In this document: positions 1 through 16,422 of the stretch, piece after piece
How the letters are laid out: each line of letters opens with the position of its first letter
Position numbering within the stretch: position 1 is the stretch's first letter
Source: a virus
Lineage: Duplodnaviria; Heunggongvirae; Uroviricota; Caudoviricetes
Reading direction: 5' to 3' (one strand)
IMG/VR virus record: IMGVR_UViG_2877285697_000001
Coordinates: 1-16,422 of that record
Length of the DNA stretch: 16,422 nt
Notes under the pieces: model-generated
What the model was told of the DNA's origin: nothing
Database searches by the model: none
The model's input: the letters and a program-made list of their open reading frames with translations, nothing else
Position numbers and translations under genes: made by a program

Positions 1-303
1 TTAACGCGTATTTTTCAGCGACTCCTGTGCAAAATACGCTGTTGCTTTTTTTAATATATCTCGCTCAAGGCGAGCTTCATTTAACGCCTTACGCAGTTGC
101 AGAATTTCAGATTCCAGTTCAGCCACCGTGCGGGAACCAGGAGTACCGAGCCCTTTTCTGGCGGCGGTAACCCATTGTCCTAAAGTGCCTTCAGGAAGGG
201 ATAATCGGGAAGCGCCTTCACTGATCGAAAGTTGATTTTCAAGAACCGTTCTGACAGCTTCGGCTTTGAACTCTTTAGAGTAACGTTGGGTTTTTCTGCT
301 CAT
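1..303 (-). CDS. IS600 OrfA, IS3-family transposase HTH subunit (100 aa)
   Basis: Six-frame ORF MSRKTQRYSKEFKAEAVRTVLENQLSISEGASRLS..., recognised as IS600/IS3-family OrfA; second copy at 4473-4775. Confidence 0.9.
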   Translation of the reverse strand: MSRKTQRYSKEFKAEAVRTVLENQLSISEGASRLSLPEGTLGQWVTAARKGLGTPGSRTVAELESEILQLRKALNEARLERDILKKATAYFAQESLKNTR

Positions 304-367
304 TATTAGCTCCTTCTGATGCCATTCTATTTCAGGAAGGAGTGTCCGTTAAACTCAGGCTACCTCA
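1..367 (-). mobile_element. IS600 (IS3 family) copy, cut by the window start; its orfA-proximal terminus ends at 367
   Basis: 351-367 AAACTCAGGCTACCTCA is the reverse complement of the left terminus TGAGGTAGCCTGAGTTT of the complete copy at 4409; orfA is identical apart from one residue. Confidence 0.85.
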
Positions 368-535
368 GGTGATATCACCACTATCCAGTCGTTACGCCAT
401 ACCTCCGATCTTGATACCGGAGAGATGTATGTCTTCCTGTGTAAGGTTGAAGCCTGGGCGATGAATATTGGTTGCCATCTGACTATTCCGCAGAGCTGCG
501 AGTTCCAGCAGCTCCGCGACAAGCAGGAGGCGTAA
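368..535 (+). pseudogene. 3' fragment of the lambdoid nin-region gene preceding ninE (ybcN-like by synteny only); 5' part removed by IS600
   Basis: Open frame runs from the IS600 terminus at 367 to TAA at 533-535, which overlaps the ninE ATG; no start codon inside the window. Confidence 0.45.
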
Positions 536-705
536 TGGCTACACCGCTTATTCGTGTCATGAACGGACACATCTACAGAGTACCAAATCGTCGTAAGCGT
601 AAGCCTGAGCTGAAGCCATCCGAAATACCAACACTGCTCGGATATACCGCCAGCCTGGTTGATAAAAAATGGTTGCGACTGGCAGCAAGGAGGAGTCATG
701 GCTGA
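535..705 (+). CDS. ninE: NinE (56 aa)
   Basis: [56 protein letters not shown]; ATG at 535 inside the longer track ORF 472-705; DLP12 ninE by recollection and synteny. Confidence 0.8.
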   Translation: MATPLIRVMNGHIYRVPNRRKRKPELKPSEIPTLLGYTASLVDKKWLRLAARRSHG

Positions 706-988
706 TTTGAGAAAAGCAGCGCGTGGTCGGGAATGCCAGGTAAGAATCCCTGGCGTATGTAATGGCAACCCTGAAACGTCTGTACTGGCACATATTTGGC
801 TGGCTGGATTGTGCGGCACCGGTATTAAACCGCCAGACCTGATTGCCACCATTGCATGTTCTGCCTGTCACGATGAGATCGACCGTCGCACGAATTTTGT
901 TGACGCTGGATATGCAAAAGAATGCGCGCTGGAAGGTCTGGCGAGAACACAGGTTATCTGGCTGAAAGAGGGGGTTATTAAGGCGTGA
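698..988 (+). CDS. ybcO: YbcO, DUF1364-type putative nuclease (96 aa)
   Basis: ATG at 698 preceded by AGGAGG (688-693); [30 protein letters not shown]...; overlaps ninE stop. Confidence 0.8.
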
Positions 989-1347
989 ATACCTACAGCA
1001 TCACACTACCCTGGCCGCCGAGCAATAACCGCTACTACCGCCATAATCGAGGGCGCACGCACATCAGCGCAGAAGGGCAGGCATACCGCGATAACGTCGC
1101 CCGAATCATTAAAGGCTCAATGCTGGATATCGGTCTGGCTATGCCTGTGAAAATCCGCATTGAGTGCTACATGCCGGATCGCCGTCGCCGTGACCTGGAT
1201 AATCTACAAAAAGCCTCTTTTGATGCACTCACCAAAGCAGGTTTCTGGCTGGATGATGCTCAGGTCGTTGATTACCGCGTTGTGAAGATGCCGGTTGTCA
1301 AAGGTGGAAAGCTGGAACTGACCATCACTGAACTGGGAGATGAATGA
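985..1347 (+). CDS. rusA: RusA Holliday-junction resolvase (120 aa), GTG start overlapping ybcO stop
   Basis: [26 protein letters not shown]...[14 protein letters not shown], near-identical to recalled E. coli K-12 RusA. Confidence 0.9.
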
Positions 1348-1484
1348 TGTTTGAGTTTTATATGGCAGAACTTCTTCGCCACCGCTGGATGCGCCTGCGC
1401 TTATATCGTTTCCCCAGTTCTGTTTTGACCGATTACCGAATACTGAGGAATTACGCCAAAACCCTGACAGGAGCAGGAGTATGA
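1344..1484 (+). CDS. ylcG: Small protein YlcG (46 aa), below the ORF-track size cutoff
   Basis: ATGATG at 1344 overlapping the rusA stop; translation [46 protein letters not shown], stop TGA 1482-1484. Confidence 0.55.
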
Positions 1485-1569
1485 AGTCAGAGATAACAAT
1501 CAACTAATACTGTTTTGTTGATTTTTGCTTGTAATTGGCGTTCTGGTCTGATTTTTGTGGAGTAAGTTG

Positions 1570-1953
1570 ATGCGTGATATTCAGATGGTTCTTGAGCGTT
1601 GGGGAGCGTGGGCGGCTAATAATCATGAAGATGTGACCTGGTCGTCCATTGCCGCCGGTTTTAAGGGATTAATTCCTTCAAAAGTAAAATCTCGCCCGCA
1701 ATGTTGTGACGATGACGCGATGATCATTTGCGGGTGCATGGCCCGTCTGAAAAAGAACAACAGCGATTTGCACGATTTATTAGTAGATTATTATGTAGTC
1801 GGTATGACATTCATGTCACTGGCAGGTAAGCATTGCTGCTCTGATGGTTATATCGGGAAAAGGTTACAGAAGGCTGAGGGCATAATTGAAGGGATGTTAA
1901 TGGCATTAGATATTCGGTTAGAGATGGATATCGTTGTTAATAACTCTAATTAA
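1570..1953 (+). CDS. quuD: Late-gene antiterminator Q (127 aa)
   Basis: [34 protein letters not shown]... from ATG 1570; the track ORF begins at an upstream TTG at 1555. Confidence 0.85.
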
Positions 1954-1969
1954 TATGCCAATTGTTTAC

Positions 1970-2004
1970 TAAAAATTATTAAAAATGGGGCGTTGCAACG
2001 CCCC
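1970..2004 (-). terminator. Candidate intrinsic terminator for the minus-strand porin transcript
   Basis: Perfect palindrome GGGGCGTTGCAACGCCCC (1987-2004); on the minus strand it is followed by a T-rich run (complement of 1970-1986). Confidence 0.4.
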
Positions 2005-2141
2005 CAAAAATAAAGGGTAATATATAACAGAAGGTTTATATAGTTAGAAGCAAGGTTGTGCTCCTAAAGGAAGTGGCTTGAGGGAGCCACTTATATGTTG
2101 GGGAGGCAAAGCCTCCCGCAACATATCTTTTAGTAATCAAA

Positions 2142-3224
2142 TTAGAACTGGTAAACCATACCTACAGCAACGATATCATCGGTAGCAACGCCAGATGCTT
2201 TCGTGAAATCGCTCTTATCAATCAGGTTGATTTTGTAATCAACAAAAGTGGACATATTTTTGTTGAAGTAATAGGTTGCACCTACATCAATATATTCAAC
2301 CAGGTCCTGATCACCCCACGCACCCAAGTCTTTTCCTTTAGATTGCAGGTAAGCAACGGACGGACGCAGACCGAAGTCGAACTGATATTGTGCAACTACT
2401 TCGAAGTTTTGTGCTTTGTTGGCAATATGGTTATTACCAAAAACAGTCATGTTCTGGGTTTCAGAATAGGTGGTAGCCAGATAGATGTTGTTCGCATCAT
2501 ATTTCAGACCAGCTGCCCATACTTCAGCATTTTGACCAGATGCATTCAGGCTGTTGTTACCGTAGATAACCTGATTATTAGTGCGGTCAGATTTAGCATA
2601 GGTTGCACCTACACCGAATCCTTCATACTCATAAGTAGTGGAGAAACCGAAACCATCACCATTAGCTTCAGTTACGTCAGTGCGGTCATTTTTACCCTGA
2701 TACTGAGCAGCAAAGTTCAGACCATCAACCAGACCAAAGAAGTCGTTGTTACGATAAGTTGCAACACCAGTGGTGCGACCAGTCATGAACACATCTGTTT
2801 GGCTCCAGGTATCGCCACCGAATTCTGGCAGAACGTCAGTCCACGCACCGATGTCATATGCTACACCGTAGTTACGGCCGTAATCGATTGAGCCGTAGTC
2901 CCCGAATTTCAGGCCTGCAAATGCAAGACGGGTTTTGTCTTTGGAGGAGCCTTGAGATTCAGCGCGGTTACCTTTGAATTCATATTCCCACTGACCGAAA
3001 CCAGTCAGTTGATCGTTGATTTGGGTTTCACCTTTGAAGCCAAGACGGGCATAAGTAGTATCACCATCATCTGCATCATTAGAGGAGAAGTAGTGCTTGG
3101 CATTAACTTTCCCGTACAGATCCAGCTTGTTACTGTCTTTATTATAAATTTCAGCTGCCTGAGCAGACATCGCCATCAGTACTGATGCAGCTACAGCAGA
3201 AATTGCCACTGTTAATTTTTTCAT
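2142..3224 (-). CDS. nmpC: Outer-membrane general porin NmpC (OmpC/OmpF/OmpD family), intact 360 aa with signal peptide
   Basis: [23 protein letters not shown] signal peptide, porin repeats, C-terminal ...VGMVYQF; sits between Q and holin as in DLP12. Confidence 0.9.
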
Positions 3225-3812
3225 CGTGAGCCCTTTTTTTTGAACTATTATTAAAAAATGATGTCACTGCGCGATAAATATTCATCTAATCAATGTGATT
3301 ATTTCAAGATGTAAGTTTTAGTTTCTCATTTAATTTGTGAAGTAGATCTCTATTTTTATCTGAACTTTTTCTATCGAAACCTATTTATGGCTCTTATTTG
3401 AACAAAAATAAACCTATTAGCTAATTTATATTAATGGCTGTTATTTATGGGGGTTCTATAATTCGGTGGTTTAATTTAAATCAACTAAAAATAACGCCGG
3501 AAATTATTTATTGGTTATTTGTTGAGGTTTTCTTATGTATTTGTGGTGGTGTTTTGAACACTCGGTAGCATTCTCATAAATATCATTCAGTGGTTTACGT
3601 ACGTAAAAAATTGGTTATGCTGTTAAGAGTGGTTACTTCGTCACGCAGCTTAAACCCGCCGTCGAGCTGGTTTTTCCATTTTTTGAGTCTCGATATTAGC
3701 TGATAACTCAATACCTGAGTTATTCACTGACTCCGAGTCTGTTACGTTTCTGCTTTTTTGCGATACGTTGTATTCCCTCAATTTACACCCGCTTTGTCTG
3801 CGAGGTGGGGTT

Positions 3813-4028
3813 ATGAAATCCATGGATAAGTTAACAACGGGTGTCGCCTATGGCACCTCAGCAGGTAGTGCCGGTTACTGGTTTTTACAGCTGCTCGATA
3901 AAGTCACGCCCTCACAGTGGGCAGCAATAGGTGTGCTGGGTAGCCTGGTATTTGGCCTGCTGACGTACCTGACAAACCTTTATTTCAAGATTAAAGAAGA
4001 TAAGCGCAAGGCTGCGAGAGGTGAATAA
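3813..4028 (+). CDS. essD: Holin EssD (71 aa)
   Basis: [71 protein letters not shown] from ATG 3813. Confidence 0.8.
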
Positions 4029-4408
4029 TGCCTCCATCATTACGAAAAGCCGTTGCTGCTGCTATTGGTGGCGGAGCAATTGCTATAGCATCAGTGTTAA
4101 TCACTGGCCCAGGTGGTAACGATGGTCTGGAAGGTGTCAGCTACATACCATACAAAGATATTGTTGGTGTATGGACTGTATGTCACGGGCATACAGGAAA
4201 AGACATCATGCTCGGTAAAACGTATACCAAAGCAGAATGCAAAGCCCTCCTGAATAAAGACCTTGCCACGGTCGCCAGACAAATTAACCCGTACATAAAA
4301 GTTGATATACCGGAAACAACGCGCGGCGCTCTTTACTCGTTCGTTTACAACGTGGGCGCTGGCAATTTCAGAACATCGACACTTCTTCGCAAAATAAACC
4401 AGGGCGAT
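4028..4408 (+). pseudogene. rrrD: Endolysin (lysozyme) RrrD, 3'-truncated by IS600 after residue 127
   Basis: [28 protein letters not shown]...; frame stops at TGA 4409-4411 formed by the IS600 terminus TGAGG; recalled K-12 RrrD is about 165 aa. Confidence 0.85.
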
Positions 4409-4472
4409 TGAGGTAGCCTGAGTTTAACGGACACTCCTTCCTGAAATAGAATGGCATCAGAAGGAGCTAATA

Positions 4473-4775
4473 ATGAGCAGAAAAACCCAACGTTACTCTA
4501 AAGAGTTCAAAGCCGAAGCTGTCAGAACGGTTCTTGAAAATCAACTTTCGATCAGTGAAGGCGCTTCCCGATTATCCCTTCCTGAAGGCACTTTAGGACA
4601 ATGGGTTACCGCCGCCAGAAAAGGGCTCGGTACTCCTGGTTCCCACACGGTGGCTGAACTGGAATCTGAAATTCTGCAACTGCGTAAGGCGTTAAATGAA
4701 GCTCGCCTTGAGCGAGATATATTAAAAAAAGCAACAGCGTATTTTGCACAGGAGTCGCTGAAAAATACGCGTTAA
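4473..4775 (+). CDS. IS600 OrfA
   Basis: 100-aa ORF; differs from the copy at 1-303 by one residue (H58 versus R58). Confidence 0.9.
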   Translation: MSRKTQRYSKEFKAEAVRTVLENQLSISEGASRLSLPEGTLGQWVTAARKGLGTPGSHTVAELESEILQLRKALNEARLERDILKKATAYFAQESLKNTR

Positions 4776-4810
4776 TCGAACAATGGCGACAACAATTTCC
4801 CATTGAAGCG

Positions 4811-5629
4811 ATGTGTCAGGTATTTGGTGTATCCAGGAGCGGTTATTACAACTGGGTACAGCATGAACCCTCAGACAGAAAACAAAGTGATGAGCGGCTA
4901 AAACTGGAGATTAAGGTGGCACATATCCGCACTCGCGAAACATATGGAACCCGGCGGCTCCAGACGGAGCTGGCAGAGAATGGCATCATCGTTGGTCGTG
5001 ACCGGCTGGCACGTCTTCGTAAGGAGCTAAGGCTACGCTGTAAGCAGAAACGCAAGTTCAGAGCGACTACGAACCCGAACCACAATCTGCCAGTTGCGCC
5101 AAATCTGCTGAACCAGACGTTCGCTCCTACAGCACCAAATCAGGTCTGGGTGGCGGACCTGACGTATGTTGCCACACAGGAGGGATGGTTGTACCTCGCT
5201 GGCATCAAAGATGTTTATACGTGCGAAATTGTCGGCTACGCCATGGGAGAGCGCATGACAAAAGAGCTGACAGGTAAAGCCCTGTTTATGGCGCTCAGGA
5301 GCCAGCGCCCACCTGCCGGGCTAATCCACCACTCTGATCGAGGTTCACAGTACTGCGCATACGATTACCGGGTCATACAGGAGCAGTCTGGTCTGAAAAC
5401 ATCAATGTCGCGTAAAGGTAACTGTTACGACAACGCTCCGATGGAAAGCTTCTGGGGAACGCTGAAAAATGAGAGCCTGAGCCACTATCGTTTTAATAAC
5501 CGGGATGAAGCCATCTCAGTAATACGGGAATACATTGAGATTTTCTACAATCGTCAGCGTCGTCACTCTCGTCTGGGGAATATCTCCCCGGCAGCCTTCA
5601 GGGAAAAATATCATCAGATGGCTGCTTAA
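4811..5629 (+). CDS. IS600 OrfB, DDE transposase catalytic subunit (made as OrfAB by -1 frameshift)
   Basis: 272-aa ORF with rve-type DDE motifs (...HSDRGSQY...NAPMESFWGTLK...), frame -1 relative to orfA. Confidence 0.9.
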   Translation: MCQVFGVSRSGYYNWVQHEPSDRKQSDERLKLEIKVAHIRTRETYGTRRLQTELAENGIIVGRDRLARLRKELRLRCKQKRKFRATTNPNHNLPVAPNLLNQTFAPTAPNQVWVADLTYVATQEGWLYLAGIKDVYTCEIVGYAMGERMTKELTGKALFMALRSQRPPAGLIHHSDRGSQYCAYDYRVIQEQSGLKTSMSRKGNCYDNAPMESFWGTLKNESLSHYRFNNRDEAISVIREYIEIFYNRQRRHSRLGNISPAAFREKYHQMAA

Positions 5630-5766
5630 AAAAAGAACAAATGGTAGTGTCCGCTATTGCCAGTACACCTCAACCGGTTACGACATCAACCAGGTCTTTG
5701 GTTTCATAACCGAGATATGTGTGTTTGAGAGCATCTTTGTAGTGGTCAACAAAAACTGGCCACCGA

Positions 5767-6915
<1,149 letters not shown>

Positions 6916-6971
6916 TATGGCACCTGTGTTGTTCTGAGGTGAGCATATCACCTCTGTTCAGGTGGCCAAAT

Positions 6972-7619
6972 TCAGTAAACCACTTCAACCCCTTCATACA
7001 ACATATCAAGACGCTCAACAATCAATCCTGTTGGAGGTTCCATTTTTAGAACGAGGGCAAACTCTCCTGGCCCACGTCGTATTGTTATACGCGGGCCGGT
7101 ACACTCCACATCCCAATTGTCTGATTTAGCTTTCCATTCATTTTCATCTATCAGTAAAGTCTCCTTACCAATAGAATTATAGAAAATTCCTGATAAAAGC
7201 ATCGGTCCATGTGGTATGGGTGAAGGTTTCACAGAAAGAATGGGTTGTTCGTTGACTACAATCAAATTTTGACAGTTATGAAACGTCACTCCTGCAAATT
7301 TTACTGTTATAGGCTCATTATGAAAATCAAACATTTCATTTGCAAAACCAGCCTGTAAGCACTTGGGATTTCTGTCAGCTATTTCCACTGTCTGTGCTGA
7401 AAGTCTACCACGAGCTCTTTTTTGATTGTATTGGGAGCAAAGAAGTGTCATTCCATTCGGATCATGTACTTTGGCATCAACGAAGTCAGGTTTAAAATGC
7501 TCATAATCATAAAATCCAAATCCACAAATTACACAGCCAAAGCCGCACCTTTGCCTTATCTGACGTTTTATTGTCTCAGGTATTCTTCTTGAGAGCCCGT
7601 GTTTATTAATATTGTCCAT
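6972..7619 (-). CDS. HNH-endonuclease-like domain protein (215 aa); the last five codons and stop lie inside the IS911 terminus
   Basis: N-terminal CGFGCVICG...YEHFKP...DPNGMTLLCSQYNQKRA resembles an HNH (His-Me finger) motif; C-terminal 140 aa unassigned; IS911 end at 6987 overlaps the 3' end. Confidence 0.5.
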   Translation of the reverse strand: MDNINKHGLSRRIPETIKRQIRQRCGFGCVICGFGFYDYEHFKPDFVDAKVHDPNGMTLLCSQYNQKRARGRLSAQTVEIADRNPKCLQAGFANEMFDFHNEPITVKFAGVTFHNCQNLIVVNEQPILSVKPSPIPHGPMLLSGIFYNSIGKETLLIDENEWKAKSDNWDVECTGPRITIRRGPGEFALVLKMEPPTGLIVERLDMLYEGVEVVY

Positions 7620-7749
7620 ATGGTTAGTACGCTATAAGTTTGTTTCTATAATTTTACCACAATAGATAAGTTTGTATCAGAAATCGCTATATGGAGTGAG
7701 CGGAATATTTATATTATTCATGCAATTGCTCTCCCGTACGCAGCCCGCA

Positions 7750-7775
7750 CTTCCGTCATCGCAGAATGACGGAAG
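7750..7775. other. Perfect 10-bp stem hairpin CTTCCGTCAT-cgcaga-ATGACGGAAG
   Basis: Exact inverted repeat 19 bp downstream of the stop of minus-strand gene 7794-8117; no T-run on either strand. Confidence 0.5.
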
Positions 7776-7793
7776 CCTTACTAACTGGCGCCT

Positions 7794-8117
7794 TTATTGA
7801 AACAGATTCTGAGGTAAATGCGGCAATACTCGACTCCACTTATCATCCTGCCACGGCTGAAGTTTTACATGTGCCGTTTCTCGGACGAGGATTGCTCGCG
7901 CTCTGTTGAGTATCTGGGGATATTCTTGCTCGATGGAAGTGAAGTGACCAGCTTCACCATGCTCCGCATCCTGAAGAAGATGAGTAACGTTCTGGTAGGC
8001 AATTAACATCACATTCCCTGCTCGCCATAACCAGGCGAGTGTGCAAAGTTCGTTATCAGTGAATTGTTTTGTGATTGGGGATTGTTGAACTGCTAGAACG
8101 AGAACGCCAGCATCCAT
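7794..8117 (-). CDS. Hypothetical protein (107 aa), no family recognised
   Basis: ATG (complement of 8115-8117) preceded by AGGGA Shine-Dalgarno on the minus strand; co-directional with flanking genes. Confidence 0.45.
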   Translation of the reverse strand: MDAGVLVLAVQQSPITKQFTDNELCTLAWLWRAGNVMLIAYQNVTHLLQDAEHGEAGHFTSIEQEYPQILNRARAILVRETAHVKLQPWQDDKWSRVLPHLPQNLFQ

Positions 8118-8228
8118 TGGCAGTCCCTATAGTAAAACCATAGCTCAGGACGCTTCGTTCAGGATAGATAATTTTATTGTACTTACCTAACTTTCTTACT
8201 ATAGCACGGTTGAAAAAGTGATTATTAC

Positions 8229-8832
8229 TCAAAAATAAACCTCACCATCAACCATATATTTGAGAGTACTTATCGCCTGCTGGGCGGATATTGTTTTCAT
8301 TAAAGGATAGTGTTTAAAAACAATGCCATTCATAAAATAGATATCACAGGTTTTATTATCTGTATTGATTATGATTTTTTCGAATGTTTTATAGGCAAGT
8401 GTACGACATAGCTCTCGCCCATTTTTACTGGTTAAGTCAATAGCATGAAAATCACCAAGTGAGCTCACCGCTTTACTCTTCAAAGTTTTTAATGATACAG
8501 AAGCCCTTCGTAATTCCTTATCTAATACTCTGATTTTTTCTGCTATAGCGGTAACTTCAGGCGCAACAGATAATGCAGCAATTAAATTATTAATTTTCAT
8601 ATGGAGCTCAATAATTTTCAACTCTAAAGTTTCATTAGCATCTTTCTTGTTTTCAACTGGTTGGATTTTACTACAATTAAAAAGCAACTCATTAATGATA
8701 TTATAATCAACCAAATCTCTCTTTATTGATGGCCTGCCACATCGATGCAGTCTTCTCATCGGACAAACATAATAGCCATGCAAACTTCCAGATACCGCCT
8801 GAACAATCATGGTATTACCACAAGCCTCGCAC
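8229..8832 (-). pseudogene. C-terminal fragment of a large serine recombinase (zinc beta-ribbon plus coiled-coil), N-terminal catalytic part replaced by IS1
   Basis: PCEACGNTMIVQAVSGSLHGYYVCPMRRLHRCGRP matches the recombinase zinc-ribbon pattern C-x2-C...YYxC...C, followed by coiled-coil-like LELKIIELHMKINNLIAAL...; frame is open into the IS1 end at 8833 with no ATG. Confidence 0.55.
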
Positions 8833-8887
8833 GGTAATGCTGCCAACTTACTGATTTAGTGTATGATGGTGATTTTAAGGTGCTTGC

Positions 8888-9163
8888 GTGGCTTCCATTT
8901 CCATCAGATGTCCTTCCTGCTCCGCTACTGAAGGCGTGGTGCGTAACGGCAAAAGCACTGCCGGACATCAGCGCTATCTCTGCTCTCATTGCCGTAAAAC
9001 ATGGCAACTACAGTTCACTTACACCGCCTCTCAGCCCGGTACGCACCAGAAAATCATTGATATGGCCATGAATGGCGTCGGATGTCGCGCCAGTGCACGC
9101 ATTATGGGCGTTGGCCTCAACACGGTTTTACGTCACTTAAAAAACTCAGGCCGCAGTCGGTAA
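8888..9163 (+). CDS. insA: IS1 InsA (91 aa)
   Basis: [66 protein letters not shown]... Confidence 0.95.
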
Positions 9164-9585
9164 CCTCGCGCATACAACCGGGCAGTGATGTGATTGTCTG
9201 CGCTGAAATGGACGAACAGTGGGGCTACGTCGGTGCTAAATCACGTCAGCGCTGGCTGTTTTACGCGTATGACAGGATACGGAGGACGGTTGTGGCGCAC
9301 GTCTTCGGTGAACGCACTCTGGCCACACTGGAGCGTCTTCTGAGCCTGCTGTCGGCCTTTGAGGTCGTGGTATGGATGACGGATGGCTGGCCGCTGTATG
9401 AATCACGCCTGAAGGGAAAGCTGCACGTTATCAGCAAGCGTTACACTCAGCGCATTGAGCGACATAATCTGAATCTGAGACAACATCTGGCAAGGCTGGG
9501 ACGGAAGTCACTGTCGTTCTCAAAATCGGTGGAGCTGCATGACAAGGTCATCGGGCATTATCTGAACATAAAACACTATCAGTAA
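9082..9585 (+). CDS. insB: IS1 InsB reading frame (expressed as InsAB' by frameshift)
   Basis: 167-aa ORF ...[65 protein letters not shown]. Confidence 0.9.
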
Positions 9586-9694
9586 GTTGGAGTCATTACC
9601 GAGAACGATTTATCACCGCAGTCGGGCTAAATCCGCTAGTCTGTTGGTATGTAAGTGGTTGCATAGTCATTGCCTTATCAGTTAACGCCGCAGT

Positions 9695-9922
9695 TTAGGC
9701 GGCAGAATTACTCGCGTTAAACAATGGTGCGAGGTCGGGACGAATATCTGCTGGTTTAATCTTTCCACCAGTGGCTGAGACAATTTTCATTACATAGCGG
9801 GCATCAATTCCGCCACCGTGTAGCCAACGCCAAACTGTGGGTTGGGCTACACCGCATAGATCTGCCAGTCGTTTTTGACTACCTGTAATACTGATTGCGA
9901 GTTGAATGGTTTGATTTGTCAT
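9695..9922 (-). CDS. Cro-like HTH regulator (75 aa)
   Basis: MTNQTIQLAISITGSQKRLADLCGVAQPTVWRWLHGG... HTH; ATG (complement of 9920-9922) with AGGA 9 nt upstream; divergent from the repressor gene. Confidence 0.7.
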   Translation of the reverse strand: MTNQTIQLAISITGSQKRLADLCGVAQPTVWRWLHGGGIDARYVMKIVSATGGKIKPADIRPDLAPLFNASNSAA

Positions 9923-10032
9923 TATCAATTCCTGTTGGTATTGCAATGAATGAATAATAGCAATGCGTATTAATCCAAGCAATAGCAAAACGTGTTTTGA
10001 CCATCAATACGCAAGCGTATAAATTAAAACTT
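9923..10032. promoter_or_regulatory. Divergent immunity control region (pR-like and pRM-like promoters with operator dyads)
   Basis: Minus-strand promoter: -35 TTGCTT (complement of 9977-9982), 17-bp spacer, -10 TATTAT (complement of 9954-9959). Dyads AATAGCAATGCGTATT (9956-9971) and ATACGCAAGCGTAT (10007-10020). TATAAA (10017-10022) lies 10 nt before the cI ATG. Confidence 0.45.
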
Positions 10033-10725
10033 ATGAAAAAAGAAACTCTTGCTGATCGCTTAAACCTAGCGATGGAACAATCTGGAATGTCTCAAGGCGC
10101 TCTTGCAAAGGCGTCTGGCGTAGCTCAACCCACAATCTGGAGACTGACAAGCGGCAACGCGCGCGGCTCAACAAAAATTGTTGAAATAGCTAATGCATTG
10201 GGGGTTCGAACAGAATGGCTCTCATCAGGCATAGGCCCGATGAGAAATGACGGTCAACAATCAGGGAAGCCTGCTGTCAGCCATTCAAAATACTTCAAGA
10301 TTGACGTTCTTGATATAGAAGTCAGTGCCGGGCCGGGTGTAATCAACCGTGAGTTTGTAGAAGTTCTACGCTCGGTTGAGTACTCGTTTGACGATGCTCG
10401 TCACATGTTCGATGGCAGGAAGGCGGAAAATATCCGCATCATTAACGTGCGTGGTGACAGCATGTCAGGAACGATCGAACCAGGTGATCTTCTGTTCGTT
10501 GATATCACGGTTAAATCTTTCGACGGTGATGGTATCTATGCGTTTCTGTATGACGACACAGCCCATGTAAAGCGCCTGCAAATGATGAAGGATAAGCTGC
10601 TGGTTATCTCTGATAACAAGAGCTACTCACCGTGGGACCCGATCGAGAAAGACGAGATGAACCGGGTATTCATCTTCGGGAAAGTCATCGGAAGCATGCC
10701 GCAGACGTATAGGAAGCATGGGTAG
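10033..10725 (+). CDS. CI-like prophage repressor, N-terminal HTH plus C-terminal S24 (LexA-like) autopeptidase (230 aa)
   Basis: MKKETLADRLNLAMEQSGMSQGALAKASGVAQPTIWRL... HTH; C-terminal ...RGDSMSGTIEPGDLLFVD...HVKRLQ... Ser/Lys dyad motifs; ATG 10033 chosen inside track ORF 9997-10725. Confidence 0.85.
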   Translation: MKKETLADRLNLAMEQSGMSQGALAKASGVAQPTIWRLTSGNARGSTKIVEIANALGVRTEWLSSGIGPMRNDGQQSGKPAVSHSKYFKIDVLDIEVSAGPGVINREFVEVLRSVEYSFDDARHMFDGRKAENIRIINVRGDSMSGTIEPGDLLFVDITVKSFDGDGIYAFLYDDTAHVKRLQMMKDKLLVISDNKSYSPWDPIEKDEMNRVFIFGKVIGSMPQTYRKHG

Positions 10726-10836
10726 TGAAGGACGTGTCAACTCTATTTTGTAAGCTATCCAGACTCACAGTTGCAGATCGACGAGTAACTTACATACAGC
10801 ACAAAAAAACAATATGCGCGTGCTTTTAGACTAGAC

Positions 10837-10851
10837 TTACCATAATGGTAA
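10837..10851. promoter_or_regulatory. Perfect 15-bp palindrome TTACCATAATGGTAA overlapping the first ATG of the toxin gene
   Basis: Exact dyad symmetry (7-1-7) read directly from the sequence. Confidence 0.35.
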
Positions 10852-11255
10852 CAAGTATGATTCTTAGCAGATATGTGGGAACTCCTCCCCGTGATGGCGA
10901 GGACAGAAAGATTCAAGGTGGTCCGCTTTATTTAGATATCATTGATTTGATTGATGAATGTGACACACTGCCTTGGACCAGACGGTGTATCAGGGATGTT
11001 CAATCGCTTTCTTTAGATGCAGATGACATCAAATCTATGGTGATAAAAGCAGTCACTAAAGGGAGATTTCTAGGTTCAGAATGGTGTCAAGGCAGTAAAC
11101 CAGGTGTATGGGCAGCTTGTGATGCTTATAGCTTTGAGCACTCATTTTGGTGCCAAGCTATGCATAAAGAACTTAATAACGAGTTCTACATTAAATTTTT
11201 TGTAAACATTACTGGCAATGTAGTGCTTACAGTATCTCTTCATCTCTCTAATTGA
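10845..11255 (+). CDS. MqsR-like toxin (putative mRNA interferase); start may instead be ATG 10857
   Basis: Blocks shared with recalled E. coli MqsR: ...TRR...LSLD, DDIKSM (MqsR SDFYKSM), EFYIKFFVNITGNVVLTVSL (MqsR QVYLKITVIHDVLIVSF); toxin gene precedes antitoxin as in mqsRA. Confidence 0.6.
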   Translation: MVTSMILSRYVGTPPRDGEDRKIQGGPLYLDIIDLIDECDTLPWTRRCIRDVQSLSLDADDIKSMVIKAVTKGRFLGSEWCQGSKPGVWAACDAYSFEHSFWCQAMHKELNNEFYIKFFVNITGNVVLTVSLHLSN

Positions 11256-11279
11256 GTGATGATAAATGAGGATTTTTAT

Positions 11280-11867
11280 ATGAGAAACAACAACATATGT
11301 CCAGTTTGTGGTGTAGGTCATCTCACCGTGGAGATGGAGTATGATGATGTTACTTATAAAGGGGAAACAAAAAATCTCCCAATAAGGTTTTCTGTGTGTG
11401 ATCAATGTGGTTCGGAAACTGCCACACCAGTCGATTTACGAGAAAACAAACGAATTTTCAATGAATACAAAAAGTCTATCGATGGACTTTTAACAGGAAA
11501 AGAATTAAAAAAAATTAGAACTGAAGTATGGATGATAACCCAGCAAAAGGCATCCTCTATATTTGGTGGGGGGCCTAAGGCATTTTCCAAGTATGAATCT
11601 GATGATGTCATTCAATCAGAAGCAATGGATAAACTGATGCGTTTAGCAGCAGAAGTTCCTGATGCATTCAAAAGGTTACGGGAATTATCTGGCGAAATCA
11701 AAGTTGAAAGAACAGTCTCATCATCTAAATCTTTACCTATATGGAAATCTGAAGCAAAAGCACAATTTGAAAACGATGATCAGGGATTTGACAGCAAATC
11801 ACCAGCCCAAACAAAAATGAATCAAACATCAATAAAGATAAAAACTGTTGCTAAGCGGGTAGCATGA
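11280..11867 (+). CDS. MqsA-like antitoxin (zinc-ribbon plus XRE-type HTH) with about 60-aa C-terminal extension (195 aa)
   Basis: MRNNNICPVCGVGHL...CDQCGSE zinc ribbon; LTGKELKKIRTEVWMITQQKASSIFGGGPKAFSKYE matches the recalled MqsA HTH block (IFGGGVNAFSRYE); GAGGA 7 nt upstream of ATG 11280; canonical MqsA is about 131 aa. Confidence 0.75.
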   Translation: MRNNNICPVCGVGHLTVEMEYDDVTYKGETKNLPIRFSVCDQCGSETATPVDLRENKRIFNEYKKSIDGLLTGKELKKIRTEVWMITQQKASSIFGGGPKAFSKYESDDVIQSEAMDKLMRLAAEVPDAFKRLRELSGEIKVERTVSSSKSLPIWKSEAKAQFENDDQGFDSKSPAQTKMNQTSIKIKTVAKRVA

Positions 11868-12367
11868 TGAATGAACTTCTTAGATCAGCAATAGACGCAT
11901 TATCAATAATGCATATCAATATCAGAGAATCTAACTTTGCTTTTTCTGAAGGGTATAATAGCTTTAACTTCAACAGCATAAATAAGCAAACACAATCATT
12001 TCGTAAGATAAAAAAAATCGAAGCTATTGAATTAGTAAGTGACGATGACTCATTAAAAAATGAGCTATATTACTCTTTTCACTACTCAGTTGGGCTTAGA
12101 TTTATTGCAAAATCCGAAGAAACATCTAAAGACGAAAATGATGTTGATACAATTTTTTCTATAGAAGCAATTTTTGAGGCGATATATCGCTCAAAGAGAG
12201 AATTATCTAAAGAAGAGTTAGAAGAATTTGCTAAGCAAAATGTAGGTTTTAATGTATGGCCTTTTTGGCGAGAGTATGTTCAAAACAGCACATCCAGAAT
12301 GGGAATTACTACAATAGCTATACCATTCTTTAAATTCAATAAATCAGACATACCTTCATTAGATTAA
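11864..12367 (+). CDS. SecB-like chaperone (167 aa), translationally coupled to the antitoxin (ATGA overlap)
   Basis: N-terminal LSIMHINIRESNFAFS versus SecB FQIQRIYTKDISFEAP; C-terminal TIFSIEAIF and NVWPFWREYVQNSTSRMG...IPFFKF versus SecB GGIFSIAGIE and NILFPYARECITSMVSRG...APVNF (E. coli SecB from recollection). Confidence 0.55.
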   Translation: MMNELLRSAIDALSIMHINIRESNFAFSEGYNSFNFNSINKQTQSFRKIKKIEAIELVSDDDSLKNELYYSFHYSVGLRFIAKSEETSKDENDVDTIFSIEAIFEAIYRSKRELSKEELEEFAKQNVGFNVWPFWREYVQNSTSRMGITTIAIPFFKFNKSDIPSLD

Positions 12368-12381
12368 ATTCAAATATAACT

Positions 12382-12408
12382 CCCGGCTACCGTGCCGGGT
12401 TTTCTTTT
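12382..12408 (+). terminator. Rho-independent terminator ending the repressor/TAC transcription unit
   Basis: CCCGGC-taccgt-GCCGGG stem-loop followed by TTTTCTTTT, 15 nt after the chaperone stop. Confidence 0.65.
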
Positions 12409-12549
12409 GTCCCCTCCCCTCATCACACACCGTTCAAAAAACCACCACGACCTCACTTCAGTTATCGCTATGCGATGCAAGTCACAAAATTAATTCTTTT
12501 TGCTATCAAACATTTAATATCAAAACACATCAACTAATAGCAGTGAGTA

Positions 12550-12578
12550 TTGGTATCACCAATAGCAATAGCTATTAT
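12550..12578 (+). promoter_or_regulatory. pL-like promoter with embedded operator dyads, reading toward gam-bet-exo
   Basis: -35 TTGGTA (12550-12555), 17-bp spacer, -10 TATTAT (12573-12578); dyads TTGGT-atc-ACCAA (12550-12562) and AATAGC-aata-GCTATT (12561-12576); the latter resembles the oR dyad at 9956-9971 and overlaps the -10 in the same way. Confidence 0.45.
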
Positions 12579-12771
12579 CACCATATCGCAACAACACAAC
12601 GATACGGCAACCACCTGATTCACCGTTGCGATGACCGCTTAGATCCGCAGCTTGAATTTCAGCAGGCTTCGGGGAGTGCGAGGGATGAAACGGACGCGTG
12701 AACGTCGGTGTGACCAGCTGAAATCAACTCAACATTTCATACCTTAGTCGCTTCAACGAGGCGGCTTAGTT

Positions 12772-13062
12772 ATGACAACCGGCGGCCATCCACCGCCTGA
12801 ATACGCGCAGAAGTCTTTATATGTTCAGCAGCCCAGCTTACGGGCAGGAGTTTTTATGGTTCATCAACATTACGGAACGCAGACCGTTAATCGCGGTGCG
12901 GTCATGCCAGGAATGCTGGTCAAACGCAAAGATGGTACCTGGACTGCATCAGCTAATTTACGCGGACGACTTTATCTGCATCGCGGCATTGAGCGCACTT
13001 ATACCCGTGACTTGCTCGTGGAAGTTTTTCTCGACGGACGCGGCAACGGTCTGAATCACTAA
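12772..13062 (+). CDS. Hypothetical protein in the kil position (start uncertain: 12772, 12856 or 12904)
   Basis: ORF ends at TAA 13060-13062 inside the TCACTAA motif that I recall as the lambda kil stop overlapping the long gam leader; protein unlike lambda Kil. Confidence 0.4.
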   Translation: MTTGGHPPPEYAQKSLYVQQPSLRAGVFMVHQHYGTQTVNRGAVMPGMLVKRKDGTWTASANLRGRLYLHRGIERTYTRDLLVEVFLDGRGNGLNH

Positions 13063-13137
13063 TCCCCTTTCCTGTTTTCCGAATCAGCCTGGCATTCCGC
13101 GGGCGATTTTTTCACAGCCATTTTCAGGAGTTCAGCC

Positions 13138-13434
13138 ATGAACGCTTATTACATTCAGGATCGTCTTGAGGCTCAGAGCTGGGCGCGTCACTACCAGCAG
13201 ATCGCCCGTGAAGAGAAAGAGGCAGAACTGGCAGACGACATGGAAAAAGGCCTGCCCCAGCACCTGTTTGAATCGCTATGCATCGATCATTTGCAACGCC
13301 ACGGGGCCAGCAAAAAAGCCATTACCCGTGCGTTTGATGACGATGTTGAGTTTCAGGAGCGCATGGCAGAACACATCCGGTACATGGTTGAAACCATTGC
13401 TCACCATCAGGTTGATATTGATTCAGAGGTATAA
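13138..13434 (+). CDS. gam: Gam (short form GamS, 98 aa), RecBCD inhibitor
   Basis: [56 protein letters not shown]..., near-identical to recalled lambda Gam; AGGAG 7 nt upstream. Confidence 0.9.
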
Positions 13435-13439
13435 AACGG

Positions 13440-14225
13440 ATGAGTACAGCACTCGCAACGCTGGCTGGGAAGCTGGCTGAACGTGTCGGCATGGATTCTG
13501 TCGACCCACAGGAACTGATCACCACTCTTCGCCAGACGGCATTTAAAGGCGATGCCAGCGATGCGCAGTTCATCGCATTGTTGATCGTCGCCAACCAGTA
13601 CGGCCTTAATCCGTGGACGAAAGAAATTTACGCCTTCCCTGACAAGCAGAACGGCATCGTTCCGGTGGTGGGCGTTGATGGCTGGTCCCGTATCATCAAT
13701 GAAAACCAGCAGTTTGATGGCATGGACTTTGAGCAGGACAATGAATCCTGCACATGCCGGATTTACCGCAAGGACCGTAATCATCCGATCTGCGTTACCG
13801 AGTGGATGGATGAATGCCGCCGCGAACCATTCAAAACCCGCGAAGGCAGAGAAATCACGGGGCCGTGGCAGTCGCATCCCAAACGGATGTTACGTCATAA
13901 AGCCATGATTCAGTGTGCCCGTCTGGCCTTCGGATTTGCTGGTATCTATGACAAGGATGAAGCCGAGCGCATTGTCGAAAATACCGCATACACTGCAGAA
14001 CGTCAGCCGGAACGCGACATCACTCCGGTTAACGATGAAACCATGCAGGAGATTAACACTCTGCTGATTGCCCTGGATAAAAAATGGGATGACGACTTAT
14101 TGCCGCTCTGTTCCCAGATATTTCGCCGCGACATTCGCGCATCGTCAGAACTGACACAGGTCGAAGCAGTGAAAGCTCTCGGATTCCTGAAACAGAAAGC
14201 CACTGAGCAGAAGGTGGCAGCATGA
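13440..14225 (+). CDS. bet: Bet (Red-beta) single-strand annealing protein (261 aa)
   Basis: [72 protein letters not shown]..., near-identical to recalled lambda Bet. Confidence 0.95.
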
Positions 14226-14902
14226 CACCGGACATTATCCTGCAGCGTACCGGGATCGATGTGAGAGCTGTCGAACAGGGGGATGATGCGTGGCACAAAT
14301 TACGGCTCGGCGTCATCACCGCTTCAGAAGTTCACAACGTGATAGCAAAACCCCGCTCCGGAAAGAAGTGGCCTGACATGAAAATGTCCTACTTCCACAC
14401 CCTGCTTGCCGAGGTTTGCACCGGTGTGGCTCCGGAAGTTAACGCTAAAGCACTGGCCTGGGGAAAACAGTACGAGAACGACGCCAGAACCCTGTTTGAG
14501 TTCACTTCCGGCGTGAATGTTATTGAATCCCCGATCATCTATCGCGACGAAAGTATGCGCACCGCCTGCTCTCCCGATGGTTTATGCAGTGATGGCAACG
14601 GCCTTGAACTGAAATGCCCGTTTACCTCCCGGGATTTCATGAAGTTCCGGCTCGGTGGTTTCGAGGCCATAAAATCGGCTTACATGGCCCAGGTGCAGTA
14701 CAGCATGTGGGTGGCACGAAAAGATGCCTGGTACTTTGCCAACTATGACCCGCGGATGAAGCGTGAAGGCCTGCATTATGTCGTGATTGAGCAGGATGAA
14801 AAGTACATGGCGAGTTTTGACGAGATGGTGCCGGAGTTCATCGAAAAAATGGACGAGGCACTGGCTGAAATTGGTTTTGTATTTGGGGAGCAATGGCGAT
14901 GA
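14222..14902 (+). CDS. exo: Exo (Red-alpha) 5'-3' exonuclease (226 aa)
   Basis: [68 protein letters not shown]...; ATGA overlap with bet as in lambda. Confidence 0.95.
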
Positions 14903-15081
14903 AGCATCCTCACGATAATATCCGGGTAGGCGCGATCACTTTCGTCTACTCCGTTACAAAGCGAGGCTGGGTATTTCCCGGCCTTTCTGTTACCCGAAAT
15001 CCCCTGAAAGCACAGCGGCTGGCTGAGGAGATAAATAATAAACGGGGAGCTGTATGCACAAAGCATCTCCTGTTGAGTTAA
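14893..15081 (+). CDS. Lambda orf60a-like small protein (62 aa)
   Basis: [33 protein letters not shown]..., position immediately after exo as in lambda. Confidence 0.65.
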
Positions 15082-15245
15082 GAACGAGCATTGAGATGGC
15101 ACATAGCCTCGCTCAAATTGGAGTCAGGTTTGTGCCAATACCAGTAGAAACAGACGAAGAATTTCATACGTTAGCCGCATCCCTTTCACAAAAGCTGGAA
15201 ATGATGGTGGCGAAAGCAGAAGCAGATGAGAGAGACCAGGTATGA
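15054..15245 (+). CDS. Lambda orf63-like small protein (63 aa)
   Basis: Track [66 protein letters not shown]; position and size as lambda orf63. Confidence 0.55.
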   Translation: MHKASPVELRTSIEMAHSLAQIGVRFVPIPVETDEEFHTLAASLSQKLEMMVAKAEADERDQV

Positions 15246-15321
15246 CAACCACTGAATGCATTTTTCTGGTAGCGGGCTTCATATTCTGTGTGCTTATGCT
15301 TGCCGACATGGGACTTGTTCA

Positions 15322-15537
15322 ATGACACCTCAGCAAGAAAACGCCCTTCGCAGTATTGCCCGTCAGGCTAATTCTGAAATCAAAAAAGCCAGACAGCAGT
15401 TTCCGGATAAAAACGTCGATGACATTTGCCGTAGCGTACTGAAGAAGCACCGCGAAACGGTAACGCTGATGGGATTCACACCGACTCATTTAAGCCTGGC
15501 GATCGGCATGTTAAACGGCGTCTTTAAGGAACGGTGA
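15322..15537 (+). CDS. Lambda orf61-like small protein
   Basis: MTPQQENALRSIARQANSEIKKARQQFPDKNVDDICRSVLKKHRETVTLMGFTPTHLSLAIGMLNGVFKER from ATG 15322 inside track ORF 15256-15537. Confidence 0.55.
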   Translation: MTPQQENALRSIARQANSEIKKARQQFPDKNVDDICRSVLKKHRETVTLMGFTPTHLSLAIGMLNGVFKER

Positions 15538-15559
15538 GCATGAAAAACAAAATCATCAT

Positions 15560-15583
15560 GGAGCTACAGGCTCCTTTTTTATT
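15560..15583 (+). terminator. Candidate intrinsic terminator after the orf61-like gene
   Basis: GGAGC-tacag-GCTCC followed by TTTTTTATT. Confidence 0.45.
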
Positions 15584-15635
15584 ATTCGCATTCACCCTCA
15601 AGCGTATTAACCAACAATTCAGGGATTAATGAAAG

Positions 15636-15669
15636 ATGGCAGACATCATTGATTCAGCATCAGAAATTG
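15636..15669 (+). pseudogene. 5' stub (MADIIDSASEI...) of a gene interrupted by IS1; by position possibly the lambda ea22 equivalent
   Basis: ATG at 15636, 11 codons, then the frame enters the IS1 left end at 15670. Confidence 0.3.
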
Positions 15670-15724
15670 GGTAATGCTGCCAACTTACTGATTTAGTGTA
15701 TGATGGTGATTTTAAGGTGCTTGC

Positions 15725-16000
15725 GTGGCTTCCATTTCCATCAGATGTCCTTCCTGCTCCGCTACTGAAGGCGTGGTGCGTAACGGCAAAAGCACTGCCG
15801 GACATCAGCGCTATCTCTGCTCTCATTGCCGTAAAACATGGCAACTACAGTTCACTTACACCGCCTCTCAGCCCGGTACGCACCAGAAAATCATTGATAT
15901 GGCCATGAATGGCGTCGGATGTCGCGCCAGTGCACGCATTATGGGCGTTGGCCTCAACACGGTTTTACGTCACTTAAAAAACTCAGGCCGCAGTCGGTAA
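15725..16000 (+). CDS. insA: IS1 InsA
   Basis: Identical 91-aa translation to 8888-9163. Confidence 0.95.
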
Positions 16001-16422
16001 CCTCGCGCATACAACCGGGCAGTGATGTGATTGTCTGCGCTGAAATGGACGAACAGTGGGGCTACGTCGGTGCTAAATCACGTCAGCGCTGGCTGTTTTA
16101 CGCGTATGACAGGATACGGAGGACGGTTGTGGCGCACGTCTTCGGTGAACGCACTCTGGCCACACTGGAGCGTCTTCTGAGCCTGCTGTCGGCCTTTGAG
16201 GTCGTGGTATGGATGACGGATGGCTGGCCGCTGTATGAATCACGCCTGAAGGGAAAGCTGCACGTTATCAGCAAGCGTTACACTCAGCGCATTGAGCGAC
16301 ATAATCTGAATCTGAGACAACATCTGGCAAGGCTGGGACGGAAGTCACTGTCGTTCTCAAAATCGGTGGAGCTGCATGACAAGGTCATCGGGCATTATCT
16401 GAACATAAAACACTATCAGTAA
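15919..16422 (+). CDS. insB: IS1 InsB reading frame
   Basis: Identical 167-aa translation to 9082-9585; stop TAA at the window end. Confidence 0.9.

Follow-up and report, generated by a model that had tools for sequence, protein, structure and literature searches.

The DLP12-like segment with the nin genes, a Q-type antiterminator, an nmpC-type porin gene and the lysis genes lies between two oppositely oriented copies of IS600 in the analysed window (the whole stretch of DNA, 16,422 nucleotides long), raising the question of whether these elements simply interrupt an otherwise collinear prophage or whether the DNA between them has already been rearranged, and what this leaves of the lysis function. 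The window was 100% identical to the NCBI chromosome CP026827.1 across the 14,411 nt compared; the host DNA is a Shigella chromosome, most likely of S. dysenteriae. Scanning of the window with Rfam models and for tRNA genes produced no match. The locus is very probably a decayed DLP12-type lambdoid prophage, remodelled stepwise by insertion sequences, in which a 4-kb segment is already inverted.

The right IS600 copy (4409–5672, plus strand) is complete: its 1264 bp aligned gap-free over 1264 of 1264 nt with two RefSeq E. coli elements annotated as "IS3-like element IS600 family" at 99.4–99.5% identity, and it carries orfA (4473–4775, 100 aa) and an orfB ending at 5629 (272 aa; 1e-99 for OrfB against the NCBIfam model transpos_IS3). 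Apart from R58H in OrfA, this copy shows no notable difference from the IS600 reference, an element abundant in Shigella. Of the left copy, the window includes only the orfA-proximal (IRL) 367 bp (1–367, minus strand, orfA at 1–303); in the CP026827.1 record this copy is full length (1264 bp, excerpt 5077–6340). For both copies, a 385-aa IS3-type transposase that results from frameshift fusion of orfA and orfB and combines HTH_Tnp_1 with rve domains was called in the source record. The terminal repeats are imperfect, with ends starting with TGAGGT and common cores of the GCGGACACT kind, and the target duplication comprised 3 bp, reconstructed as GGT. As the original prediction had it, the two elements form an inverted pair with their orfA-proximal ends pointing toward the enclosed 4041-bp segment, the arms 1–367 and 4409–4775 being reverse complements with a single mismatch in 367 nt. 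Since the full-length copies differ in only 4 of 1264 nt (99.7% identity), the pair represents a good substrate for recombination.

The typical DLP12 nin-Q-lysis order, ybcN-ninE-ybcO-rusA-ylcG-quuD-(moron)-essD-rrrD, is present up to codon 127 of rrrD, and with nmpC between quuD and essD it matches the cryptic prophage DLP12 of E. coli K-12 and intact prophages related to it, such as those of E. coli strains 582 and MS 124-1, at 94–98% DNA identity. To the right follow the ybcK/P22AR and cI/kil/gam/bet/exo regions, as in these relatives. However, in contrast to them, the block from the nin genes to rrrD runs in the inverted direction, rrrD is broken off at codon 127, ybcN was hit twice, the genes for Rz/Rz1, bor, packaging and the tail are absent from the locus, and O, P, ren, emrE together with most of ybcK are deleted beside an IS1.

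The key evidence comes from ybcN, the gene upstream of ninE that had been expected to be truncated by an IS600 and that is indeed cut at codon 97 (GGT). Its 3' part (368–535, plus strand; codons 97–151 with the stop) aligns collinearly with the ybcN genes of E. coli strains MS 124-1 and 582, while codons 76–97 are located beyond the other IS600 on the minus strand (5673–5738; all 66 nt agree with the E. coli 582 excerpt 8367–8432). The breakpoint triplet (E. coli 582 excerpt 8367–8369) occurs twice in the window on opposite strands, as GGT at 368–370 and as ACC, i.e., GGT on the ybcN strand, at 5673–5675, so that each IS600 is left with one copy of the target duplication. Thus, the right element is flanked as GAT-IS-ACC and the left one, in its own orientation, as ACC-IS-CGC, neither having matching flanks. 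When the reverse complement of 5676–5960 was joined to 368–700, a gap-free alignment of 396 nt at 96.7% identity was obtained over the junction to the intact ybcN-ninE region. The comparison with an intact DLP12-type prophage proposed in the original prediction was run with E. coli 582: 368–4408 is reversed (aligned parts 368–1929 and 3802–4408), while collinearity holds for all the DNA to the right of the right IS600 copy, where 5673–5738, 6988–8832, 9601–10724 and 12382–14707 align forward and in order. The splitting of both the 3-bp target duplication and ybcN shows that the 4-kb segment has already been flipped with respect to the remaining prophage, and the ybcN fragment at 5673–5738 proves the inversion. 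The original view of the IS600 pair as an inversion substrate was sound as far as the inverted near-identical repeats are concerned, but it described as a mere potential a flip which, from the split duplication and the split gene, has taken place already.

A simple inversion between two IS elements would have placed the 3' end of rrrD and Rz directly left of the left IS600. This was rejected, since the outer flank there consists of the 3' part of glk and its downstream spacer, 99.7% identical to the corresponding E. coli region, with the break in the glk-fryB spacer 160 nt past glk and 58 nt before fryB. Therefore, the left copy must have come to adjoin the glk-fryB spacer through at least one further IS600 recombination, by which the remaining late region was detached. 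The reciprocal junction (IS600 IRR-GAT-rrrD 3', in string form CCAGTACACCTCA-GAT-ATCAAAGG) was not found within ±10 kb of the source record around the locus, nor was there an identical match in complete E. coli genomes or in one-genome-per-species contigs, the latter a collection that does not include this lineage. Two E. coli matches with 100% coverage were composed of two pieces, spanning 809 nt for a query of 560 nt, and therefore have IS600 at another position. The rrrD::IS600 junction of the window and both its ybcN::IS600 junctions were present in none of 5,426 complete E. coli genomes and in none of the species representatives, and the same genomes and representatives contained no strain with an un-inverted ybcN::IS600. 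The E. coli matches joining IS600 or ISEc52 with DLP12 genes (H1, H2 and H8) had the IS located at different sites.

The most probable history would start with an insertion of IS600 into ybcN at codon 97 with duplication of GGT, followed by a second IS600 entering rrrD after codon 127 in the opposite orientation. Recombination of the 1.26-kb inverted repeats would then have flipped the 4,041-bp segment ybcN'-ninE-ybcO-rusA-ylcG-quuD-nmpC-essD-rrrD', which would henceforth read away from the rest of the prophage. Finally, an IS600-by-IS600 exchange would have connected the left copy, at its outer end, with the glk-fryB spacer, whereby codons 128–165 of rrrD, Rz/Rz1 and all downstream late genes would have left the locus. 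We infer this order of events, as well as the RecA-type homologous character of the exchanges.

Several other explanations would also account for a near-identical inverted IS600 pair on both sides of the segment. Two independent simple insertions with no rearrangement so far would produce such a pair, but there is hardly any chance that this is the case: neither IS600 copy is surrounded by a 3-bp direct duplication, and the outer flanks are ybcN instead of the rrrD 3' part on the right and the glk-fryB spacer instead of the ybcN 5' part on the left. With two unrelated flanks each, neither copy is a simple insertion. The alternative of a composite transposon, in which IS600-segment-IS600 had moved as a block to a new site, agrees with two inverted IS copies around a 4-kb cargo and with a left outer flank of non-prophage chromosome; it is nevertheless just as implausible, because the outer flanks (...GCG of the glk-fryB spacer on the left and ACC... 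of ybcN codons 76–97 on the right) belong to unrelated loci and have no common duplication, and the right one resumes ybcN exactly where the inner left end leaves it, which fits an inversion in place rather than a block transposition.

The same split of GGT, between the inner flank of one IS600 and the outer flank of the other, would also be predicted if the ybcN IS600 had transposed intramolecularly into rrrD, creating the second inverted copy and the flip in a single step. This one-step route is unlikely, although it has a better chance than the other alternatives: the IS3-family elements move by a copy-out/paste-in mechanism via a circular intermediate, which does not normally produce replicative inversions, and the 4 differences between the IS600 copies fit older, independent copies. 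The inverted duplication of the rrrD target that would be diagnostic is no longer readable, glk-fryB DNA having later taken the place of the left outer flank. An assembly artefact is somewhat less probable still. Segments between inverted repeats exceeding the read length are a classic ambiguity, and the orientation of the 4 kb might have been mis-resolved between the 1.26-kb repeats or the culture might have contained both orientations, low-frequency flipping in culture being possible; yet the record is a finished 4.56-Mb chromosome, and flipping the segment back, while giving the right IS600 matching flanks, still leaves the left one joining the glk-fryB spacer to rrrD, i.e., a real rearrangement in either case.

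Besides the IS600 pair with its inversion, other insertion sequences contributed to the decay of the locus. Next to the short ybcN fragment lies an IS911/ISEc52-type element of the IS3 family (5738–6987, minus strand, 1250 bp), whose orfB contains an in-frame TAG and which is 97.4% identical to an annotated ISEc52 element. Beside it, 568 bp are missing in comparison with E. coli 582 (excerpt 8433–9000), comprising ybcN codons 1–75, a 33-aa ORF and the 3' end of a 260-aa ORF. The locus further contains two IS1 copies, with a deletion adjoining each.

The lysis genes have kept a complete holin and an incomplete endolysin. The essD gene (3813–4028, plus strand) encodes an intact phage-21-type holin of 71 aa, which agrees with EssD of E. 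coli in all 71 residues and matches the Pfam family "Bacteriophage P21 holin S" at 2e-35. In rrrD' (4028–4411, plus strand), codons 1–127 of 165 (4028–4408) are followed by a TGA (4409–4411) formed by the first three bases of IS600, which bears out the predicted cut after codon 127. The truncation removes 38 of the 165 residues, and the Pfam Phage_lysozyme match is limited to profile positions 3–96 of 125, positions 97–125 being gone. The remaining part differs little from the RrrD and R21 proteins of solved structure (4ZPU, 3HDE) and retains the N-terminal hydrophobic segment and E35/D44/T50, the catalytic positions of R21. Neither RzpD nor RrrD residues 128–165 nor Bor was matched by tblastn and blastn in the window plus 6 kb to its left (22 kb), and what lies just past the IS copies is not an intact endolysin gene with Rz/Rz1 but glk on the left and the 66-nt ybcN fragment with the IS911-like element on the right. 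The predicted lack of Rz/Rz1 and of a complete endolysin, hence of a complete lysis cassette, thus held for the whole region searched. The cassette shares its holin and endolysin type with that of phage 21, which consists of the S21 pinholin, the signal-anchor-release endolysin R21 and the Rz/Rz1 spanins; in contrast to the latter, it has an endolysin without the last 38 residues and no spanin genes, and it does not represent a functional cassette of this type. The 127-residue RrrD is presumably inactive, and the remnant, judged from its gene content, should be unable to lyse the cell. The loss of lysis is one among several defects of this prophage remnant.

All other genes of the segment have remained free of internal stops, as has essD. 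On the plus strand, ninE (535–705, 56 aa), ybcO (698–988, 96 aa), rusA (985–1347, 120 aa), ylcG (1344–1484, 46 aa) and quuD, encoding the Q-type antiterminator (1570–1953, 127 aa; Pfam Phage_antitermQ, 8.5e-54), are full length, equal to their E. coli references. The nmpC-type porin gene (2142–3224) is likewise intact: its 360-aa product has Porin_1/Porin_4 domains, and 359 of 360 residues agree with the protein named "porin OmpC" that is encoded by the DLP12-like prophage of E. coli MS 124-1. Unlike Q and the lysis genes, nmpC is a minus-strand gene, which corrects the earlier description, and it is therefore outside the Q-dependent late transcript. Q itself is separated from the early promoters by the inversion, IS600, the IS911-like element and the deletion of the O/P region. 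A consensus scan detected only the IS600's own inward promoter at each IRL, and no outward promoter-like site at the segment-facing IS600 end. Of the original expectation of continued expression of Q, the porin and the holin, what is shown is thus limited to the intact reading frames, with Q cut off from the early promoters and nmpC on the opposite strand; expression of Q and the holin from the prophage cascade has probably ceased.

With an intact antiterminator, pinholin, rusA and porin gene between inverted repeats, the segment might be imagined to flip reversibly, at a frequency high enough to be useful, as a crude phase switch that puts Q, the pinholin, rusA or antisense nmpC transcription under outside promoters or takes them away from these, and such a switch would generate subpopulations differing in porin expression or in holin-mediated death. 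We consider this very improbable. The data show one flip only, between repeats still 99.7% identical, and nothing observed favours regulation. The borders are whole 1.26-kb IS600 copies, which sets the segment apart from the programmed invertible switches of the Hin/Gin/Cin or Fim type with their dedicated site-specific invertase and short inverted recombination sites; no invertase gene is present in or beside it, and ybcK, the one gene of a recombinase family in the vicinity, has been truncated by IS1.

In genomes of S. dysenteriae type 1, 42 inversions of 0.7–400 kb have been reported, every one IS-associated (PMC7819885), and the 4-kb case, being within this size range, resembles the IS-flanked inversions described there and, as cited therein, by Yang et al. 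(2005) in being bounded by inverted IS copies. The defective prophages of that survey were not inducible. The survey was not aimed at the 4-kb inversion or at a non-Stx remnant of the DLP12 type, and our literature search found no published description of either. What the locus displays is an IS-driven genome decay of the kind ordinary for Shigella, and its value is limited mainly to correct annotation: the rrrD, ybcN and ybcK fragments should be entered as pseudogenes disrupted by IS elements, and the segment should be marked as inverted. Intact reading frames of rusA, Q, the porin and the holin persist in the remnant. The locus represents a worked example of prophage dismantling by IS600, IS911-like and IS1 elements in Shigella, combining truncation, inversion, adjacent deletion and long-range rejoining, in which the order of events may be read from the sequence alone by means of the split target duplications.

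The window was identical at 14,411 of 14,411 compared positions to the NCBI chromosome CP026827.1 (assembly GCA_002949935.1, 4.56 Mb), starting from position ~533,862, and it likely originates from Shigella dysenteriae; the density of IS600, IS911-like and IS1 elements is consistent with Shigella. The repeat search returned a single inverted pair, 1–367 against 4409–4775, with arms 1 base apart. The right arm belongs to an IS600 copy on the plus strand (4409–5672, 1264 bp; start TGAGGTAGCC, end GTACACCTCA), which was 99.4–99.5% identical, ungapped, to two RefSeq E. coli elements annotated as IS600 and whose OrfB matched the NCBIfam IS3 transposase model at 1e-99. The left copy (1–367, minus strand) is cut by the window edge; the full 1264-bp copy is present in the source record (5077–6340 of L003, the region of CP026827.1 that includes the DNA left of the window). 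The two copies differ at element positions 237, 597, 629 and 1194, the first of these placing Arg (left) or His (right) at OrfA residue 58. The orfA-proximal ends of both copies face the enclosed 4,041 bp, and the inward-facing inverted pair of the original prediction was thereby borne out.

The enclosed segment (368–4408) starts with ybcN' (368–535, codons 97–151 only), followed by ninE (535–705), ybcO (698–988), rusA (985–1347), ylcG (1344–1484), quuD (1570–1953), essD (3813–4028) and rrrD' (4028–4408, codons 1–127 of 165), all on the plus strand, and by a nmpC-type porin gene (2142–3224) on the minus strand. Apart from ybcN' and rrrD', all are full length, equal in length to their E. coli counterparts and free of internal stops. 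The predicted gene content was thus correct overall, except for the porin gene, whose strand is opposite to that of Q and the lysis genes. The porin gene, interrupted by IS5 in E. coli K-12, is intact here (360 aa, 359/360 residues shared with its counterpart in E. coli MS 124-1). The rusA gene, which in K-12 is expressed only upon activation by an upstream IS, is also intact and is located ~620 nt downstream of an IS600 end.

Simple insertions of IS3-family elements produce a 3-bp direct duplication, and this is absent from both IS600 copies: the right one is flanked by GAT on the orfA side and ACC on the other, and the left one, in its own orientation, by ACC and CGC. The 66 nt next to the right copy (5673–5738), starting with ACC (5673–5675), represent ybcN codons 76–97 on the minus strand; their reverse complement joined to position 368 onward, with one GGT dropped, gave an uninterrupted 396-nt alignment to the intact ybcN–ninE of E. 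coli MS 124-1. On L008, the intact related prophage of E. coli strain 582, window positions 5673–5738, 6988–8832, 9601–10724 and 12382–14707 aligned forward and in order, positions 368–1929 and 3802–4408 aligned in reverse, and L008 8367–8369 was represented twice, at 368–370 and 5673–5675. In strain 582 the cro-like gene, O, P, ren, emrE, ybcK, ybcN, ninE, rusA, Q, essD, rrrD and Rz are all on the same strand, while the ybcN'-to-rrrD' block of the window has the opposite strand. The pair had been proposed as a substrate for inversion; it is present, but the inversion is not merely potential, since the split duplication and the L008 geometry indicate that it has already happened. On this reading, ybcN received one IS600 at codon 97, another IS600 lay in rrrD facing the other way, and recombination between the two flipped all the intervening DNA. 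As products of this recombination, the copies are probably both chimeric.

An inversion between two IS copies predicts the rrrD 3' part and Rz beyond the left IS600, and both were absent there. The DNA at this place was 99.7% identical to the 3' part of E. coli glk with its downstream spacer, the breakpoint being 160 nt past glk and 58 nt upstream of fryB (outer IS600 end at L003 5077), with glk, yfeO, ypeC, mntH and nupC farther left. Because the left flank is the glk–fryB spacer and not rrrD 3'/Rz, at least one further IS600-by-IS600 exchange must have taken place with a partner copy in that spacer, either as a large inversion or as a deletion. The joining also means that the fry operon is parted from glk in the CP026827.1 genome. 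The prophage remnant adjoins DNA that is ~2 Mb distant on the E. coli K-12 map.

Two simple IS600 insertions are excluded by the flanks, and so is a composite transposon, whose outer flanks would share a duplication: here they have none in common, and the right one is the exact continuation of ybcN. A one-step transposition-coupled inversion would be expected to give the same split duplication as exchange between two resident copies; it would, however, be atypical of IS3-family elements, which are copy-out/paste-in movers, and the diagnostic flank has since been replaced. Mis-assembly across the inverted repeats is a further, unlikely possibility; even then, flipping the segment back would leave glk–fryB joined to rrrD.

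The last rrrD codon, 127 (GAT), is followed by TGA, formed by IS600 bases 1–3, so that the IS adds no encoded tail to RrrD'. Full-length RrrD has 165 aa (solved structures 4ZPU for RrrD, 3HDE and 3HDF for phage 21 R), and RrrD' covers only positions 3–96 of 125 in the Pfam lysozyme profile. The 127-residue product should retain the N-terminal hydrophobic segment and the catalytic positions Glu35/Asp44/Thr50, assigned as in R21, and is probably unstable without the C-terminal helices. Searches with RzpD, RrrD residues 128–165 and Bor were negative across the window and the 6 kb left of it. The predicted rrrD truncation and loss of Rz/Rz1 therefore held, and the truncated endolysin and absent spanin genes leave an incomplete phage 21-type lysis cassette. 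The exact 127-aa product is on record in 2 assemblies only. One match is in L004, the 3.1-kb contig DAKRAO010000073.1 of GCA_026683615.1 (2511–3121), whose end coincides precisely with rrrD codon 127 and whose product is identical. In L004 a YbgA-type gene takes the place of nmpC upstream of essD, and identity over essD–rrrD' is only 96.4%, indicating either that this IS600 junction is also carried by another prophage variant or that prophages have recombined.

Continued expression of Q, porin and holin, also predicted originally, is not established. Q normally relies on early-promoter transcripts that extend through nin, and this route is interrupted here by the inversion, by two insertion sequences (IS600 and the IS911-like element) and by the missing O/P region. 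In a promoter consensus scan of the IS600 end facing the segment, the only promoter-like match was directed into the IS, and a hairpin of glk's own stands between glk and IS600. The nmpC gene differs in orientation from Q and the lysis genes and presumably has its own promoter. Any late transcript after the inversion would enter IS600 orfA.

The IS911/ISEc52-type element (5738–6987, minus strand) is 97.4% identical to annotated ISEc52 and is probably not autonomous because of an in-frame TAG in orfB (…SLKNE*VPATG…); one of its terminal repeats is mismatched, with TGTAGTGG in place of TGAAGTGG. It adjoins a 568-bp deletion with loss of ybcN codons 1–75 and two reading frames (one whole, one part), and its end provides the last codons and stop of a 215-aa ORF at 6972–7619 (260 aa in E. 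coli 582). The first IS1 (8833–9600, plus strand) truncates ybcK and adjoins a 4,056-bp deletion relative to E. coli 582, with loss of most of ybcK (N-terminus), emrE, ren, P, O and ydaT. The second (15670–16422, plus strand) is identical to it over the 753 nt visible; in direct orientation the two bracket the cI/kil/gam/bet/exo region and form a substrate for deletion of the intervening 6 kb.

Within that region, three co-directional genes (10845–12367, plus strand) directly follow the cI-like repressor, in the slot of rexAB in lambda, which is occupied by other genes in E. coli 582. The first (136 aa) had no match in any library, the second encodes a 195-aa MqsA-family antitoxin (TIGR03830, 6e-33) with a ~60-aa C-terminal extension, and the third (167 aa) had only faint SecB-like matches (Pfam SecB 0.008; PADLOC PD-T4-9_C 7e-4; PDB 5MTW 'SecB-like chaperone Rv1957' 0.011). 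By layout, the trio looks like a toxin-antitoxin-chaperone (TAC) module, in which the upstream 136-aa toxin candidate is of no recognised family; TAC antitoxins bear such C-terminal extensions (PMC5105189).

Overall, the observation is confirmed and its interpretation is partly supported, with a later rejoining after the inversion. The components (IS600, DLP12-type prophages, phage 21-type lysis genes) are familiar, and inversions bounded by IS elements are commonplace in S. dysenteriae: one study described 42 of them, ranging from ~700 bp to almost 400 kb and each associated with an IS, and found the Stx prophage to be uninducible (PMC7819885). Since the 127-aa product is on record in two assemblies only and a search of 5,426 complete E. 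coli genomes found the junctions of the window in none, the arrangement is lineage-specific, yet of a kind that is already known.

Follow-up and report, generated by a model that had tools for sequence, protein, structure and literature searches.

The window analysed here, the whole 16,422-nucleotide stretch of the IMG/VR virus record IMGVR_UViG_2877285697_000001, carries an intact porin gene in antisense orientation between the late antiterminator gene Q and the phage lysis genes. The whole locus is very probably the classical lc/nmpC lysogenic-conversion cassette of a lambda-like prophage of the PA-2/DLP12/434 type, in its usual intact state. An lc/nmpC porin between Q and the lysis genes has long been known in many lambda-like prophages of E. 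coli and Shigella. The gene itself (lc/nmpC, since the 1980s), the regulation of its promoter PnmpC, the binding of H-NS and the control of the DLP12 lysis cassette by Q have all been described previously, and the significance of the present copy beyond annotation is small. Porins of the lc/nmpC type can alter outer-membrane permeability, sensitivity to phages and colicins, and heat tolerance, and their expression is already known in pathogenic E. coli and Shigella.

Identity and integrity of the porin

The porin gene occupies positions 2142-3224 on the minus strand and encodes a general porin of the lc/nmpC family with 360 residues, the first 23 of which form a signal peptide. The Pfam family Porin_1 was matched by residues 29-360 over profile positions 1-337 of 337 (3.3e-153), a match to PHROG 410 covers residues 1-360 of 360, and the score against the NCBIfam OmpC subfamily (518 bits) lies above the cut-off of 484. 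Residues 24-360 were also shown to align over the full length of the solved OmpC, OmpK36, OmpK37, PhoE and OmpF chains. With Lc of phage PA-2 it shares 90% identity and exactly the same N-terminus, for which the PA-2 record annotates a signal peptide of 23 residues. The C-terminus reads VYQF, and the YQF end is likewise shared with PA-2 Lc. The terminal phenylalanine of porins is needed for export and outer-membrane assembly. By homology, the protein is a general porin of the OmpC/OmpF/PhoE type that belongs to the Lc/NmpC subgroup, and it would form a diffusion channel as a trimer of 16-stranded beta-barrels. The original prediction of a full-length porin with a signal peptide, encoded antisense between Q and the lysis genes, was thus confirmed by the Pfam and NCBIfam matches and by the alignment with PA-2 Lc.

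The lc gene of PA-2 (GenBank J02580; Blasband, Marcotte and Schnaitman, 1986) lies at the same position and on the same strand between Q and the lysis genes. PA-2 Lc has 365 residues against 360 here, and the differences cluster at residues 181-235 and 262-270. The overall dN/dS between the two genes is 0.12, a codon-level signature that the porin gene is under purifying selection. Within the two variable segments dS reaches 1.8, compared with 0.30 elsewhere, which suggests a mosaic allele and not relaxed constraint. By analogy with OmpF, these segments probably correspond to the surface loops L4-L6. The gene is read as intact and constrained because its matches are full length, its dN/dS is low and mosaicism would explain the variable segments. 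The encoded protein differs by a single residue (S141 for T) from an allele found in 21 viral contigs.

Prevalence of the intact allele

The K-12 copy was correctly predicted to be interrupted by an insertion sequence. An IS5 element (IS5B) lies in K-12 nmpC after codon 346, a position at which the window copy is continuous, and a sequenced isolate of phage 434 also has IS5B inside nmpC. The accompanying idea that an intact copy is something out of the ordinary did not hold. Of 5426 complete E. coli genomes, 2333 have the 2.9-kb block of Q, porin, essD and rrrD covered to at least 80%, and in 2192 (about 40%) a 201-bp probe spanning the K-12 IS5 site is uninterrupted. Among IMG/VR loci with a readable ORF, 177 of 182 encode a full-length porin (107 with 360 residues and 70 with 365). 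The intact gene is the rule, and the IS5-interrupted copy of K-12 is the exception. In RefSeq these copies are named 'porin OmpC', a label that masks their origin as a prophage lc/nmpC gene.

Gene order and the convergent junction

The module ybcO, rusA, ylcG, quuD, nmpC, essD and rrrD is the same in the DLP12 prophage of K-12 and in the window, and the block of Q, porin, PR' and essD is also present in phage 434. The left part of the window contains the 3' end of ybcN (from 368) and ninE, followed by ybcO (659-988), rusA (985-1347) and ylcG (1344-1484). The next gene, on the plus strand at 1570-1953, encodes a late antiterminator Q of the quuD type (127 residues; Pfam Phage_antitermQ, 9.7e-54). 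This protein is 99% identical to QuuD of K-12 and 79% identical to Q of the Sakai Stx2 phage Sp5, and has a distant match to the solved Q21 structure (7.4e-8). The mechanically called ORF for Q begins further upstream, with a TTG codon at 1555.

Q and the porin gene end tail to tail at 1954-2141, a junction that contains stable hairpins at 1987-2004, 2071-2092 and 2093-2126. A terminator scan identified the minus-strand hairpin 2004-1987, followed by AUUUUU, as a canonical intrinsic terminator for nmpC. The folding z-scores of the junction are -6.3 for the minus strand and -3.2 for the plus strand, and differences from K-12 and PA-2 within the hairpins are confined to the loops. It is at this cluster of hairpins and terminators that transcription of Q and nmpC converges. 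A scan of positions 1400-4500 against Rfam, with E-values up to 1, returned no match.

Homology between this Q gene and those of Stx phages ends near codon 120, and the edges of the porin cassette were for this reason placed at about 1935 and 3590. The cassette would then comprise an opposite-strand porin gene with its own sigma-70 promoter and its own terminators at 2126-1987. Its left edge would replace the last codons of a Q933-type Q, and its right edge would fall just before the -35 hexamer of PR'.

These are the properties of a moron. The gene runs opposite to the late genes and has its own terminator, and a promoter of its own has been shown experimentally for the near-identical K-12 sequence (PMC11677980). 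The same site is occupied by other cargo in Lambda_2E9 and in SfII, and by none between Q and PR' in Stx phages. In Lambda_2E9, a related Q is followed by Blc and a YbgA-like gene. In the Shigella phage SfII, Q is followed by antisense cargo and then by the same PR'-like block, which immediately precedes the holin gene. SfII differs from the window in that its cargo consists of two unrelated hypothetical genes, its holin is of class I and its sequence at the -35 position is different.

The late promoter and the direction of transcription

The 588-bp intergenic region between the porin gene and essD (3225-3812) was predicted to contain the Q-dependent late promoter, and homology to the PR' that has been mapped in Stx phages bore this out. 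The alignment places the promoter in the right-hand third of the region, on the plus strand at 3594-3628, with TTTACG at -35 (3594-3599), TATGCT at -10 (3616-3621), a spacer of 16 bp and a predicted start at A3628. Positions 3593-3675 are 78% identical to the Stx-phage PR' sequence. In H-19B, Sp5 and hundreds of further Stx phages, the homologous sequence overlaps the 3' end of Q and continues past it, and the cognate Q of the window is itself related to Sp5 Q at the level given above. For Sp5, dRNA-seq has located the primary PR' start, and Term-seq a 3' end 258 nt downstream of it (PMC7547250). The published coordinates were converted to the current record with an offset of +142, and as a check the converted 3' end coincides with the final T in the T-run of the terminator. 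The Sp5 start is the final A in TATCAT-GATAAG-A, and A3628 is the base aligned with it here.

The record of Shigella phage Ss-VASD annotates a matching 28-bp stretch as 'putative late promoter PR''. The hexamers and the +1 region are essentially invariant across 195 loci, with one -10 variant, and the core motif TAAGAGTGGTTAC occurs a single time in the window. When the literature was searched for this core motif as text, only unrelated matches were returned. The DNA upstream of the H-19B holin gene has no homology to the window; the homologue in that phage lies downstream of Q.

Alternatively, the late promoter could lie directly 3' of Q, within 1954-2141, so that Q-modified polymerase would read antisense through the porin gene to essD and collide with porin transcription. 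This order would follow lambda, H-19B and Sp5, in which PR' overlaps the 3' end of Q or comes immediately after it, and the plus-strand hairpin 2093-2126 with its trailing CUUUU could pass for tR'. However, this Q gene ceases to be homologous to Stx-phage Q short of its 3' end, nothing in the 188-bp spacer resembles a PR', and the homologue of the mapped promoter is found at 3594-3675 with a core motif unique in the window. SfII has the same order of Q, antisense genes, PR'-like block and holin. A promoter inside the junction is therefore very improbable.

With PR' at 3594-3628, Q is separated from its promoter by the porin cassette, an arrangement of this phage group, and for that reason porin and late transcription diverge and do not collide. 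The porin gene is read leftward from a promoter placed a few tens of bases upstream of 3224, and PR' fires rightward from 3628. PnmpC and PR' thus lie back to back at a distance of about 360 bp and drive transcription away from each other. The original prediction had the two transcription units converge or overlap within 3225-3812; the promoters there are divergent, and convergence takes place at 1954-2141. Transcripts starting near 3628 would soon reach a short hairpin with a U-run, and Q-modified polymerase would read through it into the pinholin and endolysin genes. The DLP12 lysis operon is under the control of a Q-type antiterminator, RpoE and Hha (PMC7918800). Q-dependent read-through of a terminator in K-12 DLP12 is attributed in that paper to Rueggeberg et al. 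(2013). The '-121 to +650' fragment used in PMC7918800, judged by its primers, spans the whole intergenic region and therefore locates no start site.

The Stx phages (H-19B and 933W/Sp5, the source of the small RNA StxS) have a related Q (79%), a homologous -35, -10 and +1 region and a homologous first hairpin. There, PR' overlaps the 3' end of Q, and stx and tRNA genes are carried as cargo downstream of tR'; the cargo of the window is instead found upstream of PR', where it separates Q from its promoter. The mapped PR' transcript of Stx phages ends at a second terminator at +258 that has no counterpart in the window, and the part from +50 to +258 that yields StxS is also absent.

Composition of the intergenic region and H-NS

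The GC content of 3225-3812 is 33.8%, compared with a window average of 45.8%. The strong AT-richness that had been predicted for the whole region applies to its porin-proximal part, the 369 bp at 3225-3593 (28.7% GC), but not to 3594-3812 (42.5% GC). The composition of the latter is ordinary for this prophage. The lowest-GC stretch of 369 bp in the window begins at 3212; another stretch, near 11809, is about equally AT-rich (29.5% GC). The 588-bp region is 94.7% identical to its counterpart upstream of PA-2 lc, annotated CRP sites included, and 95% identical to that of K-12 DLP12 (mean alignment-column identity, a 16-bp gap included). Among 123 unique variants, 3225-3370, which holds the 5'UTR, PnmpC and a CRP site, is highly conserved. 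Positions from about 3375 to 3560 are the most variable, and 3575-3735 is again highly conserved and, unlike the two AT-rich segments before it, of ordinary composition. Two small ORFs in the region were considered as genes and rejected for want of conservation: across 124 unique variants, the plus-strand frame 3434-3568 is open in only 34 and the minus-strand frame 3650-3823 in 70.

The AT content of 3225-3593 lies well above the window average, as in DNA bound by H-NS. In K-12, the region between nmpC (minus strand) and essD (plus strand) is a 354-bp 'promoter island' that was bound by H-NS in all compiled ChIP-chip data sets (PMC3661553, Table 1). The proposed check of H-NS ChIP data at homologous loci thus gave a positive answer, and with the K-12 region listed as H-NS-bound the idea is already documented for the homologous locus. 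From its composition and the published occupancy of the K-12 homologue, we infer that the AT-rich core is an H-NS target in this strain as well. The H-NS nucleation motif TCGATAAATT, searched in the window with up to two mismatches, gave 19 matches against 20.7 expected, with no enrichment. Matches to this motif were dropped as evidence, their frequency being no higher than chance, and the case for H-NS accordingly draws on composition and the K-12 ChIP data. Silencing by nucleoid proteins, which the original prediction had suggested, stands as far as binding at the K-12 homologue is concerned. As to its extent, H-NS silencing of the porin is at most partial, given that PnmpC is active and other copies are expressed.

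Regulation and expression of the porin

The porin gene would be transcribed leftward from a sigma-70 promoter of its own, no more than about 200 bp from the ATG, as in K-12. There, deletion of -199 to -1 relative to the nmpC ATG was shown to abolish PnmpC function and to lower the transposition of IS5, and a terminator placed after PnmpC also lowered IS5 transposition (PMC11677980). The K-12 transcript starts at a G, as determined by 5' RACE; CRP acts on PnmpC as an activator through two operators, and OmpR, IHF and MprA act as repressors (PMC11677980). The K-12 gene is also under the control of RyhB, and its promoter is active, with detectable transcripts (PMC11677980). The PA-2 record J02580 annotates two CRP sites, which by alignment correspond to 3333-3353 and 3628-3648 here. 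A simple sigma-70 consensus scan of 1900-3900 found no promoter, against 5.0 expected by chance; both PnmpC and PR' are therefore placed by homology and the literature, not by the quality of their consensus.

In other strains, intact copies have been shown to be expressed. The nmpC genes of CFT073 are strongly favoured at 37 C at both the RNA and the protein level (PMC12890032), and anaerobiosis induces nmpC of S. flexneri M90T, in part via FNR (PMC4229854). Because its promoter is embedded in AT-rich DNA of the H-NS-bound type, the porin of the window may be expressed by the lysogenic host under certain conditions only. This expression would respond to CRP, temperature, anaerobiosis, pH and osmolarity.

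Could the porin gene nevertheless be a silent relic, intact by chance, silenced by H-NS and of no use to the host? The low GC content of the upstream DNA (28.7%), the binding of H-NS to the K-12 homologue and the heavy degradation of the surrounding prophage by IS elements would fit such a fate. Yet dN/dS against lc is 0.12, and the ORF is intact in nearly all loci, with disruptions like that of K-12 rare. Activity of PnmpC has been measured in K-12, and in other strains RNA and protein are made from intact copies. In the window itself, the porin gene was kept intact while the adjoining lysis operon was destroyed. A silent relic is on this evidence quite improbable, and an intact porin gene beside a destroyed lysis operon in an IS-riddled genome is consistent with selection for the cargo gene.

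The hairpin downstream of PR'

The initially transcribed region downstream of PR' (3629-3685, plus strand) was compared by alignment with Stx phages, SfII, 434 and K-12. It carries the conserved AGTGGTTAC sequence, a hairpin at 3652-3673 and a U-run, and presumably contains qut and tR'. The hairpin, at +25 to +46, is a candidate tR'. In K-12, 434, SfII and the Stx phages it has a perfect GC-rich stem followed by a U-run. In the window, as in PA-2, a T at 3668 creates a mismatch in the stem, and the folding energy is -5.8 kcal/mol compared with -12 in K-12. The terminator scan calls this hairpin in K-12 but not in the window, where no terminator was called on the plus strand between PR' and essD.

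The T variant is found in 95 viral contigs and the G variant in at least 120. K-12 combines the perfect hairpin (G) with a 16-bp deletion in the essD leader, whereas the window combines T at 3668 with the long form of the leader. The T variant always occurs with the long form (93 of 93), and the 16-bp deletion, which lies between ACGTT direct repeats, was found in the G background only. A compensatory pairing of the T variant with the long leader was considered and rejected; the position of the deletion between direct repeats makes lineage linkage the simpler explanation of their co-occurrence.

In the T-variant lineage (the window, PA-2 and the 95 viral contigs), the destabilised hairpin is the only terminator-like one between PR' and essD. 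A rather unlikely reading of this lineage is that PR' transcripts may extend into the pinholin gene even when Q is absent. In that case the host and not the phage would determine how strongly the lysis cassette is expressed, because the porin cassette places AT-rich DNA bound by H-NS and CRP beside a constitutive PR'. In this strain such read-through would yield the pinholin only, since the endolysin gene is truncated.

The lysis genes and the IS600 elements

The first gene downstream of PR' is essD (3813-4028, plus strand), which encodes a pinholin of the S21 type with 71 residues (Pfam Phage_holin_2_1, the P21 holin S family, 2e-35). Codons 1 and 4 are both ATG, which makes the dual start known from S21 possible, and the record of phage 434 annotates both the S71 and the S68 product for the same essD sequence. 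The endolysin gene rrrD follows at 4028-4408 on the plus strand. It retains the first 126 of 165 codons, with a stop codon supplied by IS600, and the match to the Pfam family Phage_lysozyme is confined to positions 3-96 of 125. Homology to E. coli rrrD ends at 4408, and the end of IS600 starts at 4409. The late operon of this genome is broken. Its rrrD gene, in contrast to that of K-12 DLP12, is cut short by IS600, and what lay beyond has been replaced in full. The genes left intact are those for Q, the porin and the pinholin only, and the lysis operon is dead.

The element at 4409-5672 (plus strand) is a complete IS600 of the IS3 family (NCBIfam transpos_IS3, 1.2e-99), whose ends were read directly. 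A second IS600, on the minus strand at 1-367, is cut by the window edge and truncates ybcN. Positions 1-367 form an inverted repeat that is 100% complementary to 4409-4775, and the inverted pair brackets 368-4408. The full left copy is visible in locus L009, and in the source chromosome the left IS600 lies beyond glk. The abundance of IS600, IS911-like and IS1 elements is of the kind expected in Shigella.

Such an inverted pair, 100% identical over the 367 nt visible, might be taken to make the 4-kb segment 368-4408 a composite transposon that mobilizes the porin gene. The flanks speak against this, in that neither the outer ones (left gcg, right acc) nor those of each single copy form 3-bp target duplications, and the right IS600 abuts the interior of an IS911-like fragment. 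More generally, the 3-bp flanks of the IS600 copies revealed no target duplication that would fit a simple insertion, composite transposition or a single inversion. One match was noted, in which the reverse complement of 368-370 equals 5673-5675; it was rejected because it has a chance of 1 in 64 and would join unrelated sequences. The same block is found in E. coli genomes in an ordinary prophage context without IS600, and an exact search for the rrrD/IS600 junction in the species-representative genomes gave 0 matches. Mobilization as a composite transposon is extremely improbable. The exact truncated RrrD product is also encoded on a 4.56-Mb chromosome, GenBank CP026827.1, in the same gene order.

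Insertion sequences and the arrangement of prophage parts

The late antiterminator gene Q and the lysis genes (368-4408) lie on the same strand of the window as the cI-gam-bet-exo genes (9695-15600). In an intact lambda-like prophage, these two groups of genes are found on opposite strands. The same-strand layout is consistent with either an inversion mediated by insertion sequences or a junction between two distinct prophage remnants. The 4-kb segment that carries Q, the porin gene and the holin gene, running from the truncated ybcN to the truncated endolysin gene rrrD, is flanked on both sides by copies of IS600. The left copy (1-367) is inverted relative to the right copy (4409-5672) and is 100% identical to its matching part (4409-4775) across the visible 367 nt. 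Matching 3-bp target duplications were sought at the flanks of both IS600 copies, and none were found. The right end of IS600 directly adjoins the interior of an IS911-like element of the IS3 family (5673-6951, minus strand), which encodes an OrfA of 112 aa and a frameshifted or truncated orfB.

The break in rrrD was also found in a second assembly. Locus L010 (GCA_026683615.1, contig DAKRAO010000073.1, 2526-3121) encodes a truncated RrrD of 127 aa, exactly as in the window, and the contig stops at this gene. Upstream of the holin gene, however, L010 carries a YbgA-like gene where the window has the porin gene, and therefore the same rrrD break is shared by prophages that differ in their cargo.

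The early region of the window is bounded by another pair of insertion sequences. Two copies of IS1 (8833-~9600 and 15670-16422) are present in direct orientation, 6837 bp apart, and a recombinase-like gene (8229-8846) is cut short by the left one. Between the two IS1 copies is a lambda-like early region with a Cro/YdaS-like gene, a CI-like repressor gene, kil, gam, bet and exo. Lambda-like phages often have defence or exclusion genes at the position just downstream of the CI-like repressor. In the window, this position is occupied by three genes (10845-12367) with products of 136, 203 and 167 aa. The 203-aa product has an MqsA-antitoxin domain, and the other two are without assignment. In AT-richness, a stretch of this region ranks second in the window (29.5% GC near 11809).

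Sequence variants downstream of the late promoter

A single terminator-like hairpin lies between the predicted Q-dependent promoter PR' and the holin gene essD, and a G-to-T change at 3668 makes it weaker (-5.8 versus -12 kcal/mol). The T variant is shared by the window, the porin-carrying phage PA-2 and 95 viral contigs, and is invariably accompanied by the longer allele of a 16-bp indel (3750-3765) flanked by ACGTT repeats. At 3645, +18 of the PR' transcript, the window has G (GTCACGCAGC). This variant had 0 copies among the 194 viral-contig loci compared, nearly all of which have A at the matching position. Stx phages, like the window, have G at this position.

Follow-up and report, generated by a model that had tools for sequence, protein, structure and literature searches.

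A surviving slice of the accessory region of a DLP12-type prophage of Shigella dysenteriae, enclosed by insertion sequences, carries the pseudogene of a conserved HNH-like cargo protein

The short island of genes enclosed between two insertion sequences in the window (the whole stretch of 16,422 nucleotides that was analysed) was found to be a remaining piece of the AT-rich accessory (moron) region in a Shigella dysenteriae lambdoid prophage of the DLP12 type. The entire window represents one such prophage, scrambled by IS1, IS600 and IS911-type elements. As the initial annotation had described, the island contains three co-directional ORFs on the minus strand, at 6972-7619 (215 aa), 7794-8117 (107 aa) and 8229-8846 (205 aa), bounded by an IS911-type element on the left and IS1 on the right. 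Since all three match annotated genes of many E. coli genomes, they are, by sequence comparison, real genes and not chance ORFs. They correspond respectively to a pseudogene of a 260-aa HNH-like protein, an intact gene for a P22AR C-terminal-domain protein (P22AR_C) and the 3' remnant of ybcK, which encodes a large serine recombinase. Confidence is high in these identities and in the IS-driven decay reconstructed for the locus, and no evidence contradicting that reconstruction was found.

The phage-derived DNA of the island spans exactly 6988-8832 (1845 bp) and is 99.78% identical to positions 8001-9845 of the intact E. coli locus L001 (blastn). It is collinear with the block ren-emrE-ybcK-P22AR_C-260aa-ybcN-ninE-rusA-Q of E. 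coli strain 582 (99.8% identity), from which it differs at four nucleotides, three of them in coding sequence and all three of these non-synonymous. Strain 582 also supplies what had been proposed as a check, an intact locus with the full ybcK and the native 3' end of the HNH-like gene, whose 260-aa product in this strain is WP_001348590. The intact early-right operon reads cro-ydaT-O-P-ren-emrE-ybcK-P22AR_C-(260-aa HNH-like)-ybcN-ninE-ybcO-rusA-ylcG-Q, in which the accessory region follows the replication genes (O, P, ren) and precedes the nin genes (from ybcN on), and the cargo block has a GC content of 32-46% compared with 50-57% in the flanking core phage genes. The same order is found in the cryptic prophage DLP12 of E. 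coli K-12 (emrE-ybcK-ybcL-ybcM-ybcN-ninE-ybcO-rusA-ylcG-quuD), with approximately 93% DNA identity in ybcK, and the two prophages share the flanking ren/emrE and ybcN-rusA-Q genes as well as decay by IS elements. However, in the slot following ybcK the Shigella type has P22AR_C and the 260-aa HNH-like gene in place of ybcL-ybcM, and the Shigella copy is set apart by additional deletions of IS1, IS600 and IS911 type as well as by an inversion.

At the left junction, the terminal repeat of the IS911/ISEc52-type element of the IS3 family (5739..6987, minus strand; orfB with an in-frame stop codon) begins at 6987, reading TGAAGTGGTTTACTGA... on the minus strand. The 215-aa ORF therefore ends ...L-Y-E-G-V|E-V-V-Y-stop: the IS supplies the third base of the Val codon and, after it, four codons and the stop (6972-6986). 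The earlier statement that the last five codons and stop come from IS911 was thus essentially right, as was the suspected loss of the native C-terminus, the intact homologue being 260 aa in length. Copies of this element in E. coli with 99.9% identity are named 'IS3-like element ISEc52 family' by RefSeq, and not IS911. At the right junction, IS1 (8833..9600, plus strand) begins at 8833 (GGTAATGCTGCC...), and its left end (8833-8846) gives the apparent 205-aa ORF its TTG start and first four to five codons (M-A-A-L-P). No target-site duplication was found around this IS1, of which a second, identical copy lies at 15670-16422.

The three genes had been described as cut off from any phage context, a description which did not hold, as the island is a collinear piece of the same prophage that flanks it on both sides. 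An internal fragment of ybcN (66 bp, 5673..5738, minus strand), identical to L001 7367-7432, adjoins the IS911-type element on the left in the same orientation as the island, which indicates that the island was once contiguous with the nin region. Directly to the right of IS1 are ydaT', cro, cI, gam, bet and exo, an arm of the same prophage type. The immunity region there (9601..10725) comprises the 5' end of ydaT, a cro-like gene (9695-9988, minus strand) and a cI-like S24 repressor gene (9997-10725, plus strand), and positions 9601-10721 match L001 13902-15022 with 98.4% identity. The nin-Q-lysis block of the prophage (ybcN', ninE, ybcO, rusA, ylcG, quuD, porin, essD, rrrD') is found at 368..4408 on the plus strand, between inverted copies of IS600 (1-367 and 4409-5672).

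Three IS-linked events account for this arrangement. An IS1-associated deletion of 4,056 bp, marked by the non-contiguous prophage DNA on either side of IS1, left the 5' end of ydaT fused to the 3' 40% of ybcK; residues 1-308 of YbcK are gone, together with emrE, ren, P, O and the greater part of ydaT. A second deletion, beside the IS911-type element, cut away the 3' part of the HNH-like gene along with the 5' part of ybcN. Between the ybcN fragment and position 6988, 568 bp of prophage DNA are absent, costing the 260-aa gene its last 49 codons. Recombination between the two inverted IS600 copies inverted the remaining nin-Q-lysis block, and the 3-bp IS600 target duplication (L001 7367-7369) is divided between both inversion junctions. 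These events have left both ybcK and the HNH-like gene as pseudogenes without function here. Promoter and terminator scans gave nothing above background. A promoter-like site (CTGATA-18-TAAAAT with a TG extension; 7651..7680, minus strand) lies approximately 30 nt upstream of the ATG of the HNH-like gene and is a candidate lead only, the count of such sites in the region (10) being not clearly above that in shuffled sequence (5.8 +/- 2.5).

The remnant of ybcK (8229..8832, minus strand) encodes residues 309-508, the last 200 of the protein, and its DNA is 99.8% identical to intact ybcK, with one H to Q substitution in the product. It keeps the zinc ribbon, coiled coil and C-terminal region, the junction with IS1 having cost it the catalytic resolvase domain and the recombinase domain, as the initial annotation had proposed for the 205-aa ORF. 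Intact YbcK possesses the Resolvase (PF00239, 5e-19, residues 4-161), Recombinase (PF07508, 2e-14, residues 191-284) and Zn_ribbon_recom (2e-7) domains plus the coiled coil of large serine recombinases such as phiC31 and Bxb1 Int and the XisF-type excisases, and it matches phrog_95 'integrase' (1.8e-119) and, weakly, XisF. For the zinc ribbon (PF13408), intact YbcK reaches 31.7 bits and the window fragment 25.2 bits (E 2e-5), just below the cut-off of 25.3. By domain content YbcK is a large serine recombinase, carried as cargo and not as the prophage integrase. Unlike phage integrases, it is encoded in the middle of an early operon, between ren/emrE and the nin genes in intact loci and not at a prophage end, in a prophage with a separate tyrosine integrase. 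Papers on ybcK were not concerned with recombinase function.

The complete domain set of YbcK is what could be expected had the island been left by a separate integrative element, or by the integration module of another prophage, that the serine recombinase moved and that brought along a nuclease-based pair for defence or addiction. The AT-richness of the emrE-ybcK-P22AR_C-HNH block relative to the phage core likewise points to foreign cargo, which could once have been a self-mobile unit. However, the block sits in the middle of an operon of the lambdoid early-right region, prophages of this type integrate at tRNA-Arg by means of IntD, and the flanks in the window belong to the same prophage. 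In addition, the three genes recombine independently, since ybcK occurs with ybcL-ybcM in K-12 and with P22AR_C and BstA in E. coli CE0026a, with homology breakpoints at several positions, and the HNH-like gene is found without ybcK or P22AR_C as a neighbour in all six other genera examined. An origin of this kind, suggested in the initial annotation, is therefore very improbable. It is largely refuted, and both of its forms, an element mobilized by YbcK and the integration module of a second prophage, were rejected from the context, intD and the tRNA-Arg gene being the integration end.

The only undamaged gene of the three (7794..8117, minus strand) encodes a 107-aa protein with a score of 51.5 bits against Pfam PF10548 (cut-off 22.4) and matches to phrog_7640 and Ant-related PHROGs (anti-repressor Ant families, 9e-13). 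Lacking the N-terminal Ant/Bro domain, it consists of the C-terminal domain alone; an identical protein is encoded on approximately 1000 E. coli contigs. A toxin-antitoxin pair formed with the HNH-like gene was considered and rejected, and the addiction function that had been suggested found no support: P22AR_C also occurs beside BstA in the absence of the HNH-like gene, and no adjacent partner of the latter is shared across seven contexts in other taxa.

The pseudogene at 6972..7619 (minus strand) retains native residues 1-211 of the 260-aa protein, an N-terminal HNH fold followed by an uncharacterized all-beta domain, with the substitutions C64Y and C147Y; C64Y is one of the three coding differences from strain 582. 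A database entry for an S. dysenteriae hypothetical protein (WP_252988503) has exactly this truncated 215-aa sequence. Among 35 diverse family members, columns C25, C29, C32, E40, H41, H52, C61 and N65 are invariant and C64 is nearly so. The family thus has the [D/E]-His pair expected on strand 1 of an HNH nuclease and the Asn/His that would bind metal from the helix, with catalytic roles assigned to E40, H41 and N65 by motif spacing and secondary structure and not from superposed coordinates. These three residues are kept in the window copy. The CxxC...CxxC zinc site of the intact family is broken there by C64Y, which falls at a zinc-ligand position adjoining the predicted metal-binding Asn.

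The AF2 model of the intact protein (pLDDT 89, pTM 0.79) shows the beta-beta-alpha-metal core in its N-terminal domain. The all-beta C-terminal domain, residues 93-246, gave no structural match, in agreement with its having been left unassigned in the initial annotation, and Foldseek returned no match for the protein in the PDB at E <= 0.001. Pfam HNH (PF01844) scored 14.5 bits (E 0.04) on the intact protein, below the gathering score of 21.4, with no match to the window copy, and weak matches were found in 21 of the 35 family members (best E 0.0069). Scanning of the three proteins against PADLOC-DB 2.0 gave PtuB as the best match (E 0.031) for the 260-aa protein and none for the other two. 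Beyond sub-threshold HNH and PtuB matches and phrog_6544 ('unknown function'), scans of Pfam, PHROGs, PADLOC and NCBIfam yielded no curated family for it. A PDB sequence search with the family profile returned only a spurious match to gp160, an hhalign comparison with a neighbouring bona fide HNH protein was not significant (E 0.019, 2.5% probability), and the protein accessions had no match in papers or in the DefensePredictor supplements. From the motif and the model, we infer that the intact form is an HNH (beta-beta-alpha-metal) nuclease encoded by a solitary gene of prophages.

The family is large, with approximately 2,700 representatives at 50% clustering, and occurs in at least the gamma- and beta-proteobacteria, the sole taxa named in the searches. 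The full block was found in approximately 80 of 5,426 E. coli genomes, some match to it (mostly to its ybcK part) being present in 1,703. In Pseudomonas, Klebsiella, Enterobacter, Alcaligenes, Paraburkholderia and Undibacterium the gene is solitary and occupies accessory positions of prophages, several times next to genes of toxin or defence type (HicAB, a RES-domain protein and an mREase_IV-like HNH protein). In the phage GenBank collection, the sole record with a homologue was Klebsiella phage ST846-OXA48phi9.2 (62% identity, annotated as hypothetical).

In E. coli, Klebsiella and Enterobacter the gene directly follows the replication genes in the early-right operon, shares their orientation and adjoins nin genes, a position that would suit a nin-region nuclease for recombination or replication, NinG/Rap- or RusA-like, which processes branched DNA for the phage life cycle. 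NinG-annotated proteins are also among the viral fold matches. Such a role is nevertheless quite improbable: RusA is already encoded a few genes downstream, there is no Pfam NinG match, and the gene is dispensable, given how few E. coli genomes have the full block. Moreover, the Pseudomonas copy is found in the early-left region and reads from the opposite strand, and in Alcaligenes and Undibacterium the gene is at a prophage edge. This scatter of an always solitary gene over varied positions, on either strand and in unrelated prophages, could also reflect a free-standing homing (selfish) endonuclease gene copied between prophages, with the beta-rich domain serving for DNA recognition and with no benefit to host or phage. 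HNH homing endonucleases are likewise found among the viral fold matches, and the identity of 50-60% between beta- and gamma-proteobacterial members is unusually high and implies frequent horizontal transfer. A selfish gene is considered unlikely, if less so than a life-cycle nuclease.

A nuclease-based defence, raised in the initial annotation, fits the position of the intact gene and is tentatively taken as the likeliest original role of the intact protein, which would shield the lysogen from other phages by cutting DNA, with the all-beta domain proposed as the sensor or DNA-recognition part. The features pointing to this role are the invariant residues, the AF2 model, the weak HNH matches, the solitary occurrence in accessory slots with the neighbours found there, the occupants of the same slot in other E. 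coli strains and the low GC content. Against it weigh the sub-threshold profile scores, the lack of a Foldseek match in the PDB, the non-significant hhalign comparison and the lack of a match in papers. As in the HNH effectors of known defence systems (CBASS Cap5 HNH-SAVED, EcoKMcrA/type IV restriction, and PtuB of Septu and retrons), the intact protein is predicted to have an HNH fold at its N-terminus, in which a CxxC...CxxC zinc site is combined with a catalytic [D/E]-H ... N motif, and like Cap5 it has two domains, a nuclease and a second one presumed to be regulatory or to serve in recognition. It differs from these effectors in having no SAVED, SRA or other recognizable second domain and no partner cyclase or ATPase genes, in profile scores below threshold, and in that the last motif residue is Asn and not His.

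The slot upstream of ybcN is occupied by other genes elsewhere: ybcL-ybcM in K-12, PRTase-CE and NADAR in strain FREC5, and BstA (PADLOC, 3.6e-121) in CE0026a. BstA is a prophage-encoded abortive-infection protein with a KilA-N-like DNA-binding domain and a cognate self-immunity DNA element, aba (Owen et al., 2021; PMC8585504). In CE0026a it is single-gene prophage cargo in the identical slot, after P22AR_C and before ybcN, in which respect the 260-aa protein resembles it; the two have no sequence or domain relationship. The ybcK-ybcN slot also houses genes not connected with defence (ybcL, ybcM), and position in it amounts to guilt by association. It is possible, at rather less than an even chance, that the 260-aa family consists of single-gene, prophage-borne anti-phage nucleases which couple an HNH cutter of the H-N-N variant to a structurally novel all-beta sensor, and that C64Y and the truncation in Shigella reflect loss of this defence during genome reduction.

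The window itself is a textbook case of IS-driven prophage decay in Shigella, and with two of its three genes reduced to dead fragments the island represents ordinary genome decay. Its by-product is a pointer to a conserved two-domain HNH protein, for which Pfam, NCBIfam and PADLOC have no model and which is common in prophage accessory slots occupied elsewhere by BstA and further cargo of defence type, the intact gene belonging to a large and unstudied family of prophage cargo proteins. Should the intact protein prove to be a defence nuclease, it would add a compact defence system, encoded by one gene and equipped with a novel sensor fold, and the ybcK-ybcN interval of DLP12-type prophages would be a defence hotspot worth mining.

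Three co-directional ORFs on the minus strand, of 215 aa (6972-7619), 107 aa (7794-8117) and 205 aa (8229-8846), were identified in the ORF listing between IS3-family orfA/orfB on the left and IS1 insA/insB on the right, in agreement with the layout given in the initial annotation. By blastn, positions 6988-8832 of the window correspond to 8001-9845 of L001, an intact prophage locus of E. coli strain 582, with only four differences over 1845 bp. The terminal repeat of the left IS starts at 6987 (minus-strand reading TGAAGTGGTTTACTGA) and the 215-aa ORF ends in ...LYEGV/EVVY-stop; its tail and stop codon are therefore supplied by the IS, as had been proposed. IS1 starts at 8833 (GGTAATGCTGCCAACTTACTG...), and the TTG start and M-A-A-L-P residues of the 205-aa ORF are IS1 sequence, the native part comprising only YbcK 309-508. 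A hypothetical protein of Shigella dysenteriae (WP_252988503) is identical to the 215-aa product, which identifies the window as DNA of this species. In RefSeq, E. coli copies 99.9% identical to the left IS are named 'ISEc52 family' and not IS911; the two are closely related IS3-family elements. This element (5739-6987, minus strand) has an in-frame stop in orfB at 5918-5920 (...SLKNE-stop-VPATG...), and probably no longer encodes a working transposase.

The corresponding DNA of E. coli 582 is annotated within an intact lambdoid prophage. The order, in the direction of transcription, is cI, cro-like gene (with a divide between these two in the annotation), ydaT, O, P, ren, emrE, a 40-aa ORF, ybcK (508 aa, 'recombinase family protein'), the 107-aa 'P22AR C-terminal domain-containing protein', a 260-aa hypothetical protein (WP_001348590), a 33-aa ORF, ybcN, ninE, ybcO, rusA, ylcG, Q and then the lysis genes. 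This is also the layout of DLP12, the cryptic lambdoid prophage of E. coli K-12, for which the K-12-lineage strain MC1061 has the order emrE-ylcJ-ybcK-ybcL-ybcM-(33 aa)-ybcN.

By its domains, intact YbcK is a large serine recombinase (Resolvase, 5e-19; Recombinase, 2e-14; Zn_ribbon_recom, 2e-7). Of these domains the window fragment keeps the zinc ribbon alone (E 2e-5), together with the part downstream of it, and it lacks the catalytic features that define its family, which confirms the earlier description of a truncated recombinase whose catalytic N-terminus was replaced by IS1. Only YbcK 348-508 (L001:9242-9725) is matched by phrog_2371, a PHROG family of 'unknown function' with 161 positions (3.5e-108); truncated ybcK tails like that of the window therefore seem to have been annotated as ORFs of their own in several phage genomes. 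Independently, IS1 has struck ybcK at another position in three E. coli genomes. The 107-aa protein consists of the C-terminal domain of the P22 antirepressor on its own (51.5 bits); it is undamaged in the window and found in identical form on ~1000 E. coli contigs. The 215-aa ORF corresponds to residues 1-211 of the 260-aa protein, with the substitutions C64Y and C147Y.

The suggestion that the island is the integration module of a different prophage was rejected, as in the DLP12-type prophage the tyrosine integrase IntD adjoins tRNA-Arg at the far end and ybcK lies mid-operon. The block from emrE to the HNH-like gene is foreign cargo, with a G+C content of 32-46% compared with 50-57% in neighbouring core genes. 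Some part of it, mostly the ybcK portion, was matched in 1,703 of 5,426 complete E. coli genomes, at least 80% of it in only 80 of these. Homology breaks directly after ybcK (K-12 type), at the P22AR_C 3' end and elsewhere, and the three genes are separable.

A first homologue search with the 260-aa protein returned 305 proteins, mostly of 245-265 aa and 50-79% identity, from Enterobacteriaceae, Burkholderia, Comamonas, Alcaligenes, Pseudomonas, Vibrio and others. With an exhaustive profile search the family grew to 2,673 representatives at E <= 1e-3, of which 812 also passed E <= 1e-30. Almost all the representatives span both halves of the protein, and no model covering the family was found in Pfam, NCBIfam or PADLOC. 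Residues C25, C29, C32, E40, H41, H52, C61 and N65 are invariant in 35 diverse members, and C64 nearly so; the resulting pattern, CxxC-x7-EH-x19-CxxCN, is an HNH motif with Asn replacing the last His. Support from sequence scores is weak: Pfam HNH reaches 14.5 bits (cut-off 21.4), weak HNH matches occur in 21 of the 35 members, two PHROG HNH families match at ~1e-3 to 1e-4, and in hhalign the family aligns with a true HNH neighbour at E 0.019. The HNH-like nature originally proposed for the 215-aa protein stands, for the family, on motif and predicted fold, but not on the curated score.

The gene was solitary in all seven contexts examined, which come from six other genera; it always lay in or beside prophage DNA and had no recurrent neighbour. 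It lies on the opposite strand within the early-left region in Pseudomonas, at the nin position after an MT-A70 methylase in Klebsiella, and in Enterobacter directly after lambda-type O and P and before a RES-domain protein or, on one further contig, next to int and xis. In Paraburkholderia it is found beside a prophage lysis remnant, in Undibacterium it adjoins HicAB at a prophage edge, and in Alcaligenes it occupies a prophage end, its neighbours there encoding an mREase_IV-like HNH protein and a protein with DUF4238. This last cluster (L011:7983-10338), whose second HNH protein scores 1.9e-7 with Pfam HNH and 3.5e-7 with PADLOC mREase_IV, looks like a mini defence island.

In E. coli the 260-aa gene occupies a variable cargo slot of DLP12-type prophages, bounded by ybcK/P22AR_C (or P/ren) on one side and, on the other, by the 33-aa ORF that precedes ybcN. 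In other E. coli strains this slot is filled differently, by ybcL-ybcM in K-12 and by two unknown proteins in N25. The CE0026a slot (L014:2865-3794) encodes BstA (PADLOC 3.6e-121), a prophage protein whose role in abortive infection has been established experimentally (PMC8585504), and that of FREC5 (L003:820-2452) encodes PRTase-CE and a NADAR protein (PADLOC PRTase_III-A / PDC-M42C), so the slot is a possible defence hotspot. Because the 260-aa gene is a solitary moron in defence-type slots, protection of the lysogen against other phages would be its likeliest role. The intact protein is tentatively read, at somewhat below an even chance, as a metal-dependent HNH nuclease whose beta domain would recognise a trigger or substrate and which would act against phages. 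A free-standing homing endonuclease is an unlikely alternative reading of this solitary gene, and a recombination nuclease of the phage life cycle is a little less likely still.

The island had also been described as cut off from any phage context; this did not hold, as both flanks are of the same prophage type as L001. Directly right of IS1, window positions 9601-10721 equal L001 13902-15022 (ydaT 5' end, cro-like gene and cI-type S24 repressor), followed by an MqsA/SecB-like moron and then kil, gam, bet and exo. Since the ybcK and ydaT remnants match the intact prophage in order and strand and IS1 has no target duplication (flanks GCCTCGCAC and GAGAACGAT compared), the simplest history is a 4,056-bp IS1-associated deletion, which took away ybcK codons 1-308, the 40-aa ORF, emrE, ren, P, O and the greater part of ydaT. 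On the immediate left of the IS911-type element, 66 bp of ybcN in island orientation (5673-5738, L001 7367-7432) are stranded against IS600, so 568 bp are missing there: the 260-aa gene has lost its 3' end and ybcN its 5' part, and the 33-aa ORF between them is gone. The nin-Q-lysis remainder (ybcN', ninE, ybcO, rusA, ylcG, quuD, porin, essD, rrrD'; 368-4408) is inverted and bounded by two mutually inverted IS600 copies (1-367 and 4409-5672). Three bases (L001 7367-7369) are present at both ybcN junctions and look like an IS600 target duplication split by inversion between the two copies. With both flanks and the inverted block from the same prophage, the whole window is thus one prophage rearranged by four IS copies.

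The moron directly downstream of the repressor (10845-12367, plus strand) has three genes, encoding an MqsA-type antitoxin (PF15731, 2e-17), a SecB-like chaperone (weak Pfam match, 0.008; RefSeq 'protein-export chaperone SecB') and a 136-aa product with no Pfam match, a layout similar to toxin-antitoxin-chaperone (TAC) systems. The cargo at this site in E. coli 582 differs (DUF6932 and a hypothetical protein). Two IS1 copies in direct orientation (8833-9600 and 15670-16422), 100% identical over the visible 753 bp, bracket the entire cro-cI-gam-bet-exo arm, which makes this 6-kb segment deletion-prone.

The Shigella copy of the 260-aa gene also has a damaged zinc site, as C64Y takes out the ligand next to the predicted metal-binding N65. 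With this change and the loss of 49 residues of the beta domain, it should be inactive whether the role is in defence, homing or the phage life cycle. The three differences from E. coli 582 that fall in coding sequence are all non-synonymous, which fits relaxed selection, although their number is too small for a test. The locus as it stands in the window is an inactive remnant made by IS-mediated deletions and an inversion, in an accessory region of DLP12-type prophages which is already known and annotated, and IS-driven decay is typical of Shigella. It represents no new kind of system and is itself of low interest; the intact 260-aa family, at most an uncharacterised member of the class of HNH effectors that brings a new accessory domain, is a lead of moderate interest.

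Follow-up and report, generated by a model that had tools for sequence, protein, structure and literature searches.

The two IS1 copies that bracket the immunity, MqsA/SecB-like cassette and Red genes of this prophage are very probably independent deletion scars, left on either side of an early-left region that survived in place, and not the termini of a transposon by which that region came in. The window analyzed here, by which we mean the whole stretch of 16,422 nucleotides, agrees with the chromosome CP026827.1 (labeled Shigella dysenteriae) over 12,201 of 12,201 compared bases and comes from a lambdoid prophage, now defective, next to dsdX on a Shigella chromosome of the S. boydii genomic cluster. 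In the 27-kb neighborhood IS1 occurs three times and IS600 twice, together with one IS911-like remnant, and the left end of the locus meets glk via IS600.

The IS1 copies and the genes between them

As the preliminary description stated, two intact IS1 copies lie in the same orientation (Table 1), with 0 mismatches over the 753 nt available within the window and a start-to-start spacing of 6,837 bp. The window stops 15 nt short of the end of copy 2, which is whole in the source chromosome and identical to copy 1 at 768 of 768 nt. The terminal inverted repeats of copy 1 are imperfect and ~23 bp long (IRL, GGTAATGCTGCCAACTTACTGAT; IRR in reverse complement, GGTAATGACTCCAACTTACTGAT), and the pair is intact at both outer ends (IRL on copy 1, IRR on copy 2). 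InsA has a zinc ribbon and an HTH (PF03811 and PF12759, Pfam) and insB' encodes a DDE_Tnp_IS1 domain (PF03400, E=1e-74, Pfam); a -1 frameshift at the A6C motif (IS1 nt 307-313) joins the two frames, from which an InsAB' of 232 aa can be reconstructed. A third IS1 lies inverted just outside the window and differs from copies 1 and 2 at 1 nt, a near-identity that is to be expected of a recent lineage-wide IS1 burst. We considered 100% identity as a mark of paired copies and rejected it, since this inverted copy comes so close to it.

Shigella chromosomes carry 229-348 IS each, of which 46-73% are IS1 (PMC7373316). With hundreds of IS per chromosome, most of them IS1, direct pairs at a distance of ~6 kb should arise by chance, and from the published loads we estimate that a genome has some 7-36 pairs of IS1 in the same orientation no more than 6 kb apart. 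The IS1 repeat is real, yet on this estimate from literature counts its arrangement is one that chance would produce in a Shigella chromosome.

Domain matches and gene calls bear out the earlier account that the pair encloses cro, cI, the cassette and gam-bet-exo; kil also lies inside. The layout is that of a lambdoid early-left/immunity region, with divergent cro and cI followed by kil-gam-bet-exo in the pL orientation, syntenic with phage PhiR70_1, and the exact Exo protein occurs in 853 blocks of the searched collection. The cassette, which in phages occupies a variable slot between cI and kil, has three genes. The ORF in the toxin position, where a toxin-antitoxin-chaperone (TAC) system would have a toxin of the MqsR, HigB or HicA type, has zero matches in Pfam, NCBIfam, PHROGs and PDB sequences. 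The MqsA-family protein scores 113 bits with TIGR03830 (cutoff 61.8), which makes it a type II antitoxin as a TAC calls for, and its C-terminus extends ~60 aa past the MqsA profile. The SecB-like candidate matches Pfam SecB weakly (16.5 bits, under the cutoff of 26), has the M. tuberculosis TAC chaperone Rv1957 as its best PDB match (E=0.011), and has a homologue named 'protein-export chaperone SecB' in RefSeq.

Table 1. Features at and between the two IS1 copies, in window coordinates, with the basis of each assignment
Feature	Position	Strand	Basis or detail
ybcK 3' fragment (phage large serine recombinase), C-terminal ~201 of 508 aa	8229..8832	-	Pfam Zn_ribbon_recom
IS1 copy 1	8833..9600	+	complete 768 bp; IRL/IRR, insA, A6C frameshift site 9139-9145, insB'
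cII-position gene (ydaT-type), first ~16 nt	9601..9616	-	window 9601 = PhiR70_1 (L016) 8001; L016 cII CDS 7525-8016
cro-position repressor, YdaS-type HTH, 75 aa	9695..9922	-	PF15943; L010 gene call
cI repressor, HTH_3 + Peptidase_S24, 230 aa	10033..10725	+	domains, gene call
136-aa ORF, toxin position of cassette	10845..11255	+	no family match
MqsA-family antitoxin	11280..11867	+	PF15731 E=2e-17; TIGR03830 E=7e-33
SecB-like chaperone candidate	11864..12367	+	Pfam SecB E=0.008, below cutoff
kil, KilR-type FtsZ inhibitor	12856..13062	+	gene table, family profile
gam	13138..13434	+	PF06064 E=3e-65
bet, RecT family	13440..14225	+	PF03837; RefSeq 'Bet'
exo, YqaJ / lambda exonuclease	14222..14902	+	PF09588
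orf60a (DUF1317), orf63 (DUF1382), orf61 homologues	14899..15537	+	gene calls
traR/dksA-like gene, first ~34 nt	15636..15669	+	H91-H95 annotation; L001 traR 15037-15258, match stops at 15070
IS1 copy 2	15670..16422	+	first 753 of 768 nt; end = window-equivalent 16437 in CP026827.1

Junctions, flanks and target sites

PhiR70_1 (PV340577.1) is a functional lambdoid phage, on which a literature search found no paper, and its gene order runs uninterrupted from ybcK...emrE-ren-P-O-cII-cro to cI-cassette-kil-gam-bet-exo-orf60a-orf63-orf61-traR. Window positions 8190-8832 correspond to 3290-3934 of this phage and positions 9601-15669 to 8001-14069, the latter in a single alignment of 6,069 bp at 99.0% identity; the block is also 98.5-98.7% identical to four IS1-free E. 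coli prophages. Copy 1 stands in for 4,066 bp of PhiR70_1 (4,067 bp against the prophage of E. coli NT1F10, L002, with equal breakpoints), and what is missing there is the 5' part of ybcK, ylcJ, emrE, ren, P, O and almost the whole cII-position gene. The ybcK fragment cut by copy 1 aligns to ybcK of PhiR70_1 and is 99.1% identical to that of L002. Beyond the block, the window prophage has ybcK, nin, Q, porin and lysis genes of the same type as PhiR70_1 and DLP12-type prophages. Gone from it, unlike from PhiR70_1, are cII-O-P-ren-emrE, traR-xis-int and the late genes, while insertions of IS1, IS600 and IS911 as well as an inversion are present.

The right side was compared with two E. coli prophages adjacent to dsdC, L007 and L012. 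Copy 2 severs the traR/dksA-like gene and replaces 375 bp (L007 11449-11823), most of traR, and the third IS1 replaces about 1.9 kb (L007 12543-14453) that comprise the prophage end and dsdC. The 719 bp separating these two copies keep their native orientation relative to L007 and L012, and a gene of 200 aa lies to the right of copy 2, in the flank outside the pair. Measured against the IS1-free relatives, the outer flanks of the IS1 pair come from the same phage as the block and hold the same order and orientation.

Direct repeats of 8-9 bp had been proposed as a check on the outer sides of the pair. Copy 1 is flanked by the 9-mers GCCTCGCAC (left) and GAGAACGAT (right) and copy 2 by CAGAAATTG (left) and AAGCTTGCC (right), the last taken from CP026827.1 beyond the window end. 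The left and right flanks of the three IS1 copies were compared in all pairings, both directly and inverted, at k=7-14, and none is a target-site duplication; around the whole IS1-block-IS1 unit, the GCCTCGCAC and AAGCTTGCC sides differ by 4-11 mismatches at k=7-14. Nor does any of the three copies have an 8-9 bp duplication of its own, because a deletion adjoins each of them. The prospect that copies 1 and 2 would each show an independent duplication was likewise not borne out, each sitting instead on a separate deletion, of 4,066 bp for copy 1 and of 375 bp for copy 2.

Collinear flanks, the lack of duplications and the separate deletions together lead us to read the IS1 pair as independent scars and not as transposon ends. 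The immunity/cassette/Red block would then occupy its native prophage position, on a chromosome of a type that has gone through the IS expansion typical of Shigella, and three separate IS1-associated events would have removed neighboring phage DNA: 4,066 bp at copy 1, 375 bp at copy 2 and ~1.9 kb at the third copy. Each event may have been an IS1-mediated adjacent deletion by intramolecular transposition or a homologous recombination of two IS1 copies that had inserted earlier. The junctions, the collinearity, the deletions and the lack of target duplications are observed; which of the two mechanisms acted, and in what order the events came, we infer. Adjacent deletions mediated by IS1 were reportedly described by Reif and Saedler in 1975.

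Distribution of the block and its junctions

The preliminary description proposed a search of other genomes and plasmids for the same IS1-bounded block, and saw in IS1 a route for spread or loss of the cassette. The block turned up in no second context in the collections searched. Of nine other loci with the identical SecB-like protein, none is bounded by IS1, and eight have intact ybcK..cro upstream, within lambdoid prophages that occupy several different att sites. No plasmid record in PLSDB covers 80% or more of the block. Sequences of 160 nt across each inner junction matched at full coverage 0 times in 5,426 complete genomes of E. coli among the matches listed, with a slight undercount over ~370 records, and as exact patterns of 32-34 nt the junctions gave 0 matches in GTDB representative genomes and 0 in JGI metagenomes.

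The Shigella population was sampled solely through exact-protein look-ups. Among the matches listed, truncated YbcK occurs in only 5 contigs, and look-ups with it and with a 215-aa neighbor returned the source chromosome, 4-5 IS-bounded short-read contigs of ~1.9-2.0 kb and one more contig of >1 Mb. Deletion or amplification variants of the block were not seen among these exact-protein matches, which are mostly the short IS-bounded contigs, and the same look-ups yielded no intermediate such as an IS1 in ybcK with its own 9-bp duplication. Judged from these searches, the inner junctions appear to be private to one Shigella lineage. The cassette spreads within intact lambdoid phages, not through IS1.

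Alternative histories and meaning

Direct IS1 repeats in principle allow composite transposition of the Tn9 type, and it was as such a potentially mobile unit that the region had been described. The part of that description that stands is the pair itself: two intact, identical, direct IS1 whose outer ends are complete and from which InsAB' can be reconstructed, an arrangement known from IS1 composite transposons with direct repeats. Tn9 carries cat between direct IS1 repeats and Tn1681 the STa toxin gene between inverted ones, and the window resembles both in having two complete IS1 around a cargo, in direct orientation as in Tn9. Unlike either, it has no 9-bp duplication, a cargo collinear with its surroundings and no second context; at 7.6 kb it is also ~3x as large as Tn9, and the frequency with which IS1 composites transpose was reported by Chandler, Clerget and Galas in 1982 to drop steeply with length. 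That the 7.6-kb segment was inserted whole, using the outer IRL and IRR of the pair, has almost no credence in our view: the outer flanks lack a duplication of 7-14 bp, the unit was seen nowhere else in plasmids, E. coli, GTDB or metagenomes, and the ybcK fragment and the 200-aa gene, like the cII remnant and the traR 5' end, are ordered and oriented as in IS1-free phages, which argues against transposition since a transposed segment would not reproduce that order. On these comparisons of sequence, the composite transposon is not supported as a history of the block. Intact direct IS1 repeats are also substrates for RecA-mediated deletion or duplication, and both loss by IS1-IS1 recombination and Tn9-like movement are physically possible, as generic and unevidenced outcomes; loss, and not spread, is the likeliest future of the block here. 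It is very improbable that the segment is a functional Tn9-like transposon or IS1 translocatable circle able, in this Shigella lineage, to move the repressor, a chaperone-dependent toxin-antitoxin cassette and the Red genes onto plasmids such as pINV; if true, this would mean IS-based dissemination of the cassette independent of phage particles.

We also regard as unlikely, if less remote, that copy 1 arose by IS1 x IS1 recombination between a DLP12-like prophage (ybcK, nin and lysis genes) and a dsdC-site prophage (immunity and Red genes), as a rearrangement and not an internal deletion. L007 and L012 share with the window only the kil-to-traR segment and the 200-aa gene; they lack ybcK, have lambda-type cro, cII and ninB, and differ in the immunity region. 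The glk-IS600 join indicates that large rearrangements did happen at the locus, and the ybcK and cro-side parts need not have shared one prophage in the ancestor of the strain. Copy 1 could on these grounds mark a two-prophage exchange, and high rearrangement rates in Shigella are reported (PMC8072062). Against this, the join restores exactly the gene order and orientation of PhiR70_1 and the eight prophages, each of them a single phage, and lambdoid mosaicism accounts for the differences of L007 and L012 without any rearrangement.

Read as independent deletion scars, the IS1 pair is one more ordinary case of the textbook IS-driven prophage decay of Shigella. Intact IS1 at clean breakpoints, no target duplications, many IS1, IS600 and IS911 within a few kb, and loss of phage replication, integration and late genes together with host dsdC are shared with the decay of prophages and genomes described there (Hawkey et al. 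2020, PMC7373316); we find no substantive difference, the junctions alone being private to the lineage. The importance of the finding lies mainly in correct annotation: a block flanked by IS should be named a composite transposon only where target duplications or a second context are seen. Intact lambdoid phages such as PhiR70_1 are the vehicles of the MqsA/SecB-like cassette and of the Red genes, and those of this strain are stranded in a remnant without replication, integration or packaging genes.

The IS1 copies and their flanks

The two IS1 copies of the window lie at the coordinates and in the shared orientation that the preliminary description gave, and are identical, with 0 mismatches between 8833-9585 (copy 1) and 15670-16422 (copy 2) over 753 nt. 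They form the only direct repeat family that a repeat finder returned in the window (8833-9132 and 15670-15969), and in direct comparison their likeness ends precisely at the left ends of both. Pfam recognises DDE_Tnp_IS1 (E=1e-74) in the element, along with the zinc ribbon and HTH domains of InsA, and the element carries an A6C frameshift motif at IS1 nt 307-313, with a 232-aa InsAB' reconstructable. Window 4222-16422 is identical at 12,201/12,201 positions to locus L010 of CP026827.1 (GCA_002949935.1), reached by an exact-protein match to Exo, an assembly that carries a Shigella dysenteriae label with genomic clustering with S. boydii (PMC10501659). There copy 2, whose last 15 nt fall beyond the window, is complete and 768/768 identical to copy 1, and is followed by 719 bp carrying a 200-aa gene on the minus strand, a third, inverted IS1 (copy 3), dsdX, dsdA, emrYK and evgAS. 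Because copy 3 also differs by one base only (G-to-A at nt 2 of IRL), we attribute the exact identity of the copies to a recent lineage-wide burst and reject it as a sign that copies 1 and 2 arose as a pair.

Direct repeats outside the two copies had been proposed as a check on the composite unit; no target duplication was found around it or around copy 1, 2 or 3 individually, for all left/right flank pairings of the three copies at k=7-14 in direct and inverted sense.

Coordinates of the features and contents of the cI-kil slot (window positions unless stated)
Feature	Position	Strand or orientation	Details
IS1 terminal inverted repeats	8832-8855, 9578-9601		repeat finder
IS1 copy 1 flanking 9-mers			left GCCTCGCAC, right GAGAACGAT
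IS1 copy 2 flanking 9-mers			left CAGAAATTG, right AAGCTTGCC
IS1 copy 3	12936-13703 of the CP026827.1 locus L010 (window-equivalent 17157-17924)	inverted	719 bp right of copy 2
Region of the two IS600 copies and the segment between them	1-367, 368-4408, 4409-5672, 5673-5738
IS3-family (IS911/ISEc52-like) element	5739-6951	minus
OmpC/NmpC-type porin gene	2142-3224	minus	intact, 360 aa; between Q and holin of the remnant
Three-gene cassette	10845-12367	plus
Slot, window			MqsA/SecB-like three-gene cassette
Slot, L004			RexA/RexB
Slot, L006			DUF6414
Slot, L003, L002			353-aa protein + ASCH
Slot, H11-H23			ImmA/IrrE + DUF4411
Slot, H9			PP2C phosphatase + Ser/Thr kinase
Slot, H25-H33			DUF3037
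Slot, H57, H58			DGQHR protein

Collinearity with IS1-free phages

The block between the copies (9601-15669) is uninterrupted in four E. coli prophages (98.5-98.7% identity) and in the functional temperate phage PhiR70_1 (L016; 99.0% identity), whose annotated order is rusA-ybcO-ninE-ybcN-ybcM-ybcL-ybcK-(ylcJ)-emrE-ren-P-O-cII-cro, then cI, the three cassette genes and kil-gam-bet-exo-orf60a-orf63-orf61-traR-xis-int. Window 8190-8832 is the 3' part of its ybcK (L016 3290-3934) and window 9601 resumes at L016 8001, so that copy 1 stands in for 4,066 bp; against E. coli NT1F10 (L002) the breakpoints are the same and 4,067 bp are missing. Compared with two dsdC-side E. coli prophages (L007, L012), copy 2 stands in for 375 bp (L007 11449-11823, the remaining traR and spacer) and copy 3 for ~1.9 kb (L007 12543-14453, the prophage end and dsdC except ~29 nt), and the 719 bp between them keep their native orientation. 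The IS1 junctions are clean to the single base. All DNA outside the supposed composite thus continues the map of one and the same phage, with gene order and orientation preserved and one deletion at each IS1, a collinearity that delivery of the block as a composite would not yield. The dsdC gene, almost wholly lost at copy 3, activates the D-serine deaminase operon; dsdX and dsdA are kept.

In the left part of the remnant, two inverted IS600 copies (arms 1-367 and 4409-4775, 100% complementary) bracket ybcN'-ninE-ybcO-rusA-ylcG-Q-porin-holin-lysozyme', a segment that is inverted with respect to ybcK and cro. On L016, window 368 falls at 1005 and window 5673-5738 at 1003-1068; the 3-bp overlap is the target duplication of IS600, split by the inversion, so that recombination between the two IS600 copies turned the segment round. 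On its far side the left IS600 adjoins glk, which implies another large deletion or rearrangement, with loss of the late genes. The IS911/ISEc52-like element directly adjoins IS600 and has an intact orfA (6613-6951) and a broken transposase frame (5918-6586 and 5768-5917), and cuts short the phage gene on its right.

Enclosed genes and their distribution

The gene content proposed between the IS1 copies is borne out, with cro, cI, the three-gene cassette and gam-bet-exo all present: a YdaS/Cro-type HTH gene on the minus strand and, in plus-strand order, an S24 cI repressor, a 136-aa ORF, an MqsA-family antitoxin, a weak SecB-like ORF, kil, gam, bet and exo. The antitoxin is firmly assigned to its family and has a C-terminal extension of ~60 aa; the third cassette gene is weakly SecB-like, with the M. 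tuberculosis TAC chaperone Rv1957 as top PDB match, and the first, in toxin position, has no match in Pfam, NCBIfam, PHROG or PDB sequences. The cI-kil slot (10726-12855) corresponds to the rexAB position, and its cargo varies among otherwise near-identical prophages (L001-L012 and further matches H7-H40).

A search of plasmids, E. coli genomes, GTDB representatives and JGI metagenomes for the IS1-bounded block elsewhere gave no second context: no plasmid carried >=80% of 9601-15669, and neither inner junction between IS1 and block occurred among the matches listed in 5,426 complete E. coli genomes, or in GTDB representatives or JGI metagenomes. The identical SecB-like protein occurs in 2,414 blocks of the collection; the nine other loci listed with it are all in lambdoid prophages, at ybhC, icd or mlrA attachment sites, eight with an intact ybcK..cro upstream and none with a flanking IS1. 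The copy-1-truncated YbcK protein was found on five contigs only (CP026827.1 and four 1.9-kb short-read contigs), and the neighbouring 215-aa gene also on one further >1 Mb contig. At ybhC (lambda attB), five E. coli prophages with the same cassette (L017, L018, L019, L022, L026) carry at 11275-12435 a 386-aa ORF in which Gam and a tyrosine integrase are fused (Pfam Gam, Arm-DNA-bind_1 and Phage_integrase), which points to a gam-to-int deletion that took out bet, exo and xis; all except L019 have a shortened 161-aa cI.

Origin and prospects of the arrangement

What the window holds is very probably a lambdoid prophage that decayed in situ, at its site next to dsdC. In the remnant the repressor/operator region is intact and the cassette and Red genes survive; the replication genes (O and P, with the ori that lies within O), traR-xis-int and the late genes are gone. 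Each IS1 would mark either a one-ended adjacent deletion within the molecule, of a type classically associated with IS1, or RecA recombination of two IS1 copies that had inserted earlier; both routes leave one IS1 with unrelated flanks and look alike in this sequence. A minor and improbable alternative is that copy 1 stems from IS1 x IS1 exchange between two separate lambdoid prophages, parts of which it now connects. Insertion of the block as a composite transposon is less probable still, to the point of being very unlikely: the mobilisable unit of the preliminary description does share the anatomy of a Tn9-type composite, but it fails the tests that define one, with neither a unit-level target duplication nor an independent context. 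Tn9-like transposition that uses the IRL of copy 1 together with the IRR of copy 2 is physically feasible, though hypothetical.

Shigella reference chromosomes carry 229-348 IS, of which IS1 makes up 46-73%, in a common set of IS1, IS2, IS4, IS600 and IS911 (PMC7373316). This implies ~105-254 IS1 copies per ~4.5 Mb, on average one every 18-43 kb. If they were placed at random, 7-14% of them would meet, looking to one side only, another copy of like orientation at <=6 kb, which gives an expected ~7-36 such pairs per genome by this calculation from literature counts.

What most probably lies ahead of the eroded prophage is that homologous recombination between the direct repeats removes the 6.8-kb interval, and the circle so excised would be without a replication origin. 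The IS1-block-IS1 structure is of an already-known kind, the IS1 scars of Shigella genome decay.

Follow-up and report, generated by a model that had tools for sequence, protein, structure and literature searches.

A probable lambda-type immunity switch with predicted 16-bp CI/Cro operators in an IS1-truncated lambdoid prophage

The viral DNA analysed here (the window, 16,422 nucleotides) carries two divergent regulatory genes with start codons 110 bp apart. On the plus strand, cI (10033-10725) encodes a 230-aa repressor with a 434-like HTH, containing the helix GVAQPTIWRL, and a C-terminal S24 autopeptidase domain. Pfam assigns HTH_3 and Peptidase_S24 (1.3e-18), the 434 repressor is matched in the PDB (1e-5), and the motifs SAGPG, GDSM and VKRL are seen in the translation; with Ala-Gly, Ser and Lys present, the domain would fit the self-cleaving type. 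On the minus strand, cro (9695-9922) encodes a 75-aa protein with a YdaS/P22-Cro-like HTH (Pfam YdaS_toxin, 9.6e-15; phrog_35) and the helix GVAQPTVWRW, so that both proteins have GVAQPT(I/V)WR in common. Each is 100% identical to its counterpart in PhiR70_1, whose record gives E. coli C as host. Three plus-strand cargo genes (10845-12367) occupy the rexAB position after cI: an unknown 136-aa protein with no match in Pfam, PHROGs, NCBIfam or PDB, an MqsA-family antitoxin (11280-11867) and a SecB-like protein (11864-12367). All three probably share with cI a transcript from its promoter, by analogy with the cI-bstA operon of BTP1, which has one transcription start (PMC7067206). A plus-strand intrinsic terminator found by scanning (12382-12399; six G-C pairs followed by a T-run) lies at the end of this operon, upstream of the left operator.

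The predicted right operator, OR, consists of three 16-bp sites at a spacing of exactly 25 bp (starts at 9956, 9981 and 10006). OR1 (9956-9971, AATAGCAATGCGTATT) overlaps by 4 bp the -10 element of pR, a minus-strand promoter (9954-9982) with the -35 element TTGCTT (9977-9982), a 17-bp spacer, the extended -10 element TGCTATTAT (complement of 9954-9962) and a predicted start at about 9947. The -35 element has three of the six consensus positions and falls below the -35 threshold of the consensus promoter scan; its TTG and the -10 element are conserved over three genera. OR2 (9981-9996, AATAGCAAAACGTGTT) overlaps the pR -35 element by 2 bp and abuts that of the pRM-like promoter, the predicted activating position. 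It is unchanged in nine of the ten same-immunity loci compared, PhiR30_1 differing by one base; its right half is degenerate, AACACGTT, which counts against an operator reading. OR3 (10006-10021, AATACGCAAGCGTATA) lies within the spacer of the pRM-like promoter and overlaps its -10 element. This plus-strand promoter (9997-10025), given by the consensus scan, combines TTGACC (from 9997), a 17-bp spacer and TAAATT (to 10025), with TATAAA at 10018-10023 as alternative. Its predicted start, 10032-10033, falls on the cI ATG (10033), which no Shine-Dalgarno sequence precedes, and the cI mRNA would thus be leaderless. A leaderless or near-leaderless transcript is plausible also by analogy with the CP-933P switch, where 5′ RACE placed the start of the repressor transcript at its translation start (PMC8630535). 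A fourth operator-like dyad (9927-9942, AATTCCTGTTGGTATT) is located 29 bp from OR1, over the cro Shine-Dalgarno sequence, at +5 to +20 of the pR transcript. It has one mismatch to the operator motif and one good half-site only; it is kept in E. coli relatives, and its right half alone in Klebsiella and Salmonella. Its status as an operator is uncertain.

The predicted left operator, OL, overlaps promoter pL beyond the repressor operon and combines a strong pair of sites at 25-bp spacing (12536 and 12561) with a conserved distal site (12492). OL1 (12561-12576, AATAGCAATAGCTATT) overlaps the pL -10 element by 4 bp, and OL2 (12536-12551, AATAGCAGTGAGTATT; AATAGCAATAAGTATT in most relatives) overlaps the -35 element by 2 bp, so that both overlaps are the same at pR and pL. 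Promoter pL (12550-12578, plus strand; TTGGTA-17-TATTAT, start about 12585) was found independently by the consensus scan, the family consensus of its -35 element being TTGATA. Three A-to-G changes in OL2 and the -35 element of the window are absent from all relatives compared, and may have weakened both pL and OL2 here. The boundary of the immunity-module swap, at 12584/12585, coincides with the predicted pL start. The distal element (12492-12516) is made of the operator-like AATTCTTTTTGCTATC (12492-12507), with one good half-site, and an overlapping exact match to the IHF consensus, TATCAAACATTTA (12504-12516). The element is invariant among 27 unique relatives, and its operator-like part is kept in the OL of Klebsiella and Salmonella phages. 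Two other candidates were rejected: the TATCACC repeats flanking OL1, considered as lambda-like half-sites, are attributed to chance since they are unconserved in relatives, and the dyad ATCGCTATGCGAT (12465-12477), being conserved in both immunity types, is not immunity-specific.

The initial annotation had described OR1, OL1 and, as a 14-bp dyad (ATACGCAAGCGTAT, 10007-10020), most of OR3, all with correct coordinates. Its promoters pR (TTGCTT-17-TATTAT on the reverse complement of 9954-9982) and pL are likewise borne out, as is its remark that at both the -10 element opens with the final four bases of the dyad. The third dyad does overlie TATAAA, with 9 nt between that hexamer and the cI ATG, and the short-leader or leaderless pRM transcript that it suggested is the plausible one discussed above. 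The dyads were real and the set incomplete: OR2, OL2 and the exact 25-bp phasing had been missed.

The dyads follow a pseudo-symmetric 16-bp consensus, AATA(G/C)(C/G)-N4-(G/C)(C/G)TATT. Their sequences, geometry, statistics, conservation and co-variation are shown directly. The motif AATASSNNNNSSTATT with at most one mismatch is found six times in the 16.4-kb window, always in OR or OL, against 0.44 expected (mean of 300 dinucleotide shuffles; maximum 4), with two exact matches against 0.007 expected; AATAGCNNNNGCTATT with at most three mismatches is found 21 times against 7.8, a count reached by 0 of 200 shuffles. As the motif was derived from the window's own sites, other loci provide the cleaner test. 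In phage loci that share the cI type, whether from Klebsiella, Salmonella or E. coli, the motif matches OR and OL only; the scanned heteroimmune loci have no match, and a single stray match falls in a phage whose repressor region is unrelated. OR1 to OR3 are retained in phages of the three genera, BTP1 and ST160 included, while the inter-site spacers diverge. Among the 27 unique OL variants, OL1 has 0.19 and OL2 0.5 changes per nucleotide, whereas the spacers have 2.67 and 1.71.

The recognition helices of cI and Cro agree with each other inside an immunity type and change from one type to the next, and the operators follow them. All ten loci with the cI helix AQPTIWRL have four to seven motif matches each, whereas the 14 loci with SQAAIQKI have none and carry ACAAC-type dyads at the same positions, within otherwise identical flanks; these loci belong to related phages and are not independent events. 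In the heteroimmune relatives, OL, OR, cro and the cI N-terminal domain are exchanged together between identical flanks. Taking into account that: (i) cro and cI are divergent; (ii) at least three related dyads in OR overlap pR and the pRM-like promoter; (iii) a second cluster overlaps pL beyond the repressor operon, and (iv) operators co-vary with repressor and Cro specificity, we consider it very probable that a lambdoid (Bievrevirus/DLP12-like) prophage has its immunity switch here, with the dyads as predicted CI/Cro operators. The pR, pRM and pL assignments, the shared operator geometry and the non-lambda specificity are supported by the same statistics, cross-genus conservation and helix co-variation.

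From pL, transcription would enter a leader of about 270 nt (12585-12855, plus strand) without N gene, the first 190 nt or so being 97% conserved, with stem-loops predicted at 12585-12632, 12636-12680 and 12741-12775. Four genes follow on the same strand: kil, of the FtsZ-inhibitor family (12856-13062; phrog_294, 1e-37; NCBIfam match to residues 29-96), gam (13138-13434; Pfam Gam, 3e-65), bet (13440-14225; Pfam RecT, 3e-33) and exo (14222-14902; Pfam YqaJ, 8e-29). For kil, an in-frame upstream ATG at 12772 is the annotated start in some relatives, and the codon-position-3 substitution pattern starts at 12858. Terminator scans gave no convincing intrinsic terminator between pL and exo. No ORF between pL and gam has an N-family match, whereas BTP1, with the same OL type, has N and P22-type boxA/boxB.

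The arms of the motif are A/T-rich and overlap -10-like sequence, and the dyads could in principle be a chance A/T-rich likeness between promoters or the targets of a regulator distinct from CI and Cro. The shuffle statistics, the exact 25-bp phasing, the conservation over three genera amid divergent spacers and the concerted swap with the recognition helices of both proteins make this highly improbable. The two distal elements are another matter, and there is a substantial, somewhat less than even, chance that they are not operators, 12492-12516 being an IHF or UP-type activating site for pL and 9927-9942 the conserved cro ribosome-binding site only. Each has just one good half-site; the AGGA Shine-Dalgarno sequence falls within 9927-9942, and TATCAAACATTTA, some 75 bp ahead of the pL start, is an exact fit to WATCAANNNNTTR. 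Stimulation of lambda pL by upstream IHF sites is known. Nevertheless, what Klebsiella and Salmonella retain is AATTCNTTTNGCTATC, ST160 and L071 having lost the IHF match, the heteroimmune phages have their own half-site (ACAACC) at both corresponding places, and a match with at most one mismatch within the 28 bp that separate OR1 from cro would occur by chance with a probability of about 1e-3, as estimated from the shuffle rate.

Alternatively, pL might not drive the Red genes directly: the structured leader would be a cis-acting RNA, put-like or other, acting on processivity or on kil, or would hide an N-like peptide (12685-12747, MKRTRERRCDQLKSTQHFIP). Antitermination without N has a precedent in HK022 (PMC9378689). 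The leader is 97% conserved among heteroimmune phages, from the swap boundary at the predicted start onward; only pair-preserving changes are found in its predicted stems, the P1 stem persists despite loop replacement in L071 and L074, and in PhiR70_1 a good terminator follows orf61, upstream of xis/int. However, compared with HK022 putL/putR the leader shares random 7-11-mers only, as does the PhiR70_1 pR operon, and there is no second copy after pR. Its two stem-loops at +1 span about 96 nt and are unrelated in sequence to put, a two-stem RNA of about 70 nt; Rfam gave no meaningful match (whole window at gathering thresholds; 12380-12900 at permissive ones), the folding energy is not better than that of shuffles (z = -0.9), no double compensatory changes were seen, and the pL-exo interval lacks a convincing terminator. 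As to the peptide, the Arg-rich 20-codon ORF at 12685 resembled the arginine-rich motif of N and was rejected because 64 unique relatives show a TAG/CAG polymorphism and, in some of them, a 5-nt indel, with third-position changes not in excess. Phage phi80 shares just the 60 nt before kil, and the gene annotated as N in its record is unrelated to the leader. We thus regard an indirect control of Red as unlikely. Equally doubtful is that the RNA of 12585-12771 is a new cis-acting element replacing N/nutL, either a put-like antiterminator for reaching xis/int or a kil regulator; if true, Red and excision functions would be under the repressor plus an RNA device, not the repressor alone, in a widespread lambdoid lineage without N.

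Returning to the CI/Cro switch, we infer binding, occupancy order, activation at OR2, the leaderless start and RecA-dependent induction as follows. CI (434-type HTH plus S24 domain) and the YdaS-type Cro, through their near-identical recognition helices, would bind the 16-bp operators. CI at OR1 and OR2 would occlude the -10 and -35 elements of pR, and from OR2, abutting the pRM -35 element, would probably activate pRM. OR3, inside pRM, would provide negative autoregulation of cI and is likely the preferred Cro site. From pRM, a probably leaderless mRNA of cI and the three cargo genes would run to the terminator at 12382-12399. At OL, the two sites positioned exactly as at pR would shut off pL which, once derepressed in a presumably RecA-dependent induction, would transcribe the conserved N-less leader and then kil-gam-bet-exo. 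With no convincing terminator before exo, the initial proposal that Red is under direct repressor control holds at this conditional level.

That the circuit is functional and of non-lambda specificity, as had also been proposed, stands for the specificity and is limited for the function. An IS1 copy with terminal inverted repeats (8833-9600; direct repeat D1, inverted repeat I4, transposase Pfam match) cuts a CII-like gene and, relative to PhiR70_1 (blastn), stands in place of some 4 kb (cII-O-P-ren-emrE plus part of ybcK). The 5′ 23 codons or so of this YdaT/CII-like activator gene remain (9601-9670, minus strand); its intact PhiR70_1 homologue is a CII-like protein of 181 aa (phrog_163). A second IS1 in direct orientation (15670-16422; repeat D1, 100% identical) runs off the window end. 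Since cII, O and P are deleted, the prophage cannot replicate and its switch controls only cro and kil/red. The whole window is absent as such from complete E. coli genomes (coverage at most 47%). An intact repressor module can persist in an IS1-truncated prophage, where it would still guard kil and Red and drive a toxin-antitoxin-chaperone-like cargo.

The immunity type, non-lambda and already in databases, appears to be the ST104/BTP1/ST160 specificity, and among 5426 complete E. coli genomes, 718 (about 13%) carry it. The first 74 cI residues are 87.8% identical to the ST104 group, with an identical helix GVAQPTIWRL. ST160 and BTP1 both have an unaltered OR2, OR3 is unaltered in ST160 and one base off in BTP1, and OR1, OL1 and OL2 keep their outer half-site arms with some inner bases changed. 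'ST104' is a distinct predicted specificity in the list of Casjens and colleagues, whose 92%-identity rule would not assume equal specificity here (PMC2629481); the conserved operators argue for it despite the lower cI identity. Literature searches (the operator sequence; BTP1 with operator; ST104/ST64T operators) returned no description of such operators. The consensus with its 25-bp O1/O2/O3 spacing offers a usable operator definition for an immunity type that is common yet apparently uncharacterised experimentally, with uses in annotation, in predicting cross-immunity between prophages of different genera and in repressor/operator part design.

In Klebsiella phages 6 LV-2017 and ST11-VIM1phi8.2 and P22-like Salmonella phages ST104, ST160, SE1 and BTP1, the first 71-75 cI residues are about 87-88% identical, the recognition helix is essentially the same (one conservative change in one Klebsiella phage), and OR1-3/OL1-2 half-sites, spacing and promoter overlaps are as in the window. 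Klebsiella OL has one extra strong site, and all these phages, unlike the window, carry gp24, an N of the P22 type, with boxA/boxB downstream of pL, and have other replication and virion modules. CP-933P of E. coli O157:H7, also a cryptic prophage, shares a YdaS-type Cro, a YdaT-type CII and toxin-antitoxin cargo after the repressor gene (PMC8630535, PMC9986795); in its 97-bp OR, PaaR2 and YdaS bind four palindromes at even spacing, and in its OL three sites, and its repressor mRNA is leaderless (PMC8630535). Its switch is experimentally tested whereas that of the window is known from sequence; its operator consensus, GTTTAGTAA, and its specificity are different, and PaaR2 (15 kDa) is too small for the S24 domain present in the 230-aa cI. 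HK022 has a similar cI C-terminal domain (by eye, not quantified), no N gene and a structured RNA from the pL transcript start, a predicted one in the window; the window differs in having no putL/putR similarity, no pR-side twin and no nun gene, and the HK022 operators, TGAAC-N5-GTTCA, are unrelated. Among solved DNA-binding domains the closest is that of phage 434 (E about 1e-5), whose repressor and Cro, with common recognition-helix residues, read the same pseudo-symmetric operators, as predicted here; those operators are of 14 bp (ACAA-N6-TTGT), and the helix is TQQSIEQL instead of AQPTIWRL. Lambda operators are of 17 bp at 23-24-bp spacing and unrelated in sequence to the 16-bp, 25-bp-spaced sites of the window, which further differs in its 434/XRE-type DNA-binding domain, YdaS/P22-Cro-like Cro, YdaT-like CII, absence of N and nutL, and kil of phi80/Rac type placed first in the pL operon. 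Both have divergent cro/cI, a tripartite OR, O1 and O2 over the -10 and -35 elements of pR and pL, OR2 adjoining the pRM -35 element and OR3 inside pRM, a leaderless cI mRNA (probably so in the window), accessory genes after cI with a terminator before OL, gam-bet-exo in the pL operon and an S24 domain of the self-cleaving type in the repressor. The general understanding of lambdoid switches is unchanged by this result, and the finding, correct and not surprising, is that of what is very probably an ordinary lambda-type switch.

The dyads placed by the initial annotation at pR, pRM and pL are real, and every string and coordinate was correct when re-read from the sequence; the set was incomplete, however, and a fuller array was found. 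OR1 (9956-9971), OR2 (9981-9996) and OR3 (10006-10021) lie in the cro-cI intergenic region with start-to-start distances of exactly 25 bp, and OL2 (12536-12551) and OL1 (12561-12576), also 25 bp apart, are located at pL. At both pR and pL the last 4 bp of O1 are common to the -10 element and the last 2 bp of O2 to the -35 element. The -35 of pRM begins where OR2 ends, and OR3 falls within the pRM spacer and -10. A promoter scan independently recovered pL (TTGGTA-17-TATTAT) and the pRM candidate (TTGACC(9997)-17-TAAATT(10025)); pR (TTGCTT-17-TATTAT) has a weak -35 and an extended -10 (TGCTATTAT). Most operators are composed of one AATAGCAA half-site and one AATAC(G/T)NN half-site, an inequality that, speculatively, could underlie differential affinity for CI and Cro. 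Allowing at most one mismatch, AATASSNNNNSSTATT has six matches in the 16.4 kb, all of them in the OR and OL regions (expected 0.44, maximum 4 in 300 dinucleotide shuffles), and two exact matches were observed against 0.007 expected.

The proteins flanking OR are a 75-amino acid YdaS/P22-Cro-like HTH protein (cro, 9695-9922, minus strand) and a repressor with a 434-like HTH and an S24 peptidase domain (cI, 10033-10725), each 100% identical to its counterpart in Escherichia phage PhiR70_1. The 'Cro' of the PhiR70_1 GenBank record (positions 5279-5404 of that genome, our L001; window 9879-10004) was rejected as a spurious 41-amino acid ORF, 126 nt including the stop, that spans OR and is also present in Lambda_4C10; cro itself is the 75-amino acid gene.

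The strongest evidence for the operator reading, from sequence comparison, is the co-variation seen in heteroimmune relatives (IdasGreatGrand, PhiR34_1, PhiR47_2, PhiR26_1 and many IMG/VR contigs). In these phages cro, OR, the cI N-terminal domain and about 100 bp of OL are swapped together, the OL-flanking sequences are kept, and ACAAC-type dyads stand at the same promoter positions; in IdasGreatGrand, where the domain was checked, the cI C-terminal domain is 100% identical. Across the compared loci the association of helix type with motif is complete: 4-7 motif matches were found in all 10 loci with helix AQPTIWRL, and none in the 14 with SQAAIQKI. Within each type cI and Cro have a common recognition helix (GVAQPTIWRL and GVAQPTVWRW in the window type, VSQAAIQK and VSQQAVYK in the heteroimmune type), a pattern known from the 434 repressor and 434 Cro.

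The dyads recur in homologous phages, at E. coli, Klebsiella and Salmonella loci of the same cI type. Between cro and cI of these phages all three sites are kept nearly base for base and the inter-site spacers diverge. Among 27 unique E. coli OL variants, OL1 and OL2 accumulate 0.19 and 0.5 substitutions per nucleotide, against 2.67 and 1.71 in the spacers. The OL of Klebsiella and Salmonella same-type phages retains at least two sites overlapping the -35 and -10 as in the window, and is otherwise not alignable to it. In the Salmonella phage BTP1 (L097, 3424-3500) OR3 reads AATACTCAAGCGTATA and OR1 reads AATAGCAATTAGTATT, where other same-type phages have AATACGCAAGCGTATA and a sequence ending in GCGTATT, respectively. 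BTP1 shows high spontaneous induction.

Two outer elements, AATTCCTGTTGGTATT at 9927-9942 (the sixth match to AATASSNNNNSSTATT) and AATTCTTTTTGCTATC at 12492-12507, are ambiguous as operators. The former covers the cro Shine-Dalgarno sequence and could be kept as a ribosome-binding site; the latter is kept in three genera, but an exact IHF-consensus match (12504-12516) overlaps it. An operator role for the two elements is favoured by the heteroimmune phages, which have a half-site of their own type at each corresponding position. By the same comparison the block at 12440-12487 (CTTCAGTTATCGCTATGCGATGCAAGTCACAAAAT, dyad ATCGC-TAT-GCGAT) was ruled out as an operator, since phages of both immunity types conserve it upstream of OL. 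Cargo exchange by recombination may have its boundary here, or the block may be a site of another kind.

The switch is of the lambdoid CI/Cro type and of the ST104 class, a predicted repressor specificity class (PMC2629481) for which our literature search found no published operator definition; the operator set of the window provides a well-supported example. The non-lambda specificity first proposed is supported but not new, since the cro-OR-cI(N-terminal) module occurs at ≥95% identity in 718 of 5426 complete E. coli genomes. As to a functional immunity circuit, the switch is supported but the prophage is defective. Positions 9601-15669 are collinear with, and 99% identical to, the early-left and immunity region of PhiR70_1 (other close relatives are Lambda_4C10 and Perceval, genus Bievrevirus), and the IS1 at 8833-9600 stands in for about 4 kb of PhiR70_1 comprising most of the CII-like gene, O, P, ren, the SMR transporter gene (emrE) and part of ybcK, so that the prophage is unable to replicate. 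Three A-to-G changes within 11 bp (12543, 12545 and 12553), in the pL -35 (TTGATA to TTGGTA) and the centre of OL2, do not occur in any of 50 further distinct OL-region sequences (about 90 loci) and may make promoter or operator weaker in the defective prophage. With these corrections the original interpretation is supported.

That the repressor controls the Red genes directly is likewise a reasonable reading, since only weak terminator-like hairpins precede exo. From OL/pL the operon runs through a long leader (about 270 nt) to kil (FtsZ-inhibitor family), gam, bet and exo, and none of the ORFs from pL to gam has a match to an N family. The first 190 nt or so of the leader (12585-12771) are 97% conserved, also across heteroimmune phages, the conservation starting at the immunity-swap boundary. 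Changes in the predicted stem-loops (12585-12632, 12636-12680 and 12741-12775) are all wobble-compatible, and one stem survives loop replacement in two contigs. Folding energy is unremarkable; the leader is without a match in Rfam, resembles neither of the HK022 put RNAs and has no counterpart after pR. Its last hairpin, together with the 60 nt preceding kil, also occurs in phi80 and HK225, where one base pair seems to have changed in a compensatory way. An arginine-rich 20-codon ORF in the leader (12685-12747, MKRTRERRCDQLKSTQHFIP) lacks a coding signature; both the pattern of substitutions in it and a 5-nt indel speak against a coding role. It is in frame with kil and its TAG is CAG in many relatives, hence the longer 'Kil' of 125-139 amino acids called by annotators.

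Three cargo genes (10845-12367) occupy the rexAB/bstA slot 3' of cI, followed before OL/pL by a strong hairpin terminator (12382-12399, terminator scan). The first product (136 amino acids) has no family match, the second is an MqsA-family antitoxin (TIGR03830, 6e-33), and the third (167 amino acids) is SecB-like, its top PDB match being the M. tuberculosis TAC chaperone Rv1957 (E = 0.011); together they look like a tripartite toxin-antitoxin-chaperone module. Relatives carry GevT/GevA, HipA-like or other genes there.

The window combines prophage and insertion-sequence DNA in a mosaic that is found as a whole in none of the complete E. coli genomes searched. A second IS1 (15670-16422, the window end), identical to the left copy and in direct orientation, gives the immunity and Red block a composite-transposon-like layout. 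A perfect 367-bp inverted repeat (1-367 and 4409-4775) encloses a porin gene (2142-3224) and part of a phage lysozyme gene, and genes for IS3-family transposases are located at 4811-5629 and 5918-6586.

The arrangement fits a lambda-like logic. In the model, CI occupying O1 and O2 would keep pR and pL silent, OR2-bound CI would be placed to activate pRM, and OR3 would serve autorepression and be the site that Cro takes first. The cI gene is devoid of a Shine-Dalgarno sequence, and the predicted transcript start is its ATG. In CP-933P, an E. coli O157:H7 prophage whose switch, like that of the window, pairs a YdaS-type Cro with a YdaT-type CII, a leaderless repressor mRNA was proved by 5' RACE and protein sequencing, and footprints revealed that OR contains four evenly spaced palindromes and OL three (PMC8630535). 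In BTP1, whose operators are of the window's type, cI and the downstream cargo gene have a single transcription start under all conditions tested (PMC7067206).

Follow-up and report, generated by a model that had tools for sequence, protein, structure and literature searches.

A cassette very probably corresponding to the MqsRAC anti-phage system in the slot downstream of cI in a lambda-like prophage

Identity of the cassette with a published system

The three-gene cassette found downstream of the repressor gene in the window (the whole stretch of 16,422 nucleotides that was analysed) is very probably the MqsRAC anti-phage toxin-antitoxin-chaperone (TAC) system, essentially as the allele of E. 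coli C496_10. As an AT-rich cargo, it fills the variable slot that a lambda-like prophage has between cI and the terminator on the PL side. MqsRAC is already known, having been both published and experimentally characterised, and the cassette is therefore not to be chased as a discovery.

The assignment was derived from a direct comparison with the published material. All six primers used for the cloning of C496_10 mqsRAC matched exactly at the gene ends, including both ends of mqsC, and the C496_10 synthetic fragment was identical to the window sequence at 377 of 379 nt (99.5%), one of the two differences being intergenic and the other synonymous. The visible published fragment comprises the first 379 nt only, and the identity of the remaining cassette rests on the primers. 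The exact primer matches and the nearly identical fragment thus led us to equate the cassette with the published system, and the earlier note was right in stating that an MqsRAC arrangement had been reported in E. coli. In gene order and gene ends the cassette agrees with that described for C496_10 (Vassallo et al. 2022, Nat Microbiol; Fernandez-Garcia et al. 2023, Microbiol Spectr). The window copy sits after cI in a lambdoid prophage disrupted by insertion sequences.

The earlier note had proposed that toxicity, chaperone dependence and an effect on phages be examined, and the published C496_10 experiments supply these answers. MqsR was toxic when expressed alone (Vassallo et al. 2022; PMC9519451), its toxicity was relieved only in the presence of both MqsA and MqsC, the complete system blocked phage T2 and an excess of MqsC abolished the defence (PMC9519451). 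The inhibition of T2 by MqsRAC was independently confirmed (PMC10783111).

Organization of the cassette

The three genes are co-directional and tightly linked on the + strand and consist of an mqsR-like toxin gene (10845-11255, 136 aa), mqsA (11256/11280-11867, 203/195 aa) and mqsC (11864-12367, 167 aa), located between a cI-type repressor gene and an intrinsic terminator (12382-12409). The toxin start is placed further downstream, at the ATG at 10857, by RefSeq and by Vassallo et al., which returns a protein of 132 aa. A GAGGA Shine-Dalgarno sequence occurs 7 nt upstream of the mqsA ATG at 11280, and the mqsA stop codon overlaps the mqsC start codon in an ATGA located at 11864-11867. The sequence features listed in the earlier note were all found in place, namely the blocks LSLD, DDIKSM and EFYIKF..VVLTVSL in the translation of gene 1, CPVCG..CDQCG and IFGGGPKAFSKYE in gene 2, and IMHINIRESNFA and WPFWREYVQNSTSRMG..IPFFKF in gene 3.

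The toxin-antitoxin-chaperone order is kept in four distant loci and folds or families are supported for all three proteins, thus indicating that the arrangement is not due to chance. PADLOC returned no match to its MqsR or MqsA models and a weak CmdC (PD-T4-9_C) match for gene 3 only, and an Rfam search of the entire window returned no RNA families. Two opposite-strand ORFs inside the cassette (11142-11405 and 11402-11611) had no family support and were taken as spurious.

The variable slot of the prophage

The left border of the slot is formed by the cI-type repressor gene (10033..10725, + strand; Pfam HTH_3 and Peptidase_S24; RefSeq WP_001295669.1), with a divergent cro-like HTH gene on the - strand (9695..9922; Pfam YdaS_toxin/HTH and P22_Cro-like matches; RefSeq annotation in locus L001). 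Homology with related sequences breaks at 10721-10726 and again at 12382, thus delimiting a variable cargo segment or moron (10726..12381, + strand) that carries mqsRAC and has a GC content of 35.6% versus 46-52% in the flanks, in agreement with the AT-richness pointed out in the earlier note. The first conserved backbone element to the right is the intrinsic terminator (12382..12409, + strand), with a 6-bp all-GC stem, CCCGGC/GCCGGG, spanning 12382-12399 and followed by a T-tract (TTTTCTTTTG); from 12382 on, homology with many lambdoid phages was observed. The same cI allele occurs in 2209 out of 5426 E. coli genomes, and in all but 18 of these the homology ends at the cI stop codon.

The cargo is 99.8-99.9% identical to that of strain PI7 and of phage PhiR70_1, while PhiR68_2 and NT1F10 share the same cI and hold a different cargo. 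The variable cargo is framed by the cI stop codon on one side and the conserved terminator on the other, and the break points together with the alternative cargos next to the same cI bear out the proposal that the cassette occupies the position of rexAB. NT1F10, whose name is sibling to that of NT1F31, was considered as a TAC carrier and rejected, as its slot holds a hypothetical gene paired with an ASCH gene. Diverged relatives were found in the same slot, with toxin identity down to 35%. MqsRAC, like HigBAC, is therefore found after cI across deep divergence, which supports TACs as regular occupants of this exclusion locus. Lambda RexAB is located likewise, following cI and preceding the terminator on the PL side, and also serves in general terms for the prophage-encoded exclusion of other phages, but its proteins and mechanism are entirely unrelated to those of MqsRAC.

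The host prophage is lambda-like, riddled with insertion sequences and defective, while the cassette, located in a block with a direct IS1 copy on either side, is intact. Classical toxin-antitoxin modules stabilise mobile DNA, and the persistence of an intact cassette, of type II by architecture, within an IS1-bracketed block of a decayed prophage might be read in the same way: the cassette would mainly be an addiction module maintaining the prophage or the IS1-bracketed segment by post-segregational killing, and defence would be a side effect seen only on plasmids in K-12. We regard this explanation as very unlikely, given the strong T2 defence recorded in direct experiments from a low-copy promoterless vector, the location in an exclusion locus known to be variable (occupied by rexAB in lambda, by HigBAC in NT1F31 and by other cargos elsewhere) and the presence of a chaperone layer with demonstrated phage sensing in two other TACs. 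The addiction and phage-defence roles are not mutually exclusive.

Antitoxin and chaperone

The gene 2 product was assigned to the MqsA family, with scores above the curated cut-offs of both NCBIfam TIGR03830 (113.2 bits, cut-off 61.8) and Pfam MqsA_antitoxin PF15731 (63.9 bits, cut-off 30). The antitoxin core (residues 1-133; 11280..11678, + strand) comprises a zinc ribbon (CPVC...CDQC) and an HTH domain and aligns to residues 4-132 of the solved MqsA structure 3gn5; the zinc-ribbon cysteines Cys7/10/40/43 are invariant.

The remaining portion of the protein (11679..11867, + strand; residues 134-195 plus the stop codon) runs past the end of E. coli MqsA, which has no such extension. The protein is 195 aa long from the ATG and E. 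coli MqsA 131 aa, and the extension of 62-64 aa agrees with the figure of about 60 aa previously noted. The tail contains W155, F163 and F170 and ends in Val-Ala. Among five homologues the Trp is kept, as is the second of the aromatic positions, and the end is VA or AA in four out of five. The aromatic residues of the chaperone-addiction (ChAD) tail of HigA and the VA and LAA degrons of ClpXP provide parallels to these features, and by analogy we consider the extension a putative ChAD tail.

The third gene (mqsC; 11864..12367, + strand) encodes a SecB-like TAC chaperone. The resemblance to SecB was only partly recovered by profile searches, as the sequence match to Pfam SecB was below threshold (16.5 bits, cut-off 26) and the CmdC match in PADLOC was weak, whereas the predicted fold did match SecB structures. 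Foldseek analysis of the AF2 model (pLDDT 81) gave as top match 5mtw, Mtb Rv1957 with a ChAD peptide (E 1e-7, TM 0.72-0.76), followed by the SecB structures 1ozb/1fx3/1qyn (E 1e-5 to 1e-7). The model thus points to a SecB fold and, with the family assignment of gene 2, upholds the interpretation of the cassette as a TAC system.

The toxin as a divergent MqsR-fold protein

The description of gene 1 as MqsR-like stood as regards the fold and failed as regards the key catalytic residues and the Pfam family score. The fold match spans 89 of the 91 MqsR residues, in keeping with the MqsR / RelE-superfamily fold. The window toxin gave no match to Pfam MqsR (PF15723), weak matches were obtained for only 6 out of 40 homologues, and an hhalign comparison of the toxin family with the canonical MqsR profile returned a weak E value of 0.007. 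RefSeq and UniProt-derived sources list the toxin as "hypothetical" and, since it is invisible to Pfam, annotation pipelines show only an orphan MqsA and a "SecB".

The catalytic pair of MqsR, Lys56 and Tyr81, is not preserved in the toxin family. In an alignment at 19-23% identity, and hence of some uncertainty, the position of the essential Lys56 was occupied by G, D, N, Q or R and by Lys in none of the 40 members, while the Tyr81 position was occupied by Tyr in 32 members and by Phe in the other 8. Because of these replacements the GC-specific cleavage of MqsR, which reviews currently assign to MqsRAC, cannot be assumed. An invariant His occurs where MqsR has Lys96; K113, H129, D89 and Y91 are invariant and E75 is near-invariant, all lying on the same sheet. 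From their conservation, these residues seem to make up an active site that has been remodelled and is still live, of the Glu/His type often found in RNases resembling RelE.

The lack of a Pfam match for the window protein, the weak profile-profile match, the missing Lys56 and the occasional replacement of Tyr81 would also suit a diverged or inactive MqsR-fold protein that is no MqsR-type RNase and acts by a different route, for instance by binding the ribosome without cleavage. This possibility appears distinctly unlikely to us, since the published protein is toxic on its own, the fold match is almost complete and the conserved residues cluster on one sheet.

A tentative proposal, to which we give somewhat less than even weight, is that the MqsRAC toxins, about 135-145 aa long and comprising 457 clusters at 50% identity, form a separate compact clade of the MqsR fold, in which Lys56/Tyr81 would be replaced by a site built around His129, Lys113, Asp89, Tyr91 and the near-invariant Glu75. 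RNA target and ribosome dependence would then be unlike those of GC-specific cleavage, and the clade would have its own MqsA operator, TTACCA-N3-TGGTAA, holding the toxin start codon. Cheap and concrete experiments on MqsRAC are opened by the putative operator at the toxin start and by the missing catalytic lysine of MqsR.

A conserved palindrome at the toxin start codon

A perfect palindrome overlaps the mqsR start codon (10837..10851; TTACCAT-A-ATGGTAA, which can also be written TTACCA-TAA-TGGTAA) and is probably, judging from its sequence and position, the MqsA operator. In each of the five independent loci examined the palindrome recurred at an identical position, with its centre 1 nt upstream of the toxin start codon; one of these loci, from Rhodocyclaceae, is GC-rich and uses GTG as start. 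The geometry of the palindrome matches that of the published MqsA operators AACCT-N3-AGGTT and TTAACCT-GGA-AGGTTAA. The residues with which E. coli MqsA reads DNA, Asn97/Arg101, are Lys/Lys at the aligned positions here (FGGGPKAFSKYE vs FGGGVNAFSRYE), consistent with the altered half-site TACCA in place of the AACCT of K-12.

A promoter scan upstream of mqsR revealed no convincing sigma-70 promoter, the sole weak match (10832-10861) overlapping the start codon. Together with the shared orientation of cassette and cI, the lack of a predicted terminator between cI and mqsR and a position identical to that of rexAB, this result might suggest that the cassette has no promoter of its own and depends for its expression entirely on the cI (PRM) immunity transcript, of which it would form the distal part, as do rexAB in lambda. 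The published construct, however, defends from a low-copy vector described as promoterless with only 88 nt upstream of mqsR, starting at window position 10757, 32 nt downstream of the cI stop codon. Moreover, loci in which no cI lies upstream (L004 and L006) also keep the palindrome at the toxin start, which implies local autoregulated transcription. Expression from PRM alone is thus rather improbable, and the conserved operator-like palindrome and the function from a promoterless plasmid argue for an autoregulated promoter of the cassette as well.

Proposed mechanism and comparison with known systems

In the resting lysogen, the zinc-ribbon domain of MqsA would bind and block MqsR, a putative RNase of the RelE superfamily, and MqsA would probably also act as repressor of the operon at the palindrome that overlaps the start codon of mqsR. 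The 62-residue aromatic tail would make MqsA unstable unless wrapped by an MqsC tetramer. Upon infection, an abundant newly made phage protein might compete for MqsC; this trigger is proposed by analogy only, and a structural protein may be expected from the pairs lambda gpV/HigC and T4 Gp23/CmdC, HigBAC and CmdTAC being the mechanistic precedents for chaperone-based phage sensing. The uncovered tail, ending in Val-Ala, would then lead to aggregation of MqsA or to its degradation by ClpXP, and free MqsR would cleave mRNA, stopping translation and phage production. The degron role of Val-Ala is uncertain here, as HigA of HigBAC needs no ClpXP.

The E. coli K-12 MqsR/MqsA pair (ygiUT) shares with the cassette the toxin-first order, the toxin fold, the palindrome geometry of the operator and an antitoxin whose zinc ribbon and HTH align end to end. 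However, it lacks both chaperone and ChAD tail, and the toxin described here is about 38 aa longer than K-12 MqsR and has neither Lys56 nor Lys96. In the MqsRA-SecB TAC of Vibrio cholerae RC385 (Bordes et al. 2016), the MqsA-family antitoxin shares the block FGGGPxAFSKY...DDVxQSxAMDKL...LAAEVP, ends in a ChAD (136-176) and is served by a SecB-like chaperone of its own, on which it was shown to depend. The RC385 tail is shorter (about 40 aa vs about 62 aa here), and organism and context are different.

HigBAC of E. coli NT1F31 (Mets et al. 2024) is a TAC that occupies the corresponding slot after cI of a lambdoid prophage. It likewise combines a chaperone of the SecB type with an antitoxin whose ChAD tail is long and aromatic, but its proteins are unrelated or only distantly related to those of the window. 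HigA has 218 aa with the ChAD at 122-218 (W128, F158, F188, Y214), in contrast to the zinc-ribbon MqsA described here, and the HigC pocket residues Y39/N41/R49/D71 correspond, by residue number, to I39/K41/I49/S71 in MqsC. HigBAC is triggered by lambda gpV and defends against siphoviruses and not against T2. The possibility that the cassette is the NT1F31 HigBAC was rejected on the basis of the length of HigA, its different aromatic pattern and the non-matching pocket residues of HigC. As a minor observation, the statement in an mBio 2025 review that 'higBAC of E. coli C496' senses a lambda tail protein appears to conflate two strains.

Gene organization and correspondence with MqsRAC

Three consecutive plus-strand open reading frames, as claimed in the earlier note, were confirmed downstream of a cI-type repressor gene (HTH_3 and Peptidase_S24 domains, 10033-10725) that is divergent from a cro-like gene: the toxin gene mqsR (10845-11255), the antitoxin gene mqsA (frame 11256-11867) and the chaperone gene mqsC (11864-12367). 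The start of mqsA was placed at ATG 11280, which has GAGGA 7 nt upstream and is identical to the RefSeq start, and the overlap described between the second stop and the third start is an ATGA at 11864-11867. Every peptide block quoted previously was found in the translations. An all-GC hairpin with a 6-bp stem (12382-12399), followed by TTTTCTTTTG, begins fourteen bases past the mqsC stop, where a strong intrinsic terminator had been proposed, and the AT-richness of the cassette was borne out by a GC content of 35.6% for the segment 10726-12381 (30.6% for mqsC) against 47% for cI and 52% for gam-bet-exo.

The primers and the synthetic "MsqRAC gene fragment" given in Table S8 of Vassallo et al. 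(PMC9519451) were searched against the window. All six published primers matched exactly at the predicted gene ends, including mqsR-F (10857-10877), mqsR-R (11232-11255), mqsRA-R (11850-11867), mqsC-F (11864-11886) and mqsC-R (12345-12367), while the 379 nt of the fragment visible in the published text were the same as 10757-11135 save for two differences, one intergenic (10818) and one synonymous at a third codon position (10979). The toxin-antitoxin-chaperone (TAC) reading of the earlier note was correct, and the cassette is the already known and characterized MqsRAC system. MqsRAC was reported to protect MG1655 from T2 and not from T4, to work from a vector of low copy number, described as promoterless, to require MqsA and MqsC jointly for rescue of MqsR toxicity and to lose protection with extra MqsC (Vassallo et al.; PMC9519451); T2 inhibition was independently confirmed with the same plasmid (Fernandez-Garcia et al. 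2023, PMC10783111). Most of the experiments proposed in the earlier note have thus already been carried out on this sequence.

Antitoxin and chaperone assignments

The second protein is an MqsA, as anticipated, scoring 113 bits against NCBIfam TIGR03830 (cut-off 61.8) and 63.9 bits against Pfam MqsA_antitoxin (cut-off 30). With 195 aa from ATG 11280 it exceeds the 131 aa of E. coli MqsA, and since the alignment spans only residues 4-132 of the solved E. coli protein, residues 134-195 constitute an additional tail. The SecB-like nature of the third protein was supported by structure, its sequence matches all being sub-threshold, with E-values of 0.008 for Pfam SecB, 7e-4 for the CmdC model of PADLOC and 0.005-0.01 for Rv1957, the SecB-like chaperone of Mycobacterium tuberculosis (Mtb). 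Its AlphaFold model (pLDDT 81) matched 5mtw, Rv1957 in complex with a chaperone-addiction (ChAD) peptide (E 1e-7, TM 0.72-0.76), followed by H. influenzae and E. coli SecB.

The slot downstream of cI

The cassette is located where lambda carries rexAB, as had been stated. Strain PI7 and the inducible phage PhiR70_1 both show the order O/P, cII-like, cro, cI, the three genes, kil, gam, bet, exo, xis and int. The borders of the cargo are sharp. Of 5426 complete E. coli genomes, 2209 have the cI allele of the window, and in all but 18 of these homology stops at 10721-10726, at the cI stop codon; on the right, homology to many lambdoid phages restarts where the terminator stem begins, at 12382. 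Unrelated gene pairs fill the slot in PhiR68_2 and in strain NT1F10, whose cI protein is identical to that of the window, and HigBAC of strain NT1F31, a different TAC, was placed there by Mets et al. Assignment of the present cassette to HigBAC was ruled out, as antitoxin length, ChAD pattern and chaperone pocket residues all differ. One of the 18 genomes with the cassette, CUPS04 (NZ_CP180694.1), carries an IS1 insertion within or beside it, because its match to 10700-12500 (1922117-1924693) is split in two and the roughly 776 additional bases in between bear the annotation IS1 family transposase.

Two diverged MqsRAC-type loci, L003 and L005 (toxin identity 53% and 35%), are likewise found in lambdoid prophages, immediately downstream of an S24 repressor of the cI type, a placement that is new as far as the literature found goes; the relatives from Erwinia (L004) and Rhodocyclaceae (L006) are located elsewhere. 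The latter (JAUXWU010000129.1, 122-3303) is directly downstream of genes for a protein of 859 aa with a ResIII helicase domain and for an unknown protein of 201 aa, and may lie in a defence island instead of a prophage.

A palindrome conserved at the toxin start

A perfect palindrome, TTACCAT-A-ATGGTAA, occupies 10837-10851 and encloses the ATG at 10845. Since a palindrome with 7-bp arms also turned up in 5.6% of shuffled versions of this single spacer, the evidence lies in conservation and not in the single occurrence: the palindrome is equidistant from the toxin start in five of five independent loci, and in the Rhodocyclaceae locus, which uses GTG, it reads TACCA-TCG-TGGTA within otherwise unrelated upstream DNA. 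The geometry matches that of the published MqsA operators, AACCT-N3-AGGTT in E. coli and TTAACCT-GGA-AGGTTAA in P. putida, the latter overlapping the mqsR RBS, whereas the half-site TACCA differs. The DNA-reading Asn97 and Arg101 of E. coli MqsA both align to Lys in the window protein, consistent with a changed half-site. The conserved operator-like sequence argues for local autoregulation of the cassette, besides any read-through from PRM, through a putative operator. RefSeq and the published constructs start the toxin at 10857; 10845, within the palindrome, is the sole start codon common to all homologous loci, L005 having no second ATG.

Proposed mechanism

Sensing has been worked out for two TAC systems. 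In CmdTAC, the newly made T4 capsid protein Gp23 strips the chaperone CmdC from the complex, and ClpXP degrades the antitoxin, whose C-terminus is LAA, so that the toxin is freed (PMC11618068); in HigBAC, gpV, a tail protein of lambda, and the aromatic ChAD motifs compete for HigC. Loss of MqsRAC defence with extra MqsC fits this titration logic. The MqsA tail carries a Trp (W155) together with aromatics at positions 163 and 170. Homologues conserve this Trp and a second aromatic position, and Val-Ala or Ala-Ala forms the C-terminus of four of the five tails. For Mtb HigA1 and CmdA, comparable ends have been described as ClpXP degrons (PMC11618068 for CmdA), HigA of HigBAC being an exception. 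By analogy, a phage protein would compete for MqsC and ClpXP would then remove MqsA.

State of the prophage copy

The window is a prophage that has decayed, and none of the complete E. coli genomes in the collection contains it in full. The 6.07-kb block from cro to past exo (9601-15669) aligns colinearly with PI7 and PhiR70_1 (98.6-99% identity), and this cro-cI-mqsRAC-kil-gam-bet-exo block is bracketed exactly by two identical direct IS1 copies (8833-9600 and 15670-16422). The left copy abuts a ybcK fragment with no 9-bp target duplication, so the remainder of the cII-like gene, O, P and ren are absent. This layout is similar to that of a composite transposon, by which the block of immunity and defence genes could be mobilized. 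Also observed was a perfect inverted repeat of 367 nt (1-367 and 4409-4775, continuing to about 5629), each arm of which is the beginning of an IS3-family element (HTH_Tnp_1 transposase then rve integrase, 4473-5629). These arms flank a Q antiterminator-porin-lysozyme segment inverted relative to PI7, and a further rve transposase lies on the minus strand (5918-6586). Between the terminator/PL side and kil (12410-12771), an N-like antiterminator gene was neither annotated nor detectable and Rfam returned no RNA family; PI7, PhiR70_1 and many related phages (4A7, Perceval, Lambda_4C10) likewise showed no N-like gene, whereas the L003 and L005 prophages have an N_peptide gene at this region.

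Toxin family and annotation

No Pfam, NCBIfam or PADLOC model detected the toxin. Its family is a compact one: a set of 1.84 billion representatives contained 457 clusters of it at 50% identity, almost all with lengths of 135-145 aa. As the protein is demonstrably toxic, its altered canonical MqsR site is probably remodelled instead of dead, and the GC(U) specificity extended to MqsRAC by reviews is therefore an assumption. Together with the palindrome, this site offers a cheap entry point to trigger, cleavage chemistry and regulation. Public annotation of the cassette is incomplete: RefSeq, GenBank, UniRef and the phage record name the validated toxin a hypothetical or uncharacterised protein, and its partners MqsA family antitoxin and SecB. 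The PF_HigB section of PMC11980606 (mBio 2025) credits the lambda-tail-sensing higBAC to "E. coli C496", probably a mix-up, as the primary preprint takes HigBAC from NT1F31 and MqsRAC from C496_10.

Follow-up and report, generated by a model that had tools for sequence, protein, structure and literature searches.

Operators of MqsA-family antitoxins have been described in Escherichia coli and Pseudomonas putida. E. coli MqsA binds 5'-AACCT(N)3AGGTT-3', of which PmqsRA carries two copies, and its residues Asn97 and Arg101 have been reported to be important for DNA binding (PMC5422877). We read the K-12 PmqsRA palindrome as TAACCTTTTAGGTTA; palindrome 2 lies, in our reading, in the spacer between the -35 and -10 elements TTGCTG-17-TATAAC. 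P. putida KT2440 has a single 17-bp site, TTAACCT-GGA-AGGTTAA, which overlaps the mqsR ribosome-binding site and through which MqsA binds (EMSA) and represses; its authors noted that the palindrome is kept while the promoters are otherwise dissimilar. In E. coli K-12 two further promoters inside mqsR, pA1 and pA2, transcribe mqsA alone (Fraikin et al. 2019, PMC6918082).

Related modules include a third gene for a chaperone. MqsRAC of E. coli C496_10 is a phage-defence system (Vassallo et al. 2022, PMC9519451; Fernandez-Garcia et al. 2023, PMC10783111), which guards against phage T2 when carried on a low-copy plasmid, by the authors' account under its native promoter (PMC9519451). It has the same three genes as the cassette analysed here. 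A related toxin-antitoxin-chaperone system, Vcho-TAC, was described in V. cholerae RC385 (Bordes et al. 2016, PMC5105189). The papers on these two systems contain no operator, no promoter map and no start-codon overlap, and in the literature that we searched no paper gives the dyad sequence described below and none deals with the regulation of MqsRAC; the single match found there for an operator that overlaps a start codon belongs to a different system.

The whole stretch of DNA analysed (the window, 16,422 nucleotides of a Caudoviricetes record) contains a cI gene facing a divergent Cro-like gene, and a three-gene cassette, beginning with the dyad, lies directly 3' of cI. The features referred to below are as follows.

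10033-10725, plus strand: cI-type S24 repressor (Pfam Peptidase_S24 and HTH_3, annotation).
10727-10844, plus strand: cassette-specific upstream DNA without a terminator (comparison with PhiR34_1, Klebsiella and IMG/VR relatives; terminator scan).
10832-10837, plus strand: TAGACT adjoining the dyad, which together with TATGAT reads as a -35-like element; in a leaderless reading it would instead be a -10, with 7 nt between it and the ATG (promoter scan, family hexamer table).
10835-10853, no strand: extended footprint of family conservation (position frequencies and symmetry table).
10837-10851, no strand: core dyad TTACCAT-A-ATGGTAA, TTACCATAATGGTAA, candidate MqsA-family antitoxin operator (from the sequence).
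10845-11255, plus strand: toxin ORF, 136 aa, MqsR-like in fold and extended at the N-terminus by about 40 aa.
10856-10861, plus strand: TATGAT, -10-like, 18 bp after TAGACT and containing the ATG at 10857 (promoter scan).
11280-11867, plus strand: MqsA-family antitoxin, 195 aa, comprising a zinc ribbon and an HTH followed by about 60 aa of C-terminal extension (PF15731, TIGR03830).
11864-12367, plus strand: SecB-like chaperone MqsC (RefSeq name 'protein-export chaperone SecB', weak Pfam SecB hit, sequence).
12382-12409, plus strand: strong intrinsic terminator that ends the cI-cassette transcription unit (terminator scan; common to cassette-less phages).

Vassallo et al. 2022 (PMC9519451) give in their supplement a synthetic 'MsqRAC gene fragment', ATCCAGACTCACAGTTGCAG...ttagactagacttaccataatggtaacaagtatgattc, which is the window from 10758 onwards with one substitution in the portion shown; this identifies the cassette as MqsRAC, the toxin-antitoxin-chaperone system of E. 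coli C496_10. The published fragment starts 87 bp upstream of the toxin ATG and is functional. Eighteen complete E. coli genomes and phage PhiR70_1 carry the cassette with at least 99% identity, and Klebsiella phage 2b LV-2017 (KY271395, positions 2626-4478, locus L002 of our set) carries a version that is 75% identical. In the cassette-less phage PhiR34_1 unrelated DNA links the cI stop to the same terminator; the cassette, together with the 118 bp preceding the toxin ATG, is therefore an insert at the position of lambda rex. The terminator scan found no terminator-like site between the cI stop (10725) and 10844, in agreement with the initial annotation.

The antitoxin matches PF15731 (E 1.9e-17, 64 bits against a cut-off of 30) and TIGR03830 (E 6e-33, 113 bits against a cut-off of 61.8). 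It has a zinc ribbon with two CxxC motifs and an XRE-type HTH, and its gene lies 3' of the toxin in the same operon. It is 26% identical to E. coli MqsA and longer (195 aa compared to 131 aa), and the alignment stops at residue 134, beyond which lies the extension, presumed to be a chaperone-addiction region. Toxin, antitoxin and SecB-like genes in one operon, with a C-terminally extended antitoxin, make this a TAC module. The antitoxin stop and chaperone start overlap as ATGA (11864-11867), which suggests translational coupling of the two genes. The toxin matches no Pfam or NCBIfam family, reaches only E 0.11 against E. coli MqsR by BLASTP, and gave an empty profile search of PDB sequences and nothing at E <= 0.001 in Foldseek against the PDB. 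It thus falls outside the MqsR family by sequence, and with its MqsR/RelE-type fold it is MqsR-like by fold, plus an N-terminal extension of about 40 residues.

The perfect dyad that had been noted over the first ATG of the toxin is present as described: TTACCATAATGGTAA is a 7-1-7 inverted repeat whose right arm contains the ATG at 10845-10847, the next in-frame ATG being at 10857. Within a single window such a dyad is unremarkable, as its count equals chance expectation (one perfect 7-1-7 dyad, compared to a mean of 1.07 in 100 dinucleotide shuffles); for spacers of 0-4 nt the window has 12 dyads against 5.6 +/- 2.7 in the shuffles. Its significance comes instead from comparison among homologous loci. 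A protein search yielded 28 toxin clusters. Scanning viral contigs, and genomes at one per species, produced 92 loci in which the toxin start was visible; they come from many gamma- and betaproteobacterial genera and have toxin identities of 33-100%. Dereplication left 73 loci (420 kb, 35-66% GC, toxin identities as low as about 34%). Starts were chosen by requiring ATGGT, so that positions +1 to +5 (counted from the A of the ATG) are fixed by construction, whereas the left arm, A+6 and A+7 are not.

TTACCAT-N-ATGGTAA lies on the toxin ATG in all 73 loci, in 55 exactly, in 16 with one mismatch and in two with two. TACCA (-7 to -3) and TGGTA (+2 to +6) are 100% conserved, and the remaining positions are nearly so (T-8 95%, T-2 86%, A+7 96%); part of the conservation seen in the right arm could reflect its role as start codon. 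The extended footprint adds an A at -10 in 99% of loci, with T at +9 in 67% (A in this window). DNA upstream of the dyad is unrelated between lineages, carrying less than about 0.2 bit per position upstream of -14, and no second copy of the motif with up to two mismatches was found in the 420 kb, giving one per locus. The dyad is retained where the cassette occurs in non-phage contexts, in many genera. An MqsA-like gene is present in 92/92 loci, 420-530 nt downstream of the toxin ATG (325 in one), compared to a SecB-like gene detectable by tblastn in 52/92, and the motif therefore tracks the antitoxin and not the chaperone. Conversely, an exact 15-mer scan of viral contigs gave at least 120 matches, and of the 120 listed only nine had a toxin and 111 did not, with no MqsA gene beside the toxin-less ones among the matches listed; in a collection of this size, therefore, the 15-mer does not by itself identify the cassette.

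On these grounds we consider it probable that the MqsA-family antitoxin of the MqsRAC module uses the dyad as its operator, and that the true start codon of the toxin is embedded in it. Other explanations have to be weighed against the same loci. That a palindrome arose by chance, or that coding constraint on a Met-Val peptide alone preserved it, fits with the one perfect 7-1-7 dyad expected per window and with the many unrelated viral sites carrying the 15-mer, nearly all of those listed lacking the toxin. The non-coding left arm is nevertheless invariant, codon 2 is GTA in 73/73 loci against a GTA share of 17% among the other Val codons of these ORFs, and the first base of codon 3 is A in 70/73 while the amino acid varies among eight (N, T, S, K, R, I, P or V). 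These comparative data refute chance and coding constraint as far as computation can, and we give that explanation almost no credence. A more substantial alternative is an RNA element, in which a 6-bp UUACCA/UGGUAA hairpin holding the AUG in its loop and stem throttles translation of the toxin, or marks an mRNA with a very short leader, and the DNA has no binding role. Keeping translation of the toxin low would be biologically reasonable, no Shine-Dalgarno sequence precedes the toxin ATG, and the hairpin is indeed predicted. However the stem is weak (predicted delta-G -4.1 kcal/mol), and Rfam gave no match on 10600-11400. Five of the seven symmetric pairs are invariant, without a compensatory or G-U-tolerant substitution in any of the 73 lineages, while all 20 departures at the other two either break pairing or are G-T, so that no compensatory change was seen in the arms. 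The unpaired flank is conserved as well (A-10), and strict identity over 35-66% GC is typical of protein recognition. The pattern of constraint thus points to a protein reading the DNA sequence rather than to a hairpin, and we regard an RNA element as unlikely.

It might also be argued that the dyad is simply a core promoter element, its centre (TACCAT or CATAAT) being a conserved -10 and its symmetry incidental. CATAAT fits five of six consensus positions, and 9/73 loci have a -35 hexamer matching at least five of six positions 16-18 bp upstream (e.g. TTGACA-18-CATAAT in locus L093). This does not account for A-10, for TTAC in the left arm or for the invariant GGTAA in the right arm, the window lacks a -35 at the right distance, and transcription would begin downstream of the only conserved start codon; we find such a role, taken on its own, quite improbable. 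Finally, the position of the dyad directly 3' of cI in a lambdoid immunity region raises the question of whether prophage cI or Cro, or a host factor, is the protein that binds it. The OR and OL repeats (AATAGCAAT, ATACGC-N2-GCGTAT and TATTGGTATCACCAATA) are unrelated to the dyad, which moves with the toxin-antitoxin pair into non-phage contexts where the antitoxin is the only co-inherited DNA-binding protein, and another binder seems very improbable. As a cI/Cro operator in particular the dyad was rejected, since its half-site is unrelated in sequence to the OR and OL motifs. One of these repeats, the perfect palindrome TATTGGTATCACCAATA, lies downstream of the terminator at 12548-12578 inside a promoter-like TTGGTA-17-TATTAT, and this is likely to be the prophage OL/PL region.

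The antitoxin operator reading gains from comparison with the known sites. When TAACCTTTTAGGTTA, the P. putida site and TTACCATAATGGTAA are aligned on their centres, all three share T.ACC(N7)GGT.A with identical spacing; they are 15-17-bp inverted repeats in which seven bases separate ACC from GGT. As in E. coli and P. putida, the site lies beside a toxin-first operon whose second gene encodes a zinc-ribbon and HTH antitoxin of the MqsA family, and is kept across distant hosts while the rest of the promoter diverges. The dyad lies between the -35-like TAGACT and the -10-like TATGAT in the window, as palindrome 2 appears, in our reading, to lie in a -35/-10 spacer in K-12, and the P. putida site likewise overlaps the translation-initiation region of the toxin. 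There are also clear differences. The half-site here, TTACCAT in place of TAACCT, departs from canonical AACCT at two of its five positions; the unspecified centre is 1 nt instead of 3 nt; there is a single copy, compared to two in K-12; and the dyad, a candidate site, contains the start codon itself, without a Shine-Dalgarno sequence. The initial annotation had likened the palindrome to an ACCT-N-AGGT operator, an analogy which holds for the ACC-N7-GGT geometry and is imprecise for the half-site and for the two residues reported to matter for DNA binding. The equivalents of Asn97 and Arg101 are not conserved, being K and K in the window protein and V (59/73) and K (73/73) in the family. With both the half-site and these residues replaced, recognition is not simply transferable from the solved E. 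coli case, and the specificity of the dyad appears to be related to, yet distinct from, that of E. coli MqsA. Within the family the HTH segment FGGGP[VK]AFSKYExDDVxQSxAMDKLLRL is near-invariant (G93-95, F99, K101, Y102 and D106 in 73/73), and there was too little variation among the 73 loci for any correlation between operator variants and HTH residues to be read. The suggestion of an autoregulatory operator is thus well supported as a predicted site by its conservation, the nucleotide-level constraint, the shared geometry and the near-invariant HTH. It would be a variant of the known MqsA operators, with a new half-site, in single copy, and with a start-codon overlap that would dictate the first codons.

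The annotated start of the toxin differs between sources, being 10857 in PGAP and 10845 in the phage record, and the operator finding would account for this disagreement between gene callers. The proposal that the operator displaces the true start to 10857 was not borne out. The palindromic ATG is the only start conserved in the family (+1 is A in 96% and G in 4%, with GTG in a few loci), whereas residue 5 is Met solely in the enterobacterial clade. In many loci, namely where TTGACT precedes the dyad, an in-frame TGA occupies -12 to -10, and there is no other start ahead of the invariant P15, G26, P27 and Y29; the codon for Ser8 switches between AGY and TCN, showing that the frame is translated. 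In all likelihood, therefore, the native start is 10845. The V. cholerae toxin primer begins ATGGTAAAT, which is the palindromic start of the family. That toxin was expressed from its first ATG (Bordes et al., PMC5105189) and the E. coli toxin from the second, with primer ATGATTCTTAGC (Vassallo et al., PMC9519451); toxicity was seen with both versions and does not tell which start is the native one. The ATG at 10857 (Met5) lies inside the -10-like TATGAT, and Met5 may be kept in enterobacterial relatives as a by-product of this hexamer and not as a start. Since the right half-site contains the genuine, ancestral start codon, the first three codons (Met, Val as GTA, and A-nn) would be dictated by the operator and not by the protein, making this an apparently clean case of a regulatory site that fixes the first codons of a gene.

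Around the dyad, the window has a single sigma-70-like site, TAGACT-18-TATGAT. Among the 73 loci, 35 have a -35-like hexamer at -13 to -8, and TAnnAT follows at +12 to +17 in 26 of these but in only 2 of the other 38 (Fisher p about 8e-10, a value that ignores shared ancestry). In the same 35 loci T+12 is found in 26 and A+13 in 29, while codons 4 and 5 encode 11 and nine amino acids respectively. Examples of this spacer arrangement go as far as TTGACA-18-TATTAT; some relatives instead have TTGACN-16/18-CATAAT, with the dyad centre as -10. The start predicted for TAGACT-18-TATGAT is at about 10866-10869, inside the toxin ORF and downstream of both ATGs, and the best sigma-70-like arrangements, here and in some relatives, predict starts 8-25 nt downstream of the ATG, which would leave the toxin start codon out of the transcript; this awkward geometry counts against the operator reading. 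That the cassette has a promoter of its own in addition to read-through from cI, as the initial annotation suggested, is plausible: the 118 bp upstream are cassette-borne, TAGACT and TATGAT bracket the dyad, and the construct with 87 bp of upstream DNA was active.

Reading the hexamer at -13 to -8 as the -10 of a leaderless promoter is at most an alternative. The clade without a -35-like hexamer has A-12 and T-8 in 24/38 loci, but neither clade has a -35 signal at the expected distance. As separate observations, a Shine-Dalgarno sequence is absent at the toxin ATG in the window and its relatives; cI itself has TTGACC-17-TAAATT followed by 7 nt and the ATG at 10033 (9997-10035), also without a Shine-Dalgarno sequence, and looks leaderless, like lambda PRM; and the toxin (TAGACT-TACCATA-ATG) has the same geometry of -10 plus 7 nt plus ATG.

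We infer binding, repression and the promoter assignment as follows. A dimer of the C-terminal HTH domains of the antitoxin would bind TTACCAT-N-ATGGTAA, 430 bp upstream of its own gene, and repress transcription of mqsR-mqsA-mqsC in a negative autoregulatory loop. As the dyad fills the 18-bp spacer between TAGACT and TATGAT, bound antitoxin would exclude RNA polymerase, and it would also be an obstacle to read-through from the prophage cI promoter. Loss of the antitoxin, for example if the chaperone were titrated during phage attack, would then relieve repression. MqsRAC is an experimentally validated anti-phage module, and the analysis offers a precise candidate operator for the whole family.

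A more speculative extension, which we put forward tentatively, is that the dyad may lie within a promoter that bypasses the toxin. TAGACT-18-TATGAT would be antitoxin-controlled and start about 20 nt inside the toxin ORF, so that the autoregulated transcript would encode antitoxin and chaperone only; since the toxin start codon lies in the promoter spacer, toxin mRNA would have to come from upstream, here by read-through from cI, and one antitoxin dimer would gate both. The lambda promoter pLIT, inside rexA, transcribes rexB alone and offers a parallel at the same map position. Like pLIT and the K-12 promoters pA1 and pA2, the candidate would yield transcripts that start inside the first gene and code only for the protective partner; however pA1 and pA2 are constitutive and lie deep in mqsR, whereas the candidate here is at the extreme 5' end and contains the operator. 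If this were true, the supply of toxin would be tied to lysogeny and cI transcription, and the antidote would always be in excess, with an excess of antitoxin and chaperone built in despite the toxin-first gene order. Such a toxin-excluding promoter and coupling to cI would bear on how abortive or persistence defences remain harmless until triggered.

Several further features of the locus and its relatives were observed. About 40 of the 92 loci (L043-L075, mostly betaproteobacteria) have the toxin, the MqsA-like antitoxin and the dyad with no SecB-like gene detectable by tblastn, and their antitoxins are often shorter, at 147-160 aa; such loci probably represent a two-component form related to the TAC modules. 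In the window, 11733-11747 (TTACCTATATGGAAA) resembles the dyad with three mismatches, probably by chance, and codes for Leu-Pro-Ile-Trp-Lys in the C-terminal extension of the antitoxin. The block CAGCACAAAAAAACAA at 10797-10812 is fixed 19 nt from TAGACT in E. coli, Klebsiella and IMG/VR relatives while the neighbouring DNA differs, and may be a UP-like A-tract or a piece of the cassette's own control region.

The three-gene cassette of KY271395 is unannotated in the public record. A second, degenerate cI 3' end (atgccgaagacgtacaggaagcatggttag) precedes it there and has the look of a scar left by recombination where the cassette was inserted. In the window, two direct copies of IS1 (8833 to about 9600, and 15670-16422, the second cut by the window end) lie 6837 bp apart and flank cro-cI-mqsRAC-kil-gam-bet-exo. 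One copy is placed just beyond cro because the window is again homologous to the intact PI7 prophage from 9601 onwards, and the flanked region could be a composite-transposon-like unit or merely part of a decaying prophage. The window also holds a perfect 367-nt inverted repeat (1-367 and 4409-4775), its arms 4041 nt apart.

Follow-up and report, generated by a model that had tools for sequence, protein, structure and literature searches.

The closest described relatives of the locus reported here are toxin-antitoxin-chaperone (TAC) systems, the founding member of which is HigBA1-SecB(TA) of Mycobacterium tuberculosis (Rv1955-1957; Bordes 2011/2016; Guillet 2019, PMC6377645; PDB 5mtw). The chaperone-addiction segment (ChAD) of its antitoxin has a Trp anchor (EVPTW108HRLSSY114RG), Trp being the key contact in the M. 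tuberculosis and HigA ChADs, and HigA1 ends ...VRQVEVA, of which the Val-Ala has been reported to be a ClpXP degron. In the system of Vibrio cholerae RC385 (Vcho-TAC) the antitoxin is an MqsA, and functional swaps delimited its ChAD to residues 136-176 and showed that it transfers chaperone dependence (Bordes 2016, PMC5105189).

Three systems are known from E. coli. According to PMC9519451 and PMC10783111, the MqsR toxin of strain C496_10 is neutralized only with both MqsA and MqsC, and this MqsRAC system protects against phage T2, the protection being abolished by extra MqsC; the ChAD of its MqsA is neither delimited nor mutated in the portions consulted. HigBAC of strain NT1F31 protects against siphoviruses and is triggered by the lambda tail protein gpV, which competes for the chaperone (Mets et al. 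2024); its ChAD is recognized via aromatic residues in pockets of the chaperone tetramer (bioRxiv 10.1101/2024.02.24.581848). CmdTAC (PD-T4-9) is a prophage-borne TAC defence (PMC9519451, PMC11618068), the antitoxin of which has Ala-Ala at its end and undergoes ClpXP degradation when a capsid protein displaces the chaperone (Vassallo 2022/2024). In both HigBAC and CmdTAC phage proteins act as triggers by competing for the chaperone. By comparison, the canonical MqsRA of E. coli K-12 (PDB 3hi2) consists of two genes, with neither tail nor chaperone. The chaperone-addiction principle and the defensive role of E. coli MqsRAC are already published and, since E. coli MqsRAC has been demonstrated to defend against T2 in a chaperone-dependent way, the system described below is known biology.

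The window analysed here is the whole stretch of 16,422 nt (IMG/VR record IMGVR_UViG_2877285697_000001). With a probability of about 0.85, residues ~137-195 of an MqsA-family antitoxin which it encodes are the ChAD tail of an MqsRAC-type TAC, which a lambdoid prophage carries in the slot downstream of cI, equivalent to that of rexAB.

Gene order and prophage setting

10033..10725, + strand: cI-like prophage repressor (Pfam Peptidase_S24, E = 1.5e-18; HTH_3, E = 1.5e-6)
10845..11255, + strand: toxin, divergent MqsR-fold RNase, 136 aa (132 aa from 10857 as called by PGAP)
11280..11867, + strand: antitoxin, 195 aa
11864..12367, + strand: SecB-like TAC chaperone ("MqsC"), 167 aa (166 aa if the start is 11867)
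12382..12408, + strand: terminator-like hairpin plus T-run

The toxin, antitoxin and SecB-like chaperone genes are co-oriented and tightly packed, with a 24-nt gap between the first two and an overlap of a few nucleotides between the last two; gene overlap is one of the TAC criteria of Sala et al. The overlap had been annotated as 4 nt. The antitoxin TGA (11865-11867) does overlap an ATG at 11864 to that extent (ATGA), but the true overlap may be 1 nt (TGATG), because close homologs of the chaperone start at the position of its second Met (ATG 11867) and the orthologous genes of Klebsiella michiganensis overlap by 1 nt (TAATG). With either start the two genes are translationally coupled.

The gene at 10033..10725, the start of which is that given by PGAP for our locus L001, has a counterpart in phage PhiR70_1 that bears the annotation cI. 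Immediately downstream of this gene comes the TAC module, at the position where lambda has rexAB. A hairpin of the intrinsic-terminator pattern (CCCGGCTACCGTGCCGGG and then TTTTCTTTTG) begins 15 nt past the chaperone stop codon and would close the operon. The order cI, TAC, terminator-like hairpin, kil/gam/bet/exo recurs in phage PhiR70_1 and in a K. michiganensis prophage. NT1F31 HigBAC is likewise a TAC in this cI-downstream variable locus of a lambdoid prophage. The Vibrio system is not so placed in the available portions of Bordes 2016 (PMC5105189), and the M. tuberculosis TAC is a chromosomal stress-response locus rather than one of prophage defence.

The module was found in 18 complete E. 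coli genomes and one sequenced phage. A survey of 5,426 complete E. coli genomes revealed only one MqsRAC-type locus (these 18 genomes, all at least 99% identical), while the nearest variants of the module belong to Citrobacter, Klebsiella and Enterobacter; therefore the module is probably the C496_10 MqsRAC system, with which it shares the species, an MqsR-like toxin, an MqsA-family antitoxin and a SecB-like chaperone. No sequence, primer or accession for C496_10 mqsRAC was found in the texts and supplements of Vassallo 2022, Fernandez-Garcia 2023, Bordes 2016 and Sala 2012, nor any literature mention of the RefSeq protein accessions of the module. PADLOC was tried and set aside as a means of deciding MqsRAC membership because models of both MqsR and MqsA are absent from it; K-12 MqsA itself matches generic HTH models only.

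The antitoxin and its C-terminal tail

11280..11681, + strand: antitoxin core, MqsA domain, residues 1-134 (Pfam PF15731, TIGR03830, BLASTP)
11682..11864, + strand: C-terminal extension, residues 135-195, candidate ChAD, absent from K-12 MqsA

As the first-pass annotation had it, the antitoxin is considerably longer than MqsA, its ORF encoding 195 aa against 131 aa for E. coli K-12 MqsA. The ATG at 11280 has GAGGA 8 nt upstream and is also the start used by PGAP in identical E. coli genomes. The protein scores well over the curated cut-offs of Pfam MqsA_antitoxin PF15731 (64 bits; cut-off 30) and TIGR03830 (113.4 bits; cut-off 61.8), both matches being confined to residues ~7-134, and BLASTP aligns residues 3-131 of K-12 MqsA to residues 7-134 (E = 6e-12). 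This core has the two CxxC(G) motifs and the C-terminal HTH of the MqsA family, the four Zn-ribbon cysteines (C7, C10, C40 and C43) being invariant in 20 homologs. In the BLASTP alignment N97 and R101 of K-12 MqsA, which we take to be its DNA-contact residues, correspond to K100 and K104.

Since the MqsA alignments end at residue 134, the extra part comprises residues 135-195. The earlier description of an extension of about 60 aa beginning at 11685 holds for its length, 61 aa following a complete MqsA domain, but the start is at 11682 (11685 is codon 136). The 57-aa peptide quoted with it (EIKVERTV...KTVAKRVA) is an exact substring, residues 139-195. By alignment, the boundary of the mapped V. 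cholerae ChAD puts the start of the functional segment at about S137/G138. We rejected the reading of this extension as an artefact of annotation or assembly (read-through, frameshift or wrong stop), which has a very low probability; no evidence in its support was found, and it is refuted by the conservation data. The identical 195-aa protein occurs on at least 1000 contigs, the module is present in the 18 complete E. coli genomes and the sequenced phage, and across genera tail length and anchor residues are kept and dN/dS is below 1. As 12 enterobacterial homologs retain the extension at similar length, and 65 of the 81 loci in the wider family do so too, it is no accident of ORF calling.

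Two stretches of the tail stand out by their conservation:

11742..11768, + strand: W155-x7-F163 motif, LPIWKSEAKAQF, proposed primary chaperone-binding short linear motif
11826..11864, + strand: terminal amphipathic stretch, TSIKIKTVAKRVA, ending Val-Ala-COOH

An alignment with known TAC antitoxins had been suggested earlier as a check, and the tail does align to the mapped ChAD of V. cholerae MqsA. The link is antitoxin P0101 (loci L050/L052), which matches the RC385 MqsA of Bordes 2016 at the primer-derived ChAD boundary (between LDKLMLD and AGV) and at the C-terminus (ELEACY-), its sequence being shown in Supplementary Fig. 1 of that paper. The antitoxin here is ~45-46% identical to P0101, itself near-identical to RC385 MqsA; the toxin and chaperone of Vcho-TAC are also homologous to those of the module (E ~1e-31 and ~1e-13, respectively), and its gene order is the same. 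The two tails align from a conserved Gly onwards and have in common W-x7-F (WKNVAVVDF in the V. cholerae-type ChAD) and a basic/hydrophobic stretch. The one here is longer (59-61 versus 41 aa), has an acidic insert and a second Phe (F170), and ends -KRVA, whereas that of V. cholerae ends -EACYV.

With the M. tuberculosis ChAD the tail has only P-x-W and the terminal VA (...VEVA in M. tuberculosis) in common. The spacing differs (W-x5-Y as against W-x7-F), and the mycobacterial toxin and antitoxin, HigB and HigA, are of another family. NT1F31 HigA (218 aa) is also unlike the antitoxin here, having a 96-aa ChAD with four aromatic motifs and a Leu-Pro end and being independent of ClpXP. The tail alone had no match in Pfam; between ChADs the divergence is too great for sequence similarity to reach statistical significance.

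Within the family, W155 is present in all 12 enterobacterial homologs and W-x7-F in the six closest; S137, G138, E143, W155, E158, V194 and A195 are kept in at least 10 of the 12, V194 in 11 and A195 in every one. The terminal stretch aligns with RKTRIVASHE and RPxLRVVSSS in other tails associated with chaperones of clade A (defined below). The tail evolves faster than the core (dN/dS 0.36 vs 0.07), and 38 of its 61 residues are disorder-promoting. W155-x7-F163 and the terminal IKIKTVAKRVA strand would probably be the sites by which the chaperone holds the tail. For the terminal stretch we propose the putative functions of a second chaperone contact (an added beta-strand) and a ClpXP-type degron.

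The third gene and its association with the tail

The product of the third gene has a SecB fold, although sequence models detect it only below threshold. It matches Pfam SecB (PF02556) at E = 0.008 and 16.5 bits, under the 26-bit cut-off, and NCBIfam SecB at 15.3 bits, far under 143; there is a weak match to the PADLOC model PD-T4-9_C (CmdC; E = 7e-4). Its best sequence match in the PDB is Rv1957 (5mtw, E = 0.011; 9.5e-4 with a profile). The AF2 model (pLDDT 81.4) gave as its top Foldseek match 5mtw_C, the M. tuberculosis TAC chaperone bound to the ChAD peptide (E = 1.2e-7), followed by the SecB proteins of Haemophilus influenzae and E. coli (1ozb, 1fx3, 1qyn; E = 4e-7 to 3e-5). Identity to the M. 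tuberculosis chaperone is ~14%. In the HMMER alignment its E143/R151 pair corresponds to E137/R145 here, and the ChAD-contact positions L108, L154 and L157 are conservatively matched by I103, I148 and I151. The gene lies in a prophage toxin-antitoxin operon and not in the yibN-grxC-secB-gpsA context of the housekeeping, export SecB. Because of this setting and the sub-threshold scores, the PGAP name "protein-export chaperone SecB" is an over-annotation.

In a family survey of 81 related loci, 79 of them informative, tail and third gene went together. All 65 complete loci with a tail of 43-72 aa have a small third gene: 53 a SecB-like gene of clade A (tails 43-72 aa), nine a gene of a second clade with sub-threshold Pfam SecB matches (60-71 aa) and three an unclassified ORF of ~140 aa (54-58 aa). 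None of the 14 loci with short tails (4-31 aa), which represent about 10 separate lineages, has one, and some of these short-tailed antitoxins have cores 100% identical to those of tailed neighbours (L069 vs L050/L052; L024 vs L020). In one member (L057) the extension measures 315 aa and a chaperone is absent. A single deletion across the overlapping junction could explain part of this co-occurrence.

The type of tail also follows the type of third gene. Trp occurs within the first 32 tail residues at 48 of the 53 clade-A loci, compared with 1/9 and 0/3 in the other clades, and tail similarity tracks third-gene similarity after control for the core (partial rank r = 0.45, Mantel p = 0.001). 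In viral contigs relatives of the chaperone follow HTH-Xre (HigA-type) and HicB antitoxins with W-containing tails, which end -KVA, -AA or -CYG. This shows that tail and chaperone travel as one unit across MqsA, HigA-type and HicB antitoxins, at about 110 loci.

We might suppose that the tail serves solely to mark the antitoxin for proteolysis or to destabilize it, as a ClpXP substrate through Val-Ala or a disordered Lon substrate, and is not bound by the SecB-like protein, the third gene having another role such as toxin folding or phage sensing of its own. The conserved terminal Val-Ala and the Ala that ends 29 of the 53 clade-A tails fit this explanation, CmdA reportedly assists the folding of its toxin, and the loss of TAC antitoxins can be protease-driven. 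However, a few residues suffice for a degron, whereas the clade-A tails run to 43-72 aa with an internal Trp motif; the type of tail varies in step with the chaperone clade and is carried along with it from one antitoxin family to another; and in the homologous V. cholerae system a tail swap re-targets the chaperone. We regard the degron-only explanation as unlikely.

A second alternative concerns the toxin. This protein has an MqsR fold, of the MqsR/RelE superfamily, and is encoded upstream of an MqsA antitoxin; sequence similarity to K-12 MqsR is, by contrast, undetectable by hhalign. It had no match in Pfam, including the MqsR family PF15723, which only 8 of 51 members of the toxin family reach at E <= 0.01, and hhalign of the toxin family with K-12 MqsR gave a probability of 0.4%. 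Relative to MqsR it has ~35 extra N-terminal residues, which might need additional partner surface. Disordered C-terminal toxin-binding regions, often wrapping the toxin, are common in type II antitoxins. The tail could on these grounds be an extra element for toxin binding, dimerization or DNA binding, and its link to the third gene coincidental synteny. This seems slightly more improbable still than a degron alone. MqsA binds its toxin by the N-terminal Zn domain (PDB 3hi2), which is intact here; the tail is not needed for the toxin, because the same toxin, N-terminal region included, accompanies family members with tails of 4-31 aa; and the association with the third gene (65/65 vs 0/14 loci) would be left unexplained.

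The first-pass annotation had put forward the tail as a candidate chaperone-addiction segment. Judged by comparison of sequences, namely the ChAD alignment, the co-occurrence with the third gene, the covariation and the similar tails on other antitoxins, that proposal appears well supported.

Proposed mechanism and operon signals

The following scheme draws at each step on the characterized relatives. The Zn-ribbon/HTH MqsA core would neutralize the MqsR-fold RNase toxin, while the disordered tail would destabilize the antitoxin through aggregation and/or ClpXP degradation via the C-terminal Val-Ala. A SecB-like tetramer produced from the coupled downstream gene would hold the tail, probably by W155 (W-x7-F163) and the terminal IKIKTVAKRVA strand, and so spare the antitoxin. 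Upon infection a newly made phage protein would compete for the chaperone, the tail would be released and the antitoxin lost; the freed toxin would then cleave mRNA and halt the infected cell. The residues of the tail-chaperone contact and the involvement of ClpXP are likewise inferred; NT1F31 HigA, for one, does not depend on ClpXP. A role of the chaperone as a regulatory or sensing switch, also suggested earlier, agrees with what has been published for E. coli MqsRAC, HigBAC and CmdTAC. The toxin of CmdTAC (an mRNA ADP-ribosyltransferase) and its antitoxin are unrelated to those here, CmdC being a weak homolog of the chaperone.

A more speculative idea, to which we attach rather low confidence, is that the tail is a two-site decoy (W155-x7-F163 plus the terminal strand, with the chaperone hiding the Val-Ala degron) whose sequence mimics the part of a T-even phage protein which the chaperone senses. 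Were this so, the ChAD could be used to predict what triggers MqsRAC. W155, F163, the terminal IKIKTVAKRVA stretch and Val-Ala are the targets for mutation. The assignment also settles how a widespread prophage module of E. coli should be annotated, namely as an MqsRAC-type TAC defence in the lysogen-expressed slot downstream of cI; at present its genes go by the names "hypothetical protein", "MqsA family antitoxin" and "protein-export chaperone SecB", or are three hypotheticals in phage PhiR70_1.

A scan for sigma-70 promoters gave fewer matches than shuffled sequence, none of them convincing upstream of the toxin. A 9-nt inverted repeat (10749-10794) was considered as an operator and dropped, being not conserved in the K. 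michiganensis orthologue. A better candidate is found at the toxin start:

10837..10851, unstranded: perfect 15-bp palindrome TTACCAT-A-ATGGTAA, exact in 75 of 85 loci

The start codon of the toxin lies inside the right arm of this palindrome (TTACCATAATGGTAA), which is always at the 5' end of the toxin gene, its upstream flank not being conserved. It differs from the palindrome of K-12 MqsRA (TAACCT-N3-AGGTTA). We consider it a candidate antitoxin operator or start-codon hairpin; through this family-wide element the disappearance of the antitoxin may lead straight to fresh synthesis of the toxin.

The antitoxin and its C-terminal tail

The first-pass annotation had read the C-terminal extension of the MqsA-like antitoxin as a candidate chaperone-addiction (ChAD) segment. 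The observation is correct and this reading of it is supported by comparison, the principle being already known; every feature of a toxin-antitoxin-chaperone (TAC) system that can be checked in sequence is present in the module.

Features of the module region (window coordinates)
10033..10725, cI-like repressor (Peptidase_S24, E = 1.5e-18; HTH_3)
10845..11255, toxin ORF, 136 aa, after cI and co-oriented with the next two genes
11280..11867, antitoxin ORF, 195 aa, co-oriented
11864..12367, SecB-like chaperone ORF, 167 aa, co-oriented
12382, terminator-like hairpin and T-run, 3' of the chaperone gene

The antitoxin is a genuine member of the MqsA family. It scores 64 bits against Pfam MqsA_antitoxin (cut-off 30) and 113 bits against TIGR03830 (cut-off 61.8), both matches covering only residues ~7–134, and its zinc ribbon (C7, C10, C40, C43) and HTH block FGGGPKAFSKYE vary little or not at all among 20 homologues. 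In BLASTP residues 3–131 of E. coli K-12 MqsA (131 aa, from NC_000913) align with residues 7–134 (E = 6e-12). Since this alignment also stops at residue 134, residues 135–195 (window 11682–11864) are extra, and the extension is confirmed; the tail peptide originally given is exact and corresponds to residues 139–195. Residues K100 and K104 (residues 100–104, window 11577–11591) align with N97 and R101, the DNA base-contacting residues of K-12 MqsA; these replacements fit an operator unlike the K-12 mqsRA palindrome. The four-nucleotide overlap with the SecB-like gene is likewise present (ATGA, 11864–11867). Homologues of the third protein start from the second Met, and in Klebsiella the two orthologous genes share just 1 nt (TAATG), so that the functional overlap in the window may be TGATG.

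The V. cholerae RC385 MqsRA-TAC system was validated by Bordes et al. (2016, PMC5105189), where a swap of MqsA residues 136–176 re-targets chaperone dependence; the primers place the ChAD boundary at ...LDKLMLD|AGV... and its end at ...ELEACYV, the sequence being printed in Supplementary Fig. 1. A Vibrio-type homologue (P0101) and two of our loci (L050, L052) are essentially this MqsA. The window antitoxin is ~45% identical to P0101, and toxin and chaperone of the Vibrio-type loci are homologous to those of the window at E ~1e-31 and ~1e-13, respectively. In the alignment with this known TAC antitoxin the window tail begins at the same conserved glycine (G138) as the V. cholerae-type ChAD. Common to both are a W-x7-F motif (WKSEAKAQF in the window, WKNVAVVDF in the V. 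cholerae type) and a later basic/hydrophobic stretch (SIKIKTVAKRVA and RKTRIVASHE).

Twelve enterobacterial homologues match the window antitoxin at 59–86% identity in the core and at 18–52% in the tail, each of S137, G138, E143, W155, E158, V194 and A195 being kept in at least 10 of the 12. For the E. coli and K. michiganensis orthologues the tail has a dN/dS of 0.36, against 0.07 in both the antitoxin core and the chaperone and 0.14 in the toxin; these values are rough because synonymous sites are near saturation. Disorder-promoting residues make up 38 of the 61 tail positions. As judged from sequence, such divergence with few kept residues is the pattern usual for disordered regions that contain short linear motifs.

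The window tail ends in ...KRVA and M. tuberculosis (Mtb) HigA1 in ...VRQVEVA. The Val-Ala of the latter is described as a ClpXP degron, as is the Ala-Ala of CmdA; NT1F31 HigA, ending in Leu-Pro, is ClpXP-independent (Mets et al., bioRxiv 10.1101/2024.02.24.581848). A terminal alanine occurs in 29 of 53 tails accompanied by close homologues of the window chaperone gene (clade A). ClpXP may have a role at the C-terminus of the window antitoxin.

The SecB-like third protein

From sequence the third protein is weakly assigned to SecB: E = 0.008 (16.5 bits, cut-off 26) against Pfam SecB, 0.013 against NCBIfam SecB and 7e-4 against PADLOC PD-T4-9_C (CmdC). The best PDB sequence match is the Mtb TAC chaperone Rv1957 (5mtw, a SecB-like chaperone with bound ChAD peptide; E = 0.011, improving to 9.5e-4 when a 46-sequence profile is used). 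In an AlphaFold2 model built with 11 homologues (pLDDT 81.4) four long antiparallel strands are flanked by one helix at the N-terminus and one at the C-terminus, and its top Foldseek match in the PDB is again 5mtw (E = 1.2e-7, TM up to 0.76), followed by the H. influenzae and E. coli SecB proteins. As modelled, the protein has the SecB fold, though it lies under the curated SecB thresholds; the PGAP/RefSeq name "protein-export chaperone SecB" for 11864–12367 is an over-annotation, since the score is far under the SecB model cut-offs. When the protein is aligned to 5mtw with HMMER, the conserved E143/R151 pair of the Mtb chaperone corresponds to E137/R145, both family-invariant, and several residues contacting the Mtb ChAD have conservative equivalents (L108/I103, A153/G147, L154/I148, L157/I151); the alignment is marginal and this mapping is only a hint.

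Association of tail and chaperone

One genome per species was scanned, giving 80 loci with antitoxin relatives, which together with the E. coli locus made 81 classified loci. Two were uninformative, one lying at a contig edge (L048) and the other (L057) carrying a 315-aa extension.

Tail length and downstream gene at the informative loci
43–72 aa, 53 loci, clade-A homologue of the window SecB-like gene
60–71 aa, 9 loci, second clade with sub-threshold Pfam SecB matches (E = 2e-4 to 0.012; 5 of 9 scanned)
54–58 aa, 3 loci (L055, L073, L081), ORF of a third type (~140 aa) that could not be classified
4–31 aa, 14 loci, none, with 0.3–3 kb of downstream sequence present

A long tail without a third gene occurs in none of the informative loci (79 of 81); under the addiction model such a tail would be toxic after loss of that gene. 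As a caveat, the tail region abuts the chaperone gene, so one deletion can take out both. In a tree of MqsA cores the 14 short-tail loci are scattered over about 10 places, some with cores identical to those of tailed neighbours (L069 and L050/L052; L024 and L020).

Tail similarity tracks third-gene similarity when core similarity is controlled (partial rank r = 0.45, Mantel p = 0.001). Tryptophan occurs within the first 32 tail residues at 48 of 53 clade-A loci, as against 1/9 and 0/3 in the other clades, and two loci with similar cores and different chaperone clades (L012, L015) have unrelated tails. Among IMG/VR viral contigs 32 loci carry relatives of the window chaperone, preceded by MqsA (13), HTH-Xre (HigA-type, 12) or HicB (2) antitoxins, five loci being partial or unresolved (L106, L108, L115–L117). 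The 12 HTH-Xre antitoxins are ~150 aa long, and their HTH stops at about residue 90. Tails of like kinds go with the chaperone on all three antitoxin families, non-MqsA examples being ...GWQDVVNELNGF...SNVIVRAQKEFWRKVA, ...LRVVGGKSYSPAEAA and ...EPEVCYG, as expected if tail and chaperone form a portable unit, which Bordes et al. (PMC5105189) state.

The ~140-aa ORFs (L055:3540–3962, L073:2265–2699, L081:3551–4003), which follow tails lacking tryptophan, had no Pfam match and did not resemble the SecB-like clades; they may represent a different type of partner for tailed MqsA antitoxins. The antitoxin relative of 448 aa with the 315-aa extension (L057:2980–4329) is followed by no SecB-like gene and may be an antitoxin core fused to another domain.

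Toxin start, known systems and prophage setting

The toxin has the MqsR fold though it fails the MqsR sequence model. The PGAP start is 10857, giving 132 aa; homologues of 136 aa, the family N-terminus MV(N/T)xx..SRY and a palindrome point to 10845 (136 aa) as the true start. This perfect 15-bp palindrome (TTACCAT-A-ATGGTAA, 10837–10851) holds the ATG at 10845 within its right arm and leaves no space for a Shine-Dalgarno sequence. With zero mismatches (TTACCAT-N-ATGGTAA) it recurs in 75 of 85 loci (L001–L085) from very diverse bacteria whose proteins are only 40–50% identical to those of the window and whose DNA further upstream is not conserved; two loci (L015, L068) have two copies about 67 nt apart. 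It is probably an operator of the HTH antitoxin, a hairpin covering the toxin start codon, or both.

The TAC module is found in 18 of 5,426 complete E. coli genomes at ≥99% identity (99.5–99.8% in a 1751-bp search), with no more divergent variants detected among them, and proteins of exactly these sequences occur on at least 1000 contigs. MqsRAC of E. coli C496_10 is a defence against T2 (Vassallo et al., 2022, PMC9519451; Fernandez-Garcia et al., 2023, PMC10783111). MqsA and MqsC are both needed to relieve the toxicity of its MqsR, and surplus MqsC abolishes protection. Complete E. coli genomes contain one MqsRAC-type locus only, the next-closest variants coming from other genera, and the window module is therefore very likely this same system, an identification drawn from the uniqueness of the locus. 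Otherwise it is a closely related example of the kind already described. The trigger of HigBAC and CmdTAC is a phage structural protein competing with the ChAD for the chaperone (bioRxiv 10.1101/2024.02.24.581848; PMC11618068). By analogy at every functional step, we put at about 85% the probability that the window module works as these published TACs do, in which case a phage protein would compete with the tail for the chaperone.

The window is a portion of an E. coli lambdoid prophage, with kil, gam (Pfam Gam, E = 3e-65), bet (RecT) and exo (YqaJ) downstream of the terminator-like hairpin. In lambda the slot downstream of cI is occupied by rexAB. Escherichia phage PhiR70_1 has an antitoxin of identical sequence at the same position between cI and kil/gam/bet, and the K. 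michiganensis orthologue (antitoxin 71% identical) lies directly 3' of the S24 repressor gene of a different lambdoid prophage. E. coli NT1F31 HigBAC is located in the same slot (Mets et al., bioRxiv 10.1101/2024.02.24.581848). The annotation of PhiR70_1 (PV340577.1, 5239–6761) calls each of the three TAC genes a "hypothetical protein".

The prophage is full of insertion sequences and heavily decayed; the TAC is nevertheless intact. Two direct IS1 copies (8833–~9600 and 15670–16422; 6837 nt start to start; identical over the 300 nt compared) enclose cro, cI, TAC, kil, gam, bet and exo in a layout resembling a composite transposon; the IS1 beside cro is absent from the 18 complete module-bearing genomes (e.g. 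PI7). An inverted IS3-family pair (1–367 and 4409–4775; orfA HTH_Tnp_1, orfB rve) forms a 367-nt perfect inverted repeat around a Q antiterminator gene, a porin gene (Porin_1, E = 3e-153) and a truncated phage lysozyme gene, which appears to have been shortened by an insertion sequence. A further rve ORF is located at 5921–6586.

Follow-up and report, generated by a model that had tools for sequence, protein, structure and literature searches.

A conserved leader RNA downstream of pL as a candidate early antitermination signal in an N-less lambdoid prophage of Escherichia coli

How does a lambdoid prophage express its early leftward operon when only about 560 bp separate the pL promoter from gam and no N gene lies between them? 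Lambda-type N proteins, encoded first after pL, are about 100 aa long and possess an N-terminal arginine-rich motif followed by NusA- and RNA polymerase-binding regions, and the lambda-type nut site consists of boxA (CGCTCTTA) and then a boxB hairpin. The stretch of DNA analyzed here, referred to as the window, comprises 16,422 nucleotides (positions 1 to 16,422 of IMG/VR record IMGVR_UViG_2877285697_000001). An initial annotation of the window had remarked on the short distance and on the absence of N, ea10, ral, sieB and cIII, and had proposed a possible N remnant and a replacement gene at the kil position. The distance was borne out, the gam start codon (13138) being located 560 bp past the -10 element of pL, and none of the five genes was found in the pL-to-gam interval; the ORFs between pL and kil had no match in Pfam, NCBIfam or PHROG.

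Between 9.6 and 15.7 kb, the + strand reads leftward (in the pL direction) in a lambdoid prophage whose integration site is of the DLP12 (argU tRNA) type. E. coli 442/2 carries an intact relative that is 99.1% identical across window positions 12300-13500 and has the order cro-like HTH gene, cI-like S24 repressor gene, three accessory genes and a non-coding stretch, followed by a gene for a "phage encoded cell division inhibitor", the genes for Gam, Bet and Exo and, farther on, integrase and tRNA-Arg. This gene order is common to the isolated phages PhiR70_1, Perceval and 4A7 (genus Bievrevirus). Positions 12409-13137 make up the immunity-left control region of a lambdoid prophage of the Bievrevirus type at the DLP12 site, and the N-less pL-to-gam arrangement is a genuine layout, being present in these viable phages as well as in intact prophages. 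At least 80% of a 1.2-kb query (window 12300-13500) was found in 1,985 of 5,426 complete E. coli genomes; a prophage with this layout is a very common lambda-like type of E. coli. The gap between cro and the cII-like gene is just 30 nt, so that no tR1-type gap exists. By themselves, the ORFs of the interval are no more than expected by chance; the operator pattern, together with the conservation and the covarying RNA seen around the ORFs, does go beyond chance.

Outside the interval, three co-directional genes (10845-12367, + strand) were located between the cI-like repressor gene and a terminator, at the position of lambda rexAB. They encode a 136-aa protein without any family match, an MqsA-family antitoxin (TIGR03830, E 7e-33) and a SecB-like chaperone (weak Pfam SecB match; PADLOC PD-T4-9_C, E 7e-4), so that the prophage seems to carry a toxin-antitoxin-chaperone module as a moron; the same slot in relatives has quite different gene content. 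It was also noticed that two direct repeats (8833 to about 9600 and 15670-16422), 6,837 bp apart and 100% identical over at least 300 nt, enclose cro, cI, pL, kil, gam, bet and exo, and that the ORFs in these repeats resemble IS1 InsA/InsB by eye. The left copy appears to split a cII/YdaT-like gene just downstream of cro; left of the repeat at 8833 the window is apparently not colinear with the intact relative, and the prophage therefore looks defective or rearranged. In addition, a perfect 367-nt inverted repeat (1-367 and 4409-4775) lies on either side of a 4-kb segment containing lysozyme-like and porin (OmpC/NmpC-like) genes, the relative orientation of which differs from that in the intact relative; this difference may reflect an inversion or may come from the assembly.

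The conserved pL module is bounded on the left by an intrinsic terminator (12382-12405, + strand; CCCGGC-TACCGT-GCCGGG followed by a T run), which ends the transcript of cI plus the moron; homology among relatives begins at 12381/12382, whichever gene is upstream. Downstream of the terminator, oL (12536-12576) consists of two 16-bp operators, AATAGCAGTGAGTATT (12536-12551) and AATAGCAATAGCTATT (12561-12576), which are spaced 25 bp apart, have the form AATAGCA-N5-TATT, and overlap a sigma-70-like pL promoter (12550-12578, + strand) with -35 TTGGTA (12550-12555), a 17-bp spacer and -10 TATTAT (12573-12578). The same motif with the same 25-bp spacing is repeated at oR (9956-9971 and 9981-9996), where the cI-like and cro-like genes diverge, and the window contains 6 matches to the motif against 0.47 expected, with none of 200 shuffles reaching 6. 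Based on this equal spacing at oR and on the excess of matches, pL and oL are considered real. No other part varies among relatives as much as the oL stretch (pi 0.34), as immunity specificity would predict, and in other immunity types the -35 position is retained as TTGACG. The promoter position predicts a transcription start site near 12585. The transcript would open with an A/C-rich 5' leader (12585-12629, + strand) containing a small hairpin (AUCG...CGAU), and the entire leader from pL to kil, about 270 nt, is without a conserved ORF.

Careful examination of this leader revealed a conserved RNA, designated X (12630-12723, + strand), with two covarying hairpins and low diversity. Hairpin Pa consists of 12645-12647 paired to 12670-12672 and 12649-12654 paired to 12663-12668; in hairpin Pb, 12690-12696 is paired to 12703-12709 around a G.G mismatch (12692/12707), and a possible pseudoknot joins 12656-12662 to 12718-12724. 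Among 37 window-type sequences, pi for X was 0.0225, about 4.5-fold below that for kil third codon positions (0.101), with values of 0.102 for the kil-gam spacer and about 0.04 for kil first and second codon positions; these loci had been chosen by an exact 24-mer situated 37 nt downstream of X, which could lower the diversity nearby. A sister clade of X, with 81% identity, is present in 15 viral contigs behind at least 8 promoter/operator types. Between the two clades, compensatory changes occur in Pa (AGCUUG/CAGGCU versus CACUUG/CAGGUG) and in the upper stem of Pb (GACG/CGUC versus GGC/GCC), and the invariant parts include a G-rich linker and the loop-to-tail complementarity of AUUUCAG with CUGAAAU. 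Pairing was retained in 96.6% of cells, versus 21-41% with slid partners, and 3 pairs were changed on both sides. As there are only two clades, the covariation comes down to about 3 compensatory and 3 wobble-compatible events. The folding energy of the leader core is not unusual (z +0.86). Searching Rfam gave no gathering-score match in the whole window and, at E<=10 for 12350-13150, only noise with E>=0.88. The pR operon of intact relatives yielded no further copy of X, nor one of the hairpin element described below. An 18-mer scan of genome contigs for distant copies of X returned only chance matches in GC-rich genomes, two clade-excluding pattern scans of viral contigs together with covariance model R3 returned nothing significant, and R3 applied to about 0.85 Mb of other phage loci detected only the two known clades.

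Overlapping the end of X is the 20-codon ORF (12685-12747, + strand) that had been singled out as a possible N remnant. Its structure is as described, with ATG at 12685, TAG at 12745-12747, the product MKRTRERRCDQLKSTQHFIP, and a frame common to ORF 12772-13062, and it begins MKRTRERR, which we take to resemble the arginine-rich motif of lambda N. Among relatives this ORF lacks conservation. In 46 close relatives, start, stop and frame all vary: 9 have ATG plus a stop, 12 have GTG plus a stop, 20 have GTG with the TAG replaced by CAG and are open for 125 codons into kil, 3 are frameshifted through a 5-nt insertion, 1 continues to 67 aa, and in 1 the start motif was not found. The sister clade of X has GTG-TAA in this frame. 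When 50,697 phage records were searched by tblastn, the N-terminus was found only at this locus, in 16 relatives, and in no N or other protein. The TAG/CAG polymorphism falls at an unpaired position of a conserved hairpin, as expected from RNA constraint rather than coding constraint, and codons 3-8 (12691-12708) coincide with Pb. Translation of the mini-ORF remains conceivable in view of a usable Shine-Dalgarno sequence (GGAG) 8 nt upstream of the start and of its commonest polymorphisms, ATG/GTG and AAA/AAG, which are start-to-start or synonymous. Nonetheless, it is most likely not a gene; like the 28 additional codons at the N-terminal end of ORF 12772, it is a reading-frame shadow of the leader RNAs. 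Measured against a lambda-type N, the leader offers only an ORF of 20-31 codons without family matches. The check for nut elements in 12580-12690 that the initial annotation had advised was likewise negative, as no boxA of the lambda, rrn or phi80 type was found within 2 mismatches in 12580-12860, and the window leader contained no GCCCTGAAAAAGGGC-like boxB hairpin.

Between X and kil lies a second structured segment, a portable intercistronic element. Its hairpin 1 (12735-12774, + strand) is a 36-39-nt hairpin with the base CAUACCU...AGUUAUG, in which CAUA pairs with UAUG, so that the AUG at 12772 is part of the stem; an SD-like GAGG is sequestered in it as well. The rest of the element (12775-12855, + strand) contains hairpin 2 (GGCGG 12781-12785 with CCGCC 12793-12797), a conserved block GCGCAGAAGTCT that is read in all three frames across different phages, and a covarying hairpin 3 (GCCC 12831-12834 with GGGC 12842-12845) just before the SD of the next gene (AGGAG, 12846-12850). 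The inner stem of hairpin 1 has at least 7 versions that are unrelated to one another yet complementary in every case, 34 sequence variants fold alike, and RNAalifold scored covariation in 8 of 19 pairs. A short ORF in the element begins MTTGGHPPP, its AUG being paired in hairpin 1 and its polyproline codons corresponding to hairpin 2. At least 120 IMG/VR contigs contain the 24-mer starting at the 12772 ATG, which is also present in phi80, HK225 and HK639 and in phages of Enterobacter and Klebsiella; the element was found in only 28 of 50,697 GenBank phage records, for example at 2994-3135 of phi80 (L008) and 33041-33182 of HK639 (L133). Directly upstream of hairpin 1 an intrinsic terminator is present in 64 of 73 other contexts, versus none of 20 window-type contexts. 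Hairpin 2 is annotated as a terminator in the HK639 record, and in some phages it is followed by a U tract and annotated likewise. In the phi80 records (NC_021190, M11919), two tL1 terminators bracket the element, the intrinsic tL1A immediately ahead of it and the rho-dependent tL1B immediately behind it. The phi80 stretch between tL1A and tL1B is homologous to 12735-12855, and the tL1 fragment mapped in M11919 overlaps the element; the window differs in lacking the intrinsic terminator ahead of the element and a U tract at hairpin 2. It is plausible that the element functions at the early/delayed-early boundary, in termination, processing or translational gating. Judged by sequence comparison, X and the hairpin element are two selectively constrained RNA modules of the leader.

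The gene that follows, which the initial annotation had read as a non-lambda gene at the kil position, is indeed unrelated to lambda kil: lambda Kil (47 aa) gave no BLASTP alignment with the window ORF product at E<=100 and belongs to PHROG 3924, unlike the window protein. Searches against the Kil and KilR families gave a KilR match. Residues 29-96 of the 96-aa ORF matched NCBIfam NF008465 (KilR "FtsZ inhibitor protein") with E 9.1e-16, the 68-aa form matched PHROG 294 (phrog_294) with E 1.5e-36, and BLASTP aligned it with Rac KilR end to end (34% identity, E 2e-11). As the NF008465 score of 57.6 bits is under the curated cut-off of 92 bits, the product represents a diverged subfamily. Like Rac KilR, it is about 70 aa long and encoded in the early-left operon just upstream of recombination genes, as required for the KilR type, the neighbors being recET in Rac and lambda-type gam/bet/exo in the window. 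By homology, then, this is a KilR-family division inhibitor, a member of an already known protein family; the role in division inhibition is assigned from this homology and from what the published work on KilR reports. Membership in the KilR family makes it an analogous replacement of lambda kil, with which it has in common the genomic position and the stop context TCACTAA but no detectable sequence similarity; by analogy, the two proteins presumably act on the same target pathway (FtsZ). In the Rac region, X was absent according to model R3, and the KilS sRNA upstream of Rac kilR is unlike X by eye.

ORF 12772-13062 had been described as the gene itself. Its frame and its lack of relationship to lambda Kil were upheld, but not its 96-aa extent, and sequence features place the start of kil at ATG 12856 rather than at 12772, giving a 68-aa protein (12856-13062, + strand). 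This ATG is preceded by the strong SD AGGAG; NCBI PGAP uses the same start for the window-type kil, under the name "phage encoded cell division inhibitor protein", and the ATGGTTCATCAA start is also used in L023 and L068, in which the upstream ORF terminates separately. The 96-aa reading was rejected, since homology is limited to residues 29-96 and the 12772 AUG is base-paired in a conserved hairpin. In public records, "Kil" is 139 aa in Perceval (L003 5249-5668) and 96 aa in PhiR70_1 (L002 6473-6763), as the open frame continues through the non-coding leader elements; the conserved protein within these overlong versions is the 68-aa C-terminal part.

Lambda kil ends in ...ATTCACTAA, and lambda-type identity begins at this point: Stx and lambda-type phages match the window only from 13056 onward, with 98.9% identity. 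TCACTAA (13056-13062, + strand), which includes the stop codon common to the window kil and lambda kil, is therefore the lambda kil stop, and the mosaic junction that had been suggested lies precisely at this codon. The lambda-type sequence contains gam (13138-13434, + strand; 98 aa, lambda GamS type; Pfam Gam, E 3e-65), followed by bet (13440-14225) and exo (14222-14902).

The put RNAs suppress pausing and termination in a factor-independent manner, which is blocked by mutations in the zinc-binding domain of rpoC. Put RNA of HK022 and HK639 is a cis-acting antiterminator RNA that binds the zinc-binding domain of the RNA polymerase beta' subunit (PMC9378689). Like put, X directly follows pL in a lambdoid phage without N and consists of two stem-loops within about 70-100 nt, and, like putL of HK639 as annotated, it occurs once in the pL leader. 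The sister clade has ...GCCAGCGGCGAAGTGGAG on the 5' side of X and TTACCAGCAGCTCTTTGCGAGGGGCTGACGGTAAACAA on its 3' side, which are the flanks of the annotated HK639 putL-like antiterminator RNA; these flanks surround X in L098, L215, L217 and L224. In L216 and L217, X is downstream of the phi80 pL, in place of the phi80 nutL region. When 132 loci sharing the 5' leader CATCGAAACGAAACATCGAYAGCTGAG were surveyed and the next cassette was classed by regular expression, 52 had a boxA/nutL type, 41 had put and 12 had X, and two cassettes were never found together; of the 27 unclassified loci, 12 examples were inspected and most of these proved to be boxA variants. In L110, a boxA cassette comes after a 5' leader of the window type. 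X thus shares with phi80/lambda nutL the slot after pL, and the two are mutually exclusive among phages sharing the 5' leader, but with X there is neither a boxA nor a lambda-type boxB, and the N gene is missing. It also differs from put in helices and linker, with no similarity in sequence or by covariance model: put models R1 and R2, which recover put in about 28 other phage loci with E<1e-15, detected nothing in the window leader or its relatives, the best window hit (E 0.85) being outside the leader. The identity of X as a put RNA, suggested by the resemblance by eye of GAUGAAACGGACGCG to put GACGAACGGCGCG, was rejected on the basis of these two models.

Other arrangements in this region were also observed. 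In the viral contigs L018 (6154-6233) and L021 (8485-8564), a put RNA (95.5 and 92.3 bits) directly abuts the hairpin element with no gene or terminator between them, an arrangement like that of X plus the element in the window. A long non-coding leader after pL is common to phi80 (L008 2270-2685) and the Klebsiella phage KO-TP1 (L131 1840-2283), its last 45 nt or so (AAAGCATTTCTCCCGCATCAGCGGGTAAC...) being found also in Enterobacter phage ENT1 (L132, about 2130-2318), and the first gene after the leader differs among the three phages. The phi80 protein annotated as N belongs to phrog_25091, a PHROG without assigned function, and has no N-terminal arginine-rich motif by eye.

Occupancy of the put/nutL slot, the need for read-through and the lack of N together lead us to infer that X is an early antitermination signal. 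In the L098 clade, X is separated from kil by genes and intrinsic terminators and no N is recognizable, and the intact relative (L001) has a terminator-like hairpin at 17624, before its TraR/xis/int region. In the scheme that we favor, with moderate confidence, the region is an immunity-left region with an N-less pL operon and two RNA modules, of which X acts in cis as the early antitermination signal. The terminator ends the cI-moron transcript, and oL/pL, coming next, is repressed through operators common with oR. The pL transcript consists of the leader and then the gene for the 68-aa Kil as the first gene. X would act on RNA polymerase as a cis-acting antitermination or anti-Rho signal, either like put, during emergence of the nascent RNA, or in the manner of a nut site, and would let transcription pass the downstream Rho-dependent and intrinsic signals without N. 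Read-through would reach kil, the Red genes and xis/int, and Kil would then block FtsZ-dependent division during lytic growth. A narrower proposal, that X is a third class of phage cis-acting antiterminator RNA, put-like in function, unrelated in sequence, and replacing N/nut and put in Bievrevirus/DLP12-type prophages, is tentative and we hold it to be somewhat doubtful; our literature search found no description of a third type of such RNA.

Alternatively, the operon may have become independent of N passively, by loss of the first terminator, needing no antitermination device at all, and the leader RNAs may serve mRNA stability or processing, translational control, or a Rho-dependent attenuation that silences the toxic kil in lysogens. 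The intrinsic terminator found upstream of hairpin 1 elsewhere is missing throughout the window lineage, so that an antiterminator is perhaps unneeded for kil-gam-bet-exo, and there is no tR1-type gap on the cro side. The C-rich, G-poor 5' leader resembles a Rho-loading (rut) site, Rac kilR is reported to be under NusG/Rho control, and the 12772 AUG and GAGG are sequestered in hairpin 1. What this explanation leaves unaccounted for is the presence of X in the exact put/nutL slot of phages with intrinsic terminators downstream, and a constraint on X above that of kil first and second codon positions; we regard it as unlikely, though deserving of serious consideration.

A different possibility is that X is not a self-sufficient RNA but recruits, in the manner of a nut site, a phage protein that acts in trans and has its gene elsewhere, e.g. 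in a later part of the pL operon or in the pR operon. The slot is the one occupied by nutL in phi80, Pb has the size of a boxB-type stem-loop, and the distance from CGCTTAGA to Pb is about 50 nt, compared by eye with 44 nt from boxA to the nut core in phi80. Against this, the region has no boxA within the tolerance applied, no ORF between X and kil and no N-like family match, and the parts of the annotated whole-phage records examined list only a Q-type antiterminator; such a site seems improbable to us. Least credible is a functional arginine-rich micro-protein, or an N-gene stump left by a deletion that also removed tL1. It would draw on the likeness of MKRTRERR to the lambda N motif and on the GGAG and conservative polymorphisms noted above, but the form is inconstant among the relatives (a stop in 21, read-through into kil in 20 and a frameshift in 3), GTG TAA replaces it in the sister clade, no N shares its N-terminus and no family matches it. 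Moreover, 20 aa are too short to hold the NusA- and RNA polymerase-binding parts of N, and the unpaired position of the TAG/CAG site is what an RNA constraint predicts; we give this reading hardly any credence.

The protein-coding part of the region is ordinary, since the kil family has already been named and N-less lambdoid phages are known, although gene calls can now be corrected in the many records carrying "Kil" ORFs of 96-139 aa that cross non-coding RNA elements. X is most likely a new variant of RNA-based early antitermination and itself an undescribed element. To our knowledge, essentially one family of RNA-only processive antitermination is known, that of put in HK022 and HK639, and put serves as a key model of the reprogramming of RNA polymerase by nascent RNA. 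If the proposed function is true, X would be a second, unrelated RNA in the same slot, an independent solution comparable with put. It is abundant in E. coli, prophages with this region being present in about one-third of the complete genomes, and it behaves as a cassette interchangeable with put and nutL. Such a function of X would explain the early-left expression of kil, Red and xis/int in a very common group of prophages.
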